A DNA stretch of 64,000 bases, from assembly GCA_046045965.1 (NCBI GenBank), contig JBJOKS010000014.1, forward strand, positions 1-64,000. Direction: 5' to 3'. The translations under genes were made by a program, and so were the position numbers. Below, one piece after another: positions 1-64,000 of the stretch. The notes under the pieces were generated by a model that ran no database searches, was not told where the DNA came from, and saw only the letters and a program-made list of their open reading frames with translations. Each line of letters begins with the position of its first letter. Within the stretch, counting starts at the first letter, position 1. This DNA is from Cyanobacteriota bacterium. Lineage in GTDB: Bacteria > Cyanobacteriota > Cyanobacteriia > Cyanobacteriales > Nostocaceae.

Positions 1-146
<146 letters not shown>

Positions 147-208
147 GAAAATCCTTTTGTTGTAAGATGTTTTCAGTAAACTCTGTACTTCATTTACCTG
201 AAAAGTAA

Positions 209-955
209 TTATTCCTGACTGACAAACTCCAAATATCCTTTACTTAATTCCTCAACAGCTAAATCATAAAACTGTTTACCATGTTCAGGAGTAGCTAAAT
301 CAGGATTTGAACCCATACGGCCATCGGGATAACGGGAACGAAAATCAGCAGCACCATAAATTTTATGTCCACCTGCTACTTCTGCTACCAGAGGGGCTTT
401 TTTAATTGCTTCTGGATAAACGTATTGAGTGACAGCAACTTCACTAGGGGTAGCATGAGAACCTTCTTGATCCCCATACAACTCTTTCGCAAGTTTATAT
501 ACAGAACCACACATAAACCAATTAGCAATTTGACATTGAACTTTGTGGTAATTATTAATTTGTAAATCTTCTAAATGTGCGTAGGTTTCAGAAAAAGCGG
601 CTTTGAGAGTGGCAATATTTCCACCATGTCCATTAATAAAGTAAAACTTCCTAAAACCCGATTTTGCTAAACAAGTTATATAATCTTTGACTACTAAAAT
701 TAAAGTGCTAGGACGCAAACTAATTGTTCCTGTAAATGCTGTATGATGTAATGCCATACCCACATTAATTGTCGGTGCAACCATAGCTTGTGTTGCTTCA
801 CCCACACCACGGGATATAGCTTCCGCACAAATAGCATCAGTTCCAATTAAACCAGTTGGTCCATGTTGTTCTGTTGAACCAATAGGAATAATAATTCCCT
901 GAGATTTTTGTAAATAAGTTTCGACTTCTGGCCAGGTGCTAAGATGTAATAGCAT
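209..955 (-). CDS. Creatininase/creatinine amidohydrolase family protein
   Basis: PIGSTEQHGP, NGHGGN and GSHA..SE motifs. Confidence 0.88.
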   Translation of the reverse strand: MLLHLSTWPEVETYLQKSQGIIIPIGSTEQHGPTGLIGTDAICAEAISRGVGEATQAMVAPTINVGMALHHTAFTGTISLRPSTLILVVKDYITCLAKSGFRKFYFINGHGGNIATLKAAFSETYAHLEDLQINNYHKVQCQIANWFMCGSVYKLAKELYGDQEGSHATPSEVAVTQYVYPEAIKKAPLVAEVAGGHKIYGAADFRSRYPDGRMGSNPDLATPEHGKQFYDLAVEELSKGYLEFVSQE

Positions 956-1171
956 TTTATTCTATGTAAATCTATTCTTTCATATATTATGAATGATTTT
1001 TGCTTTTTCGTTAAAAACACAGAAATAAAAATTGGAATTCTTTAAATCAGTAAATACATAATAATGAATTTACATATATCAGTAAAATCCTCAAAAATCA
1101 AATAATATAATATCTTGCTTAAAAATGCAAATCTTGATACATTAGTTATGTAAGCTTTTATATCAATCATC

Positions 1172-1876
1172 ATGATTAAGCGTTTTTTATCAGGCACTCC
1201 TTTGCTTTTGATTTCTGCTCTTTCCTTGGGTTTCTCTATTGCTGCTCCTGATGACGTTCAAGCTCTTACCTTTGTTGATTCTTGGAACTTCAACAGCAGC
1301 AACTTTAATTCTAGTCAAGGTAATGGTACACTAACAAGTAATTTCAATTCTATTAACATTGTCTATTTTGCAGGTACAACCATCAATGCTGTGGGTAGTG
1401 ATCCTGCTGGTCAAGCTCTTGCTCTGCAAGGTGGTACAGCCAACATCAATAATGGTAGAAATATTACACTTCAGTTTAATCTTTCACAATATTCTGACCC
1501 AATTCTCACATTTGCAACTCAGAGAACAACTACAGGGTTTAATAATAATGTGATTGAATGGTCTACTGATGGAACTACATTCTCCTCCGCAGGAATTAGC
1601 GGTACAAATCCTTATAACCCAGGGACAAGTTTTACCCTACAAACTTTCGATTTCAGCAATGTCAATAACCTTGATAATGCTGCTACAGCTTTCTTTCGCA
1701 TTACTTTTAATGGTGCTACTACTGCTGCGGGAAATAATCGCATTGATAATATACAATTGAATGCTACTCTCAATTCCACTCCTGTTCCTTTTGATTTCAA
1801 TTCCACTTCCAGTTTAGTCATTCTCGGAGGAATTTTTGGTTTACGTTACTGGCGTAAACGTCGCTATTTTATGTAA
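1172..1876 (+). CDS. Secreted protein with PEP-CTERM-like (PFE/PFD variant) C-terminal sorting signal
   Basis: N-terminal signal peptide (..VQA|LTF), N/T/G-rich body, C-terminus VPFDF + hydrophobic helix + basic tail RYWRKRR. Confidence 0.75.
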   Translation: MIKRFLSGTPLLLISALSLGFSIAAPDDVQALTFVDSWNFNSSNFNSSQGNGTLTSNFNSINIVYFAGTTINAVGSDPAGQALALQGGTANINNGRNITLQFNLSQYSDPILTFATQRTTTGFNNNVIEWSTDGTTFSSAGISGTNPYNPGTSFTLQTFDFSNVNNLDNAATAFFRITFNGATTAAGNNRIDNIQLNATLNSTPVPFDFNSTSSLVILGGIFGLRYWRKRRYFM

Positions 1877-2082
1877 ATCAATTCTTTTTTCAAGGGAAGA
1901 ATCGCAACAAGTTTTGAAAAAAATAATCCCAACAATTTACCCATACTGCAACTTTAGTTGATCATACTCGTTGCGAATCTCCAGACAAGACTAACTGCAA
2001 GTGAATAATCAGATGTTTGTTTTCTGAATTATCAAGGCTACCAGAAGACAAAAATCAGACAATATTACCTCTTGATACGTTA

Positions 2083-2355
2083 TTAATCAAAGCAATAATG
2101 TTTTTTCACGTCTTTGGTAATTTCCCATGTACAAGACATCCCAGCCGGAAAAGTTACTAAATCTCCTTTACCCATTTTCACTGATTGTCCGCCATCGGGG
2201 GTAACAATTACATCGCCTTCTAAAAAGTAACAAGTTTCTTGAGAATCATAAGTCCACGGGAATTTGGATGCTTCTTTTTGCCAAATAGCCCATTTGTATA
2301 CGCCTAACTGGTTGAGACTCTCTTGACTAGGTTGATGCTCGATCTTAATTTTCAT
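2083..2355 (-). CDS. Small cupin (DUF861/Cupin_3) protein
   Basis: W..YDSQETCYFLEGDV..KGDLVTFPAG cupin motifs. Confidence 0.88.
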   Translation of the reverse strand: MKIKIEHQPSQESLNQLGVYKWAIWQKEASKFPWTYDSQETCYFLEGDVIVTPDGGQSVKMGKGDLVTFPAGMSCTWEITKDVKKHYCFD

Positions 2356-2377
2356 GCAGTCTTTAATCTACTTGTAT

Positions 2378-2716
2378 TTAGCAGTAGGATTGGATATCCT
2401 CTCCACACTCATCTACTAAATAACACAATGCACGAAAACGCAAGCCTACAAATTCGTCATATAGTGGATTTAGTTTGCACATTGGAGGAATATGGACGAT
2501 TTTGCAACCGAAAAACATGATATCGCGTTCAAAGGGACACTGAGCAGGAATCAGTTTGGCGATAAATGTGGCTAATTTACGATTGTTAATTTCGATTTCA
2601 TCTAACCATTGACGTATTGGTTGTAATAAATTAGATTTATTGCCTGTTTGATGAGTTTCCTCGATCTGGCTAATCAACGTAGGAAAAATGATGGGTTGAG
2701 TATTTGTGGTGATCAT
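2378..2716 (-). CDS. Mo-dependent nitrogenase C-terminal domain-containing protein (cyanobacterial family)
   Basis: IPAQCPFERD..HIPPMCKLNPLY..LRFRALCYL..CGED motif; start placed at MITT (ATG 2716) rather than the ORF-track start 2803. Confidence 0.8.
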   Translation of the reverse strand: MITTNTQPIIFPTLISQIEETHQTGNKSNLLQPIRQWLDEIEINNRKLATFIAKLIPAQCPFERDIMFFGCKIVHIPPMCKLNPLYDEFVGLRFRALCYLVDECGEDIQSYC

Positions 2717-3321
2717 AGTTCTAAATCCTGTTGTCTTCAGATTGATGAAATTTTGCCACTTTGGCTTATAACTATGCCATTTCTTGCAGGAAAGAATATG
2801 CATGGTCTTGGTAATTCCAGGTAAGAGAATTGCAACTAGTAAATCTTACATAGAATCAGCCAGCAGATAAATTCTTTAACTAATTGCTATTTAAACTCAC
2901 GGTGTGTTGAATAACTGTCCCGTTAAATACAAAATAACAAAGAAATTGTAAAAATGGTATTTCGTTAACTTATTAATAACTGATGTCAAATATTGTGATC
3001 CCATATATCAAGCCGAAAAGCTTGGTGGGGAAACTATACAGTGCTACTAATTGTAACTAAGAACTTCAAAATATAGGTTAGGTTCCACTATAACTAGGGT
3101 TGACTCATATTCAGCAATGACCTGAGACAATTTTAAATTAGATCTGATCCAAAAAAATGTTTTATACGTTACATAAGTCATCCTAAATATTATCTAACTA
3201 GTAGGAAGATATCGTTTGATAAGAACAAACTAATTGACTTGTAAAATTAGCTGATACAACACAAAATATGCTATAATAGTTTTTATATAAAAATAAAAAA
3301 ATTGACGTAAAAATTAATCTC

Positions 3322-3340
3322 AGGTGGGCAATGCCCACCT
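3322..3340. terminator. GC-rich hairpin downstream of the HAD gene, possible terminator
   Basis: AGGTGGGCA-A-TGCCCACCT inverted repeat. Confidence 0.45.
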
Positions 3341-3373
3341 TATGAGTAATCATGTTTTTAGACTAAAAACTAT

Positions 3374-4153
3374 CTAACTTTTTGGTGTTGACAAACTTTG
3401 CAAAATATAACTAGATAACTCCAGAAATCCTTCACCTTCAGCGGCAGTAGTTACATAAGCAGGTTGATACTGTAGCTGATTGGCATATTTCATCACATTA
3501 GCTACACCTACAGAAATAGGAAAATAACGACTATCAAATAAACTTTCATCATTGGGACTATCACCGACTGTAACAACTTGATTCAGTGAATATTCGGGGA
3601 AGTATTCGCGCAATACTTGTAAAAGTCCCATTGCTTTATCTTGCCCTTGAGGTTTGATGTGACATTGGACATTACTGTAAGTAAATCCCCAACCCTCATG
3701 TTGACAAATATTACTCAAGTATTGAATTTCATCTGATGTCAAATCAGCAACATCAAATGTCCAATCGGTAATCCGAAACCGATTGTCAACAGATTCCTTG
3801 ATTTGGGAAAATTGACTTTGTAATTTGGTAAAAGTTGTAGCTAAGTGCTGACGATGTTTAGCTACATCAGGAATCGGTGTTAAAGCTACTGATTCCAACT
3901 TATGGGCTGAATAGAACAAACCGCCATTTTCTGCCAATGCACCTGCAACTGGCATCAAGCTACTTAGTCCACTTACCCAACCAGCTGAACGTCCAGTGAC
4001 TATCAGTACCTGAACTCCGGCTGCTGCTAAATTTTCCAAAGCTTGTAAGAGAGAGGATGTGAATTTACCTTCTTGAGTCAAAGTACCATCCATATCTGTG
4101 GCTACAAGACGGATATTCTTCAAGTCATGAGAATTACTAATGTGTCTGGACAT
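3374..4153 (-). CDS. HAD-superfamily class IIB hydrolase
   Basis: DMDGTLT, VTGR, GDSPND motifs; likely start MSRH at 4153. Confidence 0.88.
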   Translation of the reverse strand: MSRHISNSHDLKNIRLVATDMDGTLTQEGKFTSSLLQALENLAAAGVQVLIVTGRSAGWVSGLSSLMPVAGALAENGGLFYSAHKLESVALTPIPDVAKHRQHLATTFTKLQSQFSQIKESVDNRFRITDWTFDVADLTSDEIQYLSNICQHEGWGFTYSNVQCHIKPQGQDKAMGLLQVLREYFPEYSLNQVVTVGDSPNDESLFDSRYFPISVGVANVMKYANQLQYQPAYVTTAAEGEGFLELSSYILQSLSTPKS

Positions 4154-4267
4154 ATAAAAATCCCAATAAAGGAATATGATGTAAAAAAATATGAACAATA
4201 CAGGAAATTGATACCAAATATTTGGGCATCCTAAACATTACGAGTAAAATATTTTAATTTGCTAACC

Positions 4268-5086
4268 ATGCTTAGTACAATGTTTCTGGCCCAGTCTTCA
4301 GGCGCTAAGACTAAAAAGGCAATCCAACAAGTACCAACTAGTGAGTCTGTGACACCATACTTATTCATGTTTGCCAGTGGAGGGCTGCTGTTAGGACTAA
4401 TAGCTGTGATTGTTTATGGCAAAATTTTAGTCCACAAATATGAAAAGAAAGTTAAGTTTGAAAAATTTCGCACGCGAGAACTAGAAAAAAAGTTGAAGTT
4501 AGCTCTGGAAACCATTCGCAAAATGGAAACCAACCCCGATTTAGTCCACTCGCGGGACTTTAACCTCGATTATCTGCGAATGCGGATGTCTGAGGAGGTA
4601 TTTCATTTTGCGATTGTTAATCAAATTAAAGTCAAAATTAAAGATAAAATTTCTCTATCATTGCGCCCCGGACAATCTCAACAAGGACAAGTTGGGGTAG
4701 CCAGCAGCACAGGCAGACAGGTAGATGAAATTTTTGATGTTGAGTATGAAACCGGTGTTGCTCCCAACATTGTTAAGCGCGTCCTGTTCAGAATTCAAAT
4801 TCGCTTAATGAAGTTACCCACACAGGCAACTTCTACTACCATTAGCCAGATGATGGATTGTATAGAAACTTACCTTAGCCCCAGAGAAGATGATGATTCA
4901 TGGCAACCGACAATTCAAGGTCGGATTGTCTATATGCACTGGGACCAGAAGGCTAAACCCACACCTCTGCTTGTCTTGGAACAATCTAATGAAGGGGTAA
5001 ATGTTACTTTCCGTACTACTCGCCAACCAAATGTTGCTACACCCCCAAACAGACAAACTGGAAGGGCTGGTAACGTTAAGGCTTGA
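4268..5086 (+). CDS. Hypothetical membrane-anchored protein with coiled coil
   Basis: Long ORF, one hydrophobic segment followed by a K/E-rich heptad region; start uncertain (4259/4268). Confidence 0.7.
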   Translation: MLSTMFLAQSSGAKTKKAIQQVPTSESVTPYLFMFASGGLLLGLIAVIVYGKILVHKYEKKVKFEKFRTRELEKKLKLALETIRKMETNPDLVHSRDFNLDYLRMRMSEEVFHFAIVNQIKVKIKDKISLSLRPGQSQQGQVGVASSTGRQVDEIFDVEYETGVAPNIVKRVLFRIQIRLMKLPTQATSTTISQMMDCIETYLSPREDDDSWQPTIQGRIVYMHWDQKAKPTPLLVLEQSNEGVNVTFRTTRQPNVATPPNRQTGRAGNVKA

Positions 5087-5109
5087 GTGGTGATGACAAT
5101 ATGATGTAA

Positions 5110-5850
5110 TTAGTGAGGCTCTGAAACTTGCAGCCCTACTTTGTGGCTGATAGGTAAGTTTTGGGCATCACGAGTTAACAAACCGTCTTCCATTTCGACG
5201 ATCCGATCAGCTATATCTAAGATGCGGTTATCATGGGTGACTAATAAAATAGCTGTTCCTTGTTCTTTGGCTAGACGCTGCATAATTTCTACCACATCAC
5301 GTCCTGATTGTTTATCTAATGCGGCTGTGGGTTCATCTGCTAAAACTAATGGAGGATGATTGACTAAAGCGCGGGCGATCGCTATCCTTTGTTTTTGTCC
5401 ACCAGATAAATTATCTGGGTAGTAGTTCATTCTTTCTGCTAACCCCACTGCCCCTAGCATTGCTTCTGACTTTTTAATAGCTTCTGATTGAGAAATCTTC
5501 TGGTTTAATTCCACTGCCATTTGCACATTTTGTCTAGCAGTTAAGAAACCGAGTAAATTATGAGCTTGGAAAATATAACCTATTTTACGCCGACTCTGTA
5601 CGAGTTTAGTTTGACTAGAACCAAATAGTTCTTTGCCTAAAAATTTCAGGCTTCCTTCTTGTACAGACCGTAGCCCACCAATCAAGCTCAGTAATGTAGT
5701 TTTACCTGAACCTGATGGTCCAGTCATGATCACAATTTCTCCAGCATATATTTCTAGGTTGATATCAAATAAAATTTGTTTTCTCAGCGCACCTCTACCA
5801 TAGTAATGGTTAATATTTTTAATGGCAATTACAGGTTCTGTGTTGTTCAT
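5110..5850 (-). CDS. devA: DevA ABC exporter ATP-binding subunit
   Basis: GPSGSGKT, LSGGQ, DEPT; last gene of devB-devC-devA; true start MNNTEP at 5850 (upstream extension is a translated repeat). Confidence 0.9.
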   Translation of the reverse strand: MNNTEPVIAIKNINHYYGRGALRKQILFDINLEIYAGEIVIMTGPSGSGKTTLLSLIGGLRSVQEGSLKFLGKELFGSSQTKLVQSRRKIGYIFQAHNLLGFLTARQNVQMAVELNQKISQSEAIKKSEAMLGAVGLAERMNYYPDNLSGGQKQRIAIARALVNHPPLVLADEPTAALDKQSGRDVVEIMQRLAKEQGTAILLVTHDNRILDIADRIVEMEDGLLTRDAQNLPISHKVGLQVSEPH

Positions 5851-5868
5851 AATTGGTAATTGGTGATT

Positions 5869-5929
5869 GGAGGCAGGAGGCAGGAGGCAGGAGGCAGGAG
5901 GCAGGAGGCAGGAGGCAGGAGGCAGGAGG
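5869..5929. repeat. Heptamer tandem repeat (GGAGGCA)x~8.7 between devC and devA
   Basis: Read directly. Confidence 0.95.
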
Positions 5930-5982
5930 TAAATATTTATTTCTCCCCATCTCCCCATCTCCTCATCTCCCCAAACCCTGCC

Positions 5983-7137
5983 TTAAAAAATATCAGCAGG
6001 ATCGGCTGAACGTAATTTTCTCATGGCAATTATGCCAGATATAAAACACATTAAAATAGTTAATATTAGTACCATAATAGCGCGATAAGAACTCATGAGA
6101 ACTGGTAAAAGTGTGGCATCTCTGGCAATTTGGTACAGAAAAAGAGCGCAAGCAAATCCAGGAATATATCCTAAAACTGCTAACATAAAAGCTTCTTGAA
6201 GAATGACTGTTAATAAATAGTTTTGTGTATACCCTATGGCTTTGAGAGTAGCATATTCAGATAAATGATCTGTTACTTCTGTATACAAAATTTGATAAAC
6301 AATTACAGTTCCTACAATAAAACCCATAATTGTTCCCAAAGTGAAAATAAACCCAATTGCAGTGCTAGTTGCCCAATAGTTTCTTTCAAAGTCAATAAAT
6401 TCTTGTTTGGTTAAAACATTAACATCTGTAGGTAGATAAGTCCGTAAATATGCAGTCACTTGGTTGACATCTGCTCCTGGTTTTAATCTAATTAACCCAA
6501 TATCAATTAATCCACTTTGTCGGTTAGCAAATATCCGCAAAAAATTGACATCGCTAGTGATTAAATTACCATCTGCTCCAAAGGATGCACCTAAAGTAAA
6601 TAATCCGGCTACTTTAATGCGTCTTCCTCTCACTTCTGCTGTTACAGTTTTTCCCTGATCAAAATCAGCAGCAATTGGACCATACTCTACTCTAGAAGAA
6701 CGGTCAAATAATACCACATCAGGCAGTTTCAATTTATTTAAATTATCCTCAACACCAGGCAGATCAAATACATTAAATTCTGGATTAACGCCAAAAGTGA
6801 GAATACTGCGAGGGCGACCTGTAACGGGATTTTTCCAACTTGTATAGTCTAAATATAAAGGATGCACTGACTCTACTGCTGGTAAATCTAAAGCTCTATA
6901 TAATCGCCGTTGGGAAAAAGGTTTCATTGCTAACACAGCATTAGATTGATTGTTAATTAAAACAATGTCACCCTTTAAACTGGTGTGCATTCTGACGTTA
7001 CTGTAATATAATGCATCCCGAAAACCCAGCTGCATAAACATCAAAATATCAGCAAAGGCAATACCTGATAAAGCCACAGCTAGGCGAGTTTTTTCTCTTG
7101 TCAGTTGTAGCCAAGATAGAGGTATTTTCTGAGTCAT
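5983..7137 (-). CDS. devC: DevC ABC exporter permease (FtsX-like)
   Basis: IPLSWLQL..LAVALSGIAFADILMFMQLGF N-terminus, EYATLKAIGY, ADPADIF C-terminus. Confidence 0.92.
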   Translation of the reverse strand: MTQKIPLSWLQLTREKTRLAVALSGIAFADILMFMQLGFRDALYYSNVRMHTSLKGDIVLINNQSNAVLAMKPFSQRRLYRALDLPAVESVHPLYLDYTSWKNPVTGRPRSILTFGVNPEFNVFDLPGVEDNLNKLKLPDVVLFDRSSRVEYGPIAADFDQGKTVTAEVRGRRIKVAGLFTLGASFGADGNLITSDVNFLRIFANRQSGLIDIGLIRLKPGADVNQVTAYLRTYLPTDVNVLTKQEFIDFERNYWATSTAIGFIFTLGTIMGFIVGTVIVYQILYTEVTDHLSEYATLKAIGYTQNYLLTVILQEAFMLAVLGYIPGFACALFLYQIARDATLLPVLMSSYRAIMVLILTILMCFISGIIAMRKLRSADPADIF

Positions 7138-7195
7138 TTACAACAATTAAAAATAGGGAATAGGGTGTGGGTGTGGGGAAAAAATTAATTCTTTA

Positions 7196-8674
7196 TTAAT
7201 TCTTTCTTTTTCCTTCTGAATCCTGACTCCTCAATCCTGACTCCTTGCTAACTGCATCAGTGTTAATTTCCACAATAACTTTAGCGTTAGTTAAACCAGA
7301 AACTCGCTGACTATATTCTGGAGCAAGAGCGATTTTTACTTCTACAACTCTGGCATCAATATCTGCGGCTGGATCTGTATTCAGCACATCTTTTTTACCG
7401 ATTTTTCTGCCAATTTCAGTGATATTGCCTTTTATTTGCCCGCTAAATGCGCCGTTATCACTGGTGATGGTCGCACTTTGACCAACAAGAACTTTACCAA
7501 TACTATCTTCGGGAATTTCGGCAATTACAAACATCTGATCGGTTTGTCCAATTTCTGCAATGCCATTTGCACTCATGACTTCCCCTGATTTGGTGTGAAC
7601 TTTTAAAATTTCACCTGGGGTTGGTGCTTTAACGTAACTTAATTGCAGTTCGGCTTGGGCTTTTCTGACAAAGGCGATCGCATTGCTAATTTGGGCTTGT
7701 GCCATTTGTACATCAGTAGGACGGACATCTAGCAACCTGCTTAATCTAGCTCTTTCTTCGTCGATTTGCCTTTGTAACGTGGACACAGTTTTGTCGCGGG
7801 TGGCCGTGGCCTCGATCAGTTGCTGCTGCAAAGTAGCGATAGTTTTGATTTGAGTAGCTCTGGCTTCAGCAATTTGTTGTTGCAATGTTCCTAGTGCTTG
7901 TCTCAAACTAGCTTGAGTTTCCCGCAGTTGTTGAGTAGTAGTCACCGCACTCAAACGCCTTCTATCCCTTTCTTGCTGGGAAATAGCCCCTTCTCGGTAT
8001 AAAAATTCATAGCGTCCGGCATCAACTTGAGCGTTGCGCTGTTCAGCTTGTACCCGGTTAATTGTGGCTCTTAAAGTATCTTTTTGTCCACTGAGTTCGG
8101 CTTCGAGACGTTTAATTGTGGCGGTTTGGGCGATTTTTTCCCCACTTAACTCGGCAGCAATGCGGGCAATAGTCGCTTGTTGAGCTTGTTTTTCTCCTTC
8201 TAACTGTGCTTGTAAACGAGCAATGACTGCTGATTGAGCTTGAACATCTCTTGGTGAAGCTGCTTTGATCTGGGCTAAATTAGCACGAGATTCTTGTAGT
8301 CTGGCTTTTGCTTCTTCGACTGCTGCCATGTTACTATCGCGGCTGTCTAAAATGGCAATAACTTGACCTTGCTGTACTCGTTGTCCTTCTTTTACCAATA
8401 GTTGCTGGACTCGTGAACCTGCTGATAGTCCTGAGTTGGGAGCAGCAATTTTAATCACTTCTCCCCGTGGTTCCAATCTGCCTACAGCACTAATACTTTT
8501 GGGAGTTGGGGCTATGGATACGGAGGAAGTTAGTTTTTTTAACTGTTCAATTCTGGCTGTTGCTAAGTATCCAGCGGCGATCGCCACTGGTAAGGCTACA
8601 GCAATTTTCAACCAAACTTTAGATTTTTCTAGTGCCTGTTCTGTTAACTTTGGCTTCTCAGTCACCCTTGACAT
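7196..8674 (-). CDS. devB: DevB membrane fusion protein of the heterocyst glycolipid exporter
   Basis: AVGRLEP.GEVI, long coiled coil, DARVVEVKI; operon with devC/devA next to pcyA, an arrangement I recall from Anabaena PCC 7120. Confidence 0.88.
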   Translation of the reverse strand: MSRVTEKPKLTEQALEKSKVWLKIAVALPVAIAAGYLATARIEQLKKLTSSVSIAPTPKSISAVGRLEPRGEVIKIAAPNSGLSAGSRVQQLLVKEGQRVQQGQVIAILDSRDSNMAAVEEAKARLQESRANLAQIKAASPRDVQAQSAVIARLQAQLEGEKQAQQATIARIAAELSGEKIAQTATIKRLEAELSGQKDTLRATINRVQAEQRNAQVDAGRYEFLYREGAISQQERDRRRLSAVTTTQQLRETQASLRQALGTLQQQIAEARATQIKTIATLQQQLIEATATRDKTVSTLQRQIDEERARLSRLLDVRPTDVQMAQAQISNAIAFVRKAQAELQLSYVKAPTPGEILKVHTKSGEVMSANGIAEIGQTDQMFVIAEIPEDSIGKVLVGQSATITSDNGAFSGQIKGNITEIGRKIGKKDVLNTDPAADIDARVVEVKIALAPEYSQRVSGLTNAKVIVEINTDAVSKESGLRSQDSEGKRKN

Positions 8675-9240
8675 GGTATATTGCCCTTCTATCTGATTTG
8701 TAATTCGTGGAAGTAAAAAAGCAAATTAGCCTCAGTTGATTTGATAAAATATCAGTTGTAATTGCACACAAAGTTCAGGGAATATTTATGATTATTCCTG
8801 ACAGAAACCTGGTATAAATTTGGTAGTAATAATCATGCAGATATCTTCTATGATGTAGACTATTACCAAGAGTTTCTACAACCATAGATGGGATGTTTTA
8901 GTTGCCAGTTATCAGTATGTTTATTATTTGCTGTTCACTGATAACTGTTTGTTTATTACCTAATGAAAACTAGGGTAATGTGCTACAAAATCTAAAATTG
9001 GCTTTTTTCAAATCTCCAATTTGTACAGCCAAGAAAAAACTGAACCATCTTTGTCAAATAGAGCATTACTAAGATCACAAGTTTCCTAAGTTGATGCTTA
9101 AGTTTATTGTTAATCTGTGAGCAGAATTACTTGTTTACGTCTAACAAGATAAAGAATATCTTTGGTTTTATCCTGCTAAATTTTGAAGTGCTACTTTTAT
9201 CCCTACTGTTTTTAGACTCCATTAAACTCTAGTTAAATGA

Positions 9241-9282
9241 ATTCTACATTTATCAATTATAGAAAAACGTAACGGAGCTTAC
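9241..9282 (-). promoter_or_regulatory. Canonical NtcA-activated promoter for devBCA
   Basis: GTA-N8-TAC at 9269-9282, exactly 22 nt, then TAGAAT (-10, TAN3T) at 9246-9241 on the minus strand, pointing at devB. Confidence 0.78.
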
Positions 9283-9471
9283 AGATAGGGATGATTGAAA
9301 AATTTTTAATCAACATTAATTTTACCTTTTGAGCAACCGCACTGACCATGAAAATAAGAACCACTATACAAGTAGCACTGCAAATTACTAAGAATTTCTA
9401 CAGCGTTTTCTGCTGTGATATTTTGCGTTATATCTTCAGTCTTAAAGTTACATGATACAACTATTCCCTGA

Positions 9472-10209
9472 TTATTCTGGTAAATCAAATAATACAGTAG
9501 TCATGTAATTTTCTGCCCAGTCATTACCAAAAGCTTTTTCTAAAACTCTTCGGGTTTTATCATTCTGTTGTTGTTTTGTACAATAATTATGTTGTCCAGC
9601 AATAATTGAGGCTACTTTTTCTGCTCCTACGGGACTAGAGGAAGTTGCTTGAGTACAATGAATCTCTAAAAATTCTTTGACACGCTGGAGAAACATTGAT
9701 TCTTCTTCCACAGAACCAGGACGAATGAACAAACAAAAATCAGAAAAGATATTTCCCCATTCTGGTAATTCACGAGGTTGGGAAAAGTTAATCTTTGTTA
9801 ACTGACTCAATCGGGAATTGTAACCGTCTGGTAAGATTCTATCTAAGTTTACAGGAGAAAGGTCAGCGATCGCTGCACTAATTTGACCTCTACCCCCAAC
9901 TAAATCGCACCCAAACATAGGTATATCATATTCTGGACGGGGAAACATGACACAATGCAAAATATCCAACATATTCCCCACCCTTGCTAGTTCTAAGTGC
10001 ATTTTACGAAAGTGGGTACTTTGATAGCAGCGGTTTTCTATAATCAGTTTTTCTCCTTCTAGTCTACCTTCTACATATCCCAATTCTGCTGGTAAATGAT
10101 AGGGTGATAAATCTAAGTGTTGATGCCAAACTGCTTCAATTGTATCAGCTAGTTGACGAATTAGGGGATGTTGTTGTTCACGTAGGGAAGGGGTAGAAGT
10201 GGAGGACAT
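9472..10209 (-). CDS. pcyA: Phycocyanobilin:ferredoxin oxidoreductase
   Basis: [40 protein letters not shown]. Confidence 0.95.
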
Positions 10210-10322
10210 AATTATTTGAATGATGTAATTTATGATCTAGTTTACAATTAGTTAGTGCATTCTGTTGTATTGAGAATTATAAACACACAGATTTAATCAA
10301 CGCTTATTTTCGGGAGGATATT

Positions 10323-10559
10323 ATGCAAGAATCTGTGGTGTATCAAAAAATTATTCGAGAAGGTTTAGAACAGGGAAGACTCTCGGAAGTGAAGTTAATT
10401 ATGCGTCAGCTTCAACGTCATTTAGGAAAAATAGGTACAGACATTCAAAATCGAATTGTAGATTTATCTTTTACGCAGTTAGAAGATTTAGGAGAAGCTT
10501 TATTAGATTTTCAATCTGAAGCTGATTTAAGAAACTGGTTGAGTGAAAATTGTTCTTGA
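10323..10559 (+). CDS. Stand-alone DUF4351 / Rpn C-terminal domain protein (remnant of an Rpn-family gene)
   Basis: MQESVVYQ..EG.EQG..LEDLGEALLDF..DL.NWL; upstream in-frame LINAYFREDI remnant; SD GGGAGG. Confidence 0.7.
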   Translation: MQESVVYQKIIREGLEQGRLSEVKLIMRQLQRHLGKIGTDIQNRIVDLSFTQLEDLGEALLDFQSEADLRNWLSENCS

Positions 10560-10583
10560 AATTCTCACAACAAACAATTATCA

Positions 10584-11177
10584 TTATTCCCAAAAATCTG
10601 TGACTTCATAACCCAATTCTGCTAACATTTGTCTTAGTAATGGTAAACTCAAACCAATGACATTACTATGACAACCTTCGATTTTTTCTACAAATAAACT
10701 ACCAAAACCTTCTAAAGCAAAAGCACCGGCACATTTAAGAGGTTCACCTGTTGATACATAAGCTGCAATTGCGCGATCGCTCATTTGAGCAAAATAAACT
10801 CTCGTAATTTGGCACTTGACAATAGTTTTGTTTTGTGTATTGTCAATCAAAACATGGCCAGTATACAAGTCGCCAAAATTACCTTGCATTAAATTCCAAC
10901 GAGCGATCGCCACTTCCGCATTTTCAGGTTTACCATAAATGTCACCATTCATAGCTAAAACTGAATCACAACCCATCACCAAAGCCGATGGAAATTGGGA
11001 AATTACAGCTTCCGCTTTACACTGCGCTAGTGTTTGTACTAATTCACCTGGTTCAGTCAGTTGTATTTGTGACTCGTCAAAATCACTAGGGCTAACTATT
11101 GGTTCTATCCCCACACTTTGCAACAAGCGACGACGCGCAGGAGAAGCAGAAGCAAGTATAAATTGAGGAATGGTCAT
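10584..11177 (-). CDS. maf: Maf nucleoside triphosphate pyrophosphatase
   Basis: [25 protein letters not shown]; start MTIPQF at 11177. Confidence 0.9.
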
Positions 11178-11250
11178 AGTCAATAATACAGATGATTGGT
11201 AATTGATAATAGCTGCTCCCAGTCCCCAGTCCCAGTCCCCAAGCACCTAA

Positions 11251-11796
11251 TTAATACACAGTAAAAGAACTTACCAGTTCATCAATAGTGCGTTGCAGTT
11301 TTTTCCACCGCTTTTCTGGTACTGAAGCGTTAAAGGTAAAAAGCTTACCACGACTTACGGCAACACTAGATACATTGTGTCTTTTTTGCTGATTAGGGAG
11401 TTTTACCTCATACTCTAGAAGGTAGTATGTTTTACCGTCAACTTCTTTTTGAGCAGCATTGATTAATTCAGCTGAACGGCCAGAATCTATAGGAGCAAGA
11501 GCAGCTTTACCTAATTTATATCCTACTTCTGTTGGTGTTCCTAATTCTGTCAAAGTTTTACCGCTAGGAACGGGACTAATCACCACAGAGACGTTTTCTG
11601 ATACTTCAATTAAATCATGAAATACCACATCTGGTCCGTTGGCAACTTTCACTTGTAACCAACCATTAGGATATAAAAACTGATAACCATCAGCACTATC
11701 TATAAAGCTTTTGAGTCCAGCAGCAGCAGCTACACTAGGGTTACTGAGGCTGATACTAAACACTAAAACCAAGATTAACGCAATTCGTTTCCACAT
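11251..11796 (-). CDS. psbP: Photosystem II PsbP (CyanoP) family protein
   Basis: Signal peptide, DGYQFLYPNGW, DVVFHDLIE..ENVSVVI. Confidence 0.88.
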   Translation of the reverse strand: MWKRIALILVLVFSISLSNPSVAAAAGLKSFIDSADGYQFLYPNGWLQVKVANGPDVVFHDLIEVSENVSVVISPVPSGKTLTELGTPTEVGYKLGKAALAPIDSGRSAELINAAQKEVDGKTYYLLEYEVKLPNQQKRHNVSSVAVSRGKLFTFNASVPEKRWKKLQRTIDELVSSFTVY

Positions 11797-11947
11797 TTGA
11801 CAAAATTCCTTTGGGCTGGAAGCAATATTAAGACAAGGATGATTGCAAGTTTTTATTCTCCCATCAATTGGTACGCTTGAGGCTATGGAGATGATCTTGA
11901 TGATTTTTGAGACATTAGGGTAATTCCTGAGTGAGATTTAATGAGGT

Positions 11948-12400
11948 TTAACTACTGACCCGTGCTTCTTGAATAAGAGTGCGTTGGTAGATTTGATGAT
12001 TTTTAAACCAATGCCAAGTGCGTGCGCGATAATTATTATCTGGACTAATTTGAATCATTTCATATAAATACATATCTGGTGGAAACTGCTTATAACCAAA
12101 CCACAAAATAATAGTGGAATCATCAATTTCCCAGGCTTTACCTTGAATGCGTTCTGTATCAAACCAGAGTTTTTTATCTTGATATGTTCCTGGAAATTGA
12201 TGTTCTTCTTTTTTACCATCAGCCCAAGTATAACGATTAATTTGATAGTATGAATAATCGCCATGTTCAGGAAATTGACAACTCAAATGAGATTGATGAA
12301 CATCAACAATTTTTCCGGTTGTATCAACTAGGGTATAAGTTCCCATCCATTCACCTTGATGACGGGATAAAACAGGCATTTCTAAACGAATATTAGACAT
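11948..12400 (-). CDS. DUF3598-like beta-barrel protein
   Basis: HQGEWMGTY N-terminal motif, aromatic beta-strand pattern, LYEMIQ..RARTWHWF. Confidence 0.6.
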   Translation of the reverse strand: MSNIRLEMPVLSRHQGEWMGTYTLVDTTGKIVDVHQSHLSCQFPEHGDYSYYQINRYTWADGKKEEHQFPGTYQDKKLWFDTERIQGKAWEIDDSTIILWFGYKQFPPDMYLYEMIQISPDNNYRARTWHWFKNHQIYQRTLIQEARVSS

Positions 12401-12480
12401 AGTTAGTTTGGTAATTGGTAATTGTTAATTGGTAATAGATAGAAAGTTATTCTCCCCTGCTCCCAGTCCCTATCATTTCC

Positions 12481-13902
12481 CTACTCTTCATCATGAAACC
12501 ACCAAGGGTCTTTATTGGTGTTAGTTTTAATTAAAAAAGCTTTTTTTCGCAGAAAGCGTTTGAATCCTGCTGCACCCATGCGGGAACCTCCTAAACCGGA
12601 AAACTTAAAGGCATTTTTCTCTCCTTCTTGCATCATAGCTGTTAAACCTGCATCATTAATACTAATAGCACCTACATCTAATTGCATACCAATTTCCATT
12701 GCTAATTCTGCTGGTTCAGCAAATATAGCAGCACTCAATCCATAAATAGAATCATTTGCTAAATCTATAGCTTCTTCGATGGTAGAAAAAGACATAATGG
12801 GCATAATTGGACCAAATGTTTCTTCGGTCATGATTTTCATAAAATGGTGAACATTAGTGATCACTGTAGGACGACACCACCAACCACCACCTAATTCTTC
12901 AATTTTACCACCACAATGAATGATTGCTCCTTGAGAAACTGCATCTTGTAAATGTTCATTAATAATTGCGGCTTGGTTTTCAGAAATGATCGGACCAATT
13001 TCTCCACTTTCAACAGTTGGATAAGCTAGTTGAAGACGATGGGCTTTAGCAACTAATTGATGATAAAATAGTTCAAATATAGATTCAGCCACATAAATTC
13101 TTTCAATTGATAAACATGACTGTCCAGAATTAACGACAGAACCCCATAAAATCGCTGAAGTTGCTAAATCTAAATCTGCTGATTCTAAGACAATAGCTGG
13201 ATCTTTGCCACCTAATTCTAAGTAAGCAGGAATAAAGTTTTTGGCTGCGGTTTCTGCGACTACTCTTCCAGTTTCCACACTACCGGTAAAACAAATTAAA
13301 TCTACATCTTCTATTAAAGCTGCACCTGTTTGTCCTGCACCTTCGACAAAATTCAAAGCATCTTTTAAATGGGGAATTGTATTTAATGTTGTTATTAAAG
13401 GTCCAACAAAACGGGGTGTAATTTCACTGGGTTTGACTATGACTGCACAACCAGCTAATAAAGCCGGAATTGTATCAATTGTAGATAACAAAAGGGGGAA
13501 ATTCCAAGGACTAATGACACCAACTAGGGGGTAAGGAACGGCTTTTTGTTGTAATGCAATAAAGGGAATAGATGTATTTTTTGAGGTTTCTTGTAATAGC
13601 TGGGGAGCTAAATTACACCATCTATCAATGCTAGATAAAAAAGAATCTATTTCTAAAATTGAAGTTGATAATCTGCCTGTATCATTTACTAAAGCATCTG
13701 TGAGTGGTTTGCGATTAGATAATATGACTTGTTTCCATTGCTGTAGTGCTTCAATTCTACCTTCAATACCGATTTCTTGCCAAGGAATTTGTCCCCTACG
13801 AAGTCGATGACATTGCTGAGAAAGCAACTTCGGGGGTGGGGGGATGATGACATAATCAAATTTACCTGTGCGGGGGTTACGAACTTCGATTGGTTTTGAC
13901 AT
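12481..13902 (-). CDS. Aldehyde dehydrogenase family protein
   Basis: ISPWNFP, KPSE, FTGS, LELGGKDP, GQSC, EETFGP. Confidence 0.93.
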   Translation of the reverse strand: MSKPIEVRNPRTGKFDYVIIPPPPKLLSQQCHRLRRGQIPWQEIGIEGRIEALQQWKQVILSNRKPLTDALVNDTGRLSTSILEIDSFLSSIDRWCNLAPQLLQETSKNTSIPFIALQQKAVPYPLVGVISPWNFPLLLSTIDTIPALLAGCAVIVKPSEITPRFVGPLITTLNTIPHLKDALNFVEGAGQTGAALIEDVDLICFTGSVETGRVVAETAAKNFIPAYLELGGKDPAIVLESADLDLATSAILWGSVVNSGQSCLSIERIYVAESIFELFYHQLVAKAHRLQLAYPTVESGEIGPIISENQAAIINEHLQDAVSQGAIIHCGGKIEELGGGWWCRPTVITNVHHFMKIMTEETFGPIMPIMSFSTIEEAIDLANDSIYGLSAAIFAEPAELAMEIGMQLDVGAISINDAGLTAMMQEGEKNAFKFSGLGGSRMGAAGFKRFLRKKAFLIKTNTNKDPWWFHDEE

Positions 13903-13933
13903 TGGAAAGAGGGAAAAAGAAATTACTTATTGT

Positions 13934-14974
13934 TCAAATTATCCCTAATTTGGTGAGACGTTCAATAGTTTCTTTTTGGGTTTGAATGAAATGTTTACGG
14001 TCTATTTTTCCATCCTGCATGGTGTTAGGGGGGTAAAAGCTGGAATTACTGTAACTTTCAGCGTAGAGTTCAAAACGTTGACGAGAGAGCAAATTATTTA
14101 AACCTGGTCGTTGGCGATCGCTCCTTAATCCTGTTATATTAATTTCAGCAAAGGCTACCATACTTTCACCTGCACCTGTTTCTGCTAATACGATACCCCG
14201 ATAATCAATAATTTTAGAACCACCGTCTACAGAAGCAGCAGGAATAGAACTATTAACTATACCTGCTGTATTAACTGAAATGACATAAACCATATTTTCC
14301 ACACTACGGCTAATTTTAGCAGCATCTTTAGGGGTAATATTTTTACTATAAACTTCTGATGTCGGATGTAATAAAATTTCTGCACCGCGCATTGTTAAAC
14401 AACGAGCAACTTCTGGATATAAAATTTCTTCTGATGCTAAAGCTGCTAAATTGCCAATTTCTGTTTTTGCAACGGGGAAAACTCCTTCTAAACCATAACA
14501 TTCCAGGTATTTATCCCACACATCATGGGGTGTAGGTGCAAACATGGAATTTAAGCGACGGTAGCGTAAAATAATTGAGCCGGATGGATCAATAATAAAG
14601 CAAGTTTGAAAATATAAACCTGGAAAATTTTGATCTAATTCATAAGCATTACCAGCTAAAAAGATTTTATATTTTTGAGCTATTTTACCAAGTGCTTCAT
14701 ATTCAAACCCGGACATTTCTAAACAAGCTTTTTCTCTCCATTCTTCTAGAGATTCTCCCATGGGAAAACCTGTGAGAAAATATTCCGGGAGAACAATTAA
14801 ACGACAGTCAGAACCTATAAAAGCTAAACTAGCAGCAATTTGATTTTCTAAACGTTGAATGGTATTTTGAATAATTAAACGAGCTTCAGTTGGACTTGCT
14901 TGGTTGACTGCATGACAAGTTACTTGTAATGCTAAAGCGCGGAATGAGTCGAGGTAGTTACTGTTATTGGTCAT
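13934..14974 (-). CDS. Nitrilase-related carbon-nitrogen hydrolase with atypical active site
   Basis: LPEY, YRR, ASEEILYPE, ENMVYV, GGSKIID. Confidence 0.85.
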   Translation of the reverse strand: MTNNSNYLDSFRALALQVTCHAVNQASPTEARLIIQNTIQRLENQIAASLAFIGSDCRLIVLPEYFLTGFPMGESLEEWREKACLEMSGFEYEALGKIAQKYKIFLAGNAYELDQNFPGLYFQTCFIIDPSGSIILRYRRLNSMFAPTPHDVWDKYLECYGLEGVFPVAKTEIGNLAALASEEILYPEVARCLTMRGAEILLHPTSEVYSKNITPKDAAKISRSVENMVYVISVNTAGIVNSSIPAASVDGGSKIIDYRGIVLAETGAGESMVAFAEINITGLRSDRQRPGLNNLLSRQRFELYAESYSNSSFYPPNTMQDGKIDRKHFIQTQKETIERLTKLGII

Positions 14975-15185
14975 ATTTTGGTAATGGGTAATTGTTAATA
15001 GGTAATTGATGACTTTTCTCAGTGTCCTCTGTGTCTCTGTGGTTCGTTTAAGAAACAGTTAATAACTCAAATAGGATGAAAATAGGATGAAAATAGGATG
15101 ACTAGATGGAAGTTTATATTTATATTATGTTTATATAATGTCTATATAATCAATCCCTTCGCCAAAATCAAAAATATCTTGATTT

Positions 15186-15242
15186 GTAGGTTGGGTTGAG
15201 GAACGAAACCCAACAAATACGTTGGGTTTCACTTCGTTCAAC
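15186..15242. repeat. Partial GTAG-type REP-like palindromic repeat (GTAGGTTGGGTTGA..GAAACCCAAC/GTTGGGTTTC)
   Basis: Same family as 20652-20726, 20881-20977 and 55546-55627. Confidence 0.8.
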
Positions 15243-15340
15243 TTTTCCAAAACTTGGCATAAATTAACCGTAAAATTTGCAAAATTAAAGATATGCGAGA
15301 TTGAGGTATTATTTAAAATGTTAACTGTGTGATTGATTTT

Positions 15341-16204
15341 ATGTCAACTGCTGAAAAATTGCGGGAATTACTCGCAGGTTCGGAAATTATCGTTATTCCC
15401 GGTGTCTATGACTGTTTGAGTGCAAAACTGGTTGAAAAAACGGGTTTTCAGGTTGCTGCTACCAGTGGTTTTGGTATTGCTGCTTCTACCTTGGGTTTAC
15501 CTGACTATGGTTTTCTCACTGCTACGGAAATGTTTTACAGTGTAGGACGGATAACACAATCAATTAATATACCCTTAATTGCAGATTGTGATACTGGTTA
15601 TGGTAACGCTTTAAATGTGATGCGGACTGTAAAAGATGCGGTACAAATTGGGTTAGCAGGGATAATTTTGGAAGATCAAGAATGGCCTAAAAAATGTGGT
15701 CATTTTGAAGGTAAGCGAGTTATTTCTATGCAGGAACACACGGGAAAAATTCGTGCTGCTGTGGAAGCAAGGGGTGATAGTGGTTTGGTAATCATTGCTA
15801 GAACTGATGCACGCGCACTTTTGGGTTTGGAAGAAGCTATTCAACGAGGAAAATCTTACATCAATGCAGGTGCAGATGTGTTATTTATTGAAGCACCTCA
15901 ATCTGTGGCAGAATTAGAAATCATTGCTAATTCTTTTCCTGATATCCCGTTAGTTGCTAATATTGTGGAAGGTGGAAAAACACCGGAAATTACAACAAAA
16001 GAATTACAAAATTTAGGTTTTAAAATTGTCTTTTTTCCTTTGACTGCGCTGATGGTTGTTACTGAAGTAATGAGTAATTGTTTTCAACATCTAAAAGAAC
16101 AAGGAAGTACAACTAATTTATCCGGTTTGATGAATTTTCAAGATTTTCAAGAATTGATGGGTGTTCCTGAATATCTGCAAATTGAAAAGGAATATCAGCA
16201 GTAA
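15341..16204 (+). CDS. Isocitrate lyase/PEP mutase family enzyme (2-methylisocitrate lyase-like)
   Basis: GLPDYG, ADCDTGYG, EDQ.WPKKCGH, IARTDA. Confidence 0.88.
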   Translation: MSTAEKLRELLAGSEIIVIPGVYDCLSAKLVEKTGFQVAATSGFGIAASTLGLPDYGFLTATEMFYSVGRITQSINIPLIADCDTGYGNALNVMRTVKDAVQIGLAGIILEDQEWPKKCGHFEGKRVISMQEHTGKIRAAVEARGDSGLVIIARTDARALLGLEEAIQRGKSYINAGADVLFIEAPQSVAELEIIANSFPDIPLVANIVEGGKTPEITTKELQNLGFKIVFFPLTALMVVTEVMSNCFQHLKEQGSTTNLSGLMNFQDFQELMGVPEYLQIEKEYQQ

Positions 16205-16254
16205 ATAGGTAATTGGTGATTGGTTTGTTAGCAATTTTTAGCTAGGATGAATTT

Positions 16255-16851
16255 ATGTCAAATTTAACAACAGCTTTGAATCGAATTTTAGATTGGTTGC
16301 AATTACATAAACCTGATGATGCAGCAGGGTTTTTACCGGGTTTATCTTTAGAAGAAATCGAAGAAAAAGTTAAAGTTTTACCTTTTCGTTTACCTCAAGC
16401 AGTATATGAACTTTATCAATGGGGTAATGGTTCATCAAATGAGGAAATGATCTTTGTTTATCACTATTTTTTAAGTTTAGATACTGCTATAGAATTAGCA
16501 ATACCAGAAAAGGATGATTATTGCTTAAATTCTGTGATTTTCCAGCAGTTTCGTCAAGAGGATGGTAAACCGCGTTATGTATTTCCTCTGTTTGAATTTG
16601 AAGGAGAATATTTTGCTATTTCTGTAAGTTCAGAACTACAAGAAGATGCTGCTATTTATTTGATTTTTCATGATCAAACTTTAGCTTTTACTAGCCTCAG
16701 TAATATGATGCTGACAATTGCAGAATGCTATGAAACTGGAGTTTATTCCCTAGATAGTGAAGAAGAGTTTAACTGGGATATTCAAAAATTTGGTGTCATC
16801 CGTCGTCAGTATAACCCTGAAGCTGCAACCTGTATCTATGCAGGTGAATAG
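16255..16851 (+). CDS. SMI1/KNR4 (SUKH) family protein
   Basis: LPGLSLEEIEE..LPF.LP..VYELYQW.NG pattern. Confidence 0.75.
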   Translation: MSNLTTALNRILDWLQLHKPDDAAGFLPGLSLEEIEEKVKVLPFRLPQAVYELYQWGNGSSNEEMIFVYHYFLSLDTAIELAIPEKDDYCLNSVIFQQFRQEDGKPRYVFPLFEFEGEYFAISVSSELQEDAAIYLIFHDQTLAFTSLSNMMLTIAECYETGVYSLDSEEEFNWDIQKFGVIRRQYNPEAATCIYAGE

Positions 16852-16959
16852 ATATTCTAACTAAGATGAATTTGTTTATTACTAAGATGTCAACAATAAT
16901 TAAACGCAGATGGACGCAGATAAACGCAGATGAAAACGTAAGGATTTAGCATAGCATTC

Positions 16960-17025
16960 AGATCCCCGACTTCTGGCAAGAAATCATAATTTATTGATAC
17001 GATTAAATAAAGAAGTCGGGGATCT
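16960..17025. repeat. Dispersed inverted-repeat element AGATCCCCGACTTCT...AGAAGTCGGGGATCT
   Basis: 15-bp perfect arms; another copy at 40625-40687 and a degenerate copy at ~20039-20070. Confidence 0.85.
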
Positions 17026-17197
17026 TACCCATCGATTTATTAAACTACCTGAATCTTGAACATAAAAACAGATAAATTCATGATATTACTGATTTATTGA
17101 GGAAGTGATTGATCTAAATATTTAGATACATATAAGTTTTTTAAAACTGGATTTTAGCAAAAAAGATTTTTACCCTCATTTTCGCAATAAGCCCTGG

Positions 17198-17312
17198 CTA
17201 TTATCAATATTATTGACATCATTCTCAATAATTTAACGAGTTTTGGTTTTTTCAGCGATTGATATTGACATATACTTTTTTTCTGGTACTATATATGTAA
17301 GATCCAAGGGAT
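17198..17312 (+). repeat. ~115-bp dispersed element carrying a sigma70-like promoter (copy 1; copy 2 at 39321-39437)
   Basis: Colinear shared blocks TCAATATTATTGA, ATTTAACGA.TTTTGGTT, TTGACA, TTTCTGGTA, ATCC(C)AAGGGAT. Confidence 0.7.
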
Positions 17313-17345
17313 CTATATATCCTCTAAGGAATAACTGAAATTACT

Positions 17346-18512
17346 CTACAACTGCATTTCTTTTAAAGTATTCACCAACTTATTAATATGCTCTTTTTCA
17401 TGGGTTGCCATGATTGTAATTCTGATGCGACTGGTAGGGACAGTGGGTGGACGGATCGCAGGTGCAAAAATACCCGCTTCTTTCAGATGCTTTCCTACTG
17501 TTAAAGCTGTAGCAGCATCAGGTAATGGAAAACATAATATGGGAGATTGGGAAGGTAGAATTTTTAGATTAGGTAAATTTTCTGTTATCAAACGTTTTAA
17601 ATAATCAACATTTTCCCATAGTTGCTGTCGGCGTTCTGGTTGTTGTTGTACTATCTTAATTGCTGCTAAGGCTGCGGCTGTGTCTGCTGGTGACAAGGCT
17701 GTGGTATAAATCCAACTGGGAGCGCGGTTTCTTAAAAAGTCAATTAATTGATGACTTCCCGCTACATATCCGCCTAAACTTCCCAAAGCTTTGCTTAATG
17801 TACCTATTTGAATTAACTCTCTACCTGTACAGTCGAAATGCTCCACACAACCAGCACCTGTTTTTCCCACAACTCCGGTAGCGTGTGCTTCGTCTATCAG
17901 CAGCATACAACTAAATTTTTCAGCTAAATTTAGCAGTTCTGGTAAAGGACATAAATCACCATCCATGCTAAAAACGCTGTCGGTAATTATTAAACAACGT
18001 CTGTGATTTTGACGTTGTTGTTGTAATTTTGCTGTTAATTCTTTGATGTCACAATGACGATATTCTGTGATAGTTGCACCGCTAAGAACTGCACCGTTTT
18101 TTAAACTGGAATGGTTATATTGATCTGATAATATTAAATCTCGTTTTCCGACTAAGGCAGTAATTGCACCTAAATTTGCTAAATAACCTGAACTAAAAAC
18201 TACTGCATCTTCTGTTTGTTTGGTAGATGCGATCGCCTGTTCCAATTCCCTGTGTAATTCTCTATGTCCGCTGAGTAATCGAGAACCTGTACTACCAGTA
18301 CCGAATTCTTGAATAGCTTGAATTGCGGCTTTTTTTAAGCTTTCATCTGCTGCTAATCCTAAATAATCGTTACTTGCGAAATTAATCACCTTTTGCCCAG
18401 ATAACAGCACATTTGCACCGGGAAGACTGTTAATTGTTTGTACAGAACGATACCAGTCAGCCCGATGAATAGTTGTTAATGATTCCTGTATCCAAGCGTA
18501 AGGATTATTCAT
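17346..18512 (-). CDS. bioF: 8-amino-7-oxononanoate synthase
   Basis: [47 protein letters not shown]. Confidence 0.95.
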
Positions 18513-18564
18513 TTTGGATTTTAGATTTTAGATTTTGAATTTTCTAATTCCCAAGTCCCAATTT

Positions 18565-19206
18565 TCAACCAGTAACTACTTCATTGCTACTCAGATGTGC
18601 GATCGCTTGTTTGATCCAATCTTCCACATAAGCATCTTTAGGTAAACCGATATTTTCGCTAACGACGTGCAGAGCGTGACTAACTTCATGGGCAGTATAT
18701 CCCAAAGCGAAGAGAGTCATTTGCACCTCTTCCAAAATTCCTGGTGCTGGACCACCTGTAGCCACGAAGAACCCTGCTGATTTACGCCACTCAATCAATT
18801 TGCTTTTCAGTTCTAAACATAAGCGTTCAGCGGTTTTCTTGCCCACTCCAGGAGCTTGAATTAAGATTTGGGTATTAGCCGCAATAATCGCTTGCACTAA
18901 CTCTGGTAATTCCAAAGTGTCCAAAAGAGCGATCGCTAAAGCTGCACCAATTCCACTTACAGACAACAGGTGACGAAATAAATCCCGTTCTGAGGGGGAA
19001 GAAAAGCCATAGAGCATGGGAACTTCTTCCCGAATTTGGTAATGGGTAAAAATTTGTACCACATTTCCAGTATTTGTTAATTGGTTAGCTAGGCGTTGGG
19101 GAACTTGTAAATCATACCCCGTGCCATTGACTTCTAAAGTCAGAATCGTGCGATTGGCGCTAACCGTTTGCACACCAGCCACTATACCTTTAAGATAGCT
19201 TATCAT
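18565..19206 (-). CDS. ruvA: Holliday junction branch migration protein RuvA
   Basis: MISYLKG start (ATG overlaps spp stop, ATGA), [19 protein letters not shown]. Confidence 0.95.
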
Positions 19207-19949
19207 TCTAGGAAACCAAAGTATTTGAGTCCTTCTATAATCCCCGCCGCACAAAAGTTTTGTGCTAGGTAACGGTAGTCAGCAGGGTTTTGATTGTGCC
19301 ATTGTAACAACTCTGGACGAGCATTACCGACAATGATTCCCCGTTCGTTACCTACTGCGAATAAAGCAATATCATTACCTGAATCGCCACAAACAACAGT
19401 CTGCTCGGCTGCAAATTCCCACTTTTGTCGTAAAAATTGCATTGCTTGACCTTTATCGCTGGTATGGGGTAAAATGTCAAGGTCTATTCCGCTACTATAA
19501 ATTAATTTTATATTTAGTTGGGATTTTTGCAATTCTGCCTCAAGTTTTGGTAATATCCCAGAAAACTCGGCTTTAAGGAAGAAACTGACCTTAAAAGGGC
19601 GTTGTTCTGATTCTGGTTGCAGAACCAATTCAGGAAATTTCTGAGTAATAGCAAGTATAGTTTCCCTTTGCCATCCGGGGGAGAGAATTTCTGACCATTC
19701 GGGATCTGGAGTGTCGCTACCATCGAGATAAATTTCCGTACCGACAGATAAAACCAGTGCGTCTGGGGAGAAGAGATTTTTTGCCTGTTGTAATTCTCGA
19801 TAAAAAATAGGCGATCGCCCTGTAGAATAAACTATTTTTGTACCATGTTGTTGACGATGTTGTTGGAGGCGATCGCTCAATTCTCCCAAAGCCTGATCAT
19901 CGCCTACTAGGGTATTATCTAGGTCGGTTACAAATAAAAACTTAGTCAC
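19203..19949 (-). CDS. spp: Sucrose-phosphate phosphatase
   Basis: [39 protein letters not shown]; likely GTG start at 19949 with GAGGA SD. Confidence 0.88.
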
Positions 19950-20095
19950 AGCAATATCCTCAATTTGTGTGAATGTTGGCATCAATACTCTGAAAGATTA
20001 CCGCAAACTGAGGCAAAGTTTACATTTTTCTCACACCCAGAACCCCAACTTCTCAAAGAAGTCCGCGATTTACACGAGGTATAATTAAAATAACG

Positions 20096-20278
20096 CTATT
20101 GAATAAGTGAAGAAAAATATTGAGTGAGAATTAAACATAATGCAATAGTCAATCGAGAATGGAATCTTTTTGGTGACATTTTTGGTTTTGCTTCCCCGTT
20201 AACTAATTCATAGGTGATATCCTCTTCTGGCAGGTTGAGAAATTCTTGTAGTGTCAGTTGATTTTTAATAGCAATCAT
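20096..20278 (-). pseudogene. Truncated Uma2-family endonuclease (N-terminal fragment)
   Basis: LTLQEFL.LPE..YELVNG...KMSP..FHS is the typical Uma2 N-terminus; stops at 60 aa. Confidence 0.72.
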
Positions 20279-20281
20279 AAA

Positions 20282-20600
20282 TTTGTCTGAATCAGGATAT
20301 CCAGGATTTTAGGATTTACAGGATGTTGTTTATCTGCGTTCATCCGCGTTCATCTGCGTTTTACTTTTGATGTTTTTTTATTCGTTATTATTGTTAGATT
20401 ATTTTTTTAACGAACCACAGAGGCGCAGAGAAGCCATTGCGTTGGGCGGGTTTCCCGACTTGAAGCAACTGGCGCGACACAGAGATAAAATTTCAATTTA
20501 CTAAAGTTTAGATGTCTGATTTTTTTAATCTTTATTATATCAAATGTGGGTTATTTTTGAGAATATCAAATAACATCCTGTACATCCTGATTCAGACAAA
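20282..20600. mobile_element. MITE-like composite element bounded by 17-bp inverted repeats TTTGTCTGAATCAGGAT / ATCCTGATTCAGACAAA, with nested short repeats
   Basis: Perfect IR read directly; internal ATCTGCGTT and CACAGAG/CGCAGAG repeats. Confidence 0.6.
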
Positions 20601-20615
20601 ATCAAGTCCTCAACT

Positions 20616-20751
20616 CAATACTTTTCGGTTAAGCCCAAAAAATATAATGATGTAGGTTGGGTTGACGATAGGAAACCCAACATTTACAAGGGTTTGTTGG
20701 GTTTCACTTTGTTCAACCCAACCTACGAAAACTCTTAACCGAACAGTATTG
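20616..20751. mobile_element. 136-bp MITE with 18-bp TIRs and 10-bp target-site duplication (Nezha-like architecture)
   Basis: CAATACTTTTCGGTTAAG / CTTAACCGAACAGTATTG (1 mismatch); GTCCTCAACT at 20606-20615 and 20752-20761. Confidence 0.88.
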
Positions 20752-20784
20752 GTCCTCAACTTTCATCATGATACAAATATTTGA

Positions 20785-20815
20785 GTAGGGATAAAGCGTG
20801 TTGCTAAACCCCTAC
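20785..20815. repeat. Short GTAG REP-like hairpin (..TGCTAAACCCCTAC family), degenerate
   Basis: Related copies at 54861-54889 and 61098-61126. Confidence 0.65.
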
Positions 20816-20843
20816 GACAAATTTATTGATCTAAATCAGGATT

Positions 20844-20977
20844 CAATACTTTTCGGTTAAACTCAAAACAACGAAATCACGTAGGTTGGGTTGTTCGCGT
20901 TAGCGTTGCGAAGCAATGGAACGAAACCCAACGTTTACAAGGGTTTGTTGGGTTTCACTTTGTTCAACCCAACCTAC
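20844..20977. mobile_element. Second, incomplete copy of the MITE (left TIR plus internal REP-like palindrome, no right TIR)
   Basis: CAATACTTTTCGGTTAA at 20844, then GTAGGTTGGGTTG...CAACCCAACCTAC with a short extra insertion. Confidence 0.72.
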
Positions 20978-21121
20978 AAAAATCCTCGACAGCAGTGCGA
21001 GTTGGCATTCCATAACTTCACCTGTAGATATAGACAAAAGAATAACTCCACACCTTGATAACTTTTCAAAAGTGAGGGGTTTCTATTTTCCTGACTCTAA
21101 TTGTCACCAATCACCAATCAC

Positions 21122-22765
21122 CTAAACCTCACAATTCAACTCATCTGCTTTTTGGCTAAAACGGCGATTTTCTCGATAATCTACCCGACAGTCTATAACA
21201 GCAGGGACATCTTGAATTAAAGCTTCTTTAAGGACAGGAATTAAATCAGTTGCAGACTCAACGCGATAGCCTTTTAAACCCATACTTTCAGCTAATTTAA
21301 CAAAATCAGGATTACCAAAATGCACAAAAGCAGAGTTACCTTTTCCAAATTGATTTTCCTGTTTCCACTCAATTAAACCATAGCCACCATCATTAAAAAT
21401 TAAGGTGACAAAAGCAGTACCTACCCGCAAAGCGGTTTCCAATTCCTGACAGTTCATCATAAAACCACCGTCACCAGTTACAGCAACAACTTTACGATTT
21501 GGATAAACTAATTTAGCAGCTAACGCCCCAGGAATAGCAATTCCCATTGCTGCAAAACCATTAGAAATAATGCAAGTATTGGGACTATGACAATGATAAT
21601 GTCTAGCCATCCACATTTTATGAGCGCCCACATCAGAAATTACAATATCATCGGGTCCCATTACCTGCCGCAAATCATAAATTAACTTTTGTGGTTTAAT
21701 GGGAAAACCATCATCCTTAGCATATTGTTCATAATCAGCGCGAATATTAGAACGTAAACTAATAGCATAAGGTGCAGGTTTACTTTGACGATCTGCAAGT
21801 TTTAAAATTTCATTGAGTGAATCAGAAATATCGCCAACCACTTCCACTTTAGGAATATAACTACTATCAATTTCGGAAGAAGTTGCTGCAATATGGATAA
21901 TGGGAATAGTGCCTTCAGGATTCCATTTTTTCGGAGAAAATTCAATTAAATCATAACCAATTGCTATGACTAAATCTGCATGATCAAAACCGCAAGTGAT
22001 GAAATCTCGTTGTTGTAATCCTACAGACCATAAAGCCAAAGGATGAGTATAGGGAATGACACCTTTACCCATGAAAGTATTCACAACAGGCAGATTCATC
22101 TGAGTAGCAAATTGCGTCACTGCATCACTAGCTTGGGCGCGAATTGCCCCATTTCCGACTAAAATGATCGGATTAACGGCTTGAGAAATTGCCGCAGCCG
22201 CAGCGCGAATACTGGCAAAAGAAGCATAGGTTTTTTCGCTATTATCCTTATTTAAAGGTTTGCCTTCTACGGGCATGGCAGCGATATTTTCTGGTAAGTC
22301 AATGTGAACAGCACCAGGTTTTTCTGTTTGCGATCGCTTGAAGGCTTTTCTGACTACTTCTGGTGTAATACTCGGTCTAACTATCTGTTTATTCCACTTA
22401 GTAACCGGGGCAAACATAGCCACCAAATCTAAATATTGATGGGACTCAATGTGCATTCTATCTGTTCCTACCTGTCCGGTAATAGCTACTAATGGCGCAC
22501 CATCCAGGTTAGCATCTGCTACACCAGTCATTAAATTTGTCGCCCCTGGTCCAAGAGTAGAAAGACAAACTCCTGCTTTACCAGTTAACCTACCATAAAC
22601 ATCTGCCATGAAAGCAGCACCCTGTTCATGACGAGTGGTAATAAATTGAATTGACGATTTTTTTAAAGCTTCTAAAACATGGAGGTTTTCTTCACCAGGT
22701 AAACCAAAAACATATTGTACACCTTCATTTTCTAAACACTGTACTAACAAATCAGCAGTATTCAT
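21122..22765 (-). CDS. ogdA: ThDP-dependent acetolactate-synthase-like enzyme, probably 2-oxoglutarate decarboxylase of the cyanobacterial TCA shunt
   Basis: FGLPGEENL, RHEQGAAFMA, GDGGF..N; directly downstream of SSADH. Confidence 0.78.
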   Translation of the reverse strand: MNTADLLVQCLENEGVQYVFGLPGEENLHVLEALKKSSIQFITTRHEQGAAFMADVYGRLTGKAGVCLSTLGPGATNLMTGVADANLDGAPLVAITGQVGTDRMHIESHQYLDLVAMFAPVTKWNKQIVRPSITPEVVRKAFKRSQTEKPGAVHIDLPENIAAMPVEGKPLNKDNSEKTYASFASIRAAAAAISQAVNPIILVGNGAIRAQASDAVTQFATQMNLPVVNTFMGKGVIPYTHPLALWSVGLQQRDFITCGFDHADLVIAIGYDLIEFSPKKWNPEGTIPIIHIAATSSEIDSSYIPKVEVVGDISDSLNEILKLADRQSKPAPYAISLRSNIRADYEQYAKDDGFPIKPQKLIYDLRQVMGPDDIVISDVGAHKMWMARHYHCHSPNTCIISNGFAAMGIAIPGALAAKLVYPNRKVVAVTGDGGFMMNCQELETALRVGTAFVTLIFNDGGYGLIEWKQENQFGKGNSAFVHFGNPDFVKLAESMGLKGYRVESATDLIPVLKEALIQDVPAVIDCRVDYRENRRFSQKADELNCEV

Positions 22766-22790
22766 TTGATTTCCTCAAAGTAATAATTAA

Positions 22791-22886
22791 AGGGAACAGG
22801 GAACAGGGAACAGGGAACAGGGAATAGGGAATAGGGAATAGGGAGTAATTTTACCAATTACCAATTACCCATTACCCATTACCCAT
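22791..22886. repeat. STRR heptamer tracts (GGGAACA/GGGAATA)n and (TTACCAA/TTACCCA)n
   Basis: Read directly. Confidence 0.9.
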
Positions 22887-24253
22887 TACCTCACCCAAAC
22901 AGTCTTGATATTCACAAATTCATGAATACCTTGAATACTCAACTCTCGACCATATCCAGAACGTTTAATTCCCCCAAAAGGTAAACGGGGATCAGACTTA
23001 ACCATGCTGTTAATAAATACTGCGCCGGCTTCAATTTCTTGAATGAGGCGATTTTGTTCTGTTTCATTATTTGTCCAGGCACTTGCACCCAAACCAAAGG
23101 GTATATCATTAGCTAATTGGATCGCTTCATTAATATCACGAACTCGGAATAATAAAGCCACTGGACCAAAAAATTCTGCTTGGGCAATAGGATGTTCTAC
23201 AGGGATTTCTATGATAATAGTAGGTGGGTAAAAATTGCCAGGACGATCTTTTAAAGCATTTCCACCTGTGAGGACTTTAGCACCACTTTCTACCGCAATT
23301 TTCACCTGATTTTCTAAATCTTGGAGAATATCGGGTGTTGCTAATGGTCCAATATCTGTATCCTCAGCAAAAGGATCGCCGATTTTCAGATTTTGGAATT
23401 TTGCTAATAGCATTTTTTCAAACTGATCGGCAATTGTTTCAGCAACAATAAACCGTTTAGCTGCTATACAAGATTGACCATTATTGATCATTCTGGCTGT
23501 AACTGCGGTGGCTAATGCTAATTCTAAATCAGCACTTTCTAAGACTATAAAAGGGTCGCTTCCCCCTAATTCTAAGACGGTTTTTTTAATTTGTTTACCA
23601 GATGCAACAGCTAAAGAAGCACCGGCTGGTTCACTTCCTGTCAAAGTTGCTGCTTTTATCCGGTTATCAGCCATTAAATCTGCTACTTTCGCAGCACCAA
23701 TTAATAAAGTTTGAAATACACCTGCGGGAAAACCTGCACGGTGAAAAATTTCTTCTATTGCTAAGGCACATTGGGGTACATTAGATGCGTGTTTGAGTAA
23801 CCCCACATTGCCAGCCATTAATGCTGGTGCTGCAAATCGGAAAACTTGCCAAAAAGGAAAATTCCAAGGCATGACGGCGAGAATTACGCCCAATGGCTGA
23901 TATTTTATGAAGCTATGACTAGCATCGGTTTTAACTGTGACATCAGCTAAGAAGCTGGCAGCATTTTCAGCATAATAACGACAAACGAGGGCGCATTTTT
24001 CCACTTCTGCGATCGCAGATTTATAGGTTTTACCCATTTCTAGGGTCATGATTTTGGCAAAATCAGCCTTTTCTTGTTCTAAAATATTTGCTGCTTGGAG
24101 TAACCATTGCGATCGCTCCTCAAAACTCGTTTGACGATACTTCTCAAAAGCTTGCTGTCCTAATTCCACTTTAGCCGCAATTTCCCCATCTTCAAGCGGC
24201 TGAAAGATTTTCAGAGTTTCCCCAGTGGTAGGATTAATCGTGGCGATAGCCAT
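22886..24253 (-). CDS. gabD: NAD(P)-dependent succinate-semialdehyde dehydrogenase
   Basis: MPWNFPFWQVFRF, LKHASNVP, LELGGSDPF, NNGQSCIAAKRF, GGIKRSGYGREL. Confidence 0.88.
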   Translation of the reverse strand: MAIATINPTTGETLKIFQPLEDGEIAAKVELGQQAFEKYRQTSFEERSQWLLQAANILEQEKADFAKIMTLEMGKTYKSAIAEVEKCALVCRYYAENAASFLADVTVKTDASHSFIKYQPLGVILAVMPWNFPFWQVFRFAAPALMAGNVGLLKHASNVPQCALAIEEIFHRAGFPAGVFQTLLIGAAKVADLMADNRIKAATLTGSEPAGASLAVASGKQIKKTVLELGGSDPFIVLESADLELALATAVTARMINNGQSCIAAKRFIVAETIADQFEKMLLAKFQNLKIGDPFAEDTDIGPLATPDILQDLENQVKIAVESGAKVLTGGNALKDRPGNFYPPTIIIEIPVEHPIAQAEFFGPVALLFRVRDINEAIQLANDIPFGLGASAWTNNETEQNRLIQEIEAGAVFINSMVKSDPRLPFGGIKRSGYGRELSIQGIHEFVNIKTVWVR

Positions 24254-24493
24254 TACCTGACCTCCCCTTAAAAACTAACTTCAGGTAGCTTCCTAGTCTT
24301 ACACAGATTTATCATAGAGGCTACCATCAAAATTTTAGTATTTCAATTGTGAAAGATTTGCTTAATATTAAGAATTTGCAACTTGCAGAGAAATTAATTA
24401 TACTATTAAATCATCATATACTTAAACCAAATATTAGTAATTAATGAAAAACTGACTCCTGATAGCGTGGCGTGGCGTAAGCCATATTCTGCT

Positions 24494-26110
24494 TTAATTC
24501 ATTTTCGTCTGATAAACCTTAATAACTCTATCAATACCTTTAAAACGATGATCTCCCATTTCCTGAAAATCAGACTTTTGTAAGAGCATTCTGTAGGTGG
24601 TCTCACTAATAACACATTCACCGGGAGGACAAATTGGCTCCATTCTAGCGGCCAGATTAATTGTTGCGCCTAAAGCTGTATAATCTAACCTTTGAGAACT
24701 ACCCACATCACCAACTACAGCTTTACCACTATTAACAGCAATACGCAATTGTAAAGGTTCCTGCCAAAAATGATTAGCATTTAAACGTTTCAGACGAGAG
24801 AGCATTCCTTTAGCAGCAGCAACAGCACGATCTGCATGACCTGGTTGTGGTTCAGGAGCGCCAAAAAAAGCCATAATACAATCACCAATATATTTATCTA
24901 AAGTACCACCATAAGCAAACACTTCTTGTAACATTTCCTCAAAAAAATTATTTAATAATTCAGAAATTTCTGTAGGTGTGAGTCGTTCAGATATTGCCGT
25001 AAAGCCTACCAAATCAGCAAACAAAATACTGATTTCACATTCATTAGGAGGTAAACGCCCGTCGGGAAAACCTCTCACTCCTATTAACTGTTGTACAACT
25101 CCCGGAGAATGATAACGTTCTAAACGTTGACGAATTACCTCCTCACTTTTGAGTTTATCTACTAATAACCAACGTTGCACACTGGAGGCAACCAAATTTG
25201 CTAAAGCGGAAAAAAAGCTGAGTTCTTCTTCACCATTATTTTCCCAACGGGAAGGATAAAAATTAGCATCCGCATAGAGAACACCAACCACTTTATTTTC
25301 ATCCCATAAAGGTACTGCCATTGCACTCATAATACCTTTAATTAAAATACTTTGTTCACTTGAAAAACGTTCATCAGAACGGGTATCAGCACTTTGAATA
25401 GCCACTTTATCAGTAAATACTTTTTGACAAATACTGCGACTAATCCAATTACCTTCCGTGGTCAAATTTGCCTTCTGGGAACTATTTCTAGTGGCAGAGT
25501 TCATTAACTGCAAATGACCAGAACCATTAACATCAATTAATAATGCCAAGCGTTCAATTCCATCAATATAACGAAAAACTACCTGTTGCACCTGAGAAAA
25601 AATTTCTTCAATAGATGCCGCTGCACAGAGATTTTTAGCTATGTCTACCAAATCTTTTAAACGAGCAATAGTTTTCTCTTTATTATTAATGCCATGAATG
25701 TCACTAGCGTCTATCCATTGTTGTTGCAGTTCTTTCACATTCCGCAGAATTGTAACTTGCTGATTATTAGTTTCCGAACTTCGTAAATATTGAGATCGTG
25801 ACTTTTCAATATTAGTTGAGAGAACCACTACCAAACTGATATTACCCAGCCAAATAACATCACCATCACGCAACTCTTGGACCGAAGTCACAAGTTTTTG
25901 ATTTACTTGAGTTCCATTTTTACTACCCATATCCTCAATAGTCCACGCATTATTAACGGTTTTGATGATGCGGGCGTGTCTGCGGGAAACTCCCCCAAAA
26001 GGTAAAAATAAGTCGCATTCTGGCAAACGACCGATCATAAATACATCTTGCGTCACTGAAACCTCTGTTTCAGTATTACCCTCTTTTAAAAGTAGTGTGA
26101 GTTCAGTCAT
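24494..26110 (-). CDS. cyaD: FHA-GAF-class III adenylate cyclase (CyaD-type)
   Basis: FHA (IGR..VSRRHA..DMGSKNGT), GAF, cyclase core (FADLVGFT, DKYIGDCIMAFFG, NLAARME). Confidence 0.8.
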   Translation of the reverse strand: MTELTLLLKEGNTETEVSVTQDVFMIGRLPECDLFLPFGGVSRRHARIIKTVNNAWTIEDMGSKNGTQVNQKLVTSVQELRDGDVIWLGNISLVVVLSTNIEKSRSQYLRSSETNNQQVTILRNVKELQQQWIDASDIHGINNKEKTIARLKDLVDIAKNLCAAASIEEIFSQVQQVVFRYIDGIERLALLIDVNGSGHLQLMNSATRNSSQKANLTTEGNWISRSICQKVFTDKVAIQSADTRSDERFSSEQSILIKGIMSAMAVPLWDENKVVGVLYADANFYPSRWENNGEEELSFFSALANLVASSVQRWLLVDKLKSEEVIRQRLERYHSPGVVQQLIGVRGFPDGRLPPNECEISILFADLVGFTAISERLTPTEISELLNNFFEEMLQEVFAYGGTLDKYIGDCIMAFFGAPEPQPGHADRAVAAAKGMLSRLKRLNANHFWQEPLQLRIAVNSGKAVVGDVGSSQRLDYTALGATINLAARMEPICPPGECVISETTYRMLLQKSDFQEMGDHRFKGIDRVIKVYQTKMN

Positions 26111-26165
26111 GAGCGTAATACATCCATACTGGAAGTTGGGAACACAAGTATCAAGGCTAACTTTT

Positions 26166-26248
26166 TAAGACCTACGCATCAGATACCAGATATCCGGTTG
26201 CTCAAAACTAGTTATGGTAATAAACCAAGTTTTTTGGTGTAAGTCCTA
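26166..26248. repeat. Degenerate small IR element (TAGGACTTACGCA family)
   Basis: TAAGACCTACGCA...GGTGTAAGTCCTA; related left end at ~48537. Confidence 0.5.
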
Positions 26249-26947
26249 ACTTAACCTTTTTTTATAATACTGTTAAGAGCCATAAAAATAATCAATTTGT
26301 ATGAAATATTACAAAACTCTTCTATACTCTACATAAATTATTACTGATTTAGTAGTGAATTTTACTAAAATCAAGGCGATCTCTTTAGAGAAAATTTATA
26401 AAATCTTGATAGGTAATTAACAATAATACTGTACATATATGTAGATAAATAACAGCCAGCTGGTTATATTATGAATATTCAAAAACACAAATTTTGATTA
26501 ATCGTTCAGGAACTTAATTGTCATACTGCAAGCGAATTAGTAATTGATTCCATGAACTGTAGGAACTAAGACCTTTGATGGATTTACTCTCGATTTTTGC
26601 AACTCTCTCATTCAGTTTATGCGAGAGATGTTTAGATGTTATTGGTTGAAATATTCGTAGTCTTGGTAGTCGTAATCTTGGTATTCTCACCCTTGGTATT
26701 CGTATCCGTCTCCACCGATATCTTTTGATTGGTAAAAATCATTTTATCCTGCCAGATGTCATCACTTTATCTATGAGGAAAAAGACAAATTTCAGCAGGA
26801 AGGACAGGAAAATGATCTGGACAAGTATTAGAATTAGAACTGCCATGATGAGTTAAGTAGTTATTTATTTCATTCATCATGTAGCACTAATTTCTTTTAG
26901 TTAAGTGATTTAGATCATGACGCGATAGATAAAGTGGAAAATCATTA

Positions 26948-27832
26948 TTAATTGAGAGGTGGAATTTCCAAAGGTATATTACCCAAAAATCCTTTACGAA
27001 AATCAGTAATTAAAGTTCTAGCAGCGCGTTCTACATCTCCTTTGTAACGATGTTCTGCTAAAACTTGTAAATATGCTTCCCCAGTGTGAATGATAGAATC
27101 AACTTCATAACGTGAAAGTAATGGGTGCGATGGTAACAAATGAGGATGTGTTTCTTGCAGTTCATTTAAGATATCTACAAAAGCTGCGGCTACTAATTGA
27201 TTATCATAAGATGCTTCCCCGATATCATCGCAAATCGCTAATTTGATGGCTGCGGCTTGATTATCTATTCTAGAGGGAATAACACCAGGTGCATCTAGTA
27301 ATTGTAACTGTTCAGAAATTCGCACCCAACGCAGTTGACGAGTTACACCGGGACGCGCTGCACTTTCAACAACTCGCTTACCAATTAGACGGTTAATTAA
27401 TGCTGATTTTCCCACGTTGGGAAAACCAATAACGACTGCACGAACTGGACGGGGTAACATTCCCCTATCTTTTCTGCGTTGATTCAATTCTACCCCAGCT
27501 GCTTGCGCTGCTTTGGCTATGGCTGCAATACCTTGACCATGTTGAGCATTGGTAAAATAAGGGACTTGTTCTTGGCTTTTAAACCAATTTTCCCACAGCG
27601 ATCGCACTTGAGGCGATATCATATCTAAACGGTTAATTACCAACACCCGCGACTTACTCCCCACCCATTCATTCATTTGCGGATGGTTTGTAGTTAGGGG
27701 AATACGTGCATCCCGTACTTCTAATACCACATCGACCCGTTTGAGCTGTTCTTTGAGATTTTTTTCAGCTTTGGCAATGTGACCGGGATACCATTGAATG
27801 AGATTTAATTTGTAGTTTTGTGTTATTGACAT
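26948..27832 (-). CDS. ylqF: Ribosome biogenesis GTPase YlqF/RbgA
   Basis: IQWYPGH, EVRDARIP, GFPNVGKSALIN, LLDAPG. Confidence 0.95.
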   Translation of the reverse strand: MSITQNYKLNLIQWYPGHIAKAEKNLKEQLKRVDVVLEVRDARIPLTTNHPQMNEWVGSKSRVLVINRLDMISPQVRSLWENWFKSQEQVPYFTNAQHGQGIAAIAKAAQAAGVELNQRRKDRGMLPRPVRAVVIGFPNVGKSALINRLIGKRVVESAARPGVTRQLRWVRISEQLQLLDAPGVIPSRIDNQAAAIKLAICDDIGEASYDNQLVAAAFVDILNELQETHPHLLPSHPLLSRYEVDSIIHTGEAYLQVLAEHRYKGDVERAARTLITDFRKGFLGNIPLEIPPLN

Positions 27833-27833
27833 T

Positions 27834-27912
27834 GGGGACTGGGGACTGGGGACTGGGGACTGGGGACTGGGTTATTAGTTTTTTACTAATGACTAATGAC
27901 TAATGACTAATA
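27834..27912. repeat. STRR tracts (TGGGGAC)n and (ACTAATG)n
   Basis: Read directly. Confidence 0.9.
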
Positions 27913-27913
27913 A

Positions 27914-28279
27914 CTATTGACTTTGATGTAAAATTAAACGGTTGCCGTCGGGATCATAAGCGTAAATTTCTCTACCGTGGGAAGCTGTGGAAATTTTTCC
28001 AGCTGGGGGATAGCCTAAAGATTGCAGGTGAGTGATGGCATTTTCTAAATTACTCACTTCTAAACATAAACTTAGCGGACTTTTGCTATTGACTGCAAAT
28101 TCTGATTCATTATTTTTTTTTGGTTTGAAAATACCTAAACTGAGGTTAGAGATTTGAAACTCAGCATAAACATCGGGAATCAGGTTTTTGGGTTTTTGTT
28201 CTAGAATTTGAATATAGAATTTTACCAACTTATCAAAATTCACCGTGGCAATGGTGACTAAAACATTATTATACTGCAT
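27914..28279 (-). CDS. VOC/glyoxalase family protein
   Basis: FY..LE, YAEF, GREIYAYDPDGNRLIL. Confidence 0.85.
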   Translation of the reverse strand: MQYNNVLVTIATVNFDKLVKFYIQILEQKPKNLIPDVYAEFQISNLSLGIFKPKKNNESEFAVNSKSPLSLCLEVSNLENAITHLQSLGYPPAGKISTASHGREIYAYDPDGNRLILHQSQ

Positions 28280-28391
28280 ATAGCAATCCTATTTGATTTA
28301 TGAATGGCGTTTTTAAAACGAACCGCTCCAGACGCAGAGAGCGCAGAGGTAGAGAAAAAGAGGTGTTCATATCTTATTTAGGATTGCTATA
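28279..28391. mobile_element. 113-bp MITE-like element with TIRs TATAGCAATCCTA / TAGGATTGCTATA
   Basis: Perfect 13-bp IR with TA termini; abuts the VOC start codon. Confidence 0.7.
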
Positions 28392-28434
28392 TATAGAATA
28401 ATTCGTGATTTTTAATTATATCATGTTCTCGGTT

Positions 28435-28540
28435 CTCGTTCCCATACAGAGTATGGGAATGAATTTTAAAGGGTGTGCCTTTATTAATAGCAGAGTCAGA
28501 GTCTCTGTGATAGCATTCCCAGTCTGAGACTGGGAACGAG
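28435..28540. repeat. Palindromic dispersed element CTCGTTCCCA...TGGGAACGAG
   Basis: Terminal IR plus internal hairpins; internally deleted copy at 54899-54954. Confidence 0.8.
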
Positions 28541-28548
28541 ATATTATG

Positions 28549-29769
28549 CTACTCAATTAAAAATTTTTCTACACATCTGACAAACATTTCTACACCCATG
28601 ACTAAAGCTGTTTCATCAAAATCAAATCGCGGATGATGATGGGGATAATTTAACTTTTTCTCTGCATTTGCAGAACCTAAAAAGAAATAACAACCAGGAA
28701 CTTCTTGCAGGAAAAATGACATATCTTCTCCTCCCATTGTTTGGCATTCTGGGACAATACCCAAGGGTGTTTCTATTACTTCCTGAGCAACAGAACGTAC
28801 TAATTCTGCCATTCCTGAATCATTAATTACTGGGGGATACAAATTAATATAATCTAATTCAAATTTAGCGCCATGAATTTGACAAACTCCGGCGATAGTT
28901 TGCTCAATTCGTTGTTTAAAAAAACCTGCTAACTCAGGATGAAAATATCTGACAGTACCACCCATTTTCGCCGTATCTGCGATGATATTTACTGCTGTAC
29001 CTGCGTGTAATTCTCCCACTGTTACTACTGCTGAATCAATGGGATTAACGTTACGTGATACGATAGTTTGTAAGGCGTTAACAATTTGGGCTGCTACTAC
29101 AATAGAGTCTATGGTTTGTTGAGGTATCGCTCCATGTCCACCTTTACCGAAAATGGTGCAACGAAATAATTCTACAGCTGCCATTAATGCACCTGCACGC
29201 ACTCCCACTGTTCCCAAGGGTAAATTATTCCACAGATGTAAGCCGATTATGGCATCAACATCCGGGTTTTTGAGTACCCCTGCTGCTATCATTGGTTTTG
29301 CACCACCAGGACTTTCTTCTGCGGGTTGGAAGATGATTTTTACTGTCCCGCTGAAGTCTTGACGATGTTGTTGAAGGTAATATGCTGTACCAAGAGCGAT
29401 CGCTGTATGTCCATCATGTCCACAAGCGTGCATCACTCCATCATGTTGGGAACAATAGGAAACTTCATTTTCTTCTTGTATAGGTAAAGCATCTATATCA
29501 GCACGGATACCTAAAACTTTACCATGCTCAGATTTTTTACCTTTGATAATAGCAACAATGCCAGTTTCAGCGATACCTGTTTGATGTTCTATTCCCCAAC
29601 TTTGCAATTTTTGAGAAATAAATTCAGCTGTTAATTTTTCTTGAAAACCTAACTCTGGTTTTTGATGTATATGTCGTCTCCATTCCACTAATTGCGGTTG
29701 TAAAGCGCGAATTTGCAACCGTACATTAGCAAGATTTTCAGTAGCAGAATGTGGAATAGTAGAAACCAT
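28549..29769 (-). CDS. M20 family amidohydrolase (N-acyl-L-amino acid amidohydrolase-like)
   Basis: H.KPELGFQE, RADIDALP, MHACGHDGH, FQPAEE, GGEDM, HHHPRFD. Confidence 0.92.
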   Translation of the reverse strand: MVSTIPHSATENLANVRLQIRALQPQLVEWRRHIHQKPELGFQEKLTAEFISQKLQSWGIEHQTGIAETGIVAIIKGKKSEHGKVLGIRADIDALPIQEENEVSYCSQHDGVMHACGHDGHTAIALGTAYYLQQHRQDFSGTVKIIFQPAEESPGGAKPMIAAGVLKNPDVDAIIGLHLWNNLPLGTVGVRAGALMAAVELFRCTIFGKGGHGAIPQQTIDSIVVAAQIVNALQTIVSRNVNPIDSAVVTVGELHAGTAVNIIADTAKMGGTVRYFHPELAGFFKQRIEQTIAGVCQIHGAKFELDYINLYPPVINDSGMAELVRSVAQEVIETPLGIVPECQTMGGEDMSFFLQEVPGCYFFLGSANAEKKLNYPHHHPRFDFDETALVMGVEMFVRCVEKFLIE

Positions 29770-29842
29770 AATCGGTAATTGGTAATTGGTTAGTTATTAT
29801 TATTCCCCTGTTCCTTGTTCCCTGTTCCCTGTTCCCTGTTCC

Positions 29843-30523
29843 CTATAAAGATAATATTTCCCAATCTAAATTAGATCCAACTTCGGCTAGTTGTTCTAAG
29901 TTATTAGGTGCTTCTAAATAAGGTAAACAACCTAAAACGGGTATGTGAGTAAATGATTGAATTAACTCCGGTGGTGTTAAATCAGCTATTTCCTCATCAA
30001 ACCGGGGTTGTGTACAATTAAGGACAATTCCCCGCAAATTTATTTTAGCTTGTCTTGCTAATGCTACATTAGCCACAGCTTGAGCGATCGCACCTAACCT
30101 CACAGGTACAACTAAAATCGTTGGTAAACGCCATTCACCCGCTAAATCGGCTACCGTTAATTCATCCGTAACTGGTGAACCTAACCCACCCAAAGACTCA
30201 ACTAACAAAAAATCACGCTGCTGTTGCAACTTCAACAAAGTCTGCCAAACTAAACCTAAATCTATAGTGCGATTTTCCTTAGCGGCAGCAATGGGTGGCG
30301 CTAGTGGTGCTTTAAAATACAAAGGTGTCGTTTCTTCAGGGGATTGGTCTAGTGTAAAAAGAGCCTCGTATAGTTCCCGATCACCCACCCCAGATTGAAT
30401 TGGTTTCATAATCCCCAAGCGGCTTTGGGGGCGATATTTTTGCCAATAGGCAGCGAGAGCGGTTGTCAAAAAAGTTTTACCAGCCCCCGTATCAGTTCCT
30501 GTGATTAGTAGTGTGTTTGACAA
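29843..30523 (-). CDS. bioD: Dethiobiotin synthase
   Basis: [24 protein letters not shown]. Confidence 0.93.
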
Positions 30524-30602
30524 TTTACTTGCGAATAATTACTGAACATCAATGAAAATAGTCCCCAGCCAGAAAATTGCTGAGGCTATCTTTAATTTAA
30601 CG

Positions 30603-32300
30603 TTAATTGCTGGGACTAATTTCTGGTGTGGGAGTTGTTTCCGGTATTTGATTATTTTCTTGTGAGTCTGTAGTTGGTGTTTCGGTGGGAGTGGGTGTTG
30701 GGGTTTCGGTAGGGGTGGGGGTTTCTGTGGGGGTGGGGGTTTCTGTGGGTGTAGGGGTTTCTGTGGGGGTGGGGGTTTCTGTGGGTGTAGGTTCAACAGG
30801 TTTTTCCAAAGCGACACTCAAACTATAATCACTCTCAGTCACTCCCTCAGACAAACTTAATTGAATAAAATATTCACCACTATTCAATAATAATCCTTGA
30901 TATGAAGTAACTTGCTCAGATTCAGAACCAATGGGTTGACCATCAGCAGTTAACACAGTCAACAAAACTCCACTTCCTTTATCAATAGCTACAGTTAACA
31001 TTTGTCCAACATCACCCATTAAACTGTATTGAATTATTTCATTAGCCTTGAGAGTAGCATCTACCTGGACTGTGTTGGATGTTCCTAAACTCAAACGTTT
31101 TTTATATAAAACAGGTTCAGTATCAATTGGTGTGGGTGTCGGTGTAAATGTAAATGTTGGTGTTGGTGTGGATGTATCACCAGGAATAACTGGGGAAGGA
31201 AAACTTTGGGGTGTGTTTGTTTCTTCTGGTGGTTGTTTTGACTGACTGCGGAGGGAATTCACCACCGCCCAAGAACCGAATCCTGCTAAAATTACCACAG
31301 CACTACCAATAGCGCCAATGGCCAACGGGCTATCTAAGATTGAGATACTTTGCTGCGGTGCAATTACCGGGTCAGGTCTGTTAGGTCTTGGTGGTAAAGG
31401 GTCAGGACGACGACCAACAGCTACGGTTGGGATATAAGAGACATTTCCCTGGGGAACATTGGGCTGGTCCAGAGATTGTAAAGCTGATAATACTTCCTTC
31501 ACACTTTGATAGCGATCGCCTGGTACATAACTTAACATCCGATTTAAAACTTCAGCGAATCGGGGATTAACTTCTACCCACTGCTGCCAGTTCCAAGTCA
31601 GTTCAGTCTCATTAAATAACTCTCCTGGTTCTTTACCAGTCAGCAAAACGATAGCAGTTACCCCCAGTGCATACAAATCACTATTAGGATAAGCCTTACC
31701 CGACTGCATTTGCTCACTAGGAGAATAGCCCGGTTTACCCACCGTCGTCACCTGTTTTTGTTCTGGGGTAGATAACCGCGTAGCGAGTTCTTTCACCACC
31801 CCAAAGTCAATTAATACAGGTTTTTGATCAATATCTCGTAAAATCAAATTATCCGGCGAAATATCCCGGTGAATAATTCCCCCTTTGTGAATATGCTCTA
31901 AAACAGGCAACAAAGAGCGCAACAGATGTAATACCTCTGTTTCTGTAAAAGTTTGACCAACAGAGCGACGTTCAGATAACAGCGTGTGGTAAGTCTTCCC
32001 CGCAATGTAATCTTGCACTAAAAACAGGCGTTGGTCCTGGGAAAATTTTTCGCGAAACCTGGGTATTTGTGGATGCTCAATTTGATATAAAGTCGCAGCT
32101 TCGCGCTCAAACAACTCTTGCGCCTTTTTTCCGCCGTAAACTCCCGTTTCTGTGAGCATTAATTCTTTAATGGCGCAAAGTTCGTTAAAGCGTCTTTGGT
32201 CTTCTGCGAGATAGGTTCTACCAAAACCCCCCTGTCCCAGCACGTGAATGATGTGATAACGATTTTGCAGAACAGTACCAACTGTAATGGGTGGTTGCAT
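30603..32300 (-). CDS. Membrane-anchored Ser/Thr protein kinase with Pro/Thr-rich C-terminal repeats
   Basis: LGQGGFG, HRDISPDN, DFG, TM segment, (PTETPT)n tail encoded by 18-bp repeats at ~30675-30790; start approximate. Confidence 0.9.
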   Translation of the reverse strand: MQPPITVGTVLQNRYHIIHVLGQGGFGRTYLAEDQRRFNELCAIKELMLTETGVYGGKKAQELFEREAATLYQIEHPQIPRFREKFSQDQRLFLVQDYIAGKTYHTLLSERRSVGQTFTETEVLHLLRSLLPVLEHIHKGGIIHRDISPDNLILRDIDQKPVLIDFGVVKELATRLSTPEQKQVTTVGKPGYSPSEQMQSGKAYPNSDLYALGVTAIVLLTGKEPGELFNETELTWNWQQWVEVNPRFAEVLNRMLSYVPGDRYQSVKEVLSALQSLDQPNVPQGNVSYIPTVAVGRRPDPLPPRPNRPDPVIAPQQSISILDSPLAIGAIGSAVVILAGFGSWAVVNSLRSQSKQPPEETNTPQSFPSPVIPGDTSTPTPTFTFTPTPTPIDTEPVLYKKRLSLGTSNTVQVDATLKANEIIQYSLMGDVGQMLTVAIDKGSGVLLTVLTADGQPIGSESEQVTSYQGLLLNSGEYFIQLSLSEGVTESDYSLSVALEKPVEPTPTETPTPTETPTPTETPTPTETPTPTETPTPTPTETPTTDSQENNQIPETTPTPEISPSN

Positions 32301-32917
32301 GATCATATTGAATAAGTGTAATAGCAACTGAGCTAGAAATTAACTAAAGCATAAACGTGGTCATTGGTAATTGGTAATTGGTGATAGCTAATTGCTAAAA
32401 ACCTGTTCCCAGTCCCTTTCAGTCTCTACCTGCTGAACTGATAGGTGAATGTTCAACCACCTGCTAGTTTATCAATTTGGCGCTAGTATCATAAAATAAG
32501 CAACTGTATCCTCAAAGCTTAATCATCAGCTGACTCCGTAAATGCGAAAATCAGCGGCAATTTTCCAGTTTAAAGGCGAATACTGCCTAATAATTAAATT
32601 AATTGTGACTTTATGTGTGAATAAATTGATCTCAGTTATAAAAGAAACGGGTAGAATAGGTAATCTACCATACCAAATGCTCAATTATTTGGGCGGTTCA
32701 CCCTAACCTCCAAAAATGGAACTCTGAAACTATTTTCCAGAATAGATGTCAGTAAGATCCTCATTGGTTTTTTCCCAGAAGAACAAGAAAATTAGTGAAT
32801 GTAAATATATGGAGAAATATTGCGAATTTGTATAGAAGTTTCAATAAAACTTACAGATGTTTTATTTAGTCTATCTCTGTCCGTTAAATCTGCTAAATCT
32901 CTGATGATAATATCGCC

Positions 32918-33934
32918 ATGAATGCACATCGAGGATCTGCTGTGCTAAGTTCTGCAACTTTAACAGTTCCACCAGTCACAACAGCAGTGACTGAAAATCA
33001 TCGTCTGCGACTGTTTTCCGGTTCTGCAAATTTACAATTATCCCAAGAAGTCGCTCGTTACCTGGGGATGGACTTGGGTCCAATGATTCGCAAAAGATTT
33101 GCGGATGGAGAACTGTATGTTCAAATCCAAGAATCGATCCGTGGTTGTGATGTTTATTTAATCCAACCAACCTGTCAACCCGTTAACGACCACTTAATGG
33201 AATTACTGATTATGATTGATGCTTGTCGTCGCGCTTCCGCACGACAGATCACAGCAGTAATTCCCTATTATGGTTATGCTCGTGCCGATCGCAAAACCGC
33301 CGGTAGAGAGTCTATTACCGCCAAACTGGTTGCTAACTTGATTACTCAAGCCGGTGCTAGTCGCATTCTCGCAATGGACTTGCACGCAGCACAGATACAG
33401 GGGTATTTTGATATACCTTTTGATCATGTTTACGGTTCTCCAGTCATACTGGATTATTTGCAGACTAAAGCACTACAGGATATTGTAGTTGTTTCCCCTG
33501 ATGTTGGTGGTGTCGCACGAGCCAGAGCATTTGCGAAAAAACTCAATGATGCACCATTGGCAATTATAGACAAACGCCGTCAAGCTCACAATGTGGCTGA
33601 GGTTTTGAATGTCATCGGCGATGTGAAGGGGAAAACGGCAGTTTTAGTTGATGACATGATTGATACAGGCGGAACAATTACCGAAGGTGCGAAATTACTA
33701 CGTGAAGAGGGAGCAAGTCAGGTATATGCCTGTGCTACTCATGCGGTATTTTCACCACCTGCGATTGAACGCTTATCAAGTGGCTTGTTTGAGGAGGTGA
33801 TAGTTACTAACACTATTCCTATTCCTGAAAGCGATCACTTTCCCCAGTTAGTAACGCTTTCTGTTGCTAATTTACTCGGTGAAGCGATTTGGCGGATTCA
33901 CGAAGATACTTCACTCAGTAGTTTATTCCGTTAG
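32918..33934 (+). CDS. prs: Ribose-phosphate pyrophosphokinase
   Basis: FADGE, PYYGYARADRK, VSPDVGG, VDDMIDTGGT. Confidence 0.96.
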   Translation: MNAHRGSAVLSSATLTVPPVTTAVTENHRLRLFSGSANLQLSQEVARYLGMDLGPMIRKRFADGELYVQIQESIRGCDVYLIQPTCQPVNDHLMELLIMIDACRRASARQITAVIPYYGYARADRKTAGRESITAKLVANLITQAGASRILAMDLHAAQIQGYFDIPFDHVYGSPVILDYLQTKALQDIVVVSPDVGGVARARAFAKKLNDAPLAIIDKRRQAHNVAEVLNVIGDVKGKTAVLVDDMIDTGGTITEGAKLLREEGASQVYACATHAVFSPPAIERLSSGLFEEVIVTNTIPIPESDHFPQLVTLSVANLLGEAIWRIHEDTSLSSLFR

Positions 33935-34081
33935 TCTGCAAAAAACATCATCCAAAAAGATGATTTATGAAAATATGAATTATGAGGGATGAAATTTTTC
34001 ATCCTTCATCCTTCATTTTTTGTTTTAGGTAATTGGTAATTGGTAATTGGAAACTTCTTACTGTCACCTATCACCTGTCAC

Positions 34082-34645
34082 CTACTTTGCTAAAGTTTCT
34101 AATTCTGTCACTACTCGTTCTAGTTCTTCGACTAAGGGTGTAAGTTGATTTTTTTGGAAAGCATCTGCTAACGCGCGATAATACCAAATAGTTCCTTCTT
34201 TACCACCTTGAAACCTTTCCCAAACTGCTTCACCAATTATGCGATAATCTTTGAGAATGGATCTAGCATTATGCAGTTTATCAGATGCGGAAACTAGCAG
34301 CACTGAAGGGGAAGCGGTGGAAATATGGGCAATATACGCTTCTTTCCGTTGTTTCCACGGGGGTTTAGGTGTGGTGTCTGCGTCTGTACATCCATCTACT
34401 ATGACGGTGACGTTATCCCCAAACCGACGACGAATTTCTTCTCTGGTGGCTGCTCCTCCTTGATCTTCTATGGCATCATGTAATAAAGCTGCGATCGCTT
34501 CGTCTTCGTTTGCTCCATATTCTAAGGCTATGCTGGCTACTCCTAATAAATGGCTAATATAGGGAATACCTGAAGCTTTGCGTTTTTGGGTTGCGTGGAG
34601 TTGGTGCGCGTAGGTTAAGGCTTGGGTAAATCTTTCTGATAGCAT
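34082..34645 (-). CDS. Stand-alone HD-domain protein, RelA/SpoT hydrolase (Mesh1/SAH)-like
   Basis: H..Q.RK.SG.PYI.H, AALLHDAIED, GCTD, DKLHNA. Confidence 0.85.
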   Translation of the reverse strand: MLSERFTQALTYAHQLHATQKRKASGIPYISHLLGVASIALEYGANEDEAIAALLHDAIEDQGGAATREEIRRRFGDNVTVIVDGCTDADTTPKPPWKQRKEAYIAHISTASPSVLLVSASDKLHNARSILKDYRIIGEAVWERFQGGKEGTIWYYRALADAFQKNQLTPLVEELERVVTELETLAK

Positions 34646-34747
34646 TTTTTAAATGGGTATTTTCGGTTTGGTGTTGAGGTTTAGAAGGATTGAACCACGA
34701 AGACACGAAGAACACGAAGGAAGAAGAAGATAATCTCTCAGTTGAAA

Positions 34748-36046
34748 TCAGGGCGCTATTATTTCTAATATAAAGTCTTCTAAGTTTGATAATTCAACTC
34801 CCAAATTATCCAACACTCTTATTGCTACGCCTTCACCCTCTGCCAGTAAAGCTAACAACAGATGCTCAGTATCAATTTGCTTATTCATCATTCGGACAGA
34901 TTCTTCCCGTGATAGCTCTAAAACTCTGATTGTACGTGGAGTAAATACTGCTTTTCCGCGAGAACCTGAACCTCTACCAACAATCTTTTCAACCTCAAAA
35001 CGCGCATTTTCCAATGTTACACCATTGTTCTTTAGTGCAGACGCAGCTAATCCAGTATTTTCACTAATCAAACCCAAAAGGATACTCTGTGATCCAATAA
35101 AATAATGATCTAATAAACGGGTTTCTTGATATGCCAAATTGATTACTTCTAAAGCTTTGTCTGTGAATTTTGAGAACAGTTCTAATGATGAATTCTTGAA
35201 TTGTAATTGATTTTCTATCTTAACCAAAGATGAAATTATTTCTTCTGGTATTTTAAGAAGATACAACCACTCCTGCACAGACTGGGGACGATTTTCTGAT
35301 TGCAGTTCTAGTCCTTTGATAATTGCTTTATTGACTCTATCACTAATATCTGAATTGAGTTTATTTGGTGGTGCTAGTGGTTCACCCATCATTCTAGATA
35401 TAGCACTTTCTGGTTCTTTTCCTGTCAAAACCTTGTATAGTGTTGCTGCTAGTGCATAAATATCAGTAAAAGCACCACGTTTAGCACGCGGATTATATTG
35501 CTCAAGAGGTGCATAAAAAGCTGTTTTATATTCTGTATGTGTTTGTGTTAAGTTAGGTGTAAAGTCACGCGCGATGCCAAAATCAATTAAAACTGCTTCA
35601 GATTTATTATTTCTTACCAAAATATTTTTCGGTGTTACATCTCGATGCAATAAACCATTTTCGTGAACCACTGTTAACGCAGCACCAATTTGTTGAATAT
35701 AATCTAAAGCTTGAGATTCTGATAAAACACCCAAATTACCTAACTCTTCACCCTCTATATATTCCATTACCATTCCCCAAATATCACCATCTTTGATACA
35801 TTCATAAATTTTGACGATGTGAGGATGATAACTACATTTAGCTAGTTTTATTGCTTCATTGATAAAATCTTGCAGACATTTATCAAAATCATCATTGTCT
35901 ATATCTGTATCTTTAAGGGTTTTGATCACAACTGAATTACCCTTTTTGTCTTTAGCAAGATAAGTGATTCCAAAACCACCATGTCCCAACTTCTTTTCTA
36001 TGGTATATTTACCATCTTGCAGTTGCTGTCCTGATACCCAAGCCAT
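34748..36046 (-). CDS. Ser/Thr protein kinase fused to a C-terminal Clp N-terminal (ClpN) repeat domain
   Basis: LGHGGFG, HRDVTPKN, DFG, APLEQY; C-terminus FSKFTDKA..LA.QE..L.H..IG..ILLGL / FTPR..RVLELS..IDTEHLLLALL.EGEGVA. Confidence 0.87.
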   Translation of the reverse strand: MAWVSGQQLQDGKYTIEKKLGHGGFGITYLAKDKKGNSVVIKTLKDTDIDNDDFDKCLQDFINEAIKLAKCSYHPHIVKIYECIKDGDIWGMVMEYIEGEELGNLGVLSESQALDYIQQIGAALTVVHENGLLHRDVTPKNILVRNNKSEAVLIDFGIARDFTPNLTQTHTEYKTAFYAPLEQYNPRAKRGAFTDIYALAATLYKVLTGKEPESAISRMMGEPLAPPNKLNSDISDRVNKAIIKGLELQSENRPQSVQEWLYLLKIPEEIISSLVKIENQLQFKNSSLELFSKFTDKALEVINLAYQETRLLDHYFIGSQSILLGLISENTGLAASALKNNGVTLENARFEVEKIVGRGSGSRGKAVFTPRTIRVLELSREESVRMMNKQIDTEHLLLALLAEGEGVAIRVLDNLGVELSNLEDFILEIIAP

Positions 36047-36143
36047 AACCTGTGAAATTATAGAGTTATCAGTTTATTTTGGCACAAAATCTACAGTAAT
36101 TGGCAATCTCATGCTTGGCTAAAAATCTCAGTATGATTACATA

Positions 36144-36521
36144 CTAACAATCTAGAATTTCTTTAAGAATGCTCTTTAAATCTGCGTCAGCAGGACGTTT
36201 TGCAAATTGTTCGTGGCTATATATCCACACCAGCTTAATGACAAAATCATTTGTATTGACTAAATACATTAATCTGATTTGTCCAGATGCTCCTTTGGAT
36301 ACTTTAAACTCGATTTTGTGAAATGACCATCCTTCAGGTAATTCAATCTTTCCAGGTAAAGGTTCATTGCGAGAATTTATAGGATATTGATCATCAATTA
36401 AGTCTTCTAAAACTTGTGCAACACATTCCACAAAATCAGACCTATAAGCTTTTGCAAGTTTTTTGAAAGAACGCTGAAAATTATCAGATTTTTCAATCGA
36501 GAAGGGAGTTAAGCCAGTCAC
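36144..36521 (-). CDS. RelE/ParE-superfamily-like toxin
   Basis: F.RSFKKL.K, GASGQIRLMY, IYSH; overlaps the upstream antitoxin gene by 29 nt. Confidence 0.68.
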   Translation of the reverse strand: MTGLTPFSIEKSDNFQRSFKKLAKAYRSDFVECVAQVLEDLIDDQYPINSRNEPLPGKIELPEGWSFHKIEFKVSKGASGQIRLMYLVNTNDFVIKLVWIYSHEQFAKRPADADLKSILKEILDC

Positions 36522-37080
36522 GCACTTCTCCTTTATGAATACGAGTTGATGATTCCGAATTACAAGCGTCCTTTAAAACTTGTCGCATGACAATTTGATA
36601 GCCTGGATGATCACGTTCTATCTGCTCTAATTTCTCATGTCCTAATGCTTTTAAATCTTTCAATAAAATTACTGTAGTTGAAGCAGCTTCAGGAAGTAAC
36701 CCTTTGCGTGCTTTCTTCCAAGGAAATTCTAAGTGAGTCATACCACTTAAATGATAAGCATGATAACCACCAAAATATTCCCATACTTCTTCTAGAAGTT
36801 GTTTCTTATCTTCAGATATTTCTAATAGTGATTCTTGACTAGGAATAGGTAATTGTTTAGCTTCAAATTCGCTATAAAATCTATAAGCAGGTGGACATAC
36901 AGGACCATAACGCCATGCCTGTATTTCTTCTGCAAATAATGGCTGATCATACATAGCTAAATGCAAACTCTGAGCATAGTATAAAAGCTTTTGAGCTTTC
37001 ATGTTTGTCATTTCTGCTTCTATGCCATCTGCGTAAGCTTTCATAATGAAGTAGCGAGCTACAGTTAGACAATCAATCAT
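36493..37080 (-). CDS. Panacea-domain (DUF4065/SocA/GepA) antitoxin
   Basis: VARYF, TNMKAQKLLYYAQ, IQAWRYGPV, L...TH.E.PW. Confidence 0.87.
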   Translation of the reverse strand: MIDCLTVARYFIMKAYADGIEAEMTNMKAQKLLYYAQSLHLAMYDQPLFAEEIQAWRYGPVCPPAYRFYSEFEAKQLPIPSQESLLEISEDKKQLLEEVWEYFGGYHAYHLSGMTHLEFPWKKARKGLLPEAASTTVILLKDLKALGHEKLEQIERDHPGYQIVMRQVLKDACNSESSTRIHKGEVRDWLNSLLD

Positions 37081-37368
37081 AATCAAACTCGCAAATCAAA
37101 ATAAACTGACTATCTGAAGAATTTTTAACAACAGCATACACATCATTATAGTTCAAAACTAAAAATTTAGTACATTTTTACTATAAATTTATAAGAACCA
37201 ACCCAAAAAATCTTTTTGCAATTATTGACAAATTAACAATATTTGTGACAATTGCGCTAGAATTATTAAAGGTTCGTTACAGAATTGGCAAATCATCCCC
37301 AAATCTGTTACAACAGCCAAACATTTAGCTTCTAAATCTAAAAACACTAAAGTTCACCTAAACTCTCT

Positions 37369-39159
37369 ATGACGCTCCCAATTCGTAACGTCGCCATTAT
37401 CGCTCACGTTGACCACGGCAAAACCACCTTGGTTGATGCTCTTCTCAAACAGTCCGGCATTTTCCGCGAAGGCGAAGACGTTCCGGATTGTGTCATGGAC
37501 TCCAACGCTTTGGAGAGGGAACGAGGAATTACTATTCTTTCCAAAAATACAGCGGTTCGCTACAAAGAAACCCTGATTAATATTGTTGATACTCCTGGAC
37601 ACGCTGACTTCGGTGGAGAAGTAGAACGGGTACTGGGCATGGTGGACGGTTGTCTACTGATTGTTGATGCCAATGAAGGACCAATGCCCCAAACCCGCTT
37701 TGTGCTGAAAAAAGCTTTGGAAAAAGGTCTGCGTCCTATTGTTGTTGTTAACAAAATTGACCGTGGCCAAGCTGACCCCCACGTTGCTGTAGATAAGGTT
37801 TTGGATCTGTTCTTGGAATTGGGTGCAGATGAAGATCAGTGTGATTTTCCCTATCTGTTTGCTTCCGGTATGGGTGGTTACGCCAAGGAAAGCTTGGAAG
37901 CAGAAGCTGTAGATATGCAGCCTTTGTTTGAGGCTATCCTCCGTCATGTTCCCGCACCTGTAGGCGATCCTAACAAACCTCTGCAATTACAAGTTACTAC
38001 CCTAGATTATTCTGAATATCTAGGACGGATTGTAATTGGTAGAATCCATAACGGTACTATTCGCGCTGGACAACAAGCTGCTTTAGTAGTGGAAGATGGC
38101 AGCATTGTCAAGGGTAAAATTACCAAATTGATGGGTTTTGAAGGCTTGAAGCGAGTGGAAATGACAGAAGCCACCGCTGGTTATATTGTTGCTGTGGCTG
38201 GTTTTGCAGATGCGTATATTGGTGAAACCATTACAGATCCTAATGAACCTCAAGCTTTACCACTCATTAAGGTAGATGAACCAACCTTGCAAATGACCTT
38301 CTGGGTGAATGATTCACCTTTTGCGGGTCAGGAAGGTAAGTTGGTAACTTCTCGCCAAGTGCGCGATCGCTTGTTCCGTGAATTAGAAACCAACGTAGCT
38401 TTGCGGGTTGAAGAAACCGACTCTCCTGATAAATTCCTGGTTTCCGGTCGGGGTGAATTACACCTGGGTATCTTAATTGAAACCATGCGTCGTGAAGGTT
38501 TTGAGTTCCAAGTATCTCAGCCTCAAGTAATTTACCGGACGATTAACGGTCAACCTTGCGAACCTTACGAACTTCTGGTTTTAGACGTTCCCGGTGACTC
38601 CGTTGGTAGCTGTATTGAACGTCTGGGACAGCGTAAAGGGGAAATGCAAGATATGCAACCTGGTGCTGGCGATCGCACACAATTAGAGTTTGTGATTCCT
38701 GCCCGTGGTTTGATTGGTTTCCGGGGTGAATTCATGCGGATGACCCGTGGTGAAGGCATCATGAACCACAGTTTCCTAGAATACCGTCAACTTTCTGGCA
38801 ACATTGAAGCCCGCAACAAAGGCGTTTTAATCTCCTTTGAAGAAGGTGTTTCAACTTTCTACGCCATGAAAAACGCTGAAGATAGAGGCGCATTCTTCAT
38901 CACTCCTGGAACCAAGGTTTATAGAGGCATGATTGTCGGTGAACACAACCGTCCTCAAGACTTGGAATTGAATATCTGTAAAACCAAGCAGCTAACTAAC
39001 CACCGTGCTGCTGGTGGTGATGAACTCGTACAGTTGCAAGCACCTATAGATATGAGCTTGGAACGTGCGTTGGAATATATCGGTCCAGATGAGTTGGTGG
39101 AAGTTACACCACAATCAATTCGTCTCCGCAAAATGGCGAAGAAGTTAGCTAAACGCTAA
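37369..39159 (+). CDS. typA: Translational GTPase TypA/BipA
   Basis: [33 protein letters not shown]. Confidence 0.97.
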
Positions 39160-39164
39160 TCTGT

Positions 39165-39192
39165 AGGGGTGGGTAAACCCCACTCTTTTTTT
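39165..39192 (+). terminator. Intrinsic terminator after typA
   Basis: GGGTGGG...CCCACTC hairpin followed by a T run. Confidence 0.65.
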
Positions 39193-39320
39193 ATCGAACC
39201 GCAGAGACGCAGAGGACGCAGAGAAAGAACATCAATAATTTTTTATCTGCGTTTATCCGCGTTCATCTGCGTTCTATTCTCAATTCCTGAAAAAAAAGTT
39301 TTGTGTCAATAAACTCCCCT

Positions 39321-39437
39321 CTATTCTCAATATTATTGATATTAATTTCTATTAATTTAACGATTTTTGGTTGTTTGAGCGATCACTCTTGACAGTGTTT
39401 TGAGTTTCTGGTAAATTTGGTTAAAATCCCAAGGGAT
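39321..39437 (+). repeat. Promoter-bearing dispersed element, copy 2
   Basis: Homologous to 17198-17312; TTGACA (39389)-17 nt-TAAATT (39412). Confidence 0.7.
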
Positions 39438-39532
39438 TGATATAAGACTTTTCTCACGCAAAGGCGCAAAGAGAAGAAAAAGAGATTTATACTAATTTTA
39501 TAGAATATTTAAAGTTTGATATTTTTCCAGGA

Positions 39533-40180
39533 GTGGAAATGATGTTGTTGGAATTAAAGCGCATTCATGTACCACCAGGACAAAGAGTTTTATTAGAAAA
39601 TGTCACTTGGACAGAATTGGAAGCAATTTTAGAGGAGTTGGGAGAACATCGCGCTGCTAGAATTGCTTATGATCAGGGAATGTTAGAAATTATGACTCCT
39701 TTACCAGAACATGAATTTGATAAGGAAATTATTAGTGATTTAATTAAAGCATTATTAGAAGAATTGGATATTGAATTTCTCAGTCTTGGTTCTACGACTT
39801 TCAAAAATCAATTTATGGAAAAGGGTATAGAACCTGATCAATGTTTTTATATTAAGAATGAGGGTTTAGTTAGGGGTAAGAAAAGGTTAGATTTAACTAT
39901 TGATCCTCCTCCAGATTTAGCTTTGGAAATTGATATTACTTCCCGCACTCATCCACATATTTATCAATCTTTAAAAGTTCCTGAGTTGTGGAGGTTTGAA
40001 AATGGGAAGTTGCAAATTAATGTTTTAGTAGACGGTAGTTATGTGGTGTCTCAGTCAAGTTTGAATTTTCCTGGTTTACCTTTAATTGATGTAATTCCTC
40101 CATATTTGGAAAGTAGTGGAATTAATGGGAGGAATGCAACTATTAAGAGGTTTAGGAGTTGGGTGAGAGAGCAGTTATAA
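39533..40180 (+). CDS. Uma2 family (PD-(D/E)XK-like) endonuclease
   Basis: RIAYD.G.LEIM.P.PEHE, GSTTF, EPD.CFY, PPPDLALEIDIT, VPELW. Confidence 0.9.
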   Translation: MEMMLLELKRIHVPPGQRVLLENVTWTELEAILEELGEHRAARIAYDQGMLEIMTPLPEHEFDKEIISDLIKALLEELDIEFLSLGSTTFKNQFMEKGIEPDQCFYIKNEGLVRGKKRLDLTIDPPPDLALEIDITSRTHPHIYQSLKVPELWRFENGKLQINVLVDGSYVVSQSSLNFPGLPLIDVIPPYLESSGINGRNATIKRFRSWVREQL

Positions 40181-40264
40181 TTTCAGTAATAATTATTTTA
40201 TTGAACATTAAAAAGGTCTAGTTATTAAATTCAGGGATTTACACATCAAAATTGTATCATCATC

Positions 40265-40446
40265 TTCGACGCACCTCGGCAAATCCCCAAAACCCTATAT
40301 GTTTCGTTGAGATGCGTCGAATGCTTACCAGATAAGGGTTTGAGTTATGTACTTGACGTTATTTTTAGCTATGTTTATAATGTTTTTTAGAGATGCGTCG
40401 AATTGGTGGCTGAAACCCTTACTGGGTAACGCCCCATAGACGAACT
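40265..40446 (+). promoter_or_regulatory. CRISPR leader with sigma70 promoter and repeated leader motifs
   Basis: TTGACG (40353)-17 nt-TATAAT (40376); GAGATGCGTCGAA at 40309 and 40390, near-inverted TTCGACGCACCTC at 40265. Confidence 0.75.
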
Positions 40447-40623
40447 CTTTACCGATCGCTTTAGATTGGAATTAATGGAAACCCGGGGCCTTTGAAGATC
40501 ACGACACCCGAGGGGGTTATGGTGCTTTACCGATCGCTTTAGATTGGAATTAATGGAAACCAATCTTCAAATCTTAGGAAACTAAATATCTAGCGATCGC
40601 CTAAAATGAAAACTAATAAAACT
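40447..40623 (+). CRISPR. Orphan CRISPR mini-array: two identical 36-nt repeats CTTTACCGATCGCTTTAGATTGGAATTAATGGAAAC, one 42-nt spacer and a probable degenerate terminal repeat
   Basis: Repeats 40447-40482 and 40525-40560; spacer 40483-40524; 22/36-match remnant at 40588-40623; 3' GAAAC end; leader upstream. Confidence 0.82.
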
Positions 40624-40624
40624 C

Positions 40625-40687
40625 AGATCCCCGACTTCTAACATCAGTTCATCATCTATGAACCAGATCAAAAAAGAAGTCGGGGAT
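40625..40687. repeat. GATCCCCGACTTCT...AGAAGTCGGGGAT inverted-repeat element
   Basis: Same arms as 16960-17025. Confidence 0.85.
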
Positions 40688-40762
40688 TTTGTATAAAAGT
40701 AGTTTTTAAAAACTTTTGCTTTGATAAATTGCCTAAATTCAAATTAATTAAAAGTCTAAAAC

Positions 40763-41212
40763 TTATACACTTAAAAAATAATCATCATCTAACAACTGAC
40801 CCAAAGAATAAGGACATTTTTCCGGTAAAATAGATAAATCAGTCTTACTCTCCACAAAATCAACCGCACTGTGATAAATATTCTCTAAATCATCCTCCAA
40901 CTTATTCCTTAAATTTGTAGTTAGATGATTATTTAAATCATAGCGAAAAGTTTTAACTTCCCCTATCCAATGACGATGGTTGCTTTCATATTCTACCTGC
41001 CAAAATTGCAATAATAATAAATGAATAATAATTTGTCTCAAAAGACTTTTCACCCTTGCTAAATCTCTTTTACCCAAGTTTATTAATTCCTCAATTAAAT
41101 TTTCTACATCTAGTTGATGAAACTGTTTTTGTTTTAATAACTCTATCGTTTCTTCTAACCATAAACTTTCATCGCTTTCATAGAGTAGCTTTAAATTAGT
41201 AACAATTGTCAT
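40763..41212 (-). CDS. DUF29 family protein
   Basis: LYE.D..LW.EET..LL, LD.ENLIEEL, HLL..Q.W, P.KCPYSL.QLLD. Confidence 0.9.
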   Translation of the reverse strand: MTIVTNLKLLYESDESLWLEETIELLKQKQFHQLDVENLIEELINLGKRDLARVKSLLRQIIIHLLLLQFWQVEYESNHRHWIGEVKTFRYDLNNHLTTNLRNKLEDDLENIYHSAVDFVESKTDLSILPEKCPYSLGQLLDDDYFLSV

Positions 41213-41292
41213 AATTCCACCCTTACCTCTAACATAATTATACCTCTTAATCTCTCTCTGCCCCTCTGCGCCTCTGCGTGAGATAAAAAAAT

Positions 41293-42087
41293 CTAACTAT
41301 CAACAATTTCCAAATCTGCAACAATCCCAAAATGGTCCGAAGGATAAAGATAACGATTATTCGCTGCTGGTTGATTCAGAATAACTCGACAGTCTCGCAC
41401 CTGTAAACGCTGATTAATAAAAATATAATCTAAAGTCCCCTTCCAAAGTTTCCAACTCCTATTAAAAATCAAAGTTCTCCAAAATTGCCTAATTCGTTTT
41501 TTCCAACTAATTTGATCTAACATCGTCGGACAAGTATATTCTGGCTCAGTTCCATGATATACTTCATAAGCTGATTGATATTTTTCCTTAACTAATGCAA
41601 TTCCTGAACTATCAGGAGTACCATTAAAATCTCCCACAGATATAACAGGTATTTGATCATCAAACTCCGATAACCAATCTAACATCATTTGTATTTGTTT
41701 ATTACGTTTTTTATGAGAACCGGGATACCAATAATAATGACCGTTACAAATTACGATTGATTGATTATCATCTAACTTAATTTTTGCATATTGAGCAATT
41801 CTACCCTGATGTTCTAAATTCAAAGCTGCGGTTTTTTCAATCGGATAACGACTGAGAATAGCTAAACCAAAAGGTAAATCACTATTATTTACATCTTGAG
41901 GAATAGCTTTATAAATATAAGGGATATTTAATTGTTCTGCAATCCAAACAGCAGTATCTTCTGATAAACTCACTTCTTGTAATGCAATGATATCAGGATT
42001 TTCCGCTCTTAGTCCATCTACTAATAATTGTCTGCGTTGTGTCCAATAATTGAGTTTAAAGAGAATATTAATTGTGATGATTTTCAT
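41293..42087 (-). CDS. Endonuclease/exonuclease/phosphatase (EEP) family protein
   Basis: T.NI, DIIALQEV, GDFN, LDYIF, PSDH. Confidence 0.9.
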   Translation of the reverse strand: MKIITINILFKLNYWTQRRQLLVDGLRAENPDIIALQEVSLSEDTAVWIAEQLNIPYIYKAIPQDVNNSDLPFGLAILSRYPIEKTAALNLEHQGRIAQYAKIKLDDNQSIVICNGHYYWYPGSHKKRNKQIQMMLDWLSEFDDQIPVISVGDFNGTPDSSGIALVKEKYQSAYEVYHGTEPEYTCPTMLDQISWKKRIRQFWRTLIFNRSWKLWKGTLDYIFINQRLQVRDCRVILNQPAANNRYLYPSDHFGIVADLEIVDS

Positions 42088-42448
42088 GATTTTATTAATA
42101 AATTTTTTGGGAGCATCCCCAATGTGTAAGTTTATTTTTTTTGAAATCTGGCAATTTCTCCAAGGCTTGCATTACTGGCTGACCAACTGCATAAATTAAT
42201 CTTCCACCTCCGTCCTATATCTTAATAATATACAGCAATTCTAGTTCTCACAAATTTCCAATTTAACTCCGAAATACTGTACATTTCAACTCTTATTGAG
42301 TTAAAAAAGAAACTATTGACCCCTAGCTTACATCCTGCACTATTCTCAATTAGCCTACTAACTCACCTGGGAATCAATTCCCTTTCTTCCGCTTCTTACT
42401 GTCACCAGTCCCCAGTCCCCAATCACCAATCACCAATCACCTGACACA

Positions 42449-43609
42449 ATGAAAATCACCAAAAACATCACCAATTGGCTAGAAACTCACGCTTCATCTC
42501 CTACCTATGGCGGATGGGTATTAACAGGCGTTGCTCTTTGTTATTTAGGCGCTGCTATCAATACGATGGCGGGATGGTTATATGTAATTAGTGGCGTATG
42601 TCTAGCTTTATTAGGTGTATCAATATTCTTAGCACCGCGATCGCTCAAAAATCTCGTTGTTAAACGCTCCCCGATTCCACCAGTCAGCGTTGGAGACGAA
42701 CTCAGCATAGAAATAGAAATCTATAATCCCACCCCAAAACCTGTAACCTTATTGCAAGTAGCCGATATCCTGCCCTTCATTTTAGGCAAACCAATCAAAA
42801 ATCCCATTGATACCATTGAAGCAAAAAATAGTTACCGTTGGCAATACTACCACCCCACCCAACGCCGGGGATTATACAGATGGGAAAAAGTAGAATTAGC
42901 TACAGGAGCGCCTTGGGGTTTATTTTGGTGTCGTCGTCAACGAGAAAGTAAAGCGATCGCCATAGTTTATCCCACAGTCTTACCCCTTACCAATTGTCCA
43001 TTGGTGGATGAAATTGGCCAAGACGACAGTCAAAGAAATGATCCCCGTGGTAAACCCTTACAATTAGCCACAACAGGATTAGTGCGATCGCTCCGTCCTT
43101 ACCGCATCGGTGATCCTACTCGTCTCATCCATTGGCGTACAAGCGCCCGTTACGGAGAATTACGAGTACGGGAATTAGAAATTATCACAGGTGGACAAGA
43201 AGTGATCATTGCCCTTGATAGTGCAGCCAAATGGGAAGAAGAGCAATTTGAGCAAGCTGTCACTGCTGCTGCATCCTTGTATTTTTACGCACAAAAACAA
43301 CAACTACAAGTACAACTTTGGACAGCAGCCACAGGTTTAGTCAAAGGAGATATTACCGTCCTGGAAACATTAGCCGCAACCAACCCTCTGGAAGAAGTGA
43401 ATACACTACCAGAGAACTACCCCTTAATTTGGCTAACCCAAAACCCCTTAACCCTATCTGACCTACCTCTGGGCAGTCGTTGGGTTTTATGGGAAAATGT
43501 AAACTCATCCTTAGAACAAATCGTAATCAATCGAGATTACCCTGGTATCATCCTCCAAAGCGAACAAGAACTGCAACTGCAACTGCAAAAACCATTAACT
43601 TCATTCTAG
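42449..43609 (+). CDS. DUF58 domain membrane protein
   Basis: N-terminal TM helices, RRG.Y, LRPYR.GD..R.IHWR.SAR. Confidence 0.88.
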   Translation: MKITKNITNWLETHASSPTYGGWVLTGVALCYLGAAINTMAGWLYVISGVCLALLGVSIFLAPRSLKNLVVKRSPIPPVSVGDELSIEIEIYNPTPKPVTLLQVADILPFILGKPIKNPIDTIEAKNSYRWQYYHPTQRRGLYRWEKVELATGAPWGLFWCRRQRESKAIAIVYPTVLPLTNCPLVDEIGQDDSQRNDPRGKPLQLATTGLVRSLRPYRIGDPTRLIHWRTSARYGELRVRELEIITGGQEVIIALDSAAKWEEEQFEQAVTAAASLYFYAQKQQLQVQLWTAATGLVKGDITVLETLAATNPLEEVNTLPENYPLIWLTQNPLTLSDLPLGSRWVLWENVNSSLEQIVINRDYPGIILQSEQELQLQLQKPLTSF

Positions 43610-43639
43610 GGAACAGAAATCAAAAATCAAAAACCAAAA

Positions 43640-43693
43640 ACTCCTAACTCCTGCCTCCTGACTCCTGCCTCCTGACTCCTGCCTCCTGACTCC
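43640..43693. repeat. STRR heptamers (CTCCTGA/CTCCTGC)n
   Basis: Read directly. Confidence 0.88.
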
Positions 43694-43727
43694 TTGCTGT
43701 TGTACAATGCAAAGAAATATTTAAATT

Positions 43728-44108
43728 ATGAACGCCGATCCCATGATCAAATCAGAAGTTAACACAATATCCAGCGATAAAAGCCTAGAGGCAATGCGGC
43801 ATTTTTCCGAACAATACGCCAAACGGACTGGAACATACTTCTGTTCTGAACCTTCCGTGACAGCAGTTGTCATCGAAGGTCTAGCCAAACATAAAGACGA
43901 CCTTGGAGCGCCTTTGTGTCCCTGCCGTCACTATGAAGATAAAGAAGCAGAAGTCAGCGCAGCCTATTGGAACTGTCCCTGCGTACCCATGCGAGAACGC
44001 AAAGAATGTCACTGTATGCTGTTTCTCACCAGTGACAACGAGTTTGCCGGCGAAAAACAAGAAATCTCCATCGAAACCATCAAAGAAGTGCGGGATAGCA
44101 TGGGATGA
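43728..44108 (+). CDS. ftrC: Ferredoxin-thioredoxin reductase catalytic subunit
   Basis: LCPCRHY, WNCPCVPMRERKECHCMLF; start may be 43743. Confidence 0.95.
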   Translation: MNADPMIKSEVNTISSDKSLEAMRHFSEQYAKRTGTYFCSEPSVTAVVIEGLAKHKDDLGAPLCPCRHYEDKEAEVSAAYWNCPCVPMRERKECHCMLFLTSDNEFAGEKQEISIETIKEVRDSMG

Positions 44109-44503
44109 GTGAAAACCTACCCCTAGAGTTTTGGCAAGGAGTAGAACAGTTCAATTCTGGACAGTTCTACGCTTGTCATGATACCCTAGAAGCTCTGTGG
44201 ATTGAAGCAACAGAACCAGAAAAAAGTTTGTATCAAGGCATTCTGCAAATTGCTGTAGCCTTATATCATCTGGGTAATGGCAACCTCAGAGGAGCAATGA
44301 TATTATTGGGAGAAGGCAGTAATCGTCTGCGTCGTTACCCAGACAATGATTGTGGTATCAACGTAGAACAATTACTACTTGAGAGTGTGGAATTTTTAAA
44401 GGCACTCCAACAAACAGAACCAGAAAAAATTGCCAATGGTGATTTGGGTAAAATAGCAGCCTTGCCTTTACCCATGATTTCAATTATGAAAGAACAGAAG
44501 TAA
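44105..44503 (+). CDS. DUF309 family protein
   Basis: G..QFN.G.FY.CHD.LE.LW, YQGILQIAVA.YH. Confidence 0.88.
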   Translation: MSENLPLEFWQGVEQFNSGQFYACHDTLEALWIEATEPEKSLYQGILQIAVALYHLGNGNLRGAMILLGEGSNRLRRYPDNDCGINVEQLLLESVEFLKALQQTEPEKIANGDLGKIAALPLPMISIMKEQK

Positions 44504-44720
44504 AGAAACCTTCAGGTGCAGGAAACCGTCAAGCCTCCAAGGTGGTTAAGACCTCAACAGATGATAAAACTTAGACACAAATAGGCTTTTAACTCTGTCA
44601 CCCTATGGCTAACGCCACGCTCCGCGAACGGGTTCGTCAGTTGCTCATGGGGAAACCCCCAAGACCGCGCTGACTCACCTGTCACCTGCTATCACCTGAA
44701 AACTTCTATCACCAATTGCT

Positions 44721-45218
44721 ATGATACCTCCCTATACATTGCAAAAATCACAAATGCGCCGTCTAGGATTAGCTCTAATGCTCCCTGTAGCCCTCTTGGG
44801 TACAGTTTCACTTTCTAACCAACTTCCCGCCGCTACAGCCCAATCTTCTGGGGGAAATCGCCCACTGACTATTCGTTCTGATGTGCAGGAATATGATGCT
44901 AAAAGTCAAGTAATTACTGCCCGTGGTAATGTGCAGATGTTGTATCCTGCTCGTCAGTTACAAGCAACCGCAGCCCAAGCACAATACTTTAGCAAAGAAC
45001 GCAGGATTGATTTCAGCGGCAACGTCTATATTTTACAACAAGGTAATAACAGTATCAGGGCTGAGAAAGTCACTTATTTGATTGACGAAGGGCGATTTAT
45101 AGCCTTACCCCAGTCTAATCGTCAAGTAGAATCTATTTACATGATTGATGACGGTGATGTGAGTGGACAAACGGCCAGACCAGCTCCCAAAACACCCGCC
45201 CTCAAGCGTTCTAATTAG
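44721..45218 (+). CDS. lptA: LptA/OstA family protein
   Basis: Signal peptide, ITARGNV, SGNVYILQ; upstream of lptB. Confidence 0.8.
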   Translation: MIPPYTLQKSQMRRLGLALMLPVALLGTVSLSNQLPAATAQSSGGNRPLTIRSDVQEYDAKSQVITARGNVQMLYPARQLQATAAQAQYFSKERRIDFSGNVYILQQGNNSIRAEKVTYLIDEGRFIALPQSNRQVESIYMIDDGDVSGQTARPAPKTPALKRSN

Positions 45219-45244
45219 CATCCATTACCACAAAAACGCGAATA

Positions 45245-45973
45245 GTGAAAATTGTTTTAGAAAATATTCACAAATCTTACGGCAAGCGAGTAATTGTCAA
45301 TCGCGTTAACCTTTCTGTAGCTCAAGGAGAAATTGTCGGTTTACTCGGACCCAATGGTGCTGGTAAAACCACAACATTTTATATTGCCACAGGCTTAGAA
45401 AAACCCAACCAGGGTAAAGTGTGGTTGGATAATTTAGATATTACAGGAATGCCAATGCACAAAAGAGCTAGATTAGGTATTGGCTATCTAGCTCAGGAAG
45501 CAAGTGTGTTTCGTCAACTCTCCGTGATAGATAATATTCTTTTAGTCCTGGAACAAACTCATGTACCACGCAGAGAGTGGTCAAGAAGACTGAATGACTT
45601 ACTAGGTGAGTTTCGCTTAGAAAAAGTTGCCAATAGTAAAGGTATTCAGCTTTCTGGAGGTGAAAGACGACGGACAGAGTTAGCCAGGGCTTTGGCCGCA
45701 GGAAGAGAAGGACCAAAATTTTTATTTTTGGATGAACCCTTTGCGGGAGTTGATCCCATCGCAGTTTCGGAAATTCAGCAAATTGTAGCACAATTGCGCG
45801 ATCGCGGCATGGGCATTTTAATCACAGATCACAACGTCCGCGAAACCCTAGCTATTACTGATCGTGCTTACATCATGCGCGAAGGACAAATTCTCGCTTT
45901 TGGTAATGCCGATGAACTTTATAATAACCCACTGGTACGGCAATATTATTTAGGTGATAGCTTTTCCGCTTAA
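45245..45973 (+). CDS. lptB: LPS export ABC transporter ATP-binding protein
   Basis: GPNGAGKTT, GYLAQEAS.F, LSGGERRR.E.AR, DEPFAGVDP, ITDHNVRETL. Confidence 0.95.
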   Translation: MKIVLENIHKSYGKRVIVNRVNLSVAQGEIVGLLGPNGAGKTTTFYIATGLEKPNQGKVWLDNLDITGMPMHKRARLGIGYLAQEASVFRQLSVIDNILLVLEQTHVPRREWSRRLNDLLGEFRLEKVANSKGIQLSGGERRRTELARALAAGREGPKFLFLDEPFAGVDPIAVSEIQQIVAQLRDRGMGILITDHNVRETLAITDRAYIMREGQILAFGNADELYNNPLVRQYYLGDSFSA

Positions 45974-46030
45974 AAAATGGCAATAGGCAAAAGTGTTTTA
46001 ATTTTTAATTTCTAATTTTTAATTTGTACT

Positions 46031-47206
46031 ATGGTATCTAAGCAGATTAAATCTTTCTACACTTTCGGTTCACTTATGCCTTTTTCCATCATGGATCGCT
46101 ATTTGGCTATGCAGTTACTCCCGCTTTTTTTATTCGGGGTGGGGGCTTTTACTTCTGTAGTCTTAGCAATTGATAGCTTATTTGAATTATTGCGAAAAGT
46201 GGTAGAATCTGGACTACCAATTAACATTGCTCTCAAAGTTTTTGTCTTAAAATTGCCTTATGTAATGGTTTATTCCTTCCCCATGTCCACCTTACTAGCT
46301 ACCTTAATGACTTACAGCAAGTTATCTAGTGAAAGTGAACTAATTGCTTTACGTGGTTGCGGTGTAAGTGTTTATCGCCTGGTATTCACTGCTGTATTAT
46401 TAAGTAGTTTAGTCACAGGAATGACCTATATTTTTAATGAACAAATTGCCCCAGCCGCAAATTATGAAGCCACTCGTACCTTAGAACAAGCACTGAAATC
46501 GGATCAACCATCATTTAAACAACAAAATATCTACTATCCTGAATATCGGGAAGTTAAAGCAGCAGATGGTAGCACAAATAAATTACTTTCTCGTTTGTTT
46601 TATGCTGATCAATTTGATGGCAGACAAATGAAAGGATTAACAATTATTGACCGTTCTAGAGAAGGACTAAATCAAATTTTAGTCTCAGAATCTGCCCAGT
46701 GGAATCCTTCCCAACAAGTTTGGGATTTTTATAATGGTACAATATACTTAGTTGCTCCTGACCGTTCCTATCGGAACATTTTGCGCTTTGAACATCAACA
46801 ATTGCAACTACCACGCACGCCTTTAAATTTAGCAGAAAATAGCCGAGATTATGGGGAAATGAATATTTCCCAAGCTTTACAACAATTAGAAGTAGAACGA
46901 TTGGCTGGAAATCCTCAAAAAATTAAAAAGTTAGAAGTACGAATTCAACAAAAAATTGCCTTTCCTTTTGTTTGTATTATTTTTGGTTTAGTTGGTTCGG
47001 CGATGGGAACCATACCTCAACGTACTGGAAAAGGTACGAGTTTTGGGATTAGTGTCATAGTTATTTTCAGTTATTACTTATTATTATCAGTTTCAGGGGC
47101 TTTAGCACAGGCTGATATTATTTCTCCCGTAGTAGGTGCTTGGTTGCCTAATTTGTTTGGTTTGGGAACAGGTATATTTCTTTTGATGCGAGTTGCCCAA
47201 AGGTAA
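46031..47206 (+). CDS. LptF/LptG family permease
   Basis: MDRY, ESELIALRGCG, six TM segments, GAWLPN. Confidence 0.9.
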   Translation: MVSKQIKSFYTFGSLMPFSIMDRYLAMQLLPLFLFGVGAFTSVVLAIDSLFELLRKVVESGLPINIALKVFVLKLPYVMVYSFPMSTLLATLMTYSKLSSESELIALRGCGVSVYRLVFTAVLLSSLVTGMTYIFNEQIAPAANYEATRTLEQALKSDQPSFKQQNIYYPEYREVKAADGSTNKLLSRLFYADQFDGRQMKGLTIIDRSREGLNQILVSESAQWNPSQQVWDFYNGTIYLVAPDRSYRNILRFEHQQLQLPRTPLNLAENSRDYGEMNISQALQQLEVERLAGNPQKIKKLEVRIQQKIAFPFVCIIFGLVGSAMGTIPQRTGKGTSFGISVIVIFSYYLLLSVSGALAQADIISPVVGAWLPNLFGLGTGIFLLMRVAQR

Positions 47207-47481
47207 ATAAATCTTCATATCTATAGGAGTCATATTTGATTCTTGAAAAATACTCCGTACACTTTCCCTGTTACCTTGTAAAACTTTAAGTGAACATACT
47301 TAATACATAGAGTTTTTATTAATTTACTTCAGTGAAAGTATTGGTAAACATAAAGTTTTCAATAATTTTACTGTATGAGTCATAACTAATCATATTTGAA
47401 AGTTTAGGATGAGATCACGATTACCTAGATTCAACATAGGATTCGGTTTTCCCCATTTCTACCTATTCAATTTACCAAGTT

Positions 47482-48531
47482 ATGCCAGAACGCAACTATC
47501 CCCCTGCTTATTTACGCTATCTCAAACCCAGGTTCTCAAATTTCTTGCGGCCTAGTTTTTGGGGAACAGGAATTTTTTTAGTGCTTGTAGGACTCGTGAT
47601 TTGGCAATCTTGGTTCAATCCTGAGTTTTTGGCTCAAAGTGAAAATAAAGAAACTGCTCAAGAAGTAGTCACTCCCAAAACTACTGAGGAAACTACTGAG
47701 GAAACAACAATTTCTGATGAAGATAAAGCGATCGCTGCTGATCTTGATAATATACCGAGTTTGTTAGGTGATTTTGCACAAGCAACTATATCTGTACCCA
47801 TAAGAACATTGCAAACCAACACTCAGGCAAATAATAGCGAAACGTTTTTAGAAGATATAATTAATAAACGAAATACTGCTATTAATCAAGCTAAATCAAA
47901 TCCTGAATTGGGGATAGTTAATCAACTTCCTGGGGTAAATGCAAAAAATCCCTTTGTGGTGCAAGCTAAAAACATATTGCAGCCAAATATGGGTAATAAA
48001 GGAAATCAGCTAGGTATTAATAATATTAATACTTTAGCTACATCTTCCGAAACAACAAATCCACAAACTGCTGCTAATTTAGGGATAGGATTAAATAATC
48101 AAAACCATCAAAATACTGTTGTTATCAGTCCTTTAGAAGTCGCTATTCAAAAATCAAGTTCTACAACTCAAATCAATTCTTTAGGTAGCAATGGAGGAGT
48201 AAGACCTATTTCTGCTCCTCACAGTTTACCTTCTAATTCAGGTATAGGTTATATTCAACCAACTGTAACAAATGTGCAGCCAACTTATTATAGTAATTTT
48301 CATGGCATTCAGACCACACCAAATGTAGGAATACCAACTAATAGAGTTTATGGTGTACCTAATAATCCTTATTCTGTTCAGCCTCCAATTCAAGGTGTTG
48401 TTAACTCAAATACTCCCATAGAATATAGAAATTATGGTAATTATACTGTACAACAGCCTGGTCAATTACCGCAATCTAATTTATCTAATCCTGGACAGGT
48501 ACAACAGGGAAACAATGGGTTTGGGAGGTAG
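47482..48531 (+). CDS. Hypothetical protein with one N-terminal TM helix and a N/Q/P-rich low-complexity tail
   Basis: 349-aa ORF; hydrophobic FWGTGIFLVLVGLVIW. Confidence 0.7.
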   Translation: MPERNYPPAYLRYLKPRFSNFLRPSFWGTGIFLVLVGLVIWQSWFNPEFLAQSENKETAQEVVTPKTTEETTEETTISDEDKAIAADLDNIPSLLGDFAQATISVPIRTLQTNTQANNSETFLEDIINKRNTAINQAKSNPELGIVNQLPGVNAKNPFVVQAKNILQPNMGNKGNQLGINNINTLATSSETTNPQTAANLGIGLNNQNHQNTVVISPLEVAIQKSSSTTQINSLGSNGGVRPISAPHSLPSNSGIGYIQPTVTNVQPTYYSNFHGIQTTPNVGIPTNRVYGVPNNPYSVQPPIQGVVNSNTPIEYRNYGNYTVQQPGQLPQSNLSNPGQVQQGNNGFGR

Positions 48532-48536
48532 TTTTT

Positions 48537-48745
48537 TAGGACTTATGCACGATGTTATAGAAAAGGGAAAAGGGAACAGGGAACAGGGAACAGATAAGAA
48601 ACAAAAGTTTCTGAGTTTAAAGCTCAGTCAAAAAAAAGATGTTTTTAAAAGATGCATAGCACGAAAAAAACAGTGTCATTATTTCAATCTCATGTTTTTA
48701 AACATGAGTTTTTTCTGTTAAGAGTTGCCCGTTAAGAGTTCCCTC
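48537..48745. repeat. Composite dispersed repeat (TAGGACTTATGCA end, GGGAACA heptamers, palindromes, TTAAGAGTT repeats)
   Basis: Repeat-built intergenic segment; CTCATGTTT-TT-AAACATGAG palindrome. Confidence 0.5.
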
Positions 48746-48772
48746 TGAATAAAACCATCTTTTTTAATGCCT

Positions 48773-48796
48773 AAAAAAAGGTGGGAAATTCCCACC
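48773..48796 (-). terminator. Intrinsic terminator after mfd
   Basis: GGTGGGAA-TT-TCCCACC hairpin followed by a T7 tract on the minus strand. Confidence 0.7.
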
Positions 48797-48807
48797 CTAC
48801 TACTAAA

Positions 48808-51800
48808 TCAAACTAAAGCTGCTTCAGGAATAGCACCTTGCATTTTCCCGAAAGTATCAATTAAAGTTTGCAATTGTTGTTCCGCTTTAAACACTCCCAA
48901 ACCTCTTGCTGTTACCTTTCCCGGAGAATAAACAAAACGAGAACGCATAGTTTCAGTTAAATTTTCTGCTAACAAATTCCAAGCGGGTTCTTCCATTGGT
49001 GTTTCTAAAACAATATGCTGTTTATTCTCTGGTTTAATACGACTAAAGCCGAGATTTTTCGCTAATTGTTTTAATTCCATGACTCGCAAAAGTTGATTTG
49101 CAGGAACGGGAATAGTACCATATCTATCAGTCCATTCGGCAGCAATTTGTTTTAATTCATATTTTGATTTTGCAGTTGCGACAGCACGATAAGCACTCAT
49201 CTTTTGGTCAATATCGGTAATGTATGTAGAAGGAATAAACGCGGTGAGATTCAAGTCTACTTGAGTATCATCAACCTTGGGTATTTCTTGACCTCTAATT
49301 TCGCGAATTGCTTCTTCTAACATTTCCATGTACAAATCAAATCCTATCGCATCCATTTGACCAGATTGTTCTGCACCAAGCAAGTTACCCACACCACGAA
49401 TTTCCATATCTCGCATTGCTAATTGATAACCAGAACCGAGTTGGGTAAATTCTTGAATTGCTCTTAATCTTTGTCTAGCTGCATCCGATAATTCCCGCTG
49501 TTTAGGGTAAAATAACCAAGCATGAGCTTGGATTCCTGCACGTCCTACCCGTCCCCGTAATTGATATAATTGAGATAAACCAAAACGGTGAGCATCTTCA
49601 ATTAAAATTGTGTTAACTCGCGGAATATCTAAACCAGATTCAATAATTGTTGTACAAACTAAGATATCTGCGTCATGATTTCCGAAAGTCAGCATAGTTG
49701 ATTCTAACTCACTTTCATCCATTTGACCGTGGGCGATCGCAAATCTTCCCCCTGGTATCATTTCCCGTAAATTTGCAGTGGTTTCTTCAATTCCTTCAAC
49801 TCGTGGAACTACATAAAAAACCTGTCCACCCCGATCTAATTCTTGCCGAATTGCACTTCTGACAATTTCTGAGTTTAAAGGTGCAAGATGGGTTTGAATT
49901 GGTCTTCTGGTTGGAGGTGGTGTGGTAATTAAACTCATTTCCCGAATTCCCGATAAAGACATATACAAAGTTCTGGGAATGGGAGTTGCTGACAAAGTTA
50001 ACACATCAACTTGAGTTTTTAAGCTTTTAATTTTTTCCTTTTGGTTGACACCAAATCTTTGTTCTTCGTCAATTACCAAAAGTCCTAAATCTCGAAATTG
50101 TACACCTTTACCTAATAATTGATGTGTTCCCACAACTATATCTAATTCTCCAGTTGCTAAACGTTTTTGAATGTTGCGTTTTTCTTCCGCACTGCGAAAA
50201 CGGTTGAGTAAACCTACATTCACAGGATAAGGTGCAAAACGTTCTTTAATTGTGTGATAATGTTGTTGAGTTAAAATCGTCGTTGGTGCTAAAAGTGCCA
50301 CTTGTTTACCTGCGGTGACAGCTTTAAAAATAGCGCGAATTGCCACTTCCGTTTTTCCAAAACCCACATCACCACAAACTAACCGATCCATCGGTCTTTC
50401 ACTTTCCATATCCCGCTTGACATCTTGCACCGCTTTTAGCTGATCTGTGGTAGGTTGATAAGGGAAAGAATCTTCCATTTCTTCCTGCCAAGGCATATCC
50501 TGGGGATAGGAAAAACCCTGTTGTTGAGAACGTGCAGCATACAACTTTAACAAGTCTACCGCTAATTTTTTAATTGCTTTACGGACTTTATTCTTAGTAT
50601 TATCCCACGCTTTACCCGTCATTTTATGCAGTGCTGGAGCTTGATCTCCACTAGTTCTAAACCGAGACAAAGAACCAACTTGATCTGCTGCAACTCTCAG
50701 CACACCATCAGCATATTGAATCACTAAATAATCACGGGTTTCGTTGTTAATTGTCAAACTTTCTAATTTGACAAATTTACCAATTCCATGACTACGATGA
50801 ACAACAAAATCCCCTGGTCGTAATTTATTGGGATCAACTTGTTTAGAAGTAGCTTTGCGACGTTTGCGGATATAGCCAAAATTAGCTAAAGAATGTTGTC
50901 CGTAAAATTCGCGGTCGGTGACAATTACAAGACGGAAAGAAGGTAAAATGAAACCTTCTAATTCTGCTAAACCGGAATATTTGAGCGCAACTGGTGTATG
51001 ATTAATTTGCAGTTTATCAATAGCTTGATAATCACGAGGATTTGGGATAAACTGAGCAGGACAATCGTGTTCTTGTAAGAGAGAAACAGAACGGGAAGGT
51101 TGGGCAGAAATTAGCCAAACTGCAAATTTACGTTCTCTTTCTTGTCTAATTGTTTCCGCTAACTTAGCAAATTGATGAGGTGTAACAGGTAAAGGTCTAC
51201 TAGCTAAATTGGTACCGCTATTTTCTTCAGCTAATTCCGATAAATATAACTTCTTAAAATTCCCAACTTCAGCTAAACATTCATCAAAATTTCTGTGAAT
51301 TTTTGGTAATGAAACTGATAACTGATCACTGATAACTGACCACTGTTCATCAGCATTTTCCACCCAGCGATCGCTATGAGCATGACATTGTTCTACCTCA
51401 TCAATAGCAATGAGGGAATTTGCTGGTAAATAATCTAAAATTGAAGCAGGTTTTGTAAAAGCTAAACCGAGAAAACGTCTACTACCTTCTAATCCTGAAT
51501 TTTCTATTTCTTCTGAATTTAACTCTAATTGGGAACTCAACCGCAAAAATTCAGAATTGTCTTTTAATGCTGATAAAACAATAGGTGCAAAACTAGTAGG
51601 AGTCAGGGATATTTGATTAACTTTATCTAAAGCAGAACGCTGAGTAGCGGGGTCAAATTCCCGAATTTGTTCGATGTCATCCCCAAACCATTCCAAGCGC
51701 ACTGGTAACTCAGAAGAAACGGGAAACACATCCACAATATCCCCTCTTCTACTCCATTGTCCTTCAGTTTCCACCAGGGGAACTCGTTCATATCCCAGAG

Positions 51801-52287
51801 TTGTAATTTTTTCGCTGAACTCATCTAAATCGTATTCCATCCCCTTTTTTAAAGAAAGACAAAAAGATTTAAAGACCTCTGGGGGTGGTAAATGTGGTTG
51901 TAGCGCCCCTACAGTAGCAATAATGGCTGTATTTTTCTCAGGTGAAGGACCATTGACCAAATCCGCCAAAACCTGCATTTGACCCCAATTTAACTCAGTT
52001 TCAGGGTCAAAAGGTTCGTAAGGAGAAGCTTCCGAAGTAGGGTAAAAATGTACAGTATTCCATCCCATCGCTTCCATTTGGGCATAAACCCGGCCAGCTT
52101 CTTCCAGAGTGGCACAGATCACGCATAAATCCCTACCCTCATTGTTGGCCAAAGCTGAAGCTACCAAACCCTTGGGTAAGCGGGAAATGCCATTTAACCG
52201 CAATTCTTGGTGTTTGTTGAGTTTGGTATTGAGTTCTGCGGTGAGTGGCGATCGCGCCAAGGCACGTACAATAGAAGAAAAAGCCAT
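48808..52287 (-). CDS. mfd: Transcription-repair coupling factor
   Basis: RGDIVDVFP, CarD-like [36 protein letters not shown]. Confidence 0.97.
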
Positions 52288-52356
52288 AATTGTTACTAGA
52301 GTAAGAAGTCCGCAAAAGTGGGAAAATTTAGATTGTAGTTATATATCAACTATTTT

Positions 52357-52470
<114 letters not shown>

Positions 52471-52475
52471 ATAAA

Positions 52476-53786
52476 ATGTCATCTATCACTATTGAAATTT
52501 TAATCATTTTGGCGCTAATCTTTGCCAACGGTGTATTTTCCATGTCCGAGATGGCCATAGTTTCCGCACGAAAAGTCAGATTACAGCAGTTAGCGAACCA
52601 AGGCAACCTCAACGCCCAAGCTGCATTACAACTGGCAGAGTCTCCCAATCATTTTTTGTCTCTTGTCCAAGTAGGGATTACACTGATCAATATTCTCAAT
52701 GGTGTTTTCGGTGGTGCTACCATTGCCCAAAGGCTAGAGAAGTATGTTCAGCTGGTTCCATTTTTGGCAGACTATAGCCAACCTATCGCTTTTGGTGTGG
52801 TTGTTTTAGTCATCACCTATTTGTCACTGATTATTGGTGAACTCGTACCCAAGCGGTTAGCATTAAACAAACCAGAACGAATTGCTGCATCTGTGGCTAT
52901 TCCTATGCGGGCTTTAGCTACTTTAGCTTCCCCAGTGGTACATCTTTTAAGTTTATCCACAGAAACAGTTTTGCGAATTTTGGGAATTACTCCTTCCGAT
53001 GAACCCCAAGTTACAGAAGAAGAAATTAAAATTTTAATCGAACAAGGAACAGAAGCGGGAACTTTTGAGGAAGCCGAACAGGACATGGTAGAAAGGGTTT
53101 TCCGGTTAGGCGATCGCCCTGTGAGTTCCTTAATGACACCCCGCCCTGATATTGTTTGGTTAGACTTGGAAGACTCCCCAGAAGAAAACCGCCAGAAAAT
53201 GTCCGCAAGTTCCTATTCTCGCTATCCCGTGTGTCAAGAGGGACTTGATCATGTTTTGGGTGTCATTCCTGTGACTGATTTATTAGCCAGGAGTTTACGC
53301 AATGAACCTTTTGATTTAACAATAGGATTACGTCAACCGATATTTGTCCCTGAAAGCACCAGAGGTTTAAAAGTTTTAGAGTTATTTAAACAAACTATCA
53401 CTCACATGGCGTTAGTAGTTGATGAATATGGAGTCATTCAAGGATTAGTCACGCTCAATGATATTATGGGTGAAATTGTTGGTGATGTTCCCGCACAACC
53501 AGGACAGGAAGAACCCCAAGCAGTGCAAAGAGAAGATGGTTCTTGGTTAGTAGATGGGATGTTACCCGTGGAAGAGTTTTTTGAACTTTTTGGTTTAGAA
53601 GAAATTGATGTTGAAGAAATAGGAAGTTTTCAAACTTTGGGTGGTTTAGTGATTACTCATTTAGGACGTATTCCTTCAGCAGCAGATCATTTTGAATGGG
53701 AAGGTATGAGAATTGAAGTCATGGATATGGATGGAAATAGAGTTGATAAAGTTTTGGTTGTACCCAAGGTAATTACTGGACTTTAG
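52476..53786 (+). CDS. Hemolysin-family CNNM (DUF21)-CBS-CorC transporter-associated protein
   Basis: FSMSEMA, GELVPK, MTPR, SRYPV, VVDEYG, TLGG. Confidence 0.92.
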   Translation: MSSITIEILIILALIFANGVFSMSEMAIVSARKVRLQQLANQGNLNAQAALQLAESPNHFLSLVQVGITLINILNGVFGGATIAQRLEKYVQLVPFLADYSQPIAFGVVVLVITYLSLIIGELVPKRLALNKPERIAASVAIPMRALATLASPVVHLLSLSTETVLRILGITPSDEPQVTEEEIKILIEQGTEAGTFEEAEQDMVERVFRLGDRPVSSLMTPRPDIVWLDLEDSPEENRQKMSASSYSRYPVCQEGLDHVLGVIPVTDLLARSLRNEPFDLTIGLRQPIFVPESTRGLKVLELFKQTITHMALVVDEYGVIQGLVTLNDIMGEIVGDVPAQPGQEEPQAVQREDGSWLVDGMLPVEEFFELFGLEEIDVEEIGSFQTLGGLVITHLGRIPSAADHFEWEGMRIEVMDMDGNRVDKVLVVPKVITGL

Positions 53787-53858
53787 ACTAAAAGCACAAA
53801 ATGACTCAGGGAAGCTGAGTTGAAAAAAAAGCAAAGTAAAAAATTCAAAAATGAGAAA

Positions 53859-53966
53859 TTAAGCAGGTTTTGGCTGGGCTTTACGTGAAGGTGAAGTACG
53901 CTTTTTAACGATGGGATAGCGAATTATACGACGAAAATGCTTTTTTGTCCATAGACGAATCCTCAC
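53859..53966 (-). CDS. Possible 35-aa basic small protein MRIRLWTKKHFRRIIRYPIVKKRTSPSRKAQPKPA
   Basis: GTG start preceded by purine-rich GGGTAGG; below the ORF-track cut-off; no homology evidence. Confidence 0.3.
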   Translation of the reverse strand: MRIRLWTKKHFRRIIRYPIVKKRTSPSRKAQPKPA

Positions 53967-54169
53967 CCTACCCAGTTTGCTATCTTCTTGTTCAATAGTT
54001 TGTTCTTTTTTTGCTGTCTCTCGATTTACTGACTATTTACCGATCGCTCTTCTTTTAGTCTAAAGTCTAGTTAGAAATAATAGGTAAAATTGTAATGTAG
54101 CACCAAACCCTTGATAGTGGTGCGTTACATGACGCACCCTAAAAAATTCAGTTGCAAAGGTTTTATCTG

Positions 54170-54826
54170 TTATTCCAAAGCTTGTTTAGCTTCCTTTGCA
54201 ACTGCTTCTACTTCATCATTAACCAAAGTTGTCAAAACAGCTTTAGCTTCCGCAGTACCTAAATTACCTAAAGCTTGAGCTACTCTATAACGAATTTGCC
54301 AATCTGGGTTAGTTGCATAAGGTGTTAAAAGGGGAACAGCATCTGGGTTTCCCAACTCTCCCAGGGAGCTAATAGCCGCAGTTTGCACTAAACCATTATC
54401 GGAAGCAAGTGCTTGTTTGAGTAATTCAAAACCCCGTGGATCTCCCAATGCTCCCAAAGTGGCAATAATACTGAATTGTACCAACCATTCCGGGGTTTTA
54501 TGGTAAAGTTGCTCTAAATCTGCAAAAGCTGCGTGTAATTTCAGCGCACCTAAACAGTCTGCTGCTGCTGCTTGCACATCCGCTTCCGGATCATTGAGTA
54601 GTTCCCGTAATATCTGCAAGGATAAATCTAAATTCTGATCCCCCAGGGTGTCCATTTGACTGACAGCAGAATAACGGACACGGGAATTTTGATCACCAAT
54701 AGCGATTTGTACTAATTCTAAAGCGGTTTTGGGTTCTAGTTCGCGAATTTGATTAACTGCACGTAGGCGATCGCCCAAATTTTCCGAACTCAGTAACTCT
54801 TTCACAGATTCAGCAGATATACTCAT
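54170..54826 (-). CDS. nblB: Phycobilisome degradation HEAT-repeat protein NblB
   Basis: LL.SE.LGDRLRAVNQ, RVRY.AVSQ, EWLVQFSI.A.LG.LGD, DWQIRYR. Confidence 0.83.
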   Translation of the reverse strand: MSISAESVKELLSSENLGDRLRAVNQIRELEPKTALELVQIAIGDQNSRVRYSAVSQMDTLGDQNLDLSLQILRELLNDPEADVQAAAADCLGALKLHAAFADLEQLYHKTPEWLVQFSIIATLGALGDPRGFELLKQALASDNGLVQTAAISSLGELGNPDAVPLLTPYATNPDWQIRYRVAQALGNLGTAEAKAVLTTLVNDEVEAVAKEAKQALE

Positions 54827-54860
54827 TTAATTATCCTATGTTATTATTAGCTTTCAATTT

Positions 54861-54954
54861 GTAGGGGTTTAGCACTGCTAAACCCCTACAGTTATTCTCT
54901 CGTTCCCATACTCTGTATAGGAATGAATTTTGGCAGTCTGAGACCAGGAACGAG
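54861..54954. repeat. REP-like hairpin GTAGGGGTTTAGCA-C-TGCTAAACCCCTAC plus deleted CTCGTTCCCA element
   Basis: Perfect palindrome 54861-54889; element 54899-54954. Confidence 0.85.
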
Positions 54955-54971
54955 GTACTGTAACTTGTCAT

Positions 54972-55430
54972 CTACTCTGCGGCCATAGCGCGAACAATAT
55001 CACCACGAGTCAGAATACCAATGACTTTTCCTGTACCATCAAGCACAGGTAAACGATGCACTTTATGTTCTTGGATGATTTTTGCAGCTTCTTTGAGAGG
55101 TTTATCAGGAGTAATGGTCAGAGGGTTTTTACTCATCACTTCCCCTACAGTTTGTCCTAAAGCTTTATGTAAATCCCGTTCATAAGCACCAGGATTTTGT
55201 AAATAAATCACACTATCCAAAAACATGATGTATGCAGGAGGAGTGACACCGGTTTCTTGCCACATCAGGTCTGTTTCGGATATGATACCCACTAATTTAC
55301 CTGTATCATCAATTACGGGTAAACCGCTAATACGTTTTTCTGCTAAGATTTGGATAGCTTCTTTTAAGGGAGTTTCAGGATGAACCATAATCGGATCATG
55401 GCTCATCACGTCTGCAACGGTTTTAAGCAT
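54972..55430 (-). CDS. CBS-domain pair protein
   Basis: TVADVM, ISGLPV, GIISETDL, VHRLPV, GILTRGDI. Confidence 0.92.
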   Translation of the reverse strand: MLKTVADVMSHDPIMVHPETPLKEAIQILAEKRISGLPVIDDTGKLVGIISETDLMWQETGVTPPAYIMFLDSVIYLQNPGAYERDLHKALGQTVGEVMSKNPLTITPDKPLKEAAKIIQEHKVHRLPVLDGTGKVIGILTRGDIVRAMAAE

Positions 55431-55545
55431 TTTTTTTACTTACACCTTTTATAAAAGTCTTTTTTATTATTGTAGGTAATTGGGGGGTAATAAATAAATA
55501 TTTTTAATAGATTGTTACTTTTAATCTGGAAAATAAATTTATTTT

Positions 55546-55627
55546 GTAGGTTGGGTTGAGGTAAGGAAACCCAAAGCTATTAAATCAAAAGATTTACTGA
55601 TGTAAGTTTTTTGTTCAGCAAATCTAC
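55546..55627. repeat. Degenerate GTAG REP-like element at the boundary of the STAND cluster
   Basis: GTAGGTTGGGTTGAGG..GAAACCCAA ... GTTCAGCAAATCTAC. Confidence 0.6.
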
Positions 55628-55639
55628 ATTTTAATAAAA

Positions 55640-58600
55640 TTAATCTTGCAAATCTCTAACAAGTTTCATTAATTTGTTATATCTCTCTACATTACCTTGA
55701 TTTAAAGATATTTCTGCTGCTTTTGTAAAATCAGCAATAGCAGCTTCGTCATTATAAAATCCCCTGTAAATCAAACCGCGATTACCATAGGCGGAATCTA
55801 GTAAAGGGTCTAGATTAATTGCATTAGTATAATTTTCAATAGCTGCATCGTATTCTTCTAAATTATGCAAGTAGACACCACGATTATAATAAGCATACGC
55901 TAGTTTTTCATTATACTCTTTTGCTAATTCAGATTTTAATTCAATTGCTTCTTTATAATCTTCTATTGCACCTTGATAATCGTTAAGTTTGTTACGCAAA
56001 AAAGCTCTTAAACCATAACCTTCTGCAAAATCATCATTGATATATTTCAGTAACATAGTTAATTTATCTATGCCTTTTTGAATATCTCCTCCATCTCTGA
56101 CATCATCTAATACGTTGTTGTATACTTGTTTCTCCAAATCAGATTGTGCTGTAAAGTAATCTAACAAAATTGTAGAAGAATCATCATGAGAGCTTGGTAA
56201 AATTTGATAGGCTTTCCACAAAGTTCGATAAGCATCATAATAAAATTCAAGTCTAGATAAAGCTTCTCCTTTCTTCCACCAAGCTTGGTAAAAATTAGGA
56301 TCTATTTCTATAACCTCATCAAAAATCTGTACTGCTTCTTCATACTTTCCATAATACAAGAGTTCTGAACATTCACTAAATAACTGTTGTGCTTTTTGCC
56401 ATGCGCCCAATACCAAATCTGAATCATCAGATATTTCACCATTTTCACGAAAGCGCAGAAAATGTATACAACCAGATTTTTCTCCAGCTAAAATTGTTAA
56501 TCCATCTGGAGAAATTGCACAGGATGTTAATTCAGTATTACCATTGAAACTAGCAACTACTTCTCCAGTTTGTAAATCCCAAACTTTGAGAGATTGATCC
56601 TCTGATACTGAAACTGCATATTTACTATTAGGTGAAATAGCTACATCATTAATATAATTTGTATGTTCAGTAAAAGTTTGTATTAATTTTACACCATTAT
56701 TTATATTCCAAACTTTGAGGGTTGTACTATCTAAACGCGAGACTATTTTTGTAGCATCAGGAGTAATAGGAACAGGATTAAAAAATGCTTGGTTTCCACT
56801 TAAAGTTAGTAGTTCTTGAGATGAACCTAAATTCCAAACTTTAATTCCATAATCTCCACTTGATACAACATTTTGATCATCAGGTGTTATGCTAATTGCT
56901 CTAATTCTCTCATATTCCTTATCTCCACTCATGATTAGTAACTCTGTTCCTGTTTGCAAATCCCAAACTTTAATAGTGTTATCTCTGGAAGCAGAAATAA
57001 TTTTCTTGCCATCAGGAGTTATAATTACATCTACAACCCAATCATCATGTCCATTAATTGTCAGTAAGTTCTGACCTGAATTTAAATCCCAAACTTTAAT
57101 TGTTTTATCCTCTGAAGCTGAAACGGCTTTTTTACCGTCAGGAGTAACAGCTAAAGCTAATACATCCTTATCATGTCTCTCTAAACTGAATAACTCTTGA
57201 CCACTGTGTAAATCAAAAACTTTAAGGGTGTTATATTTTGCAGCTGCAATAACCCGTTGACTATCAGGTGTAATTTTAAACATTTGTAATGCTGAACGCC
57301 AAGAAATTTCTACATCATTAAATGTGAATAATTCCCTACATTTATGTAAATCCCAAATTTTTAATTTAAAATGTTCTGCTGAAATAGCTTTTTTACCATC
57401 AGGACTTACTGCTATTGCGTGTACTGTACTTTGATGCCCAGGTAAAATAGGTACTGGTTTATGCTTTTGTAAATTCCAAATTTTGATTGTATTGTCTCGT
57501 GATGCTGAAATTAGATATTTACTATCAGCAGTGACAACTAAATCATTAATATCACCAGAATGACCAATCAATGTTTCTAATGATGGATGAGAACCCCAAT
57601 TACCCCAAATGTTAATAGTATTTTCATCTGAACCTGAAATTATCTTTTCTCCATCAGGAGTTACAGCAATAGCAAGCTCATCAAATGATGCTAAAGCTAG
57701 TGTACCGAAAGAATCTACAGATTGACCAGTTTGTAAATTAAAAATTTTTATATCATCACCTGAAACTAAGATAATTTCTTTGCTATCCGCGCTTATTGTT
57801 ATATCATTTATTTTGTCTTTGTAGGGCTTGATATGAATTAATTCTATGCCATTTAATAAATCCCAAACTCTCACAGTTCTATCATCTGAACCTGAGACAA
57901 TCTTGCAACCATCAGGGGTTATTGCTATAGCATTAATTTGTTCAGTATGTCCGGTCAGAGTCAGCAATTCTTCACCTGTTTCTAAATTCCAAATTTTAAT
58001 AGTCTTATCCCACGAAGCAGAAATAATTTTACTACCATCAGGAGTCACTATTACCGAGGAAACACAATCAGAATGTCCCGTTAAAGTCAGTAATTCTGTA
58101 CCTTTTTTTAAGTCCCAAACTTTAATATTATTATCCTGTGAACCAGAAACTATTTGTTTATTATTAGGAGTTACCGCTACAGACCATACTCTATCTGAAT
58201 GTCCATGTAATGTTCTAATTTCCTGTCCGGTTTGAAAGTCCCAAATTTTAATATTTTTATCCCAAGAACCAGACACTATTTGTATCCCTGCATCAGTATA
58301 AGCTAAAGCTACAGCCATTACTTCTTCAGTGTGTCCTATCAGGGTTCTTAACATTGCTCCCCCTGGTGCGGTTAAGCTGGGGGTTAGGGGATATAATTTG
58401 AGTTCTGGTTGTTGTTTTGCTTGGGTTAATAATTTTCTAATTTCTGGTGTGTCAAAATGTGGTAAACGTCCTAAAAATTGAGCCGCTAGTTGTCTAGTAT
58501 CTACTGCTAAAGCATCTGCGGATAGTCGTAGTGCATCTTGAATTAAAGTGAGACTTTCTTGTGTTTCTTCTGAAAATTCAAGTTGAGATTGTAAGGCTAA

Positions 58601-58786
58601 TTCATAATCAGCAATAAGTGATTCTACTCCTGATTCAGATACTTTGAAATCTAGAAACTCGAAATTTGTTAATAATTTTTGTAATCTTTCTCCTGCTGAT
58701 GATTTTGCTAGATAAGTTGGGATTTCTAAAAAATCTCTGCGCTTATCAATAGGCATATTTGCCAATCGTGTTTTGAAGTTACTCAT
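55640..58786 (-). CDS. APAF-1-like helical domain + ~14-15 WD40 repeats + C-terminal TPR protein
   Basis: N-terminus LLT.FEFL..K....GV..LI.DY / IQ.ALRLS...L..D..QLA.Q.LGRL; repeated GH...V..VA.TPDG..I.S.S.D.TIK.WD; AYYNRG TPRs; ATG overlaps the upstream stop (ATGAGTAA). Confidence 0.85.
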   Translation of the reverse strand: MSNFKTRLANMPIDKRRDFLEIPTYLAKSSAGERLQKLLTNFEFLDFKVSESGVESLIADYELALQSQLEFSEETQESLTLIQDALRLSADALAVDTRQLAAQFLGRLPHFDTPEIRKLLTQAKQQPELKLYPLTPSLTAPGGAMLRTLIGHTEEVMAVALAYTDAGIQIVSGSWDKNIKIWDFQTGQEIRTLHGHSDRVWSVAVTPNNKQIVSGSQDNNIKVWDLKKGTELLTLTGHSDCVSSVIVTPDGSKIISASWDKTIKIWNLETGEELLTLTGHTEQINAIAITPDGCKIVSGSDDRTVRVWDLLNGIELIHIKPYKDKINDITISADSKEIILVSGDDIKIFNLQTGQSVDSFGTLALASFDELAIAVTPDGEKIISGSDENTINIWGNWGSHPSLETLIGHSGDINDLVVTADSKYLISASRDNTIKIWNLQKHKPVPILPGHQSTVHAIAVSPDGKKAISAEHFKLKIWDLHKCRELFTFNDVEISWRSALQMFKITPDSQRVIAAAKYNTLKVFDLHSGQELFSLERHDKDVLALAVTPDGKKAVSASEDKTIKVWDLNSGQNLLTINGHDDWVVDVIITPDGKKIISASRDNTIKVWDLQTGTELLIMSGDKEYERIRAISITPDDQNVVSSGDYGIKVWNLGSSQELLTLSGNQAFFNPVPITPDATKIVSRLDSTTLKVWNINNGVKLIQTFTEHTNYINDVAISPNSKYAVSVSEDQSLKVWDLQTGEVVASFNGNTELTSCAISPDGLTILAGEKSGCIHFLRFRENGEISDDSDLVLGAWQKAQQLFSECSELLYYGKYEEAVQIFDEVIEIDPNFYQAWWKKGEALSRLEFYYDAYRTLWKAYQILPSSHDDSSTILLDYFTAQSDLEKQVYNNVLDDVRDGGDIQKGIDKLTMLLKYINDDFAEGYGLRAFLRNKLNDYQGAIEDYKEAIELKSELAKEYNEKLAYAYYNRGVYLHNLEEYDAAIENYTNAINLDPLLDSAYGNRGLIYRGFYNDEAAIADFTKAAEISLNQGNVERYNKLMKLVRDLQD

Positions 58787-60185
58787 CTCCAAACATTGCC
58801 TCCCATAAATAATCTGCTTTTTGTTTGTTAATTACCTGTAATGAAACTCCTGCTTGTTTAACAATTTCTTGGTCATGCAGAAATTCGGAGAAACTACGAT
58901 GATAAATGCTATAACAAGTTCTATCTTCAATCAGACGTTTATGTAAAAATTGTAGCCATTTTTCTAAAATCTCCTGTACTGTTAATGGTGTTTCGTGAAT
59001 ATATTCAGATATTAATTCACAGGAAATAGGCTGACGGGTTTCTGCTAAATGATAAACTACATACAGTTTAATCATAGGTCTGGGTTCGTCATTCATTCCC
59101 ATGCGTACCCAATGAAATTTATAGTATTCTTGTAAACCTGTGGGTAAACCTTCAAGGTTTAAATCTTGATATTCATTTTCTTCAATATCTCTCATTACAT
59201 GAAATAAATACATGAAATTGTTTTGACTACGATTAGCAATTTCATCAATAAATTTCTCTTGTGTAACTGATTGAGATTTAATCCATTGACGTAAGGTTTC
59301 ACTATTGTTAACTCGATTGCGAACGTATGTACAAATATCCTCTCTACTTTCAGCTTGATATTCTTCGAGTAAGTTTAATATTTGTTTTGGAGAATCTGTC
59401 ATTAATCGTACATTGGCATCACGTCTAACTGTGGTAATAAAGTAAATACCTTGGGGTAAATAACGCGGTAAATACAAAATATTGGCAGTTTTATTTTGTT
59501 TAGATTGATCAACTTCATCTAAAGCATCAACAGCGATAACTACAGGGTTGCCATTGCTTTTTTTAGCTACTTCTTCTAATAATTTGCTTAGAAAAATTCC
59601 ATTATTTTTGGCTTCATCAGATAAAGAATAGGGGAGTTGATACCGTTGAATGATTTGTTGACAAATGCTTTCGAGAAATTGCTGAGGATCATTTTGTCCT
59701 TCTTGTTCAATGTTGAAATGATATATACATTCTGTATCTTGGACATATTTAGCTAAGATGGCACTTTTTCCCATTCCAGGGTCAGCAGTGATGGTGAAAT
59801 AACCATTGGGTTTACTGTTAATAAATTCAGATATGGCACTAAATACATATTCACGTCCTACAAACCCTTCCAACTTACTAGCAATTATCGCTGGTAATGG
59901 TTGAAATGGTATTTCTTTTGGTTGTTCATTTTCTGATTCTTGATTTTTCTTTCTTGCTACTGGAGTTTTATCAACTATATCTTCCCAATTTTCTATTCCT
60001 ACAGCTTTACAGAGAGCAACAAATGTTTCTTGTTCAACTCTCTCACCATGCTGAAAGCGGACTAATGTTGAATCTGAACAATTGGCATATCTGTACCATT
60101 TTATCTCTTTAGTCGTCCAGCCTTTTTTTCTTCTAGCTAAATCAACCATTTCTATTCCTTGTTGAGAAAGTCCGATTGTTGGCAT
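58779..60185 (-). CDS. N-terminal HTH-like + STAND (NACHT/NB-ARC-like) P-loop NTPase lacking a sensor domain
   Basis: FVGRE, ADPGMGKS Walker A, IAVDALDEV Walker B, YSIYH.SF.EFL end of winged helix; start MPTIG at 60185 with AGGTGGAG SD. Confidence 0.82.
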   Translation of the reverse strand: MPTIGLSQQGIEMVDLARRKKGWTTKEIKWYRYANCSDSTLVRFQHGERVEQETFVALCKAVGIENWEDIVDKTPVARKKNQESENEQPKEIPFQPLPAIIASKLEGFVGREYVFSAISEFINSKPNGYFTITADPGMGKSAILAKYVQDTECIYHFNIEQEGQNDPQQFLESICQQIIQRYQLPYSLSDEAKNNGIFLSKLLEEVAKKSNGNPVVIAVDALDEVDQSKQNKTANILYLPRYLPQGIYFITTVRRDANVRLMTDSPKQILNLLEEYQAESREDICTYVRNRVNNSETLRQWIKSQSVTQEKFIDEIANRSQNNFMYLFHVMRDIEENEYQDLNLEGLPTGLQEYYKFHWVRMGMNDEPRPMIKLYVVYHLAETRQPISCELISEYIHETPLTVQEILEKWLQFLHKRLIEDRTCYSIYHRSFSEFLHDQEIVKQAGVSLQVINKQKADYLWEAMFGDE

Positions 60186-60221
60186 ATTTATACTCCACCT
60201 AGTGTTTTTAATTAGCGTCAA

Positions 60222-60253
60222 TTTGGGATCAGTTTGGGATCAGTGATCCAAAA
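60222..60253. promoter_or_regulatory. Putative operator: TTTGGGATCAG x2 followed by inverted TGATCCAAAA
   Basis: Direct and inverted repeats in a divergent intergenic region. Confidence 0.4.
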
Positions 60254-60403
60254 CTGGGATTATTTACCCTTAATTCCTGTGTAATTCTAAAAATTGTCGA
60301 AAGCGAACGTTGGCCAACCCGCTGGAAACTCCATTCCGGGGATTTTGCAGAATCCCCAAAATCAGACCGATTGAAATACAGAGAGTTATCGGGACTTATA
60401 CGT

Positions 60404-60970
60404 ATGCCAGTAGTTAAGCCAATTGTAGCAAAGAATGAGTTGCACGCGGTACAACAGGAGGCGATCGCCAACTATATCCAGTACGCACAGTCACCACTAG
60501 AATTAGAGTTTGGGGAAAAATTGCAGACTAGAGATTTTAGGGCGATCATCTATTATTTCATATATCTCAAACACTGGACACAAGAAAGAACTGTGGGTGC
60601 GCTGACTGGGTACATGATGTTTTTATTTTTAATTTCTGTTTATCATCCCCAGTATCGTATTATTCCCATAATTGACGTAGATGAATTGTGGCATACACAC
60701 ATCTTTTTGAATACAAACAATTATGATCAAGATTGCCAAAAATTATTTGGCTATTATTTAGATCATGCCGCACATATTTCGTTAGAGGAAACAGAAGAAT
60801 ATGATTCTCAAGCGGCTTTTGCTAACACTTTGATTCTGCTAGAAAAACATTTTGGTAGTGCAGCTTTAGTAAAATTAGCTAATACTAACTCTCTACAAGC
60901 AGCCACTTCTGGTCCCGTCACAGCTATTTTCCCATCCAGTAGTTGTGGTCCGATGGTATTTAGAAATTAG
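60404..60970 (+). CDS. Glycine-rich-domain-containing-protein-like (GRDP-like) uncharacterised protein
   Basis: Y..FL.L...P, P..DVDELWHTHI..T..Y..DC..LFG..LDH, F..T..L....FG motif; start ATG 60404 or TTG 60371. Confidence 0.75.
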   Translation: MPVVKPIVAKNELHAVQQEAIANYIQYAQSPLELEFGEKLQTRDFRAIIYYFIYLKHWTQERTVGALTGYMMFLFLISVYHPQYRIIPIIDVDELWHTHIFLNTNNYDQDCQKLFGYYLDHAAHISLEETEEYDSQAAFANTLILLEKHFGSAALVKLANTNSLQAATSGPVTAIFPSSSCGPMVFRN

Positions 60971-60992
60971 ATATTTTCTGATATACCTAATA

Positions 60993-61126
60993 CACAGCAT
61001 TTCTTGTTGAGGTACACATCTAGCTGTCAAGATGCCCGCACCACAAGAGTTTTATTATTCAAGTTTGTACTTCATTTGCCCGAAATCTGCTGTAATTGTA
61101 GGAGTTTAGCATTGCTAAACCCCTAC
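60993..61126. repeat. Small IR element (ACAGCATTTC...GAAATCTGCTGT) followed by a GTAG REP-like hairpin
   Basis: Imperfect terminal IR; hairpin 61098-61126. Confidence 0.55.
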
Positions 61127-61220
61127 GACTGTATTAATAATTAGAGATATTGTGTTTGTGCTATTATTGAACCAAAACTAATATTATTTAAATTTGATTT
61201 AAATTTGATTTAAATTAAAT

Positions 61221-63689
61221 TTATCGTTCTAACGATTGGATAAATAATTCCATATTCTCTTTATCCACCAACATTCCCAATTTATCAAAATCCTGATAAG
61301 CTAACTCTGCAAATTTTTTAGCATCAACAAAATCATAATTAGCTTTCTTTAAATTAGCCATAGAAGCCTTACAATGAGCAATTAAAGATTTATCAAGATT
61401 CTCATCGGACATAGACAAGCATTCTGTTAATAATTTTTCAGCAGCATCTAAATTTTTATTTGCCTTAATGTACAAGTCAGCCACCCATTTCTGATTAAAA
61501 TAAATTGCACGTTTGGAATTAATATTTTCAGCTAAATTGGCGGCTTTTTGAAAACATTTCTCAGCTTTATCTAAATCATGCTGATCACCTCTTTCATAAT
61601 AAATTCTGCCTTCATAATGCCAAATCTTTAACCCTTGACGATCAATATTTTCTGGATTTATATCAACAGATTTATTCAACAGTTCCTTACTTAGCTTCAG
61701 CCATAAAGCAGCTTTGTTGTATTTCTTTTGTTTCCAATAAAAATAAACAATATTAATAGCTAGTTCAATCTCCTGTATATCGTGATATTGCCGAAGTTTC
61801 CAAGCTTTTCTAAAGTATTTTTTTGCTTTTATAAAATTCTCCATTAAAGTGAGAGTCCATGCTTGATCATGGAATAATTCAAATAAATGTGATGAGTAAT
61901 CAGGATTTTGTTCAGATGCTTCTATCAGCCAATCTGTCCATTCTAAACGGTTAAATAGAGAATTAGCACCAGATCCTTGATGATAAGCTGAAGGACGAAT
62001 ATTCCGCCAAAAAGTCAAAGATTCGAGAAATTTTTCATGCTCTTGACACCATGCAATTGCTGTTTGTAAATTATCATATTCAGCAACGAAGTAATCCATA
62101 TACTCATATTCATACCAATCTTTGTGATCCTTTTTTCTGTATCCTTGAGAAAATTCTAAATACCAATTAATCCATCTTTCTCTTGCTTGCTGCTCAAAAA
62201 CAGGATTATTTGTTAATTCAGTAGATACATAATTACGAATTAGAGGTAAAGGAATTTCGTAACGATTTTCATCATACTTAATTAACAAGCGATCTTCTAA
62301 TAATTGCAAATCCTTGTTTATTTTATCATCATCTGTTACGGTAAGTGCAACATAAGCGATCGCATCTCGCAAAGCAGGTTTAGGAAACATCACCAAAGCC
62401 ATTAATAAATCATAAGCAGAAGCAGATTCTTCCTTTAATGATTTTAATAAAAATTCCTCTTTATTTGGCAATTTACTTAAACAATTATCATGCTGCAACT
62501 GATTCAGAGCATCAATAATTAACCCCGGTATCCCACCAATAATATCTTTTATTTGTTGATATTGGTTTGGTGTAAGATTAACACTTAATTCTTGAGCTTT
62601 TTCTGTGATAAAAATTCTCGTGTCTTCTGCTGAGAGAATTTCCAGATGTAAAGGATGACCTAGCTTAGTTCTTCGACGTGATGTAATTAAGATTTTCACA
62701 TTAGAAGGCATTTGTTCAATTAGTGACTTAATATCTTGTTTATCTGCCTCAGTTTCCACATTATCTATAATTAACAGAGTATTGATGTTTTTAAATTTAG
62801 CAATAATCTTTTTTAAGAGTTGCTCTTGATTGGACTCATTAATAATTTTTTTCTTAATTTCCAAAGTAAGTGCAATGTCTTTATAAACATTCTCTAAATT
62901 AGATTCTCGACTCTCACAATGTTGCTGTTGTTTAATAGAAGTAAAAATAAAAGCATCAAACATTGGTAAATCCAAGCTGTGATTACTCTTTCTAGCTTGT
63001 AAAAAACGCAAAGCAGCTTCTTTTACTAGAGTAGTTTTACCAAAACCAGGCAAGGCAGTTATACTAATTATAGGTATATAAGGATTATCAATTAAGTTTA
63101 ATAATTTTGTAACTTCTGTTTCCCTAGCAATAAAATTATTATAATTTTTGACTAAATTACTGTAAATAATATCTTTTCTGCTTTCTGCTAATTCTTGCCA
63201 ATTTGTTAAACCTAAAACATGACAATAAGCTATAAAAGCAAGTTGATTAATGAATAAACCACGTACAAAGCTATTCCAAGTTCTATATGATATTCCCGTA
63301 AAATATATTTTCCTGTCTTCTATTAAATCTTCTATAGTTTTATAGAAAGAAATTTTGCGTTTCTGTTGATTTTGAAAAAGTTTAATCTTTATCAGATTAA
63401 AAAGTCTGGCTCTTTCTGAATTAATCTTGGTTCTATCATCCTTACTTACGTTAACTAGAGGCACAAAATAATATTCAAGTTCGTTATACCATCTTTGATC
63501 ATTTTCTCCCCAATTATTTTCCCTTGCATGTTGTGCCATTAAAAACTTGGAAGCTTCACGGAAAGGTGCATTTTCCATTGTATATTCTCTGTCTTGTCTA
63601 GCCGCTTCAACCTCTTTCCGTTTCCCTTCAAGTACCCTGAAAGTTTCCACTACAAGCATATATAAACCCTGTTCCCTGACCAAGATCAC
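61221..63689 (-). CDS. HTH-like + NB-ARC/STAND NTPase + TPR-like sensor protein
   Basis: FIARE, ALPGFGKT, LLIIDNVET, ILITSRR, GGIPG, C-terminal TPR-like helices; start may be ATG 63659. Confidence 0.83.
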   Translation of the reverse strand: MILVREQGLYMLVVETFRVLEGKRKEVEAARQDREYTMENAPFREASKFLMAQHARENNWGENDQRWYNELEYYFVPLVNVSKDDRTKINSERARLFNLIKIKLFQNQQKRKISFYKTIEDLIEDRKIYFTGISYRTWNSFVRGLFINQLAFIAYCHVLGLTNWQELAESRKDIIYSNLVKNYNNFIARETEVTKLLNLIDNPYIPIISITALPGFGKTTLVKEAALRFLQARKSNHSLDLPMFDAFIFTSIKQQQHCESRESNLENVYKDIALTLEIKKKIINESNQEQLLKKIIAKFKNINTLLIIDNVETEADKQDIKSLIEQMPSNVKILITSRRRTKLGHPLHLEILSAEDTRIFITEKAQELSVNLTPNQYQQIKDIIGGIPGLIIDALNQLQHDNCLSKLPNKEEFLLKSLKEESASAYDLLMALVMFPKPALRDAIAYVALTVTDDDKINKDLQLLEDRLLIKYDENRYEIPLPLIRNYVSTELTNNPVFEQQARERWINWYLEFSQGYRKKDHKDWYEYEYMDYFVAEYDNLQTAIAWCQEHEKFLESLTFWRNIRPSAYHQGSGANSLFNRLEWTDWLIEASEQNPDYSSHLFELFHDQAWTLTLMENFIKAKKYFRKAWKLRQYHDIQEIELAINIVYFYWKQKKYNKAALWLKLSKELLNKSVDINPENIDRQGLKIWHYEGRIYYERGDQHDLDKAEKCFQKAANLAENINSKRAIYFNQKWVADLYIKANKNLDAAEKLLTECLSMSDENLDKSLIAHCKASMANLKKANYDFVDAKKFAELAYQDFDKLGMLVDKENMELFIQSLER

Positions 63690-63781
63690 TTAGTATTCCA
63701 TTTTAACTGATCTTGTTGGCTGCCAAGTCAATTGTGAAAATAAAAACAAGGTGTCTACATATATGTCAGGAGTTTACATTT

Positions 63782-64000
63782 ATGGCTCGTGTGGATTGGA
63801 ATGGTCCGGTTTATCACTCTAAAAACGGGCGTTACTACTGCTATGGTACTGATAGGGATGGTAATAAGCATATTTTAGATGGGGATAGTCAGCGAGATTT
63901 GCAAGTAAATTATCTTGGTGAACTATCACCAGGTGGACTTCATGATCATCACTACACAAAAAACGGTAGGTGGTACACCCAGACACGAGTTGATACTGGA
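63782..64000 (+). CDS. Partial hypothetical protein running off the window end (MARVDWNGPVYHSKNGRYYCYG...)
   Basis: ATG with AGGAG SD ~10 nt upstream, 73 open codons; absent from the ORF track because it has no stop in the window. Confidence 0.65.
   Translation, partial: MARVDWNGPVYHSKNGRYYCYGTDRDGNKHILDGDSQRDLQVNYLGELSPGGLHDHHYTKNGRWYTQTRVDTG

Follow-up and report, generated by a model that had tools for sequence, protein, structure and literature searches.

Cyanobacterial STAND NTPases with HTH-like heads and class-specific upstream boxes: a probable family of signal-gated transcription factors

GutR of Bacillus subtilis has an N-terminal HTH, NB-ARC and TPR in this order, and its target operon is divergent. 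It is described as a non-immune STAND regulator (PMC13581612) which activates Pgut of the glucitol operon (PMC6768931). In the case of MalT, the regulator of the E. coli maltose regulon, ligand-driven oligomerization is reported to let the protein occupy several promoter sites cooperatively (PMC10427625, PMC6468293). The archaeal PH0952 is predicted to carry an N-terminal ArsR-like head (PMC6468293), and AfsR of Streptomyces is described with an N-terminal DNA-binding head, NOD and TPR. The SARP-LAL regulators such as PimR are reported to bind heptameric direct repeats with 4-nt spacers and an 11-bp period (PMC5930380). The "adaptor" effectors of bNACHT proteins are described to include HTH heads, and NACHTs to be abundant in cyanobacteria (10.1101/2022.07.19.500537). 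The NLR-like STANDs of cyanobacteria are numerous and are usually taken as presumptive immune receptors. A published tree of STAND proteins comprises 589 clades (PMC13581612).

Layout of the locus and its STAND proteins

The analysed window was the 64,000-nucleotide stretch from position 1 to 64,000 of contig JBJOKS010000014.1 (C14; Nostocaceae, assembly GCA_046045965.1). The features are presented in Table 1. The initial annotation had proposed two STAND NTPases with related N-termini, each divergent from a small gene, with GATCA/TGATC repeats in both divergent gaps. This observation was confirmed: all 6 quoted peptide segments were present, and the boxes were located at 60227, 60238 and 60244 (S1) and at 63684 and 63708 (S2; start positions). 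A third copy of the module, S3, which that annotation missed, lies just outside the window on C14.

Table 1. Features of the S1–S2 region, with positions on C14.
Feature	Position	Strand	Size and remarks
WD40/TPR gene, S1 sensor subunit	55640-58786	(-)	1048 aa
S1: short XRE/Cro-C1-like HTH (~residues 1-75) and NPHP3_N/TANC1-lid STAND NTPase	58779-60185	(-)	468 aa
S1 box array	60216-60256		TGATCC-type boxes at -69 (reverse), -58, -47; 11-bp period
GRDP-like / UCP032817-like protein	60404-60970	(+)	188 aa
Genome-wide dispersed cyanobacterial repeat	60972-61130		in the gap where the GRDP and S2 genes converge
S2: extended XRE-like HTH, NB-ARC and TPR	61221-63659	(-)	812 aa; upstream GTG at 63689
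S2 site, inverted GATCA-N19-TGATC	63684-63712		-53 from S2 start; 69 nt from ORF 63782 start
ORF 63782, small His/Asp/Gly-rich	63782-64084, past window end 64000	(+)	100 aa

S1, S2 and S3 are located in one 16-kb island, which was not found in 3/3 congeners compared and whose empty-site joint was found in one contig. The RNA contigs (runs X5 and X10) gave a low and patchy cover of the island. The dispersed repeat has many 76–89% matches in its own and congeneric genomes and contains a 14-nt hairpin at 61098-61126; it plays no part in the mechanism.

The Walker A and B motifs were intact in S1, S2 and S3. NB-ARC was detected in S2 with 38.9 bits (Pfam cut-off 23.5), in S3 above the cut-off, and in 52/72 of the HTH proteins. 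S1 matched NPHP3_N (43.7 bits, cut-off 24.8) and AAA_lid_TANC1 (36.6 bits, cut-off 29.1). The TPR sensor of S2 is C-terminal within the protein itself; for S1 the sensor is a separate, overlapping WD40-TPR gene, and for S3 it is a separate TPR gene. The end of the S1 gene and the beginning of the WD40/TPR gene share 8 nt, and the product of the latter contains WD40 propellers (E 8e-109), C-terminal TPRs (TPR_1, E 9e-21) and an APAF1_C-like helical domain (E 4e-4, below cut-off). A frameshift or assembly error as the origin of the S1/WD40 split was rejected, because a contig from a separate DNA sequencing run (X3 record 10) spans the junction with no gap and a separate WD40-partner gene was next in 20/29 S1-family loci. 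Among the S1-NTPase relatives, a DNA-binding head was recognised in only 4/29 and a GRDP gene was faced by 2/29.

The heads are HTH-like, about 75–165 aa in length, and by their sequences those of S1, S2 and S3 look Cro/C1-like. The top Atlas match for the head was "HTH cro/C1-type" with a feature score of 0.90 and 165 features in common. The S1 head matched HTH_26 of Pfam with 14.6 bits, below the cut-off of 22, and this family was matched by 6/22 family members, all sub-cut-off, with the best E 8e-4. The S2 head, with its recognition-helix region near residues 120–160, had no Pfam match, and the PDB sequence search with the HTH alignment resulted in chance matches only and no HTH relative. 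The relation of the S1 and S2 N-termini is weak, being 28% over 40 aa with a pairwise E of 3e-6, and E 0.16–0.17 in the genome-wide phmmer search, where S1 and S3 were far closer (E 3e-20). The HTH occurs in 89/201 genomes of the order, its own genome counted.

Boxes upstream of the STAND genes

Taken alone, the box repeats of the two gaps were modest (Poisson p ~0.01 and 0.025); they become significant because they are conserved in other genomes. Among unseeded 6-mers, GGCTCA/TGAGCC ranked first, with 37/72 regions upstream of such HTH genes compared with 9/112 controls (p 4e-11). At least 3 PWM boxes were found in 40/72 upstream regions, 3/112 controls and 3/360 shuffles; these counts are to be read with the PWM and the S2 pattern fitted to the same sequences that they score, intragenic DNA among the controls and related genomes that are not independent. 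The PWM boxes show a 12-bp phasing, and their location and orientation with respect to the start codon are constant. S1, S2 and S3 each have a head-class-specific array of direct and inverted boxes 30–160 nt before the gene. The S1 array, which holds a 13-nt inverted repeat at 60230-60256, has the same layout as the TGAGCC arrays of the family, and GATCA/TGATC is one of the variants of this family-wide box.

The box sequence varied with the head class. At least 2 TGAGC were present upstream of 39/72 XRE-headed, 0/26 LuxR-like-headed and 2/26 wHTH-headed STANDs and in 4/112 controls. The wHTH-headed STANDs had CCCAA boxes instead (22/26 vs 10/112 controls), and those with LuxR-like heads had ATACAC (13/26 vs 2/112 controls). 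No clear box was detected with VMAP-type heads, and the LuxR-headed S2-like loci were without the LuxR-class box seen in the LuxR-like set. All heads that lack K/R in their TLxRF helix had non-canonical boxes (8/8), compared with 15/46 of the others (p 5e-4). A one-residue recognition code for GAGC versus GATC was rejected, as extended heads with K-R also have TGATC boxes.

The S2-type site was found in 9/9 S2-type relatives, 2/112 controls and 0/72 short-XRE regions. It is also present upstream of S3, and its carriers fall into two distinct clades when the NTPase-TPR part is used for the tree. Within the 5.3-Mb genome, the pattern was found at no more than 15 places, 3 of them in the island. 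The third of these, at C14:64874, lies 69 nt before the gene at C14:64972, with no STAND start there. We propose that the head and its boxes move together as a cassette that can be swapped. The TTGAC adjoining the S2 box was rejected as a -35 element and was treated as part of the S2 site, because there was no well-spaced -10 in several relatives. TAAAAT is found within the spacer of the S2 site on the S2 strand, and sigma-70 promoter scans of both gaps gave nothing above chance. In long gaps the boxes were mostly near the STAND start and away from the divergent gene, which argues for autoregulation. As judged by computation, a putative cognate multi-site operator, as expected of the GutR/MalT/AfsR class, is conserved at the promoter of the regulator or its target.

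Partner genes and mode of action

The protein encoded at 60404 matched the Pfam GRDP-like family with 25.8 bits (cut-off 22.7). Y70, P88, D93, H97, H99 and H121 are invariant in the GRDP-like alignment, and C111 and the tail C181 are near-invariant; the protein is possibly metal-binding. The PDB sequence search with this alignment gave chance matches only and no relative, and no description of the biochemistry of the GRDP-like domain in bacteria was found in the literature. The same domain is present in the GRDP-like/DUF1399 (PF07173), UCP032817-like (PF27765) and long TIGR04222-type proteins, and Cys-bearing C-terminal tails are common to the 60404-type and other GRDP-like proteins. The 60404-type differs from the long forms in being short and soluble and in its link to STAND regulators; no STAND was found within 1.5 kb of the long Gly-rich forms (L115, L117, L120, L121). 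A role of GRDP as a TIGR04222/MNIO-type RiPP precursor, as described in PMC12452194, was considered and rejected; no such enzyme gene was noticed beside the short forms, and four GRDP loci had a methyltransferase-like gene instead, of which the one in L158 was confirmed by Pfam.

The pattern scan of GTDB was performed with the S2 alignment, since that of the short HTH varied too much for this purpose, and resulted in 79 S2 relatives. A GRDP neighbour was present in 42/79 of these S2-like loci, convergent in 35 whatever the head class and head-to-head in 7. The partnership of the GRDP-like gene with DNA-binding STANDs is conserved, and the S2-type NB-ARC-TPR gene forms a conserved unit with it. 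Culturable strains with an S2-GRDP cassette include Calothrix sp. NIES-3974 (L300) and Calothrix parasitica NIES-267 (L305). The convergent orientation means that a shared promoter cannot account for the pairing. This convergent pair, the most conserved link of the locus, was missed in the initial annotation. The three-gene layout of the window recurs in 10/35 GRDP loci. The divergent gene has a DNA-binding head in 19/35 GRDP loci, with four classes represented, among them an ECF sigma-like gene, which argues for GRDP as a regulated gene; the regulated output would be its simplest role. Agreement of the head classes inside a single GRDP cassette, as for cross-regulation, was inconsistent, since L158 matches and L152, L157, L164 and L172 do not.

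The expectation that the divergent partners are conserved held for GRDP but failed for ORF 63782, which opens a + strand gene block. This ORF is a near-orphan: it had no Pfam, NCBIfam or PADLOC match, one homolog (86%) among proteins of 55–175 aa, and, in the metagenome scan, no match beyond one of 18 residues. It was rejected as a conserved partner, a point that had been overlooked before. The divergent neighbour of S3 is an exosortase-dependent surface protein. Divergence was associated with boxes (33/49 vs 6/22, p 0.002; p 0.06 without one subfamily), and 13/36 divergent partners belong to surface or secreted families.

On these sequence features, we consider it probable that S2, S3 and S1 together with the WD40-TPR subunit of S1 act as one-component transcription factors of the STAND type, gated by a signal and resembling GutR and MalT. 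Judging from MalT, AfsR and GutR, a ligand would bind to the WD40 or TPR sensor, followed by the exchange of ADP for ATP and oligomerization of the NTPase. The oligomer would present several HTH heads in register with the boxes spaced by 11–12 bp. Box binding is likely to control the STAND's own promoter and probably also the back-to-back promoter, that is, of the GRDP-like gene (S1), the 63782 block (S2) and the exosortase-dependent surface protein (S3). Autoregulation and control of the divergent gene are both likely, the latter being less directly supported. Of the earlier proposal of ligand-gated switches for the divergent gene, the transcriptional switch was supported by the Cro/C1-like look of the head and the class-specific boxes. 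The control of the divergent gene was supported only partly: 49/71 HTH genes have a divergent neighbour compared with 37% of genes genome-wide, but in long gaps the boxes lie near the STAND start.

It is unlikely that the proteins are immune receptors with transcriptional output, in which the sensors see phage or non-self proteins, as in Avs and bNACHT, and the head activates defence or surface-remodelling genes and does not kill the cell. The DNA-binding step would be common with our preferred explanation, and the difference is in the ligand and the purpose. The accessory character of the island agrees with an immune role, as does the report that the closest Apaf-1-like STANDs are cyanobacterial (PMC13581612). 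The gene at C14:64972, in the island behind an S2-type site, matches PADLOC C3a124 (E 1e-61), described as a type III-B CRISPR accessory family (PMC6546367), and its only homolog in 251 genomes adjoins a CRISPR-cas locus; however, the C3a124 homolog in genome G392 is without an S2 site. The PADLOC matches of S1, S2 and the WD40 gene were generic only (STAND_TPR with E 4e-12, HEAT-ARM, mad8). Across the family, each of the profiles listed was matched by only 1/72 members, and just 2/36 divergent partners, a kinase and a TerY-type vWA, matched PADLOC. No toxic effector domain (nuclease, TIR, Sir2 or protease head) was found in S1, S2 or S3, and no Avs/NACHT defence profile was matched. The immune module of the initial annotation was not supported as a toxic-effector NLR, as there was neither an enzymatic head nor a matching PADLOC system profile; a defence-linked transcriptional output is conceivable.

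It is similarly unlikely that the head autoregulates its own gene only and that the output is a protein-level signalling hub, where GRDP binds the S2 sensor as an inhibitor or ligand in the manner of MalY and MalT. The boxes are anchored at the STAND start, GRDP is convergent regardless of the head class, and the inhibition of a STAND by a partner is described for MalT-MalY (PMC10427625). However, the 7 head-to-head loci, the divergent DNA-binding-head genes of the 19 GRDP loci and the site at C14:64874 without a STAND start behind it are not in accordance with autoregulation alone. That the repeats are mobile-cassette ends, recombination marks or dispersed short repeats instead of operators, with the pairing due to island traffic, is very improbable: the region is an accessory island and these genomes are rich in short tandem repeats, but the boxes vary with head class and recognition-helix residues, are fixed in position and polarity, and the S2 pattern is rare.

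The class-specific box arrays are a sequence-level means to tell which of the NLR-like STANDs of cyanobacteria are transcription factors and which genes they may target. With a reporter placed behind such an operator, ligands, among them phage proteins, could readily be screened for. The GRDP-like family gains a testable context from its conserved pairing. A broader picture, which we regard as doubtful, is that filamentous cyanobacteria possess many NLR-type receptors, which can be rewired and signal to transcription and not to cell death. NB-ARC-TPR and GRDP, the latter as a His/Asp/Cys metal- or redox-switch partner, would jointly activate surface and defence-accessory genes on invader or stress ligands, and the sensor-NTPase bodies would be redirected to other targets through the exchange of head-plus-operator cassettes. 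If true, prokaryotes would have a counterpart of the transcription-activating NLRs, and there would be a first lead to the function of the GRDP/DUF1399 domain, which is also found in plants.

Comparison with described STAND systems

The tripartite head-STAND-repeat structure and the patchy, island-borne distribution are shared with Avs, bNACHT and NLR-related proteins. In contrast, S1, S2 and S3 are NB-ARC/NPHP3-like, have no toxic head and carry conserved operator-like arrays. The boxes and targets of AfsR and the SARP-LAL regulators differ from those of the cyanobacterial STANDs. Among the families listed, no SARP domain (OmpR-type wHTH with BTAD) was found in S1, S2 or S3, and the AfsR model had a single match, far below the cut-off, to the TPR region in the sensor of S3. 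MalT and the LAL regulators have a similar STAND switch and TPR-like sensor; the DNA-binding domain of MalT is C-terminal, whereas the head of S1, S2 and S3 is N-terminal and Cro/C1-like, and no GerE/LuxR domain was among the families listed for S1, S2, S3 or the sensor genes. PH0952 is nearer than MalT in its layout and differs in its head and archaeal origin. GutR is likened to the cyanobacterial STANDs by description and not by sequence. No polyol dehydrogenase gene was found in the island. Unlike GutR, the cyanobacterial STANDs belong to a large family of paralogs in which heads are interchangeable, sensors can be split off as genes of their own (S1, S3) and the boxes form multi-box arrays, and their partners are mainly surface proteins or proteins of unknown function, compared with the sugar catabolic operon of GutR.

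The locus and its island

The repeated module of the initial annotation proved to be real and broader than claimed: it is a putative DNA-binding STAND switch family with cognate box arrays, together with a conserved NB-ARC-TPR/GRDP cassette. The genes assigned to it, i.e. the WD40/TPR gene, S1, the GRDP-like gene, S2 and the ORF of 100 aa, are all present; the window (G000:C14:1-64000) comes from a cyanobacterial genome of 38% GC. The island that carries them (about C14:55.55-71.59 kb, contig coordinates) has 33% GC and is flanked by CBS and NUDIX genes; both flanks were joined in one contig of sequencing run X5. The island was not found in 3/3 congeners (one of these genomes is 80% complete), and all that is left at the island site of genome G259 is 430 bp of the TPR gene. 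S1, S2 and S3 were the sole matches of this N-terminal head in the own genome at E<0.2, save one at E 0.14. S3 has a short S1-like head, yet an S2-type site upstream, and its divergent surface protein also faces S2-like genes in four loci of relatives (L157, L171, L179, L187).

Features of the locus and of the adjoining part of its contig (C14, beyond the window; L031, the same region as an extracted locus)
Feature	Coordinates	Strand	Length	Description
APAF1_C/WD40/TPR gene	55640-58786	-	1048 aa	start overlapped 8 nt by S1 stop
S1	58779-60185	-	468 aa	STAND NTPase
GGG...CCC-type element	60259-60275			beside S1 boxes; resembles winged-helix-class box and L158 upstream DNA (by eye)
Imperfect inverted repeat	60333-60362		15 nt	immediately upstream of GRDP start
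GRDP-like gene	60404-60970	+	188 aa	divergent from S1, convergent with S2
AT-rich tandem copies	61180-61223		11 nt each	three copies, at S2 stop
S2	61221-63659	-	812 aa	NB-ARC-TPR
ORF 63782	63782	+	100 aa	divergent from S2
Four further genes		+		beyond window edge, between ORF 63782 and TPR gene of S3
Three-gene block	C14:64874-67530 (L031:4875-7531)			S2-type site without STAND start ahead of the block; last gene encodes pentapeptide-repeat protein
S3 module	C14:67610-71529 (L031:7611-11530)			TPR gene, S3, divergent XDD3 exosortase-dependent (PEP-CTERM) surface protein
S3	C14:68946-70292			third HTH-NB-ARC gene; overlapped 8 nt by TPR gene

Putative DNA-binding heads and upstream boxes

Walker A and Walker B are intact in the NTPases of S1, S2 and S3. 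An HTH fold of the head was suggested by the ESM Atlas, where a Cro/C1-type HTH cluster ranked first (0.90) and the ten best family-bearing matches were common to one clan. HTH_26 matches in 6/22 aligned head members stayed below the Pfam cut-off (best E 8e-4), no relative was found in the PDB search with the head, and the S2 head, which is longer and carries a sizeable insert, had no Pfam match. The S1-type head was matched in 89/201 genomes of the order.

Thirty automatic loci and 60 regions picked down the ranking of head matches (a subset of the matches) gave 90 head genes, or 72 once near-duplicates and the own genome were dropped; 112 upstream regions of other genes from the same loci were the controls. 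Unseeded 6-mer ranking placed GGCTCA/TGAGCC on top (37/72 vs 9/112 controls) with p 4e-11, an overstatement, like all p-values here, because kin are not independent. With a PWM seeded with the motif already seen, at least three boxes were detected in 40/72 regions vs 3/112 controls and 3/360 shuffles. Reverse boxes are concentrated between -160 and -70 and forward ones between -60 and -30, spaced mostly by 12 bp, also by 9 and 11; the three TGATCC boxes of S1, at -69, -58 and -47, have the same layout. The S2 site, GATCA-N19-TGATC, occurs in 8 copies genome-wide; 3 lie inside the island, upstream of S2, of S3 and, at a distance of 69 nt, of C14:64972. A pattern tuned post hoc on this site was present in 9/9 S2-type relatives (6/9 of them retrieved later than the discovery of the site), 2/112 controls, 0/72 short-head regions and 15 places of the genome.

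STANDs of the same neighbourhoods also bear LuxR-like or winged-helix heads (our own labels from small profiles), and the boxes change with the head. After removal of redundancy from 29 and 30 loci, respectively, ATACAC was found upstream of 13/26 LuxR-like genes vs 2/112 controls, and at least two CCCAA upstream of 22/26 winged-helix genes vs 10/112; at least two TGAGC were found in 0/26 and 2/26. Against a box for each head class, other words were enriched in the 14 LuxR-headed S2-like loci, and no clear box was seen with 17 VMAP-type heads. In a quick tree built from 47 S2-like NTPase-TPR bodies (S2 and those 46/79 loci whose head was assigned and whose sequence was long enough), head classes require 7 changes vs a minimum of 4, and the extended-XRE class stands in two places, with the GATC site at both; the branch of S2 itself is long and its placement unsure. 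Heads without K/R in the TLxRF helix had non-canonical boxes in 8/8 cases vs 15/46, but no simple head-to-box code emerged. The GGG...CCC-type element may be a head-swap relic; the S1-like NTPase of L158 has a winged-helix head. Two TGATCAG boxes with 11-bp spacing precede the extended-XRE protein start in L182, L183, L190 and L191 (also L124, L125, L129, L131), where it is encoded ahead of genes that by eye look like those of a MoxR-like ATPase and a vWA-like protein.

Partner genes and the possible targets of regulation

The neighbourhood survey retained the GRDP-like gene as a recurrent partner. S2-like genes were compared in 79 GTDB loci from the best 80 of at least 150 confirmed, mainly named cyanobacteria and a few Chloroflexota. 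A GRDP neighbour was present in 42/79 (7 loci end early downstream): 35 convergent within 3 genes, 6 head-to-head and 1 downstream on the same strand. GRDP-like homologs occur in 34/201 genomes; of 35 short GRDP genes in 40 wide loci (near-duplicates included), 19 lie opposite a gene whose product has a DNA-binding head and 18 are convergent with an S2-like one; both layouts coincide in 10, like in the window. The entire WD40/S1-like/GRDP/S2-like cassette recurs in L158 with winged-helix heads. A metal site is suggested for GRDP because D93, H97, H99 and H121 are invariant and a tail Cys is kept; the PDB search gave no solved relative. In L158, L161, L167 and L172 the GRDP homolog has no Cys tail and a SAM-methyltransferase-like gene (Pfam-confirmed for L158) comes after it, and the homologs at L116:824-1312, which adjoins a gene resembling a dioxygenase (by eye), and L189:8758-9345 have Cys-rich, precursor-like tails. 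The other proposed partner, ORF 63782, was a near-orphan in homolog searches. In the S1 NTPase family (29 loci including its own), a separate WD40 gene was found in 20/29, a recognised head in 4/29 and a GRDP neighbour in 2/29; S1 is therefore one of many STANDs able to fill the slot opposite GRDP.

The proposed control of the divergent gene was upheld in part. A divergent neighbour was determined for 49/71 head genes having a neighbour, vs 37% of own-genome genes. However, in the 23 loci with gaps of at least 330 nt the boxes mostly lie no more than 170 nt from the STAND start, seldom near the other gene (exceptions, L008 and L085), and the association of boxes with divergence (33/49 vs 6/22, p 0.002) fell to p 0.06 without one tandem subfamily. 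The evidence is thus stronger for autoregulation than for regulation of the adjacent gene. The STAND-less S2 site at C14:64874 argues for neighbour control, or may be a relic. Upstream of L008:1494 a probable insertion lies between the boxes and the HTH-STAND start; the boxes are still next to the divergent RTX gene. Among 36/44 divergent partners scanned (8 were left out as near-duplicates or doubtful ORFs), 13/36 belong to families we deem surface or secreted (raw count): RTX 3, DUF4347 3, exosortase-dependent 3, lipase, CHAP, cohesin and GHL10. A recurring gene of 105-110 aa faces split HTH-STAND/TPR genes in L006, L007, L011, L024 and L062, the L007 copy with a weak DnaA_N-like STI match.

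Immunity, proposed mechanism and known systems

The alternative role as an immune module is disfavoured by the lack of an enzymatic head in S1, S2 and S3, by only generic PADLOC matches for S1, S2 and the WD40 gene, and by PADLOC matches in 2/36 divergent partners. A defence-linked output is still possible because C14:64972, first in the three-gene block, matches C3a124 (E 1e-61), described in PMC6546367 as an uncharacterised accessory family of type III-B CRISPR; the only homolog of C14:64972 among 251 genomes has a CRISPR-cas locus next to it and no S2 site. That homolog is in genome G392 (L345), where the same block adjoins the locus. At L345:13569-18001 an HTH-DUF4384 gene, whose head resembles the superfamily of the S1-type head, lies head-to-head with a long cas1-like gene (RT-cas1 by eye), followed by a TPR protein.

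Alongside the observed architecture, motifs, conserved head-specific boxes and gene pairing, we infer for the regulatory switch that the heads would bind these boxes and would control both back-to-back promoters. As described for established STAND regulators (PMC10427625, PMC6468293, PMC5930380), a ligand would bind, the nucleotide would be exchanged, and the protein would oligomerise and occupy several sites cooperatively. HTH heads on cyanobacterial NACHT/STAND proteins have been catalogued, with no operators or targets in the portions consulted (10.1101/2022.07.19.500537, PMC7159879, PMC8195603, PMC10907252), and cyanobacterial APAF1_C/WD40 proteins are noted in the consulted part of PMC8891106. 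A term search for HTH or GRDP in 7 supplementary files of PMC13581612 gave no match; other large supplements may classify these clades. Neither the boxes nor the STAND-GRDP cassette was the subject of any paper listed by the literature search, which covered mostly non-subscription sources.

These STANDs lie outside the defining features of MalT/LAL, SARP and Avs. GutR has the order N-terminal HTH, NB-ARC, TPR. The S1/S2/S3-type switches would probably work like GutR, MalT and AfsR.
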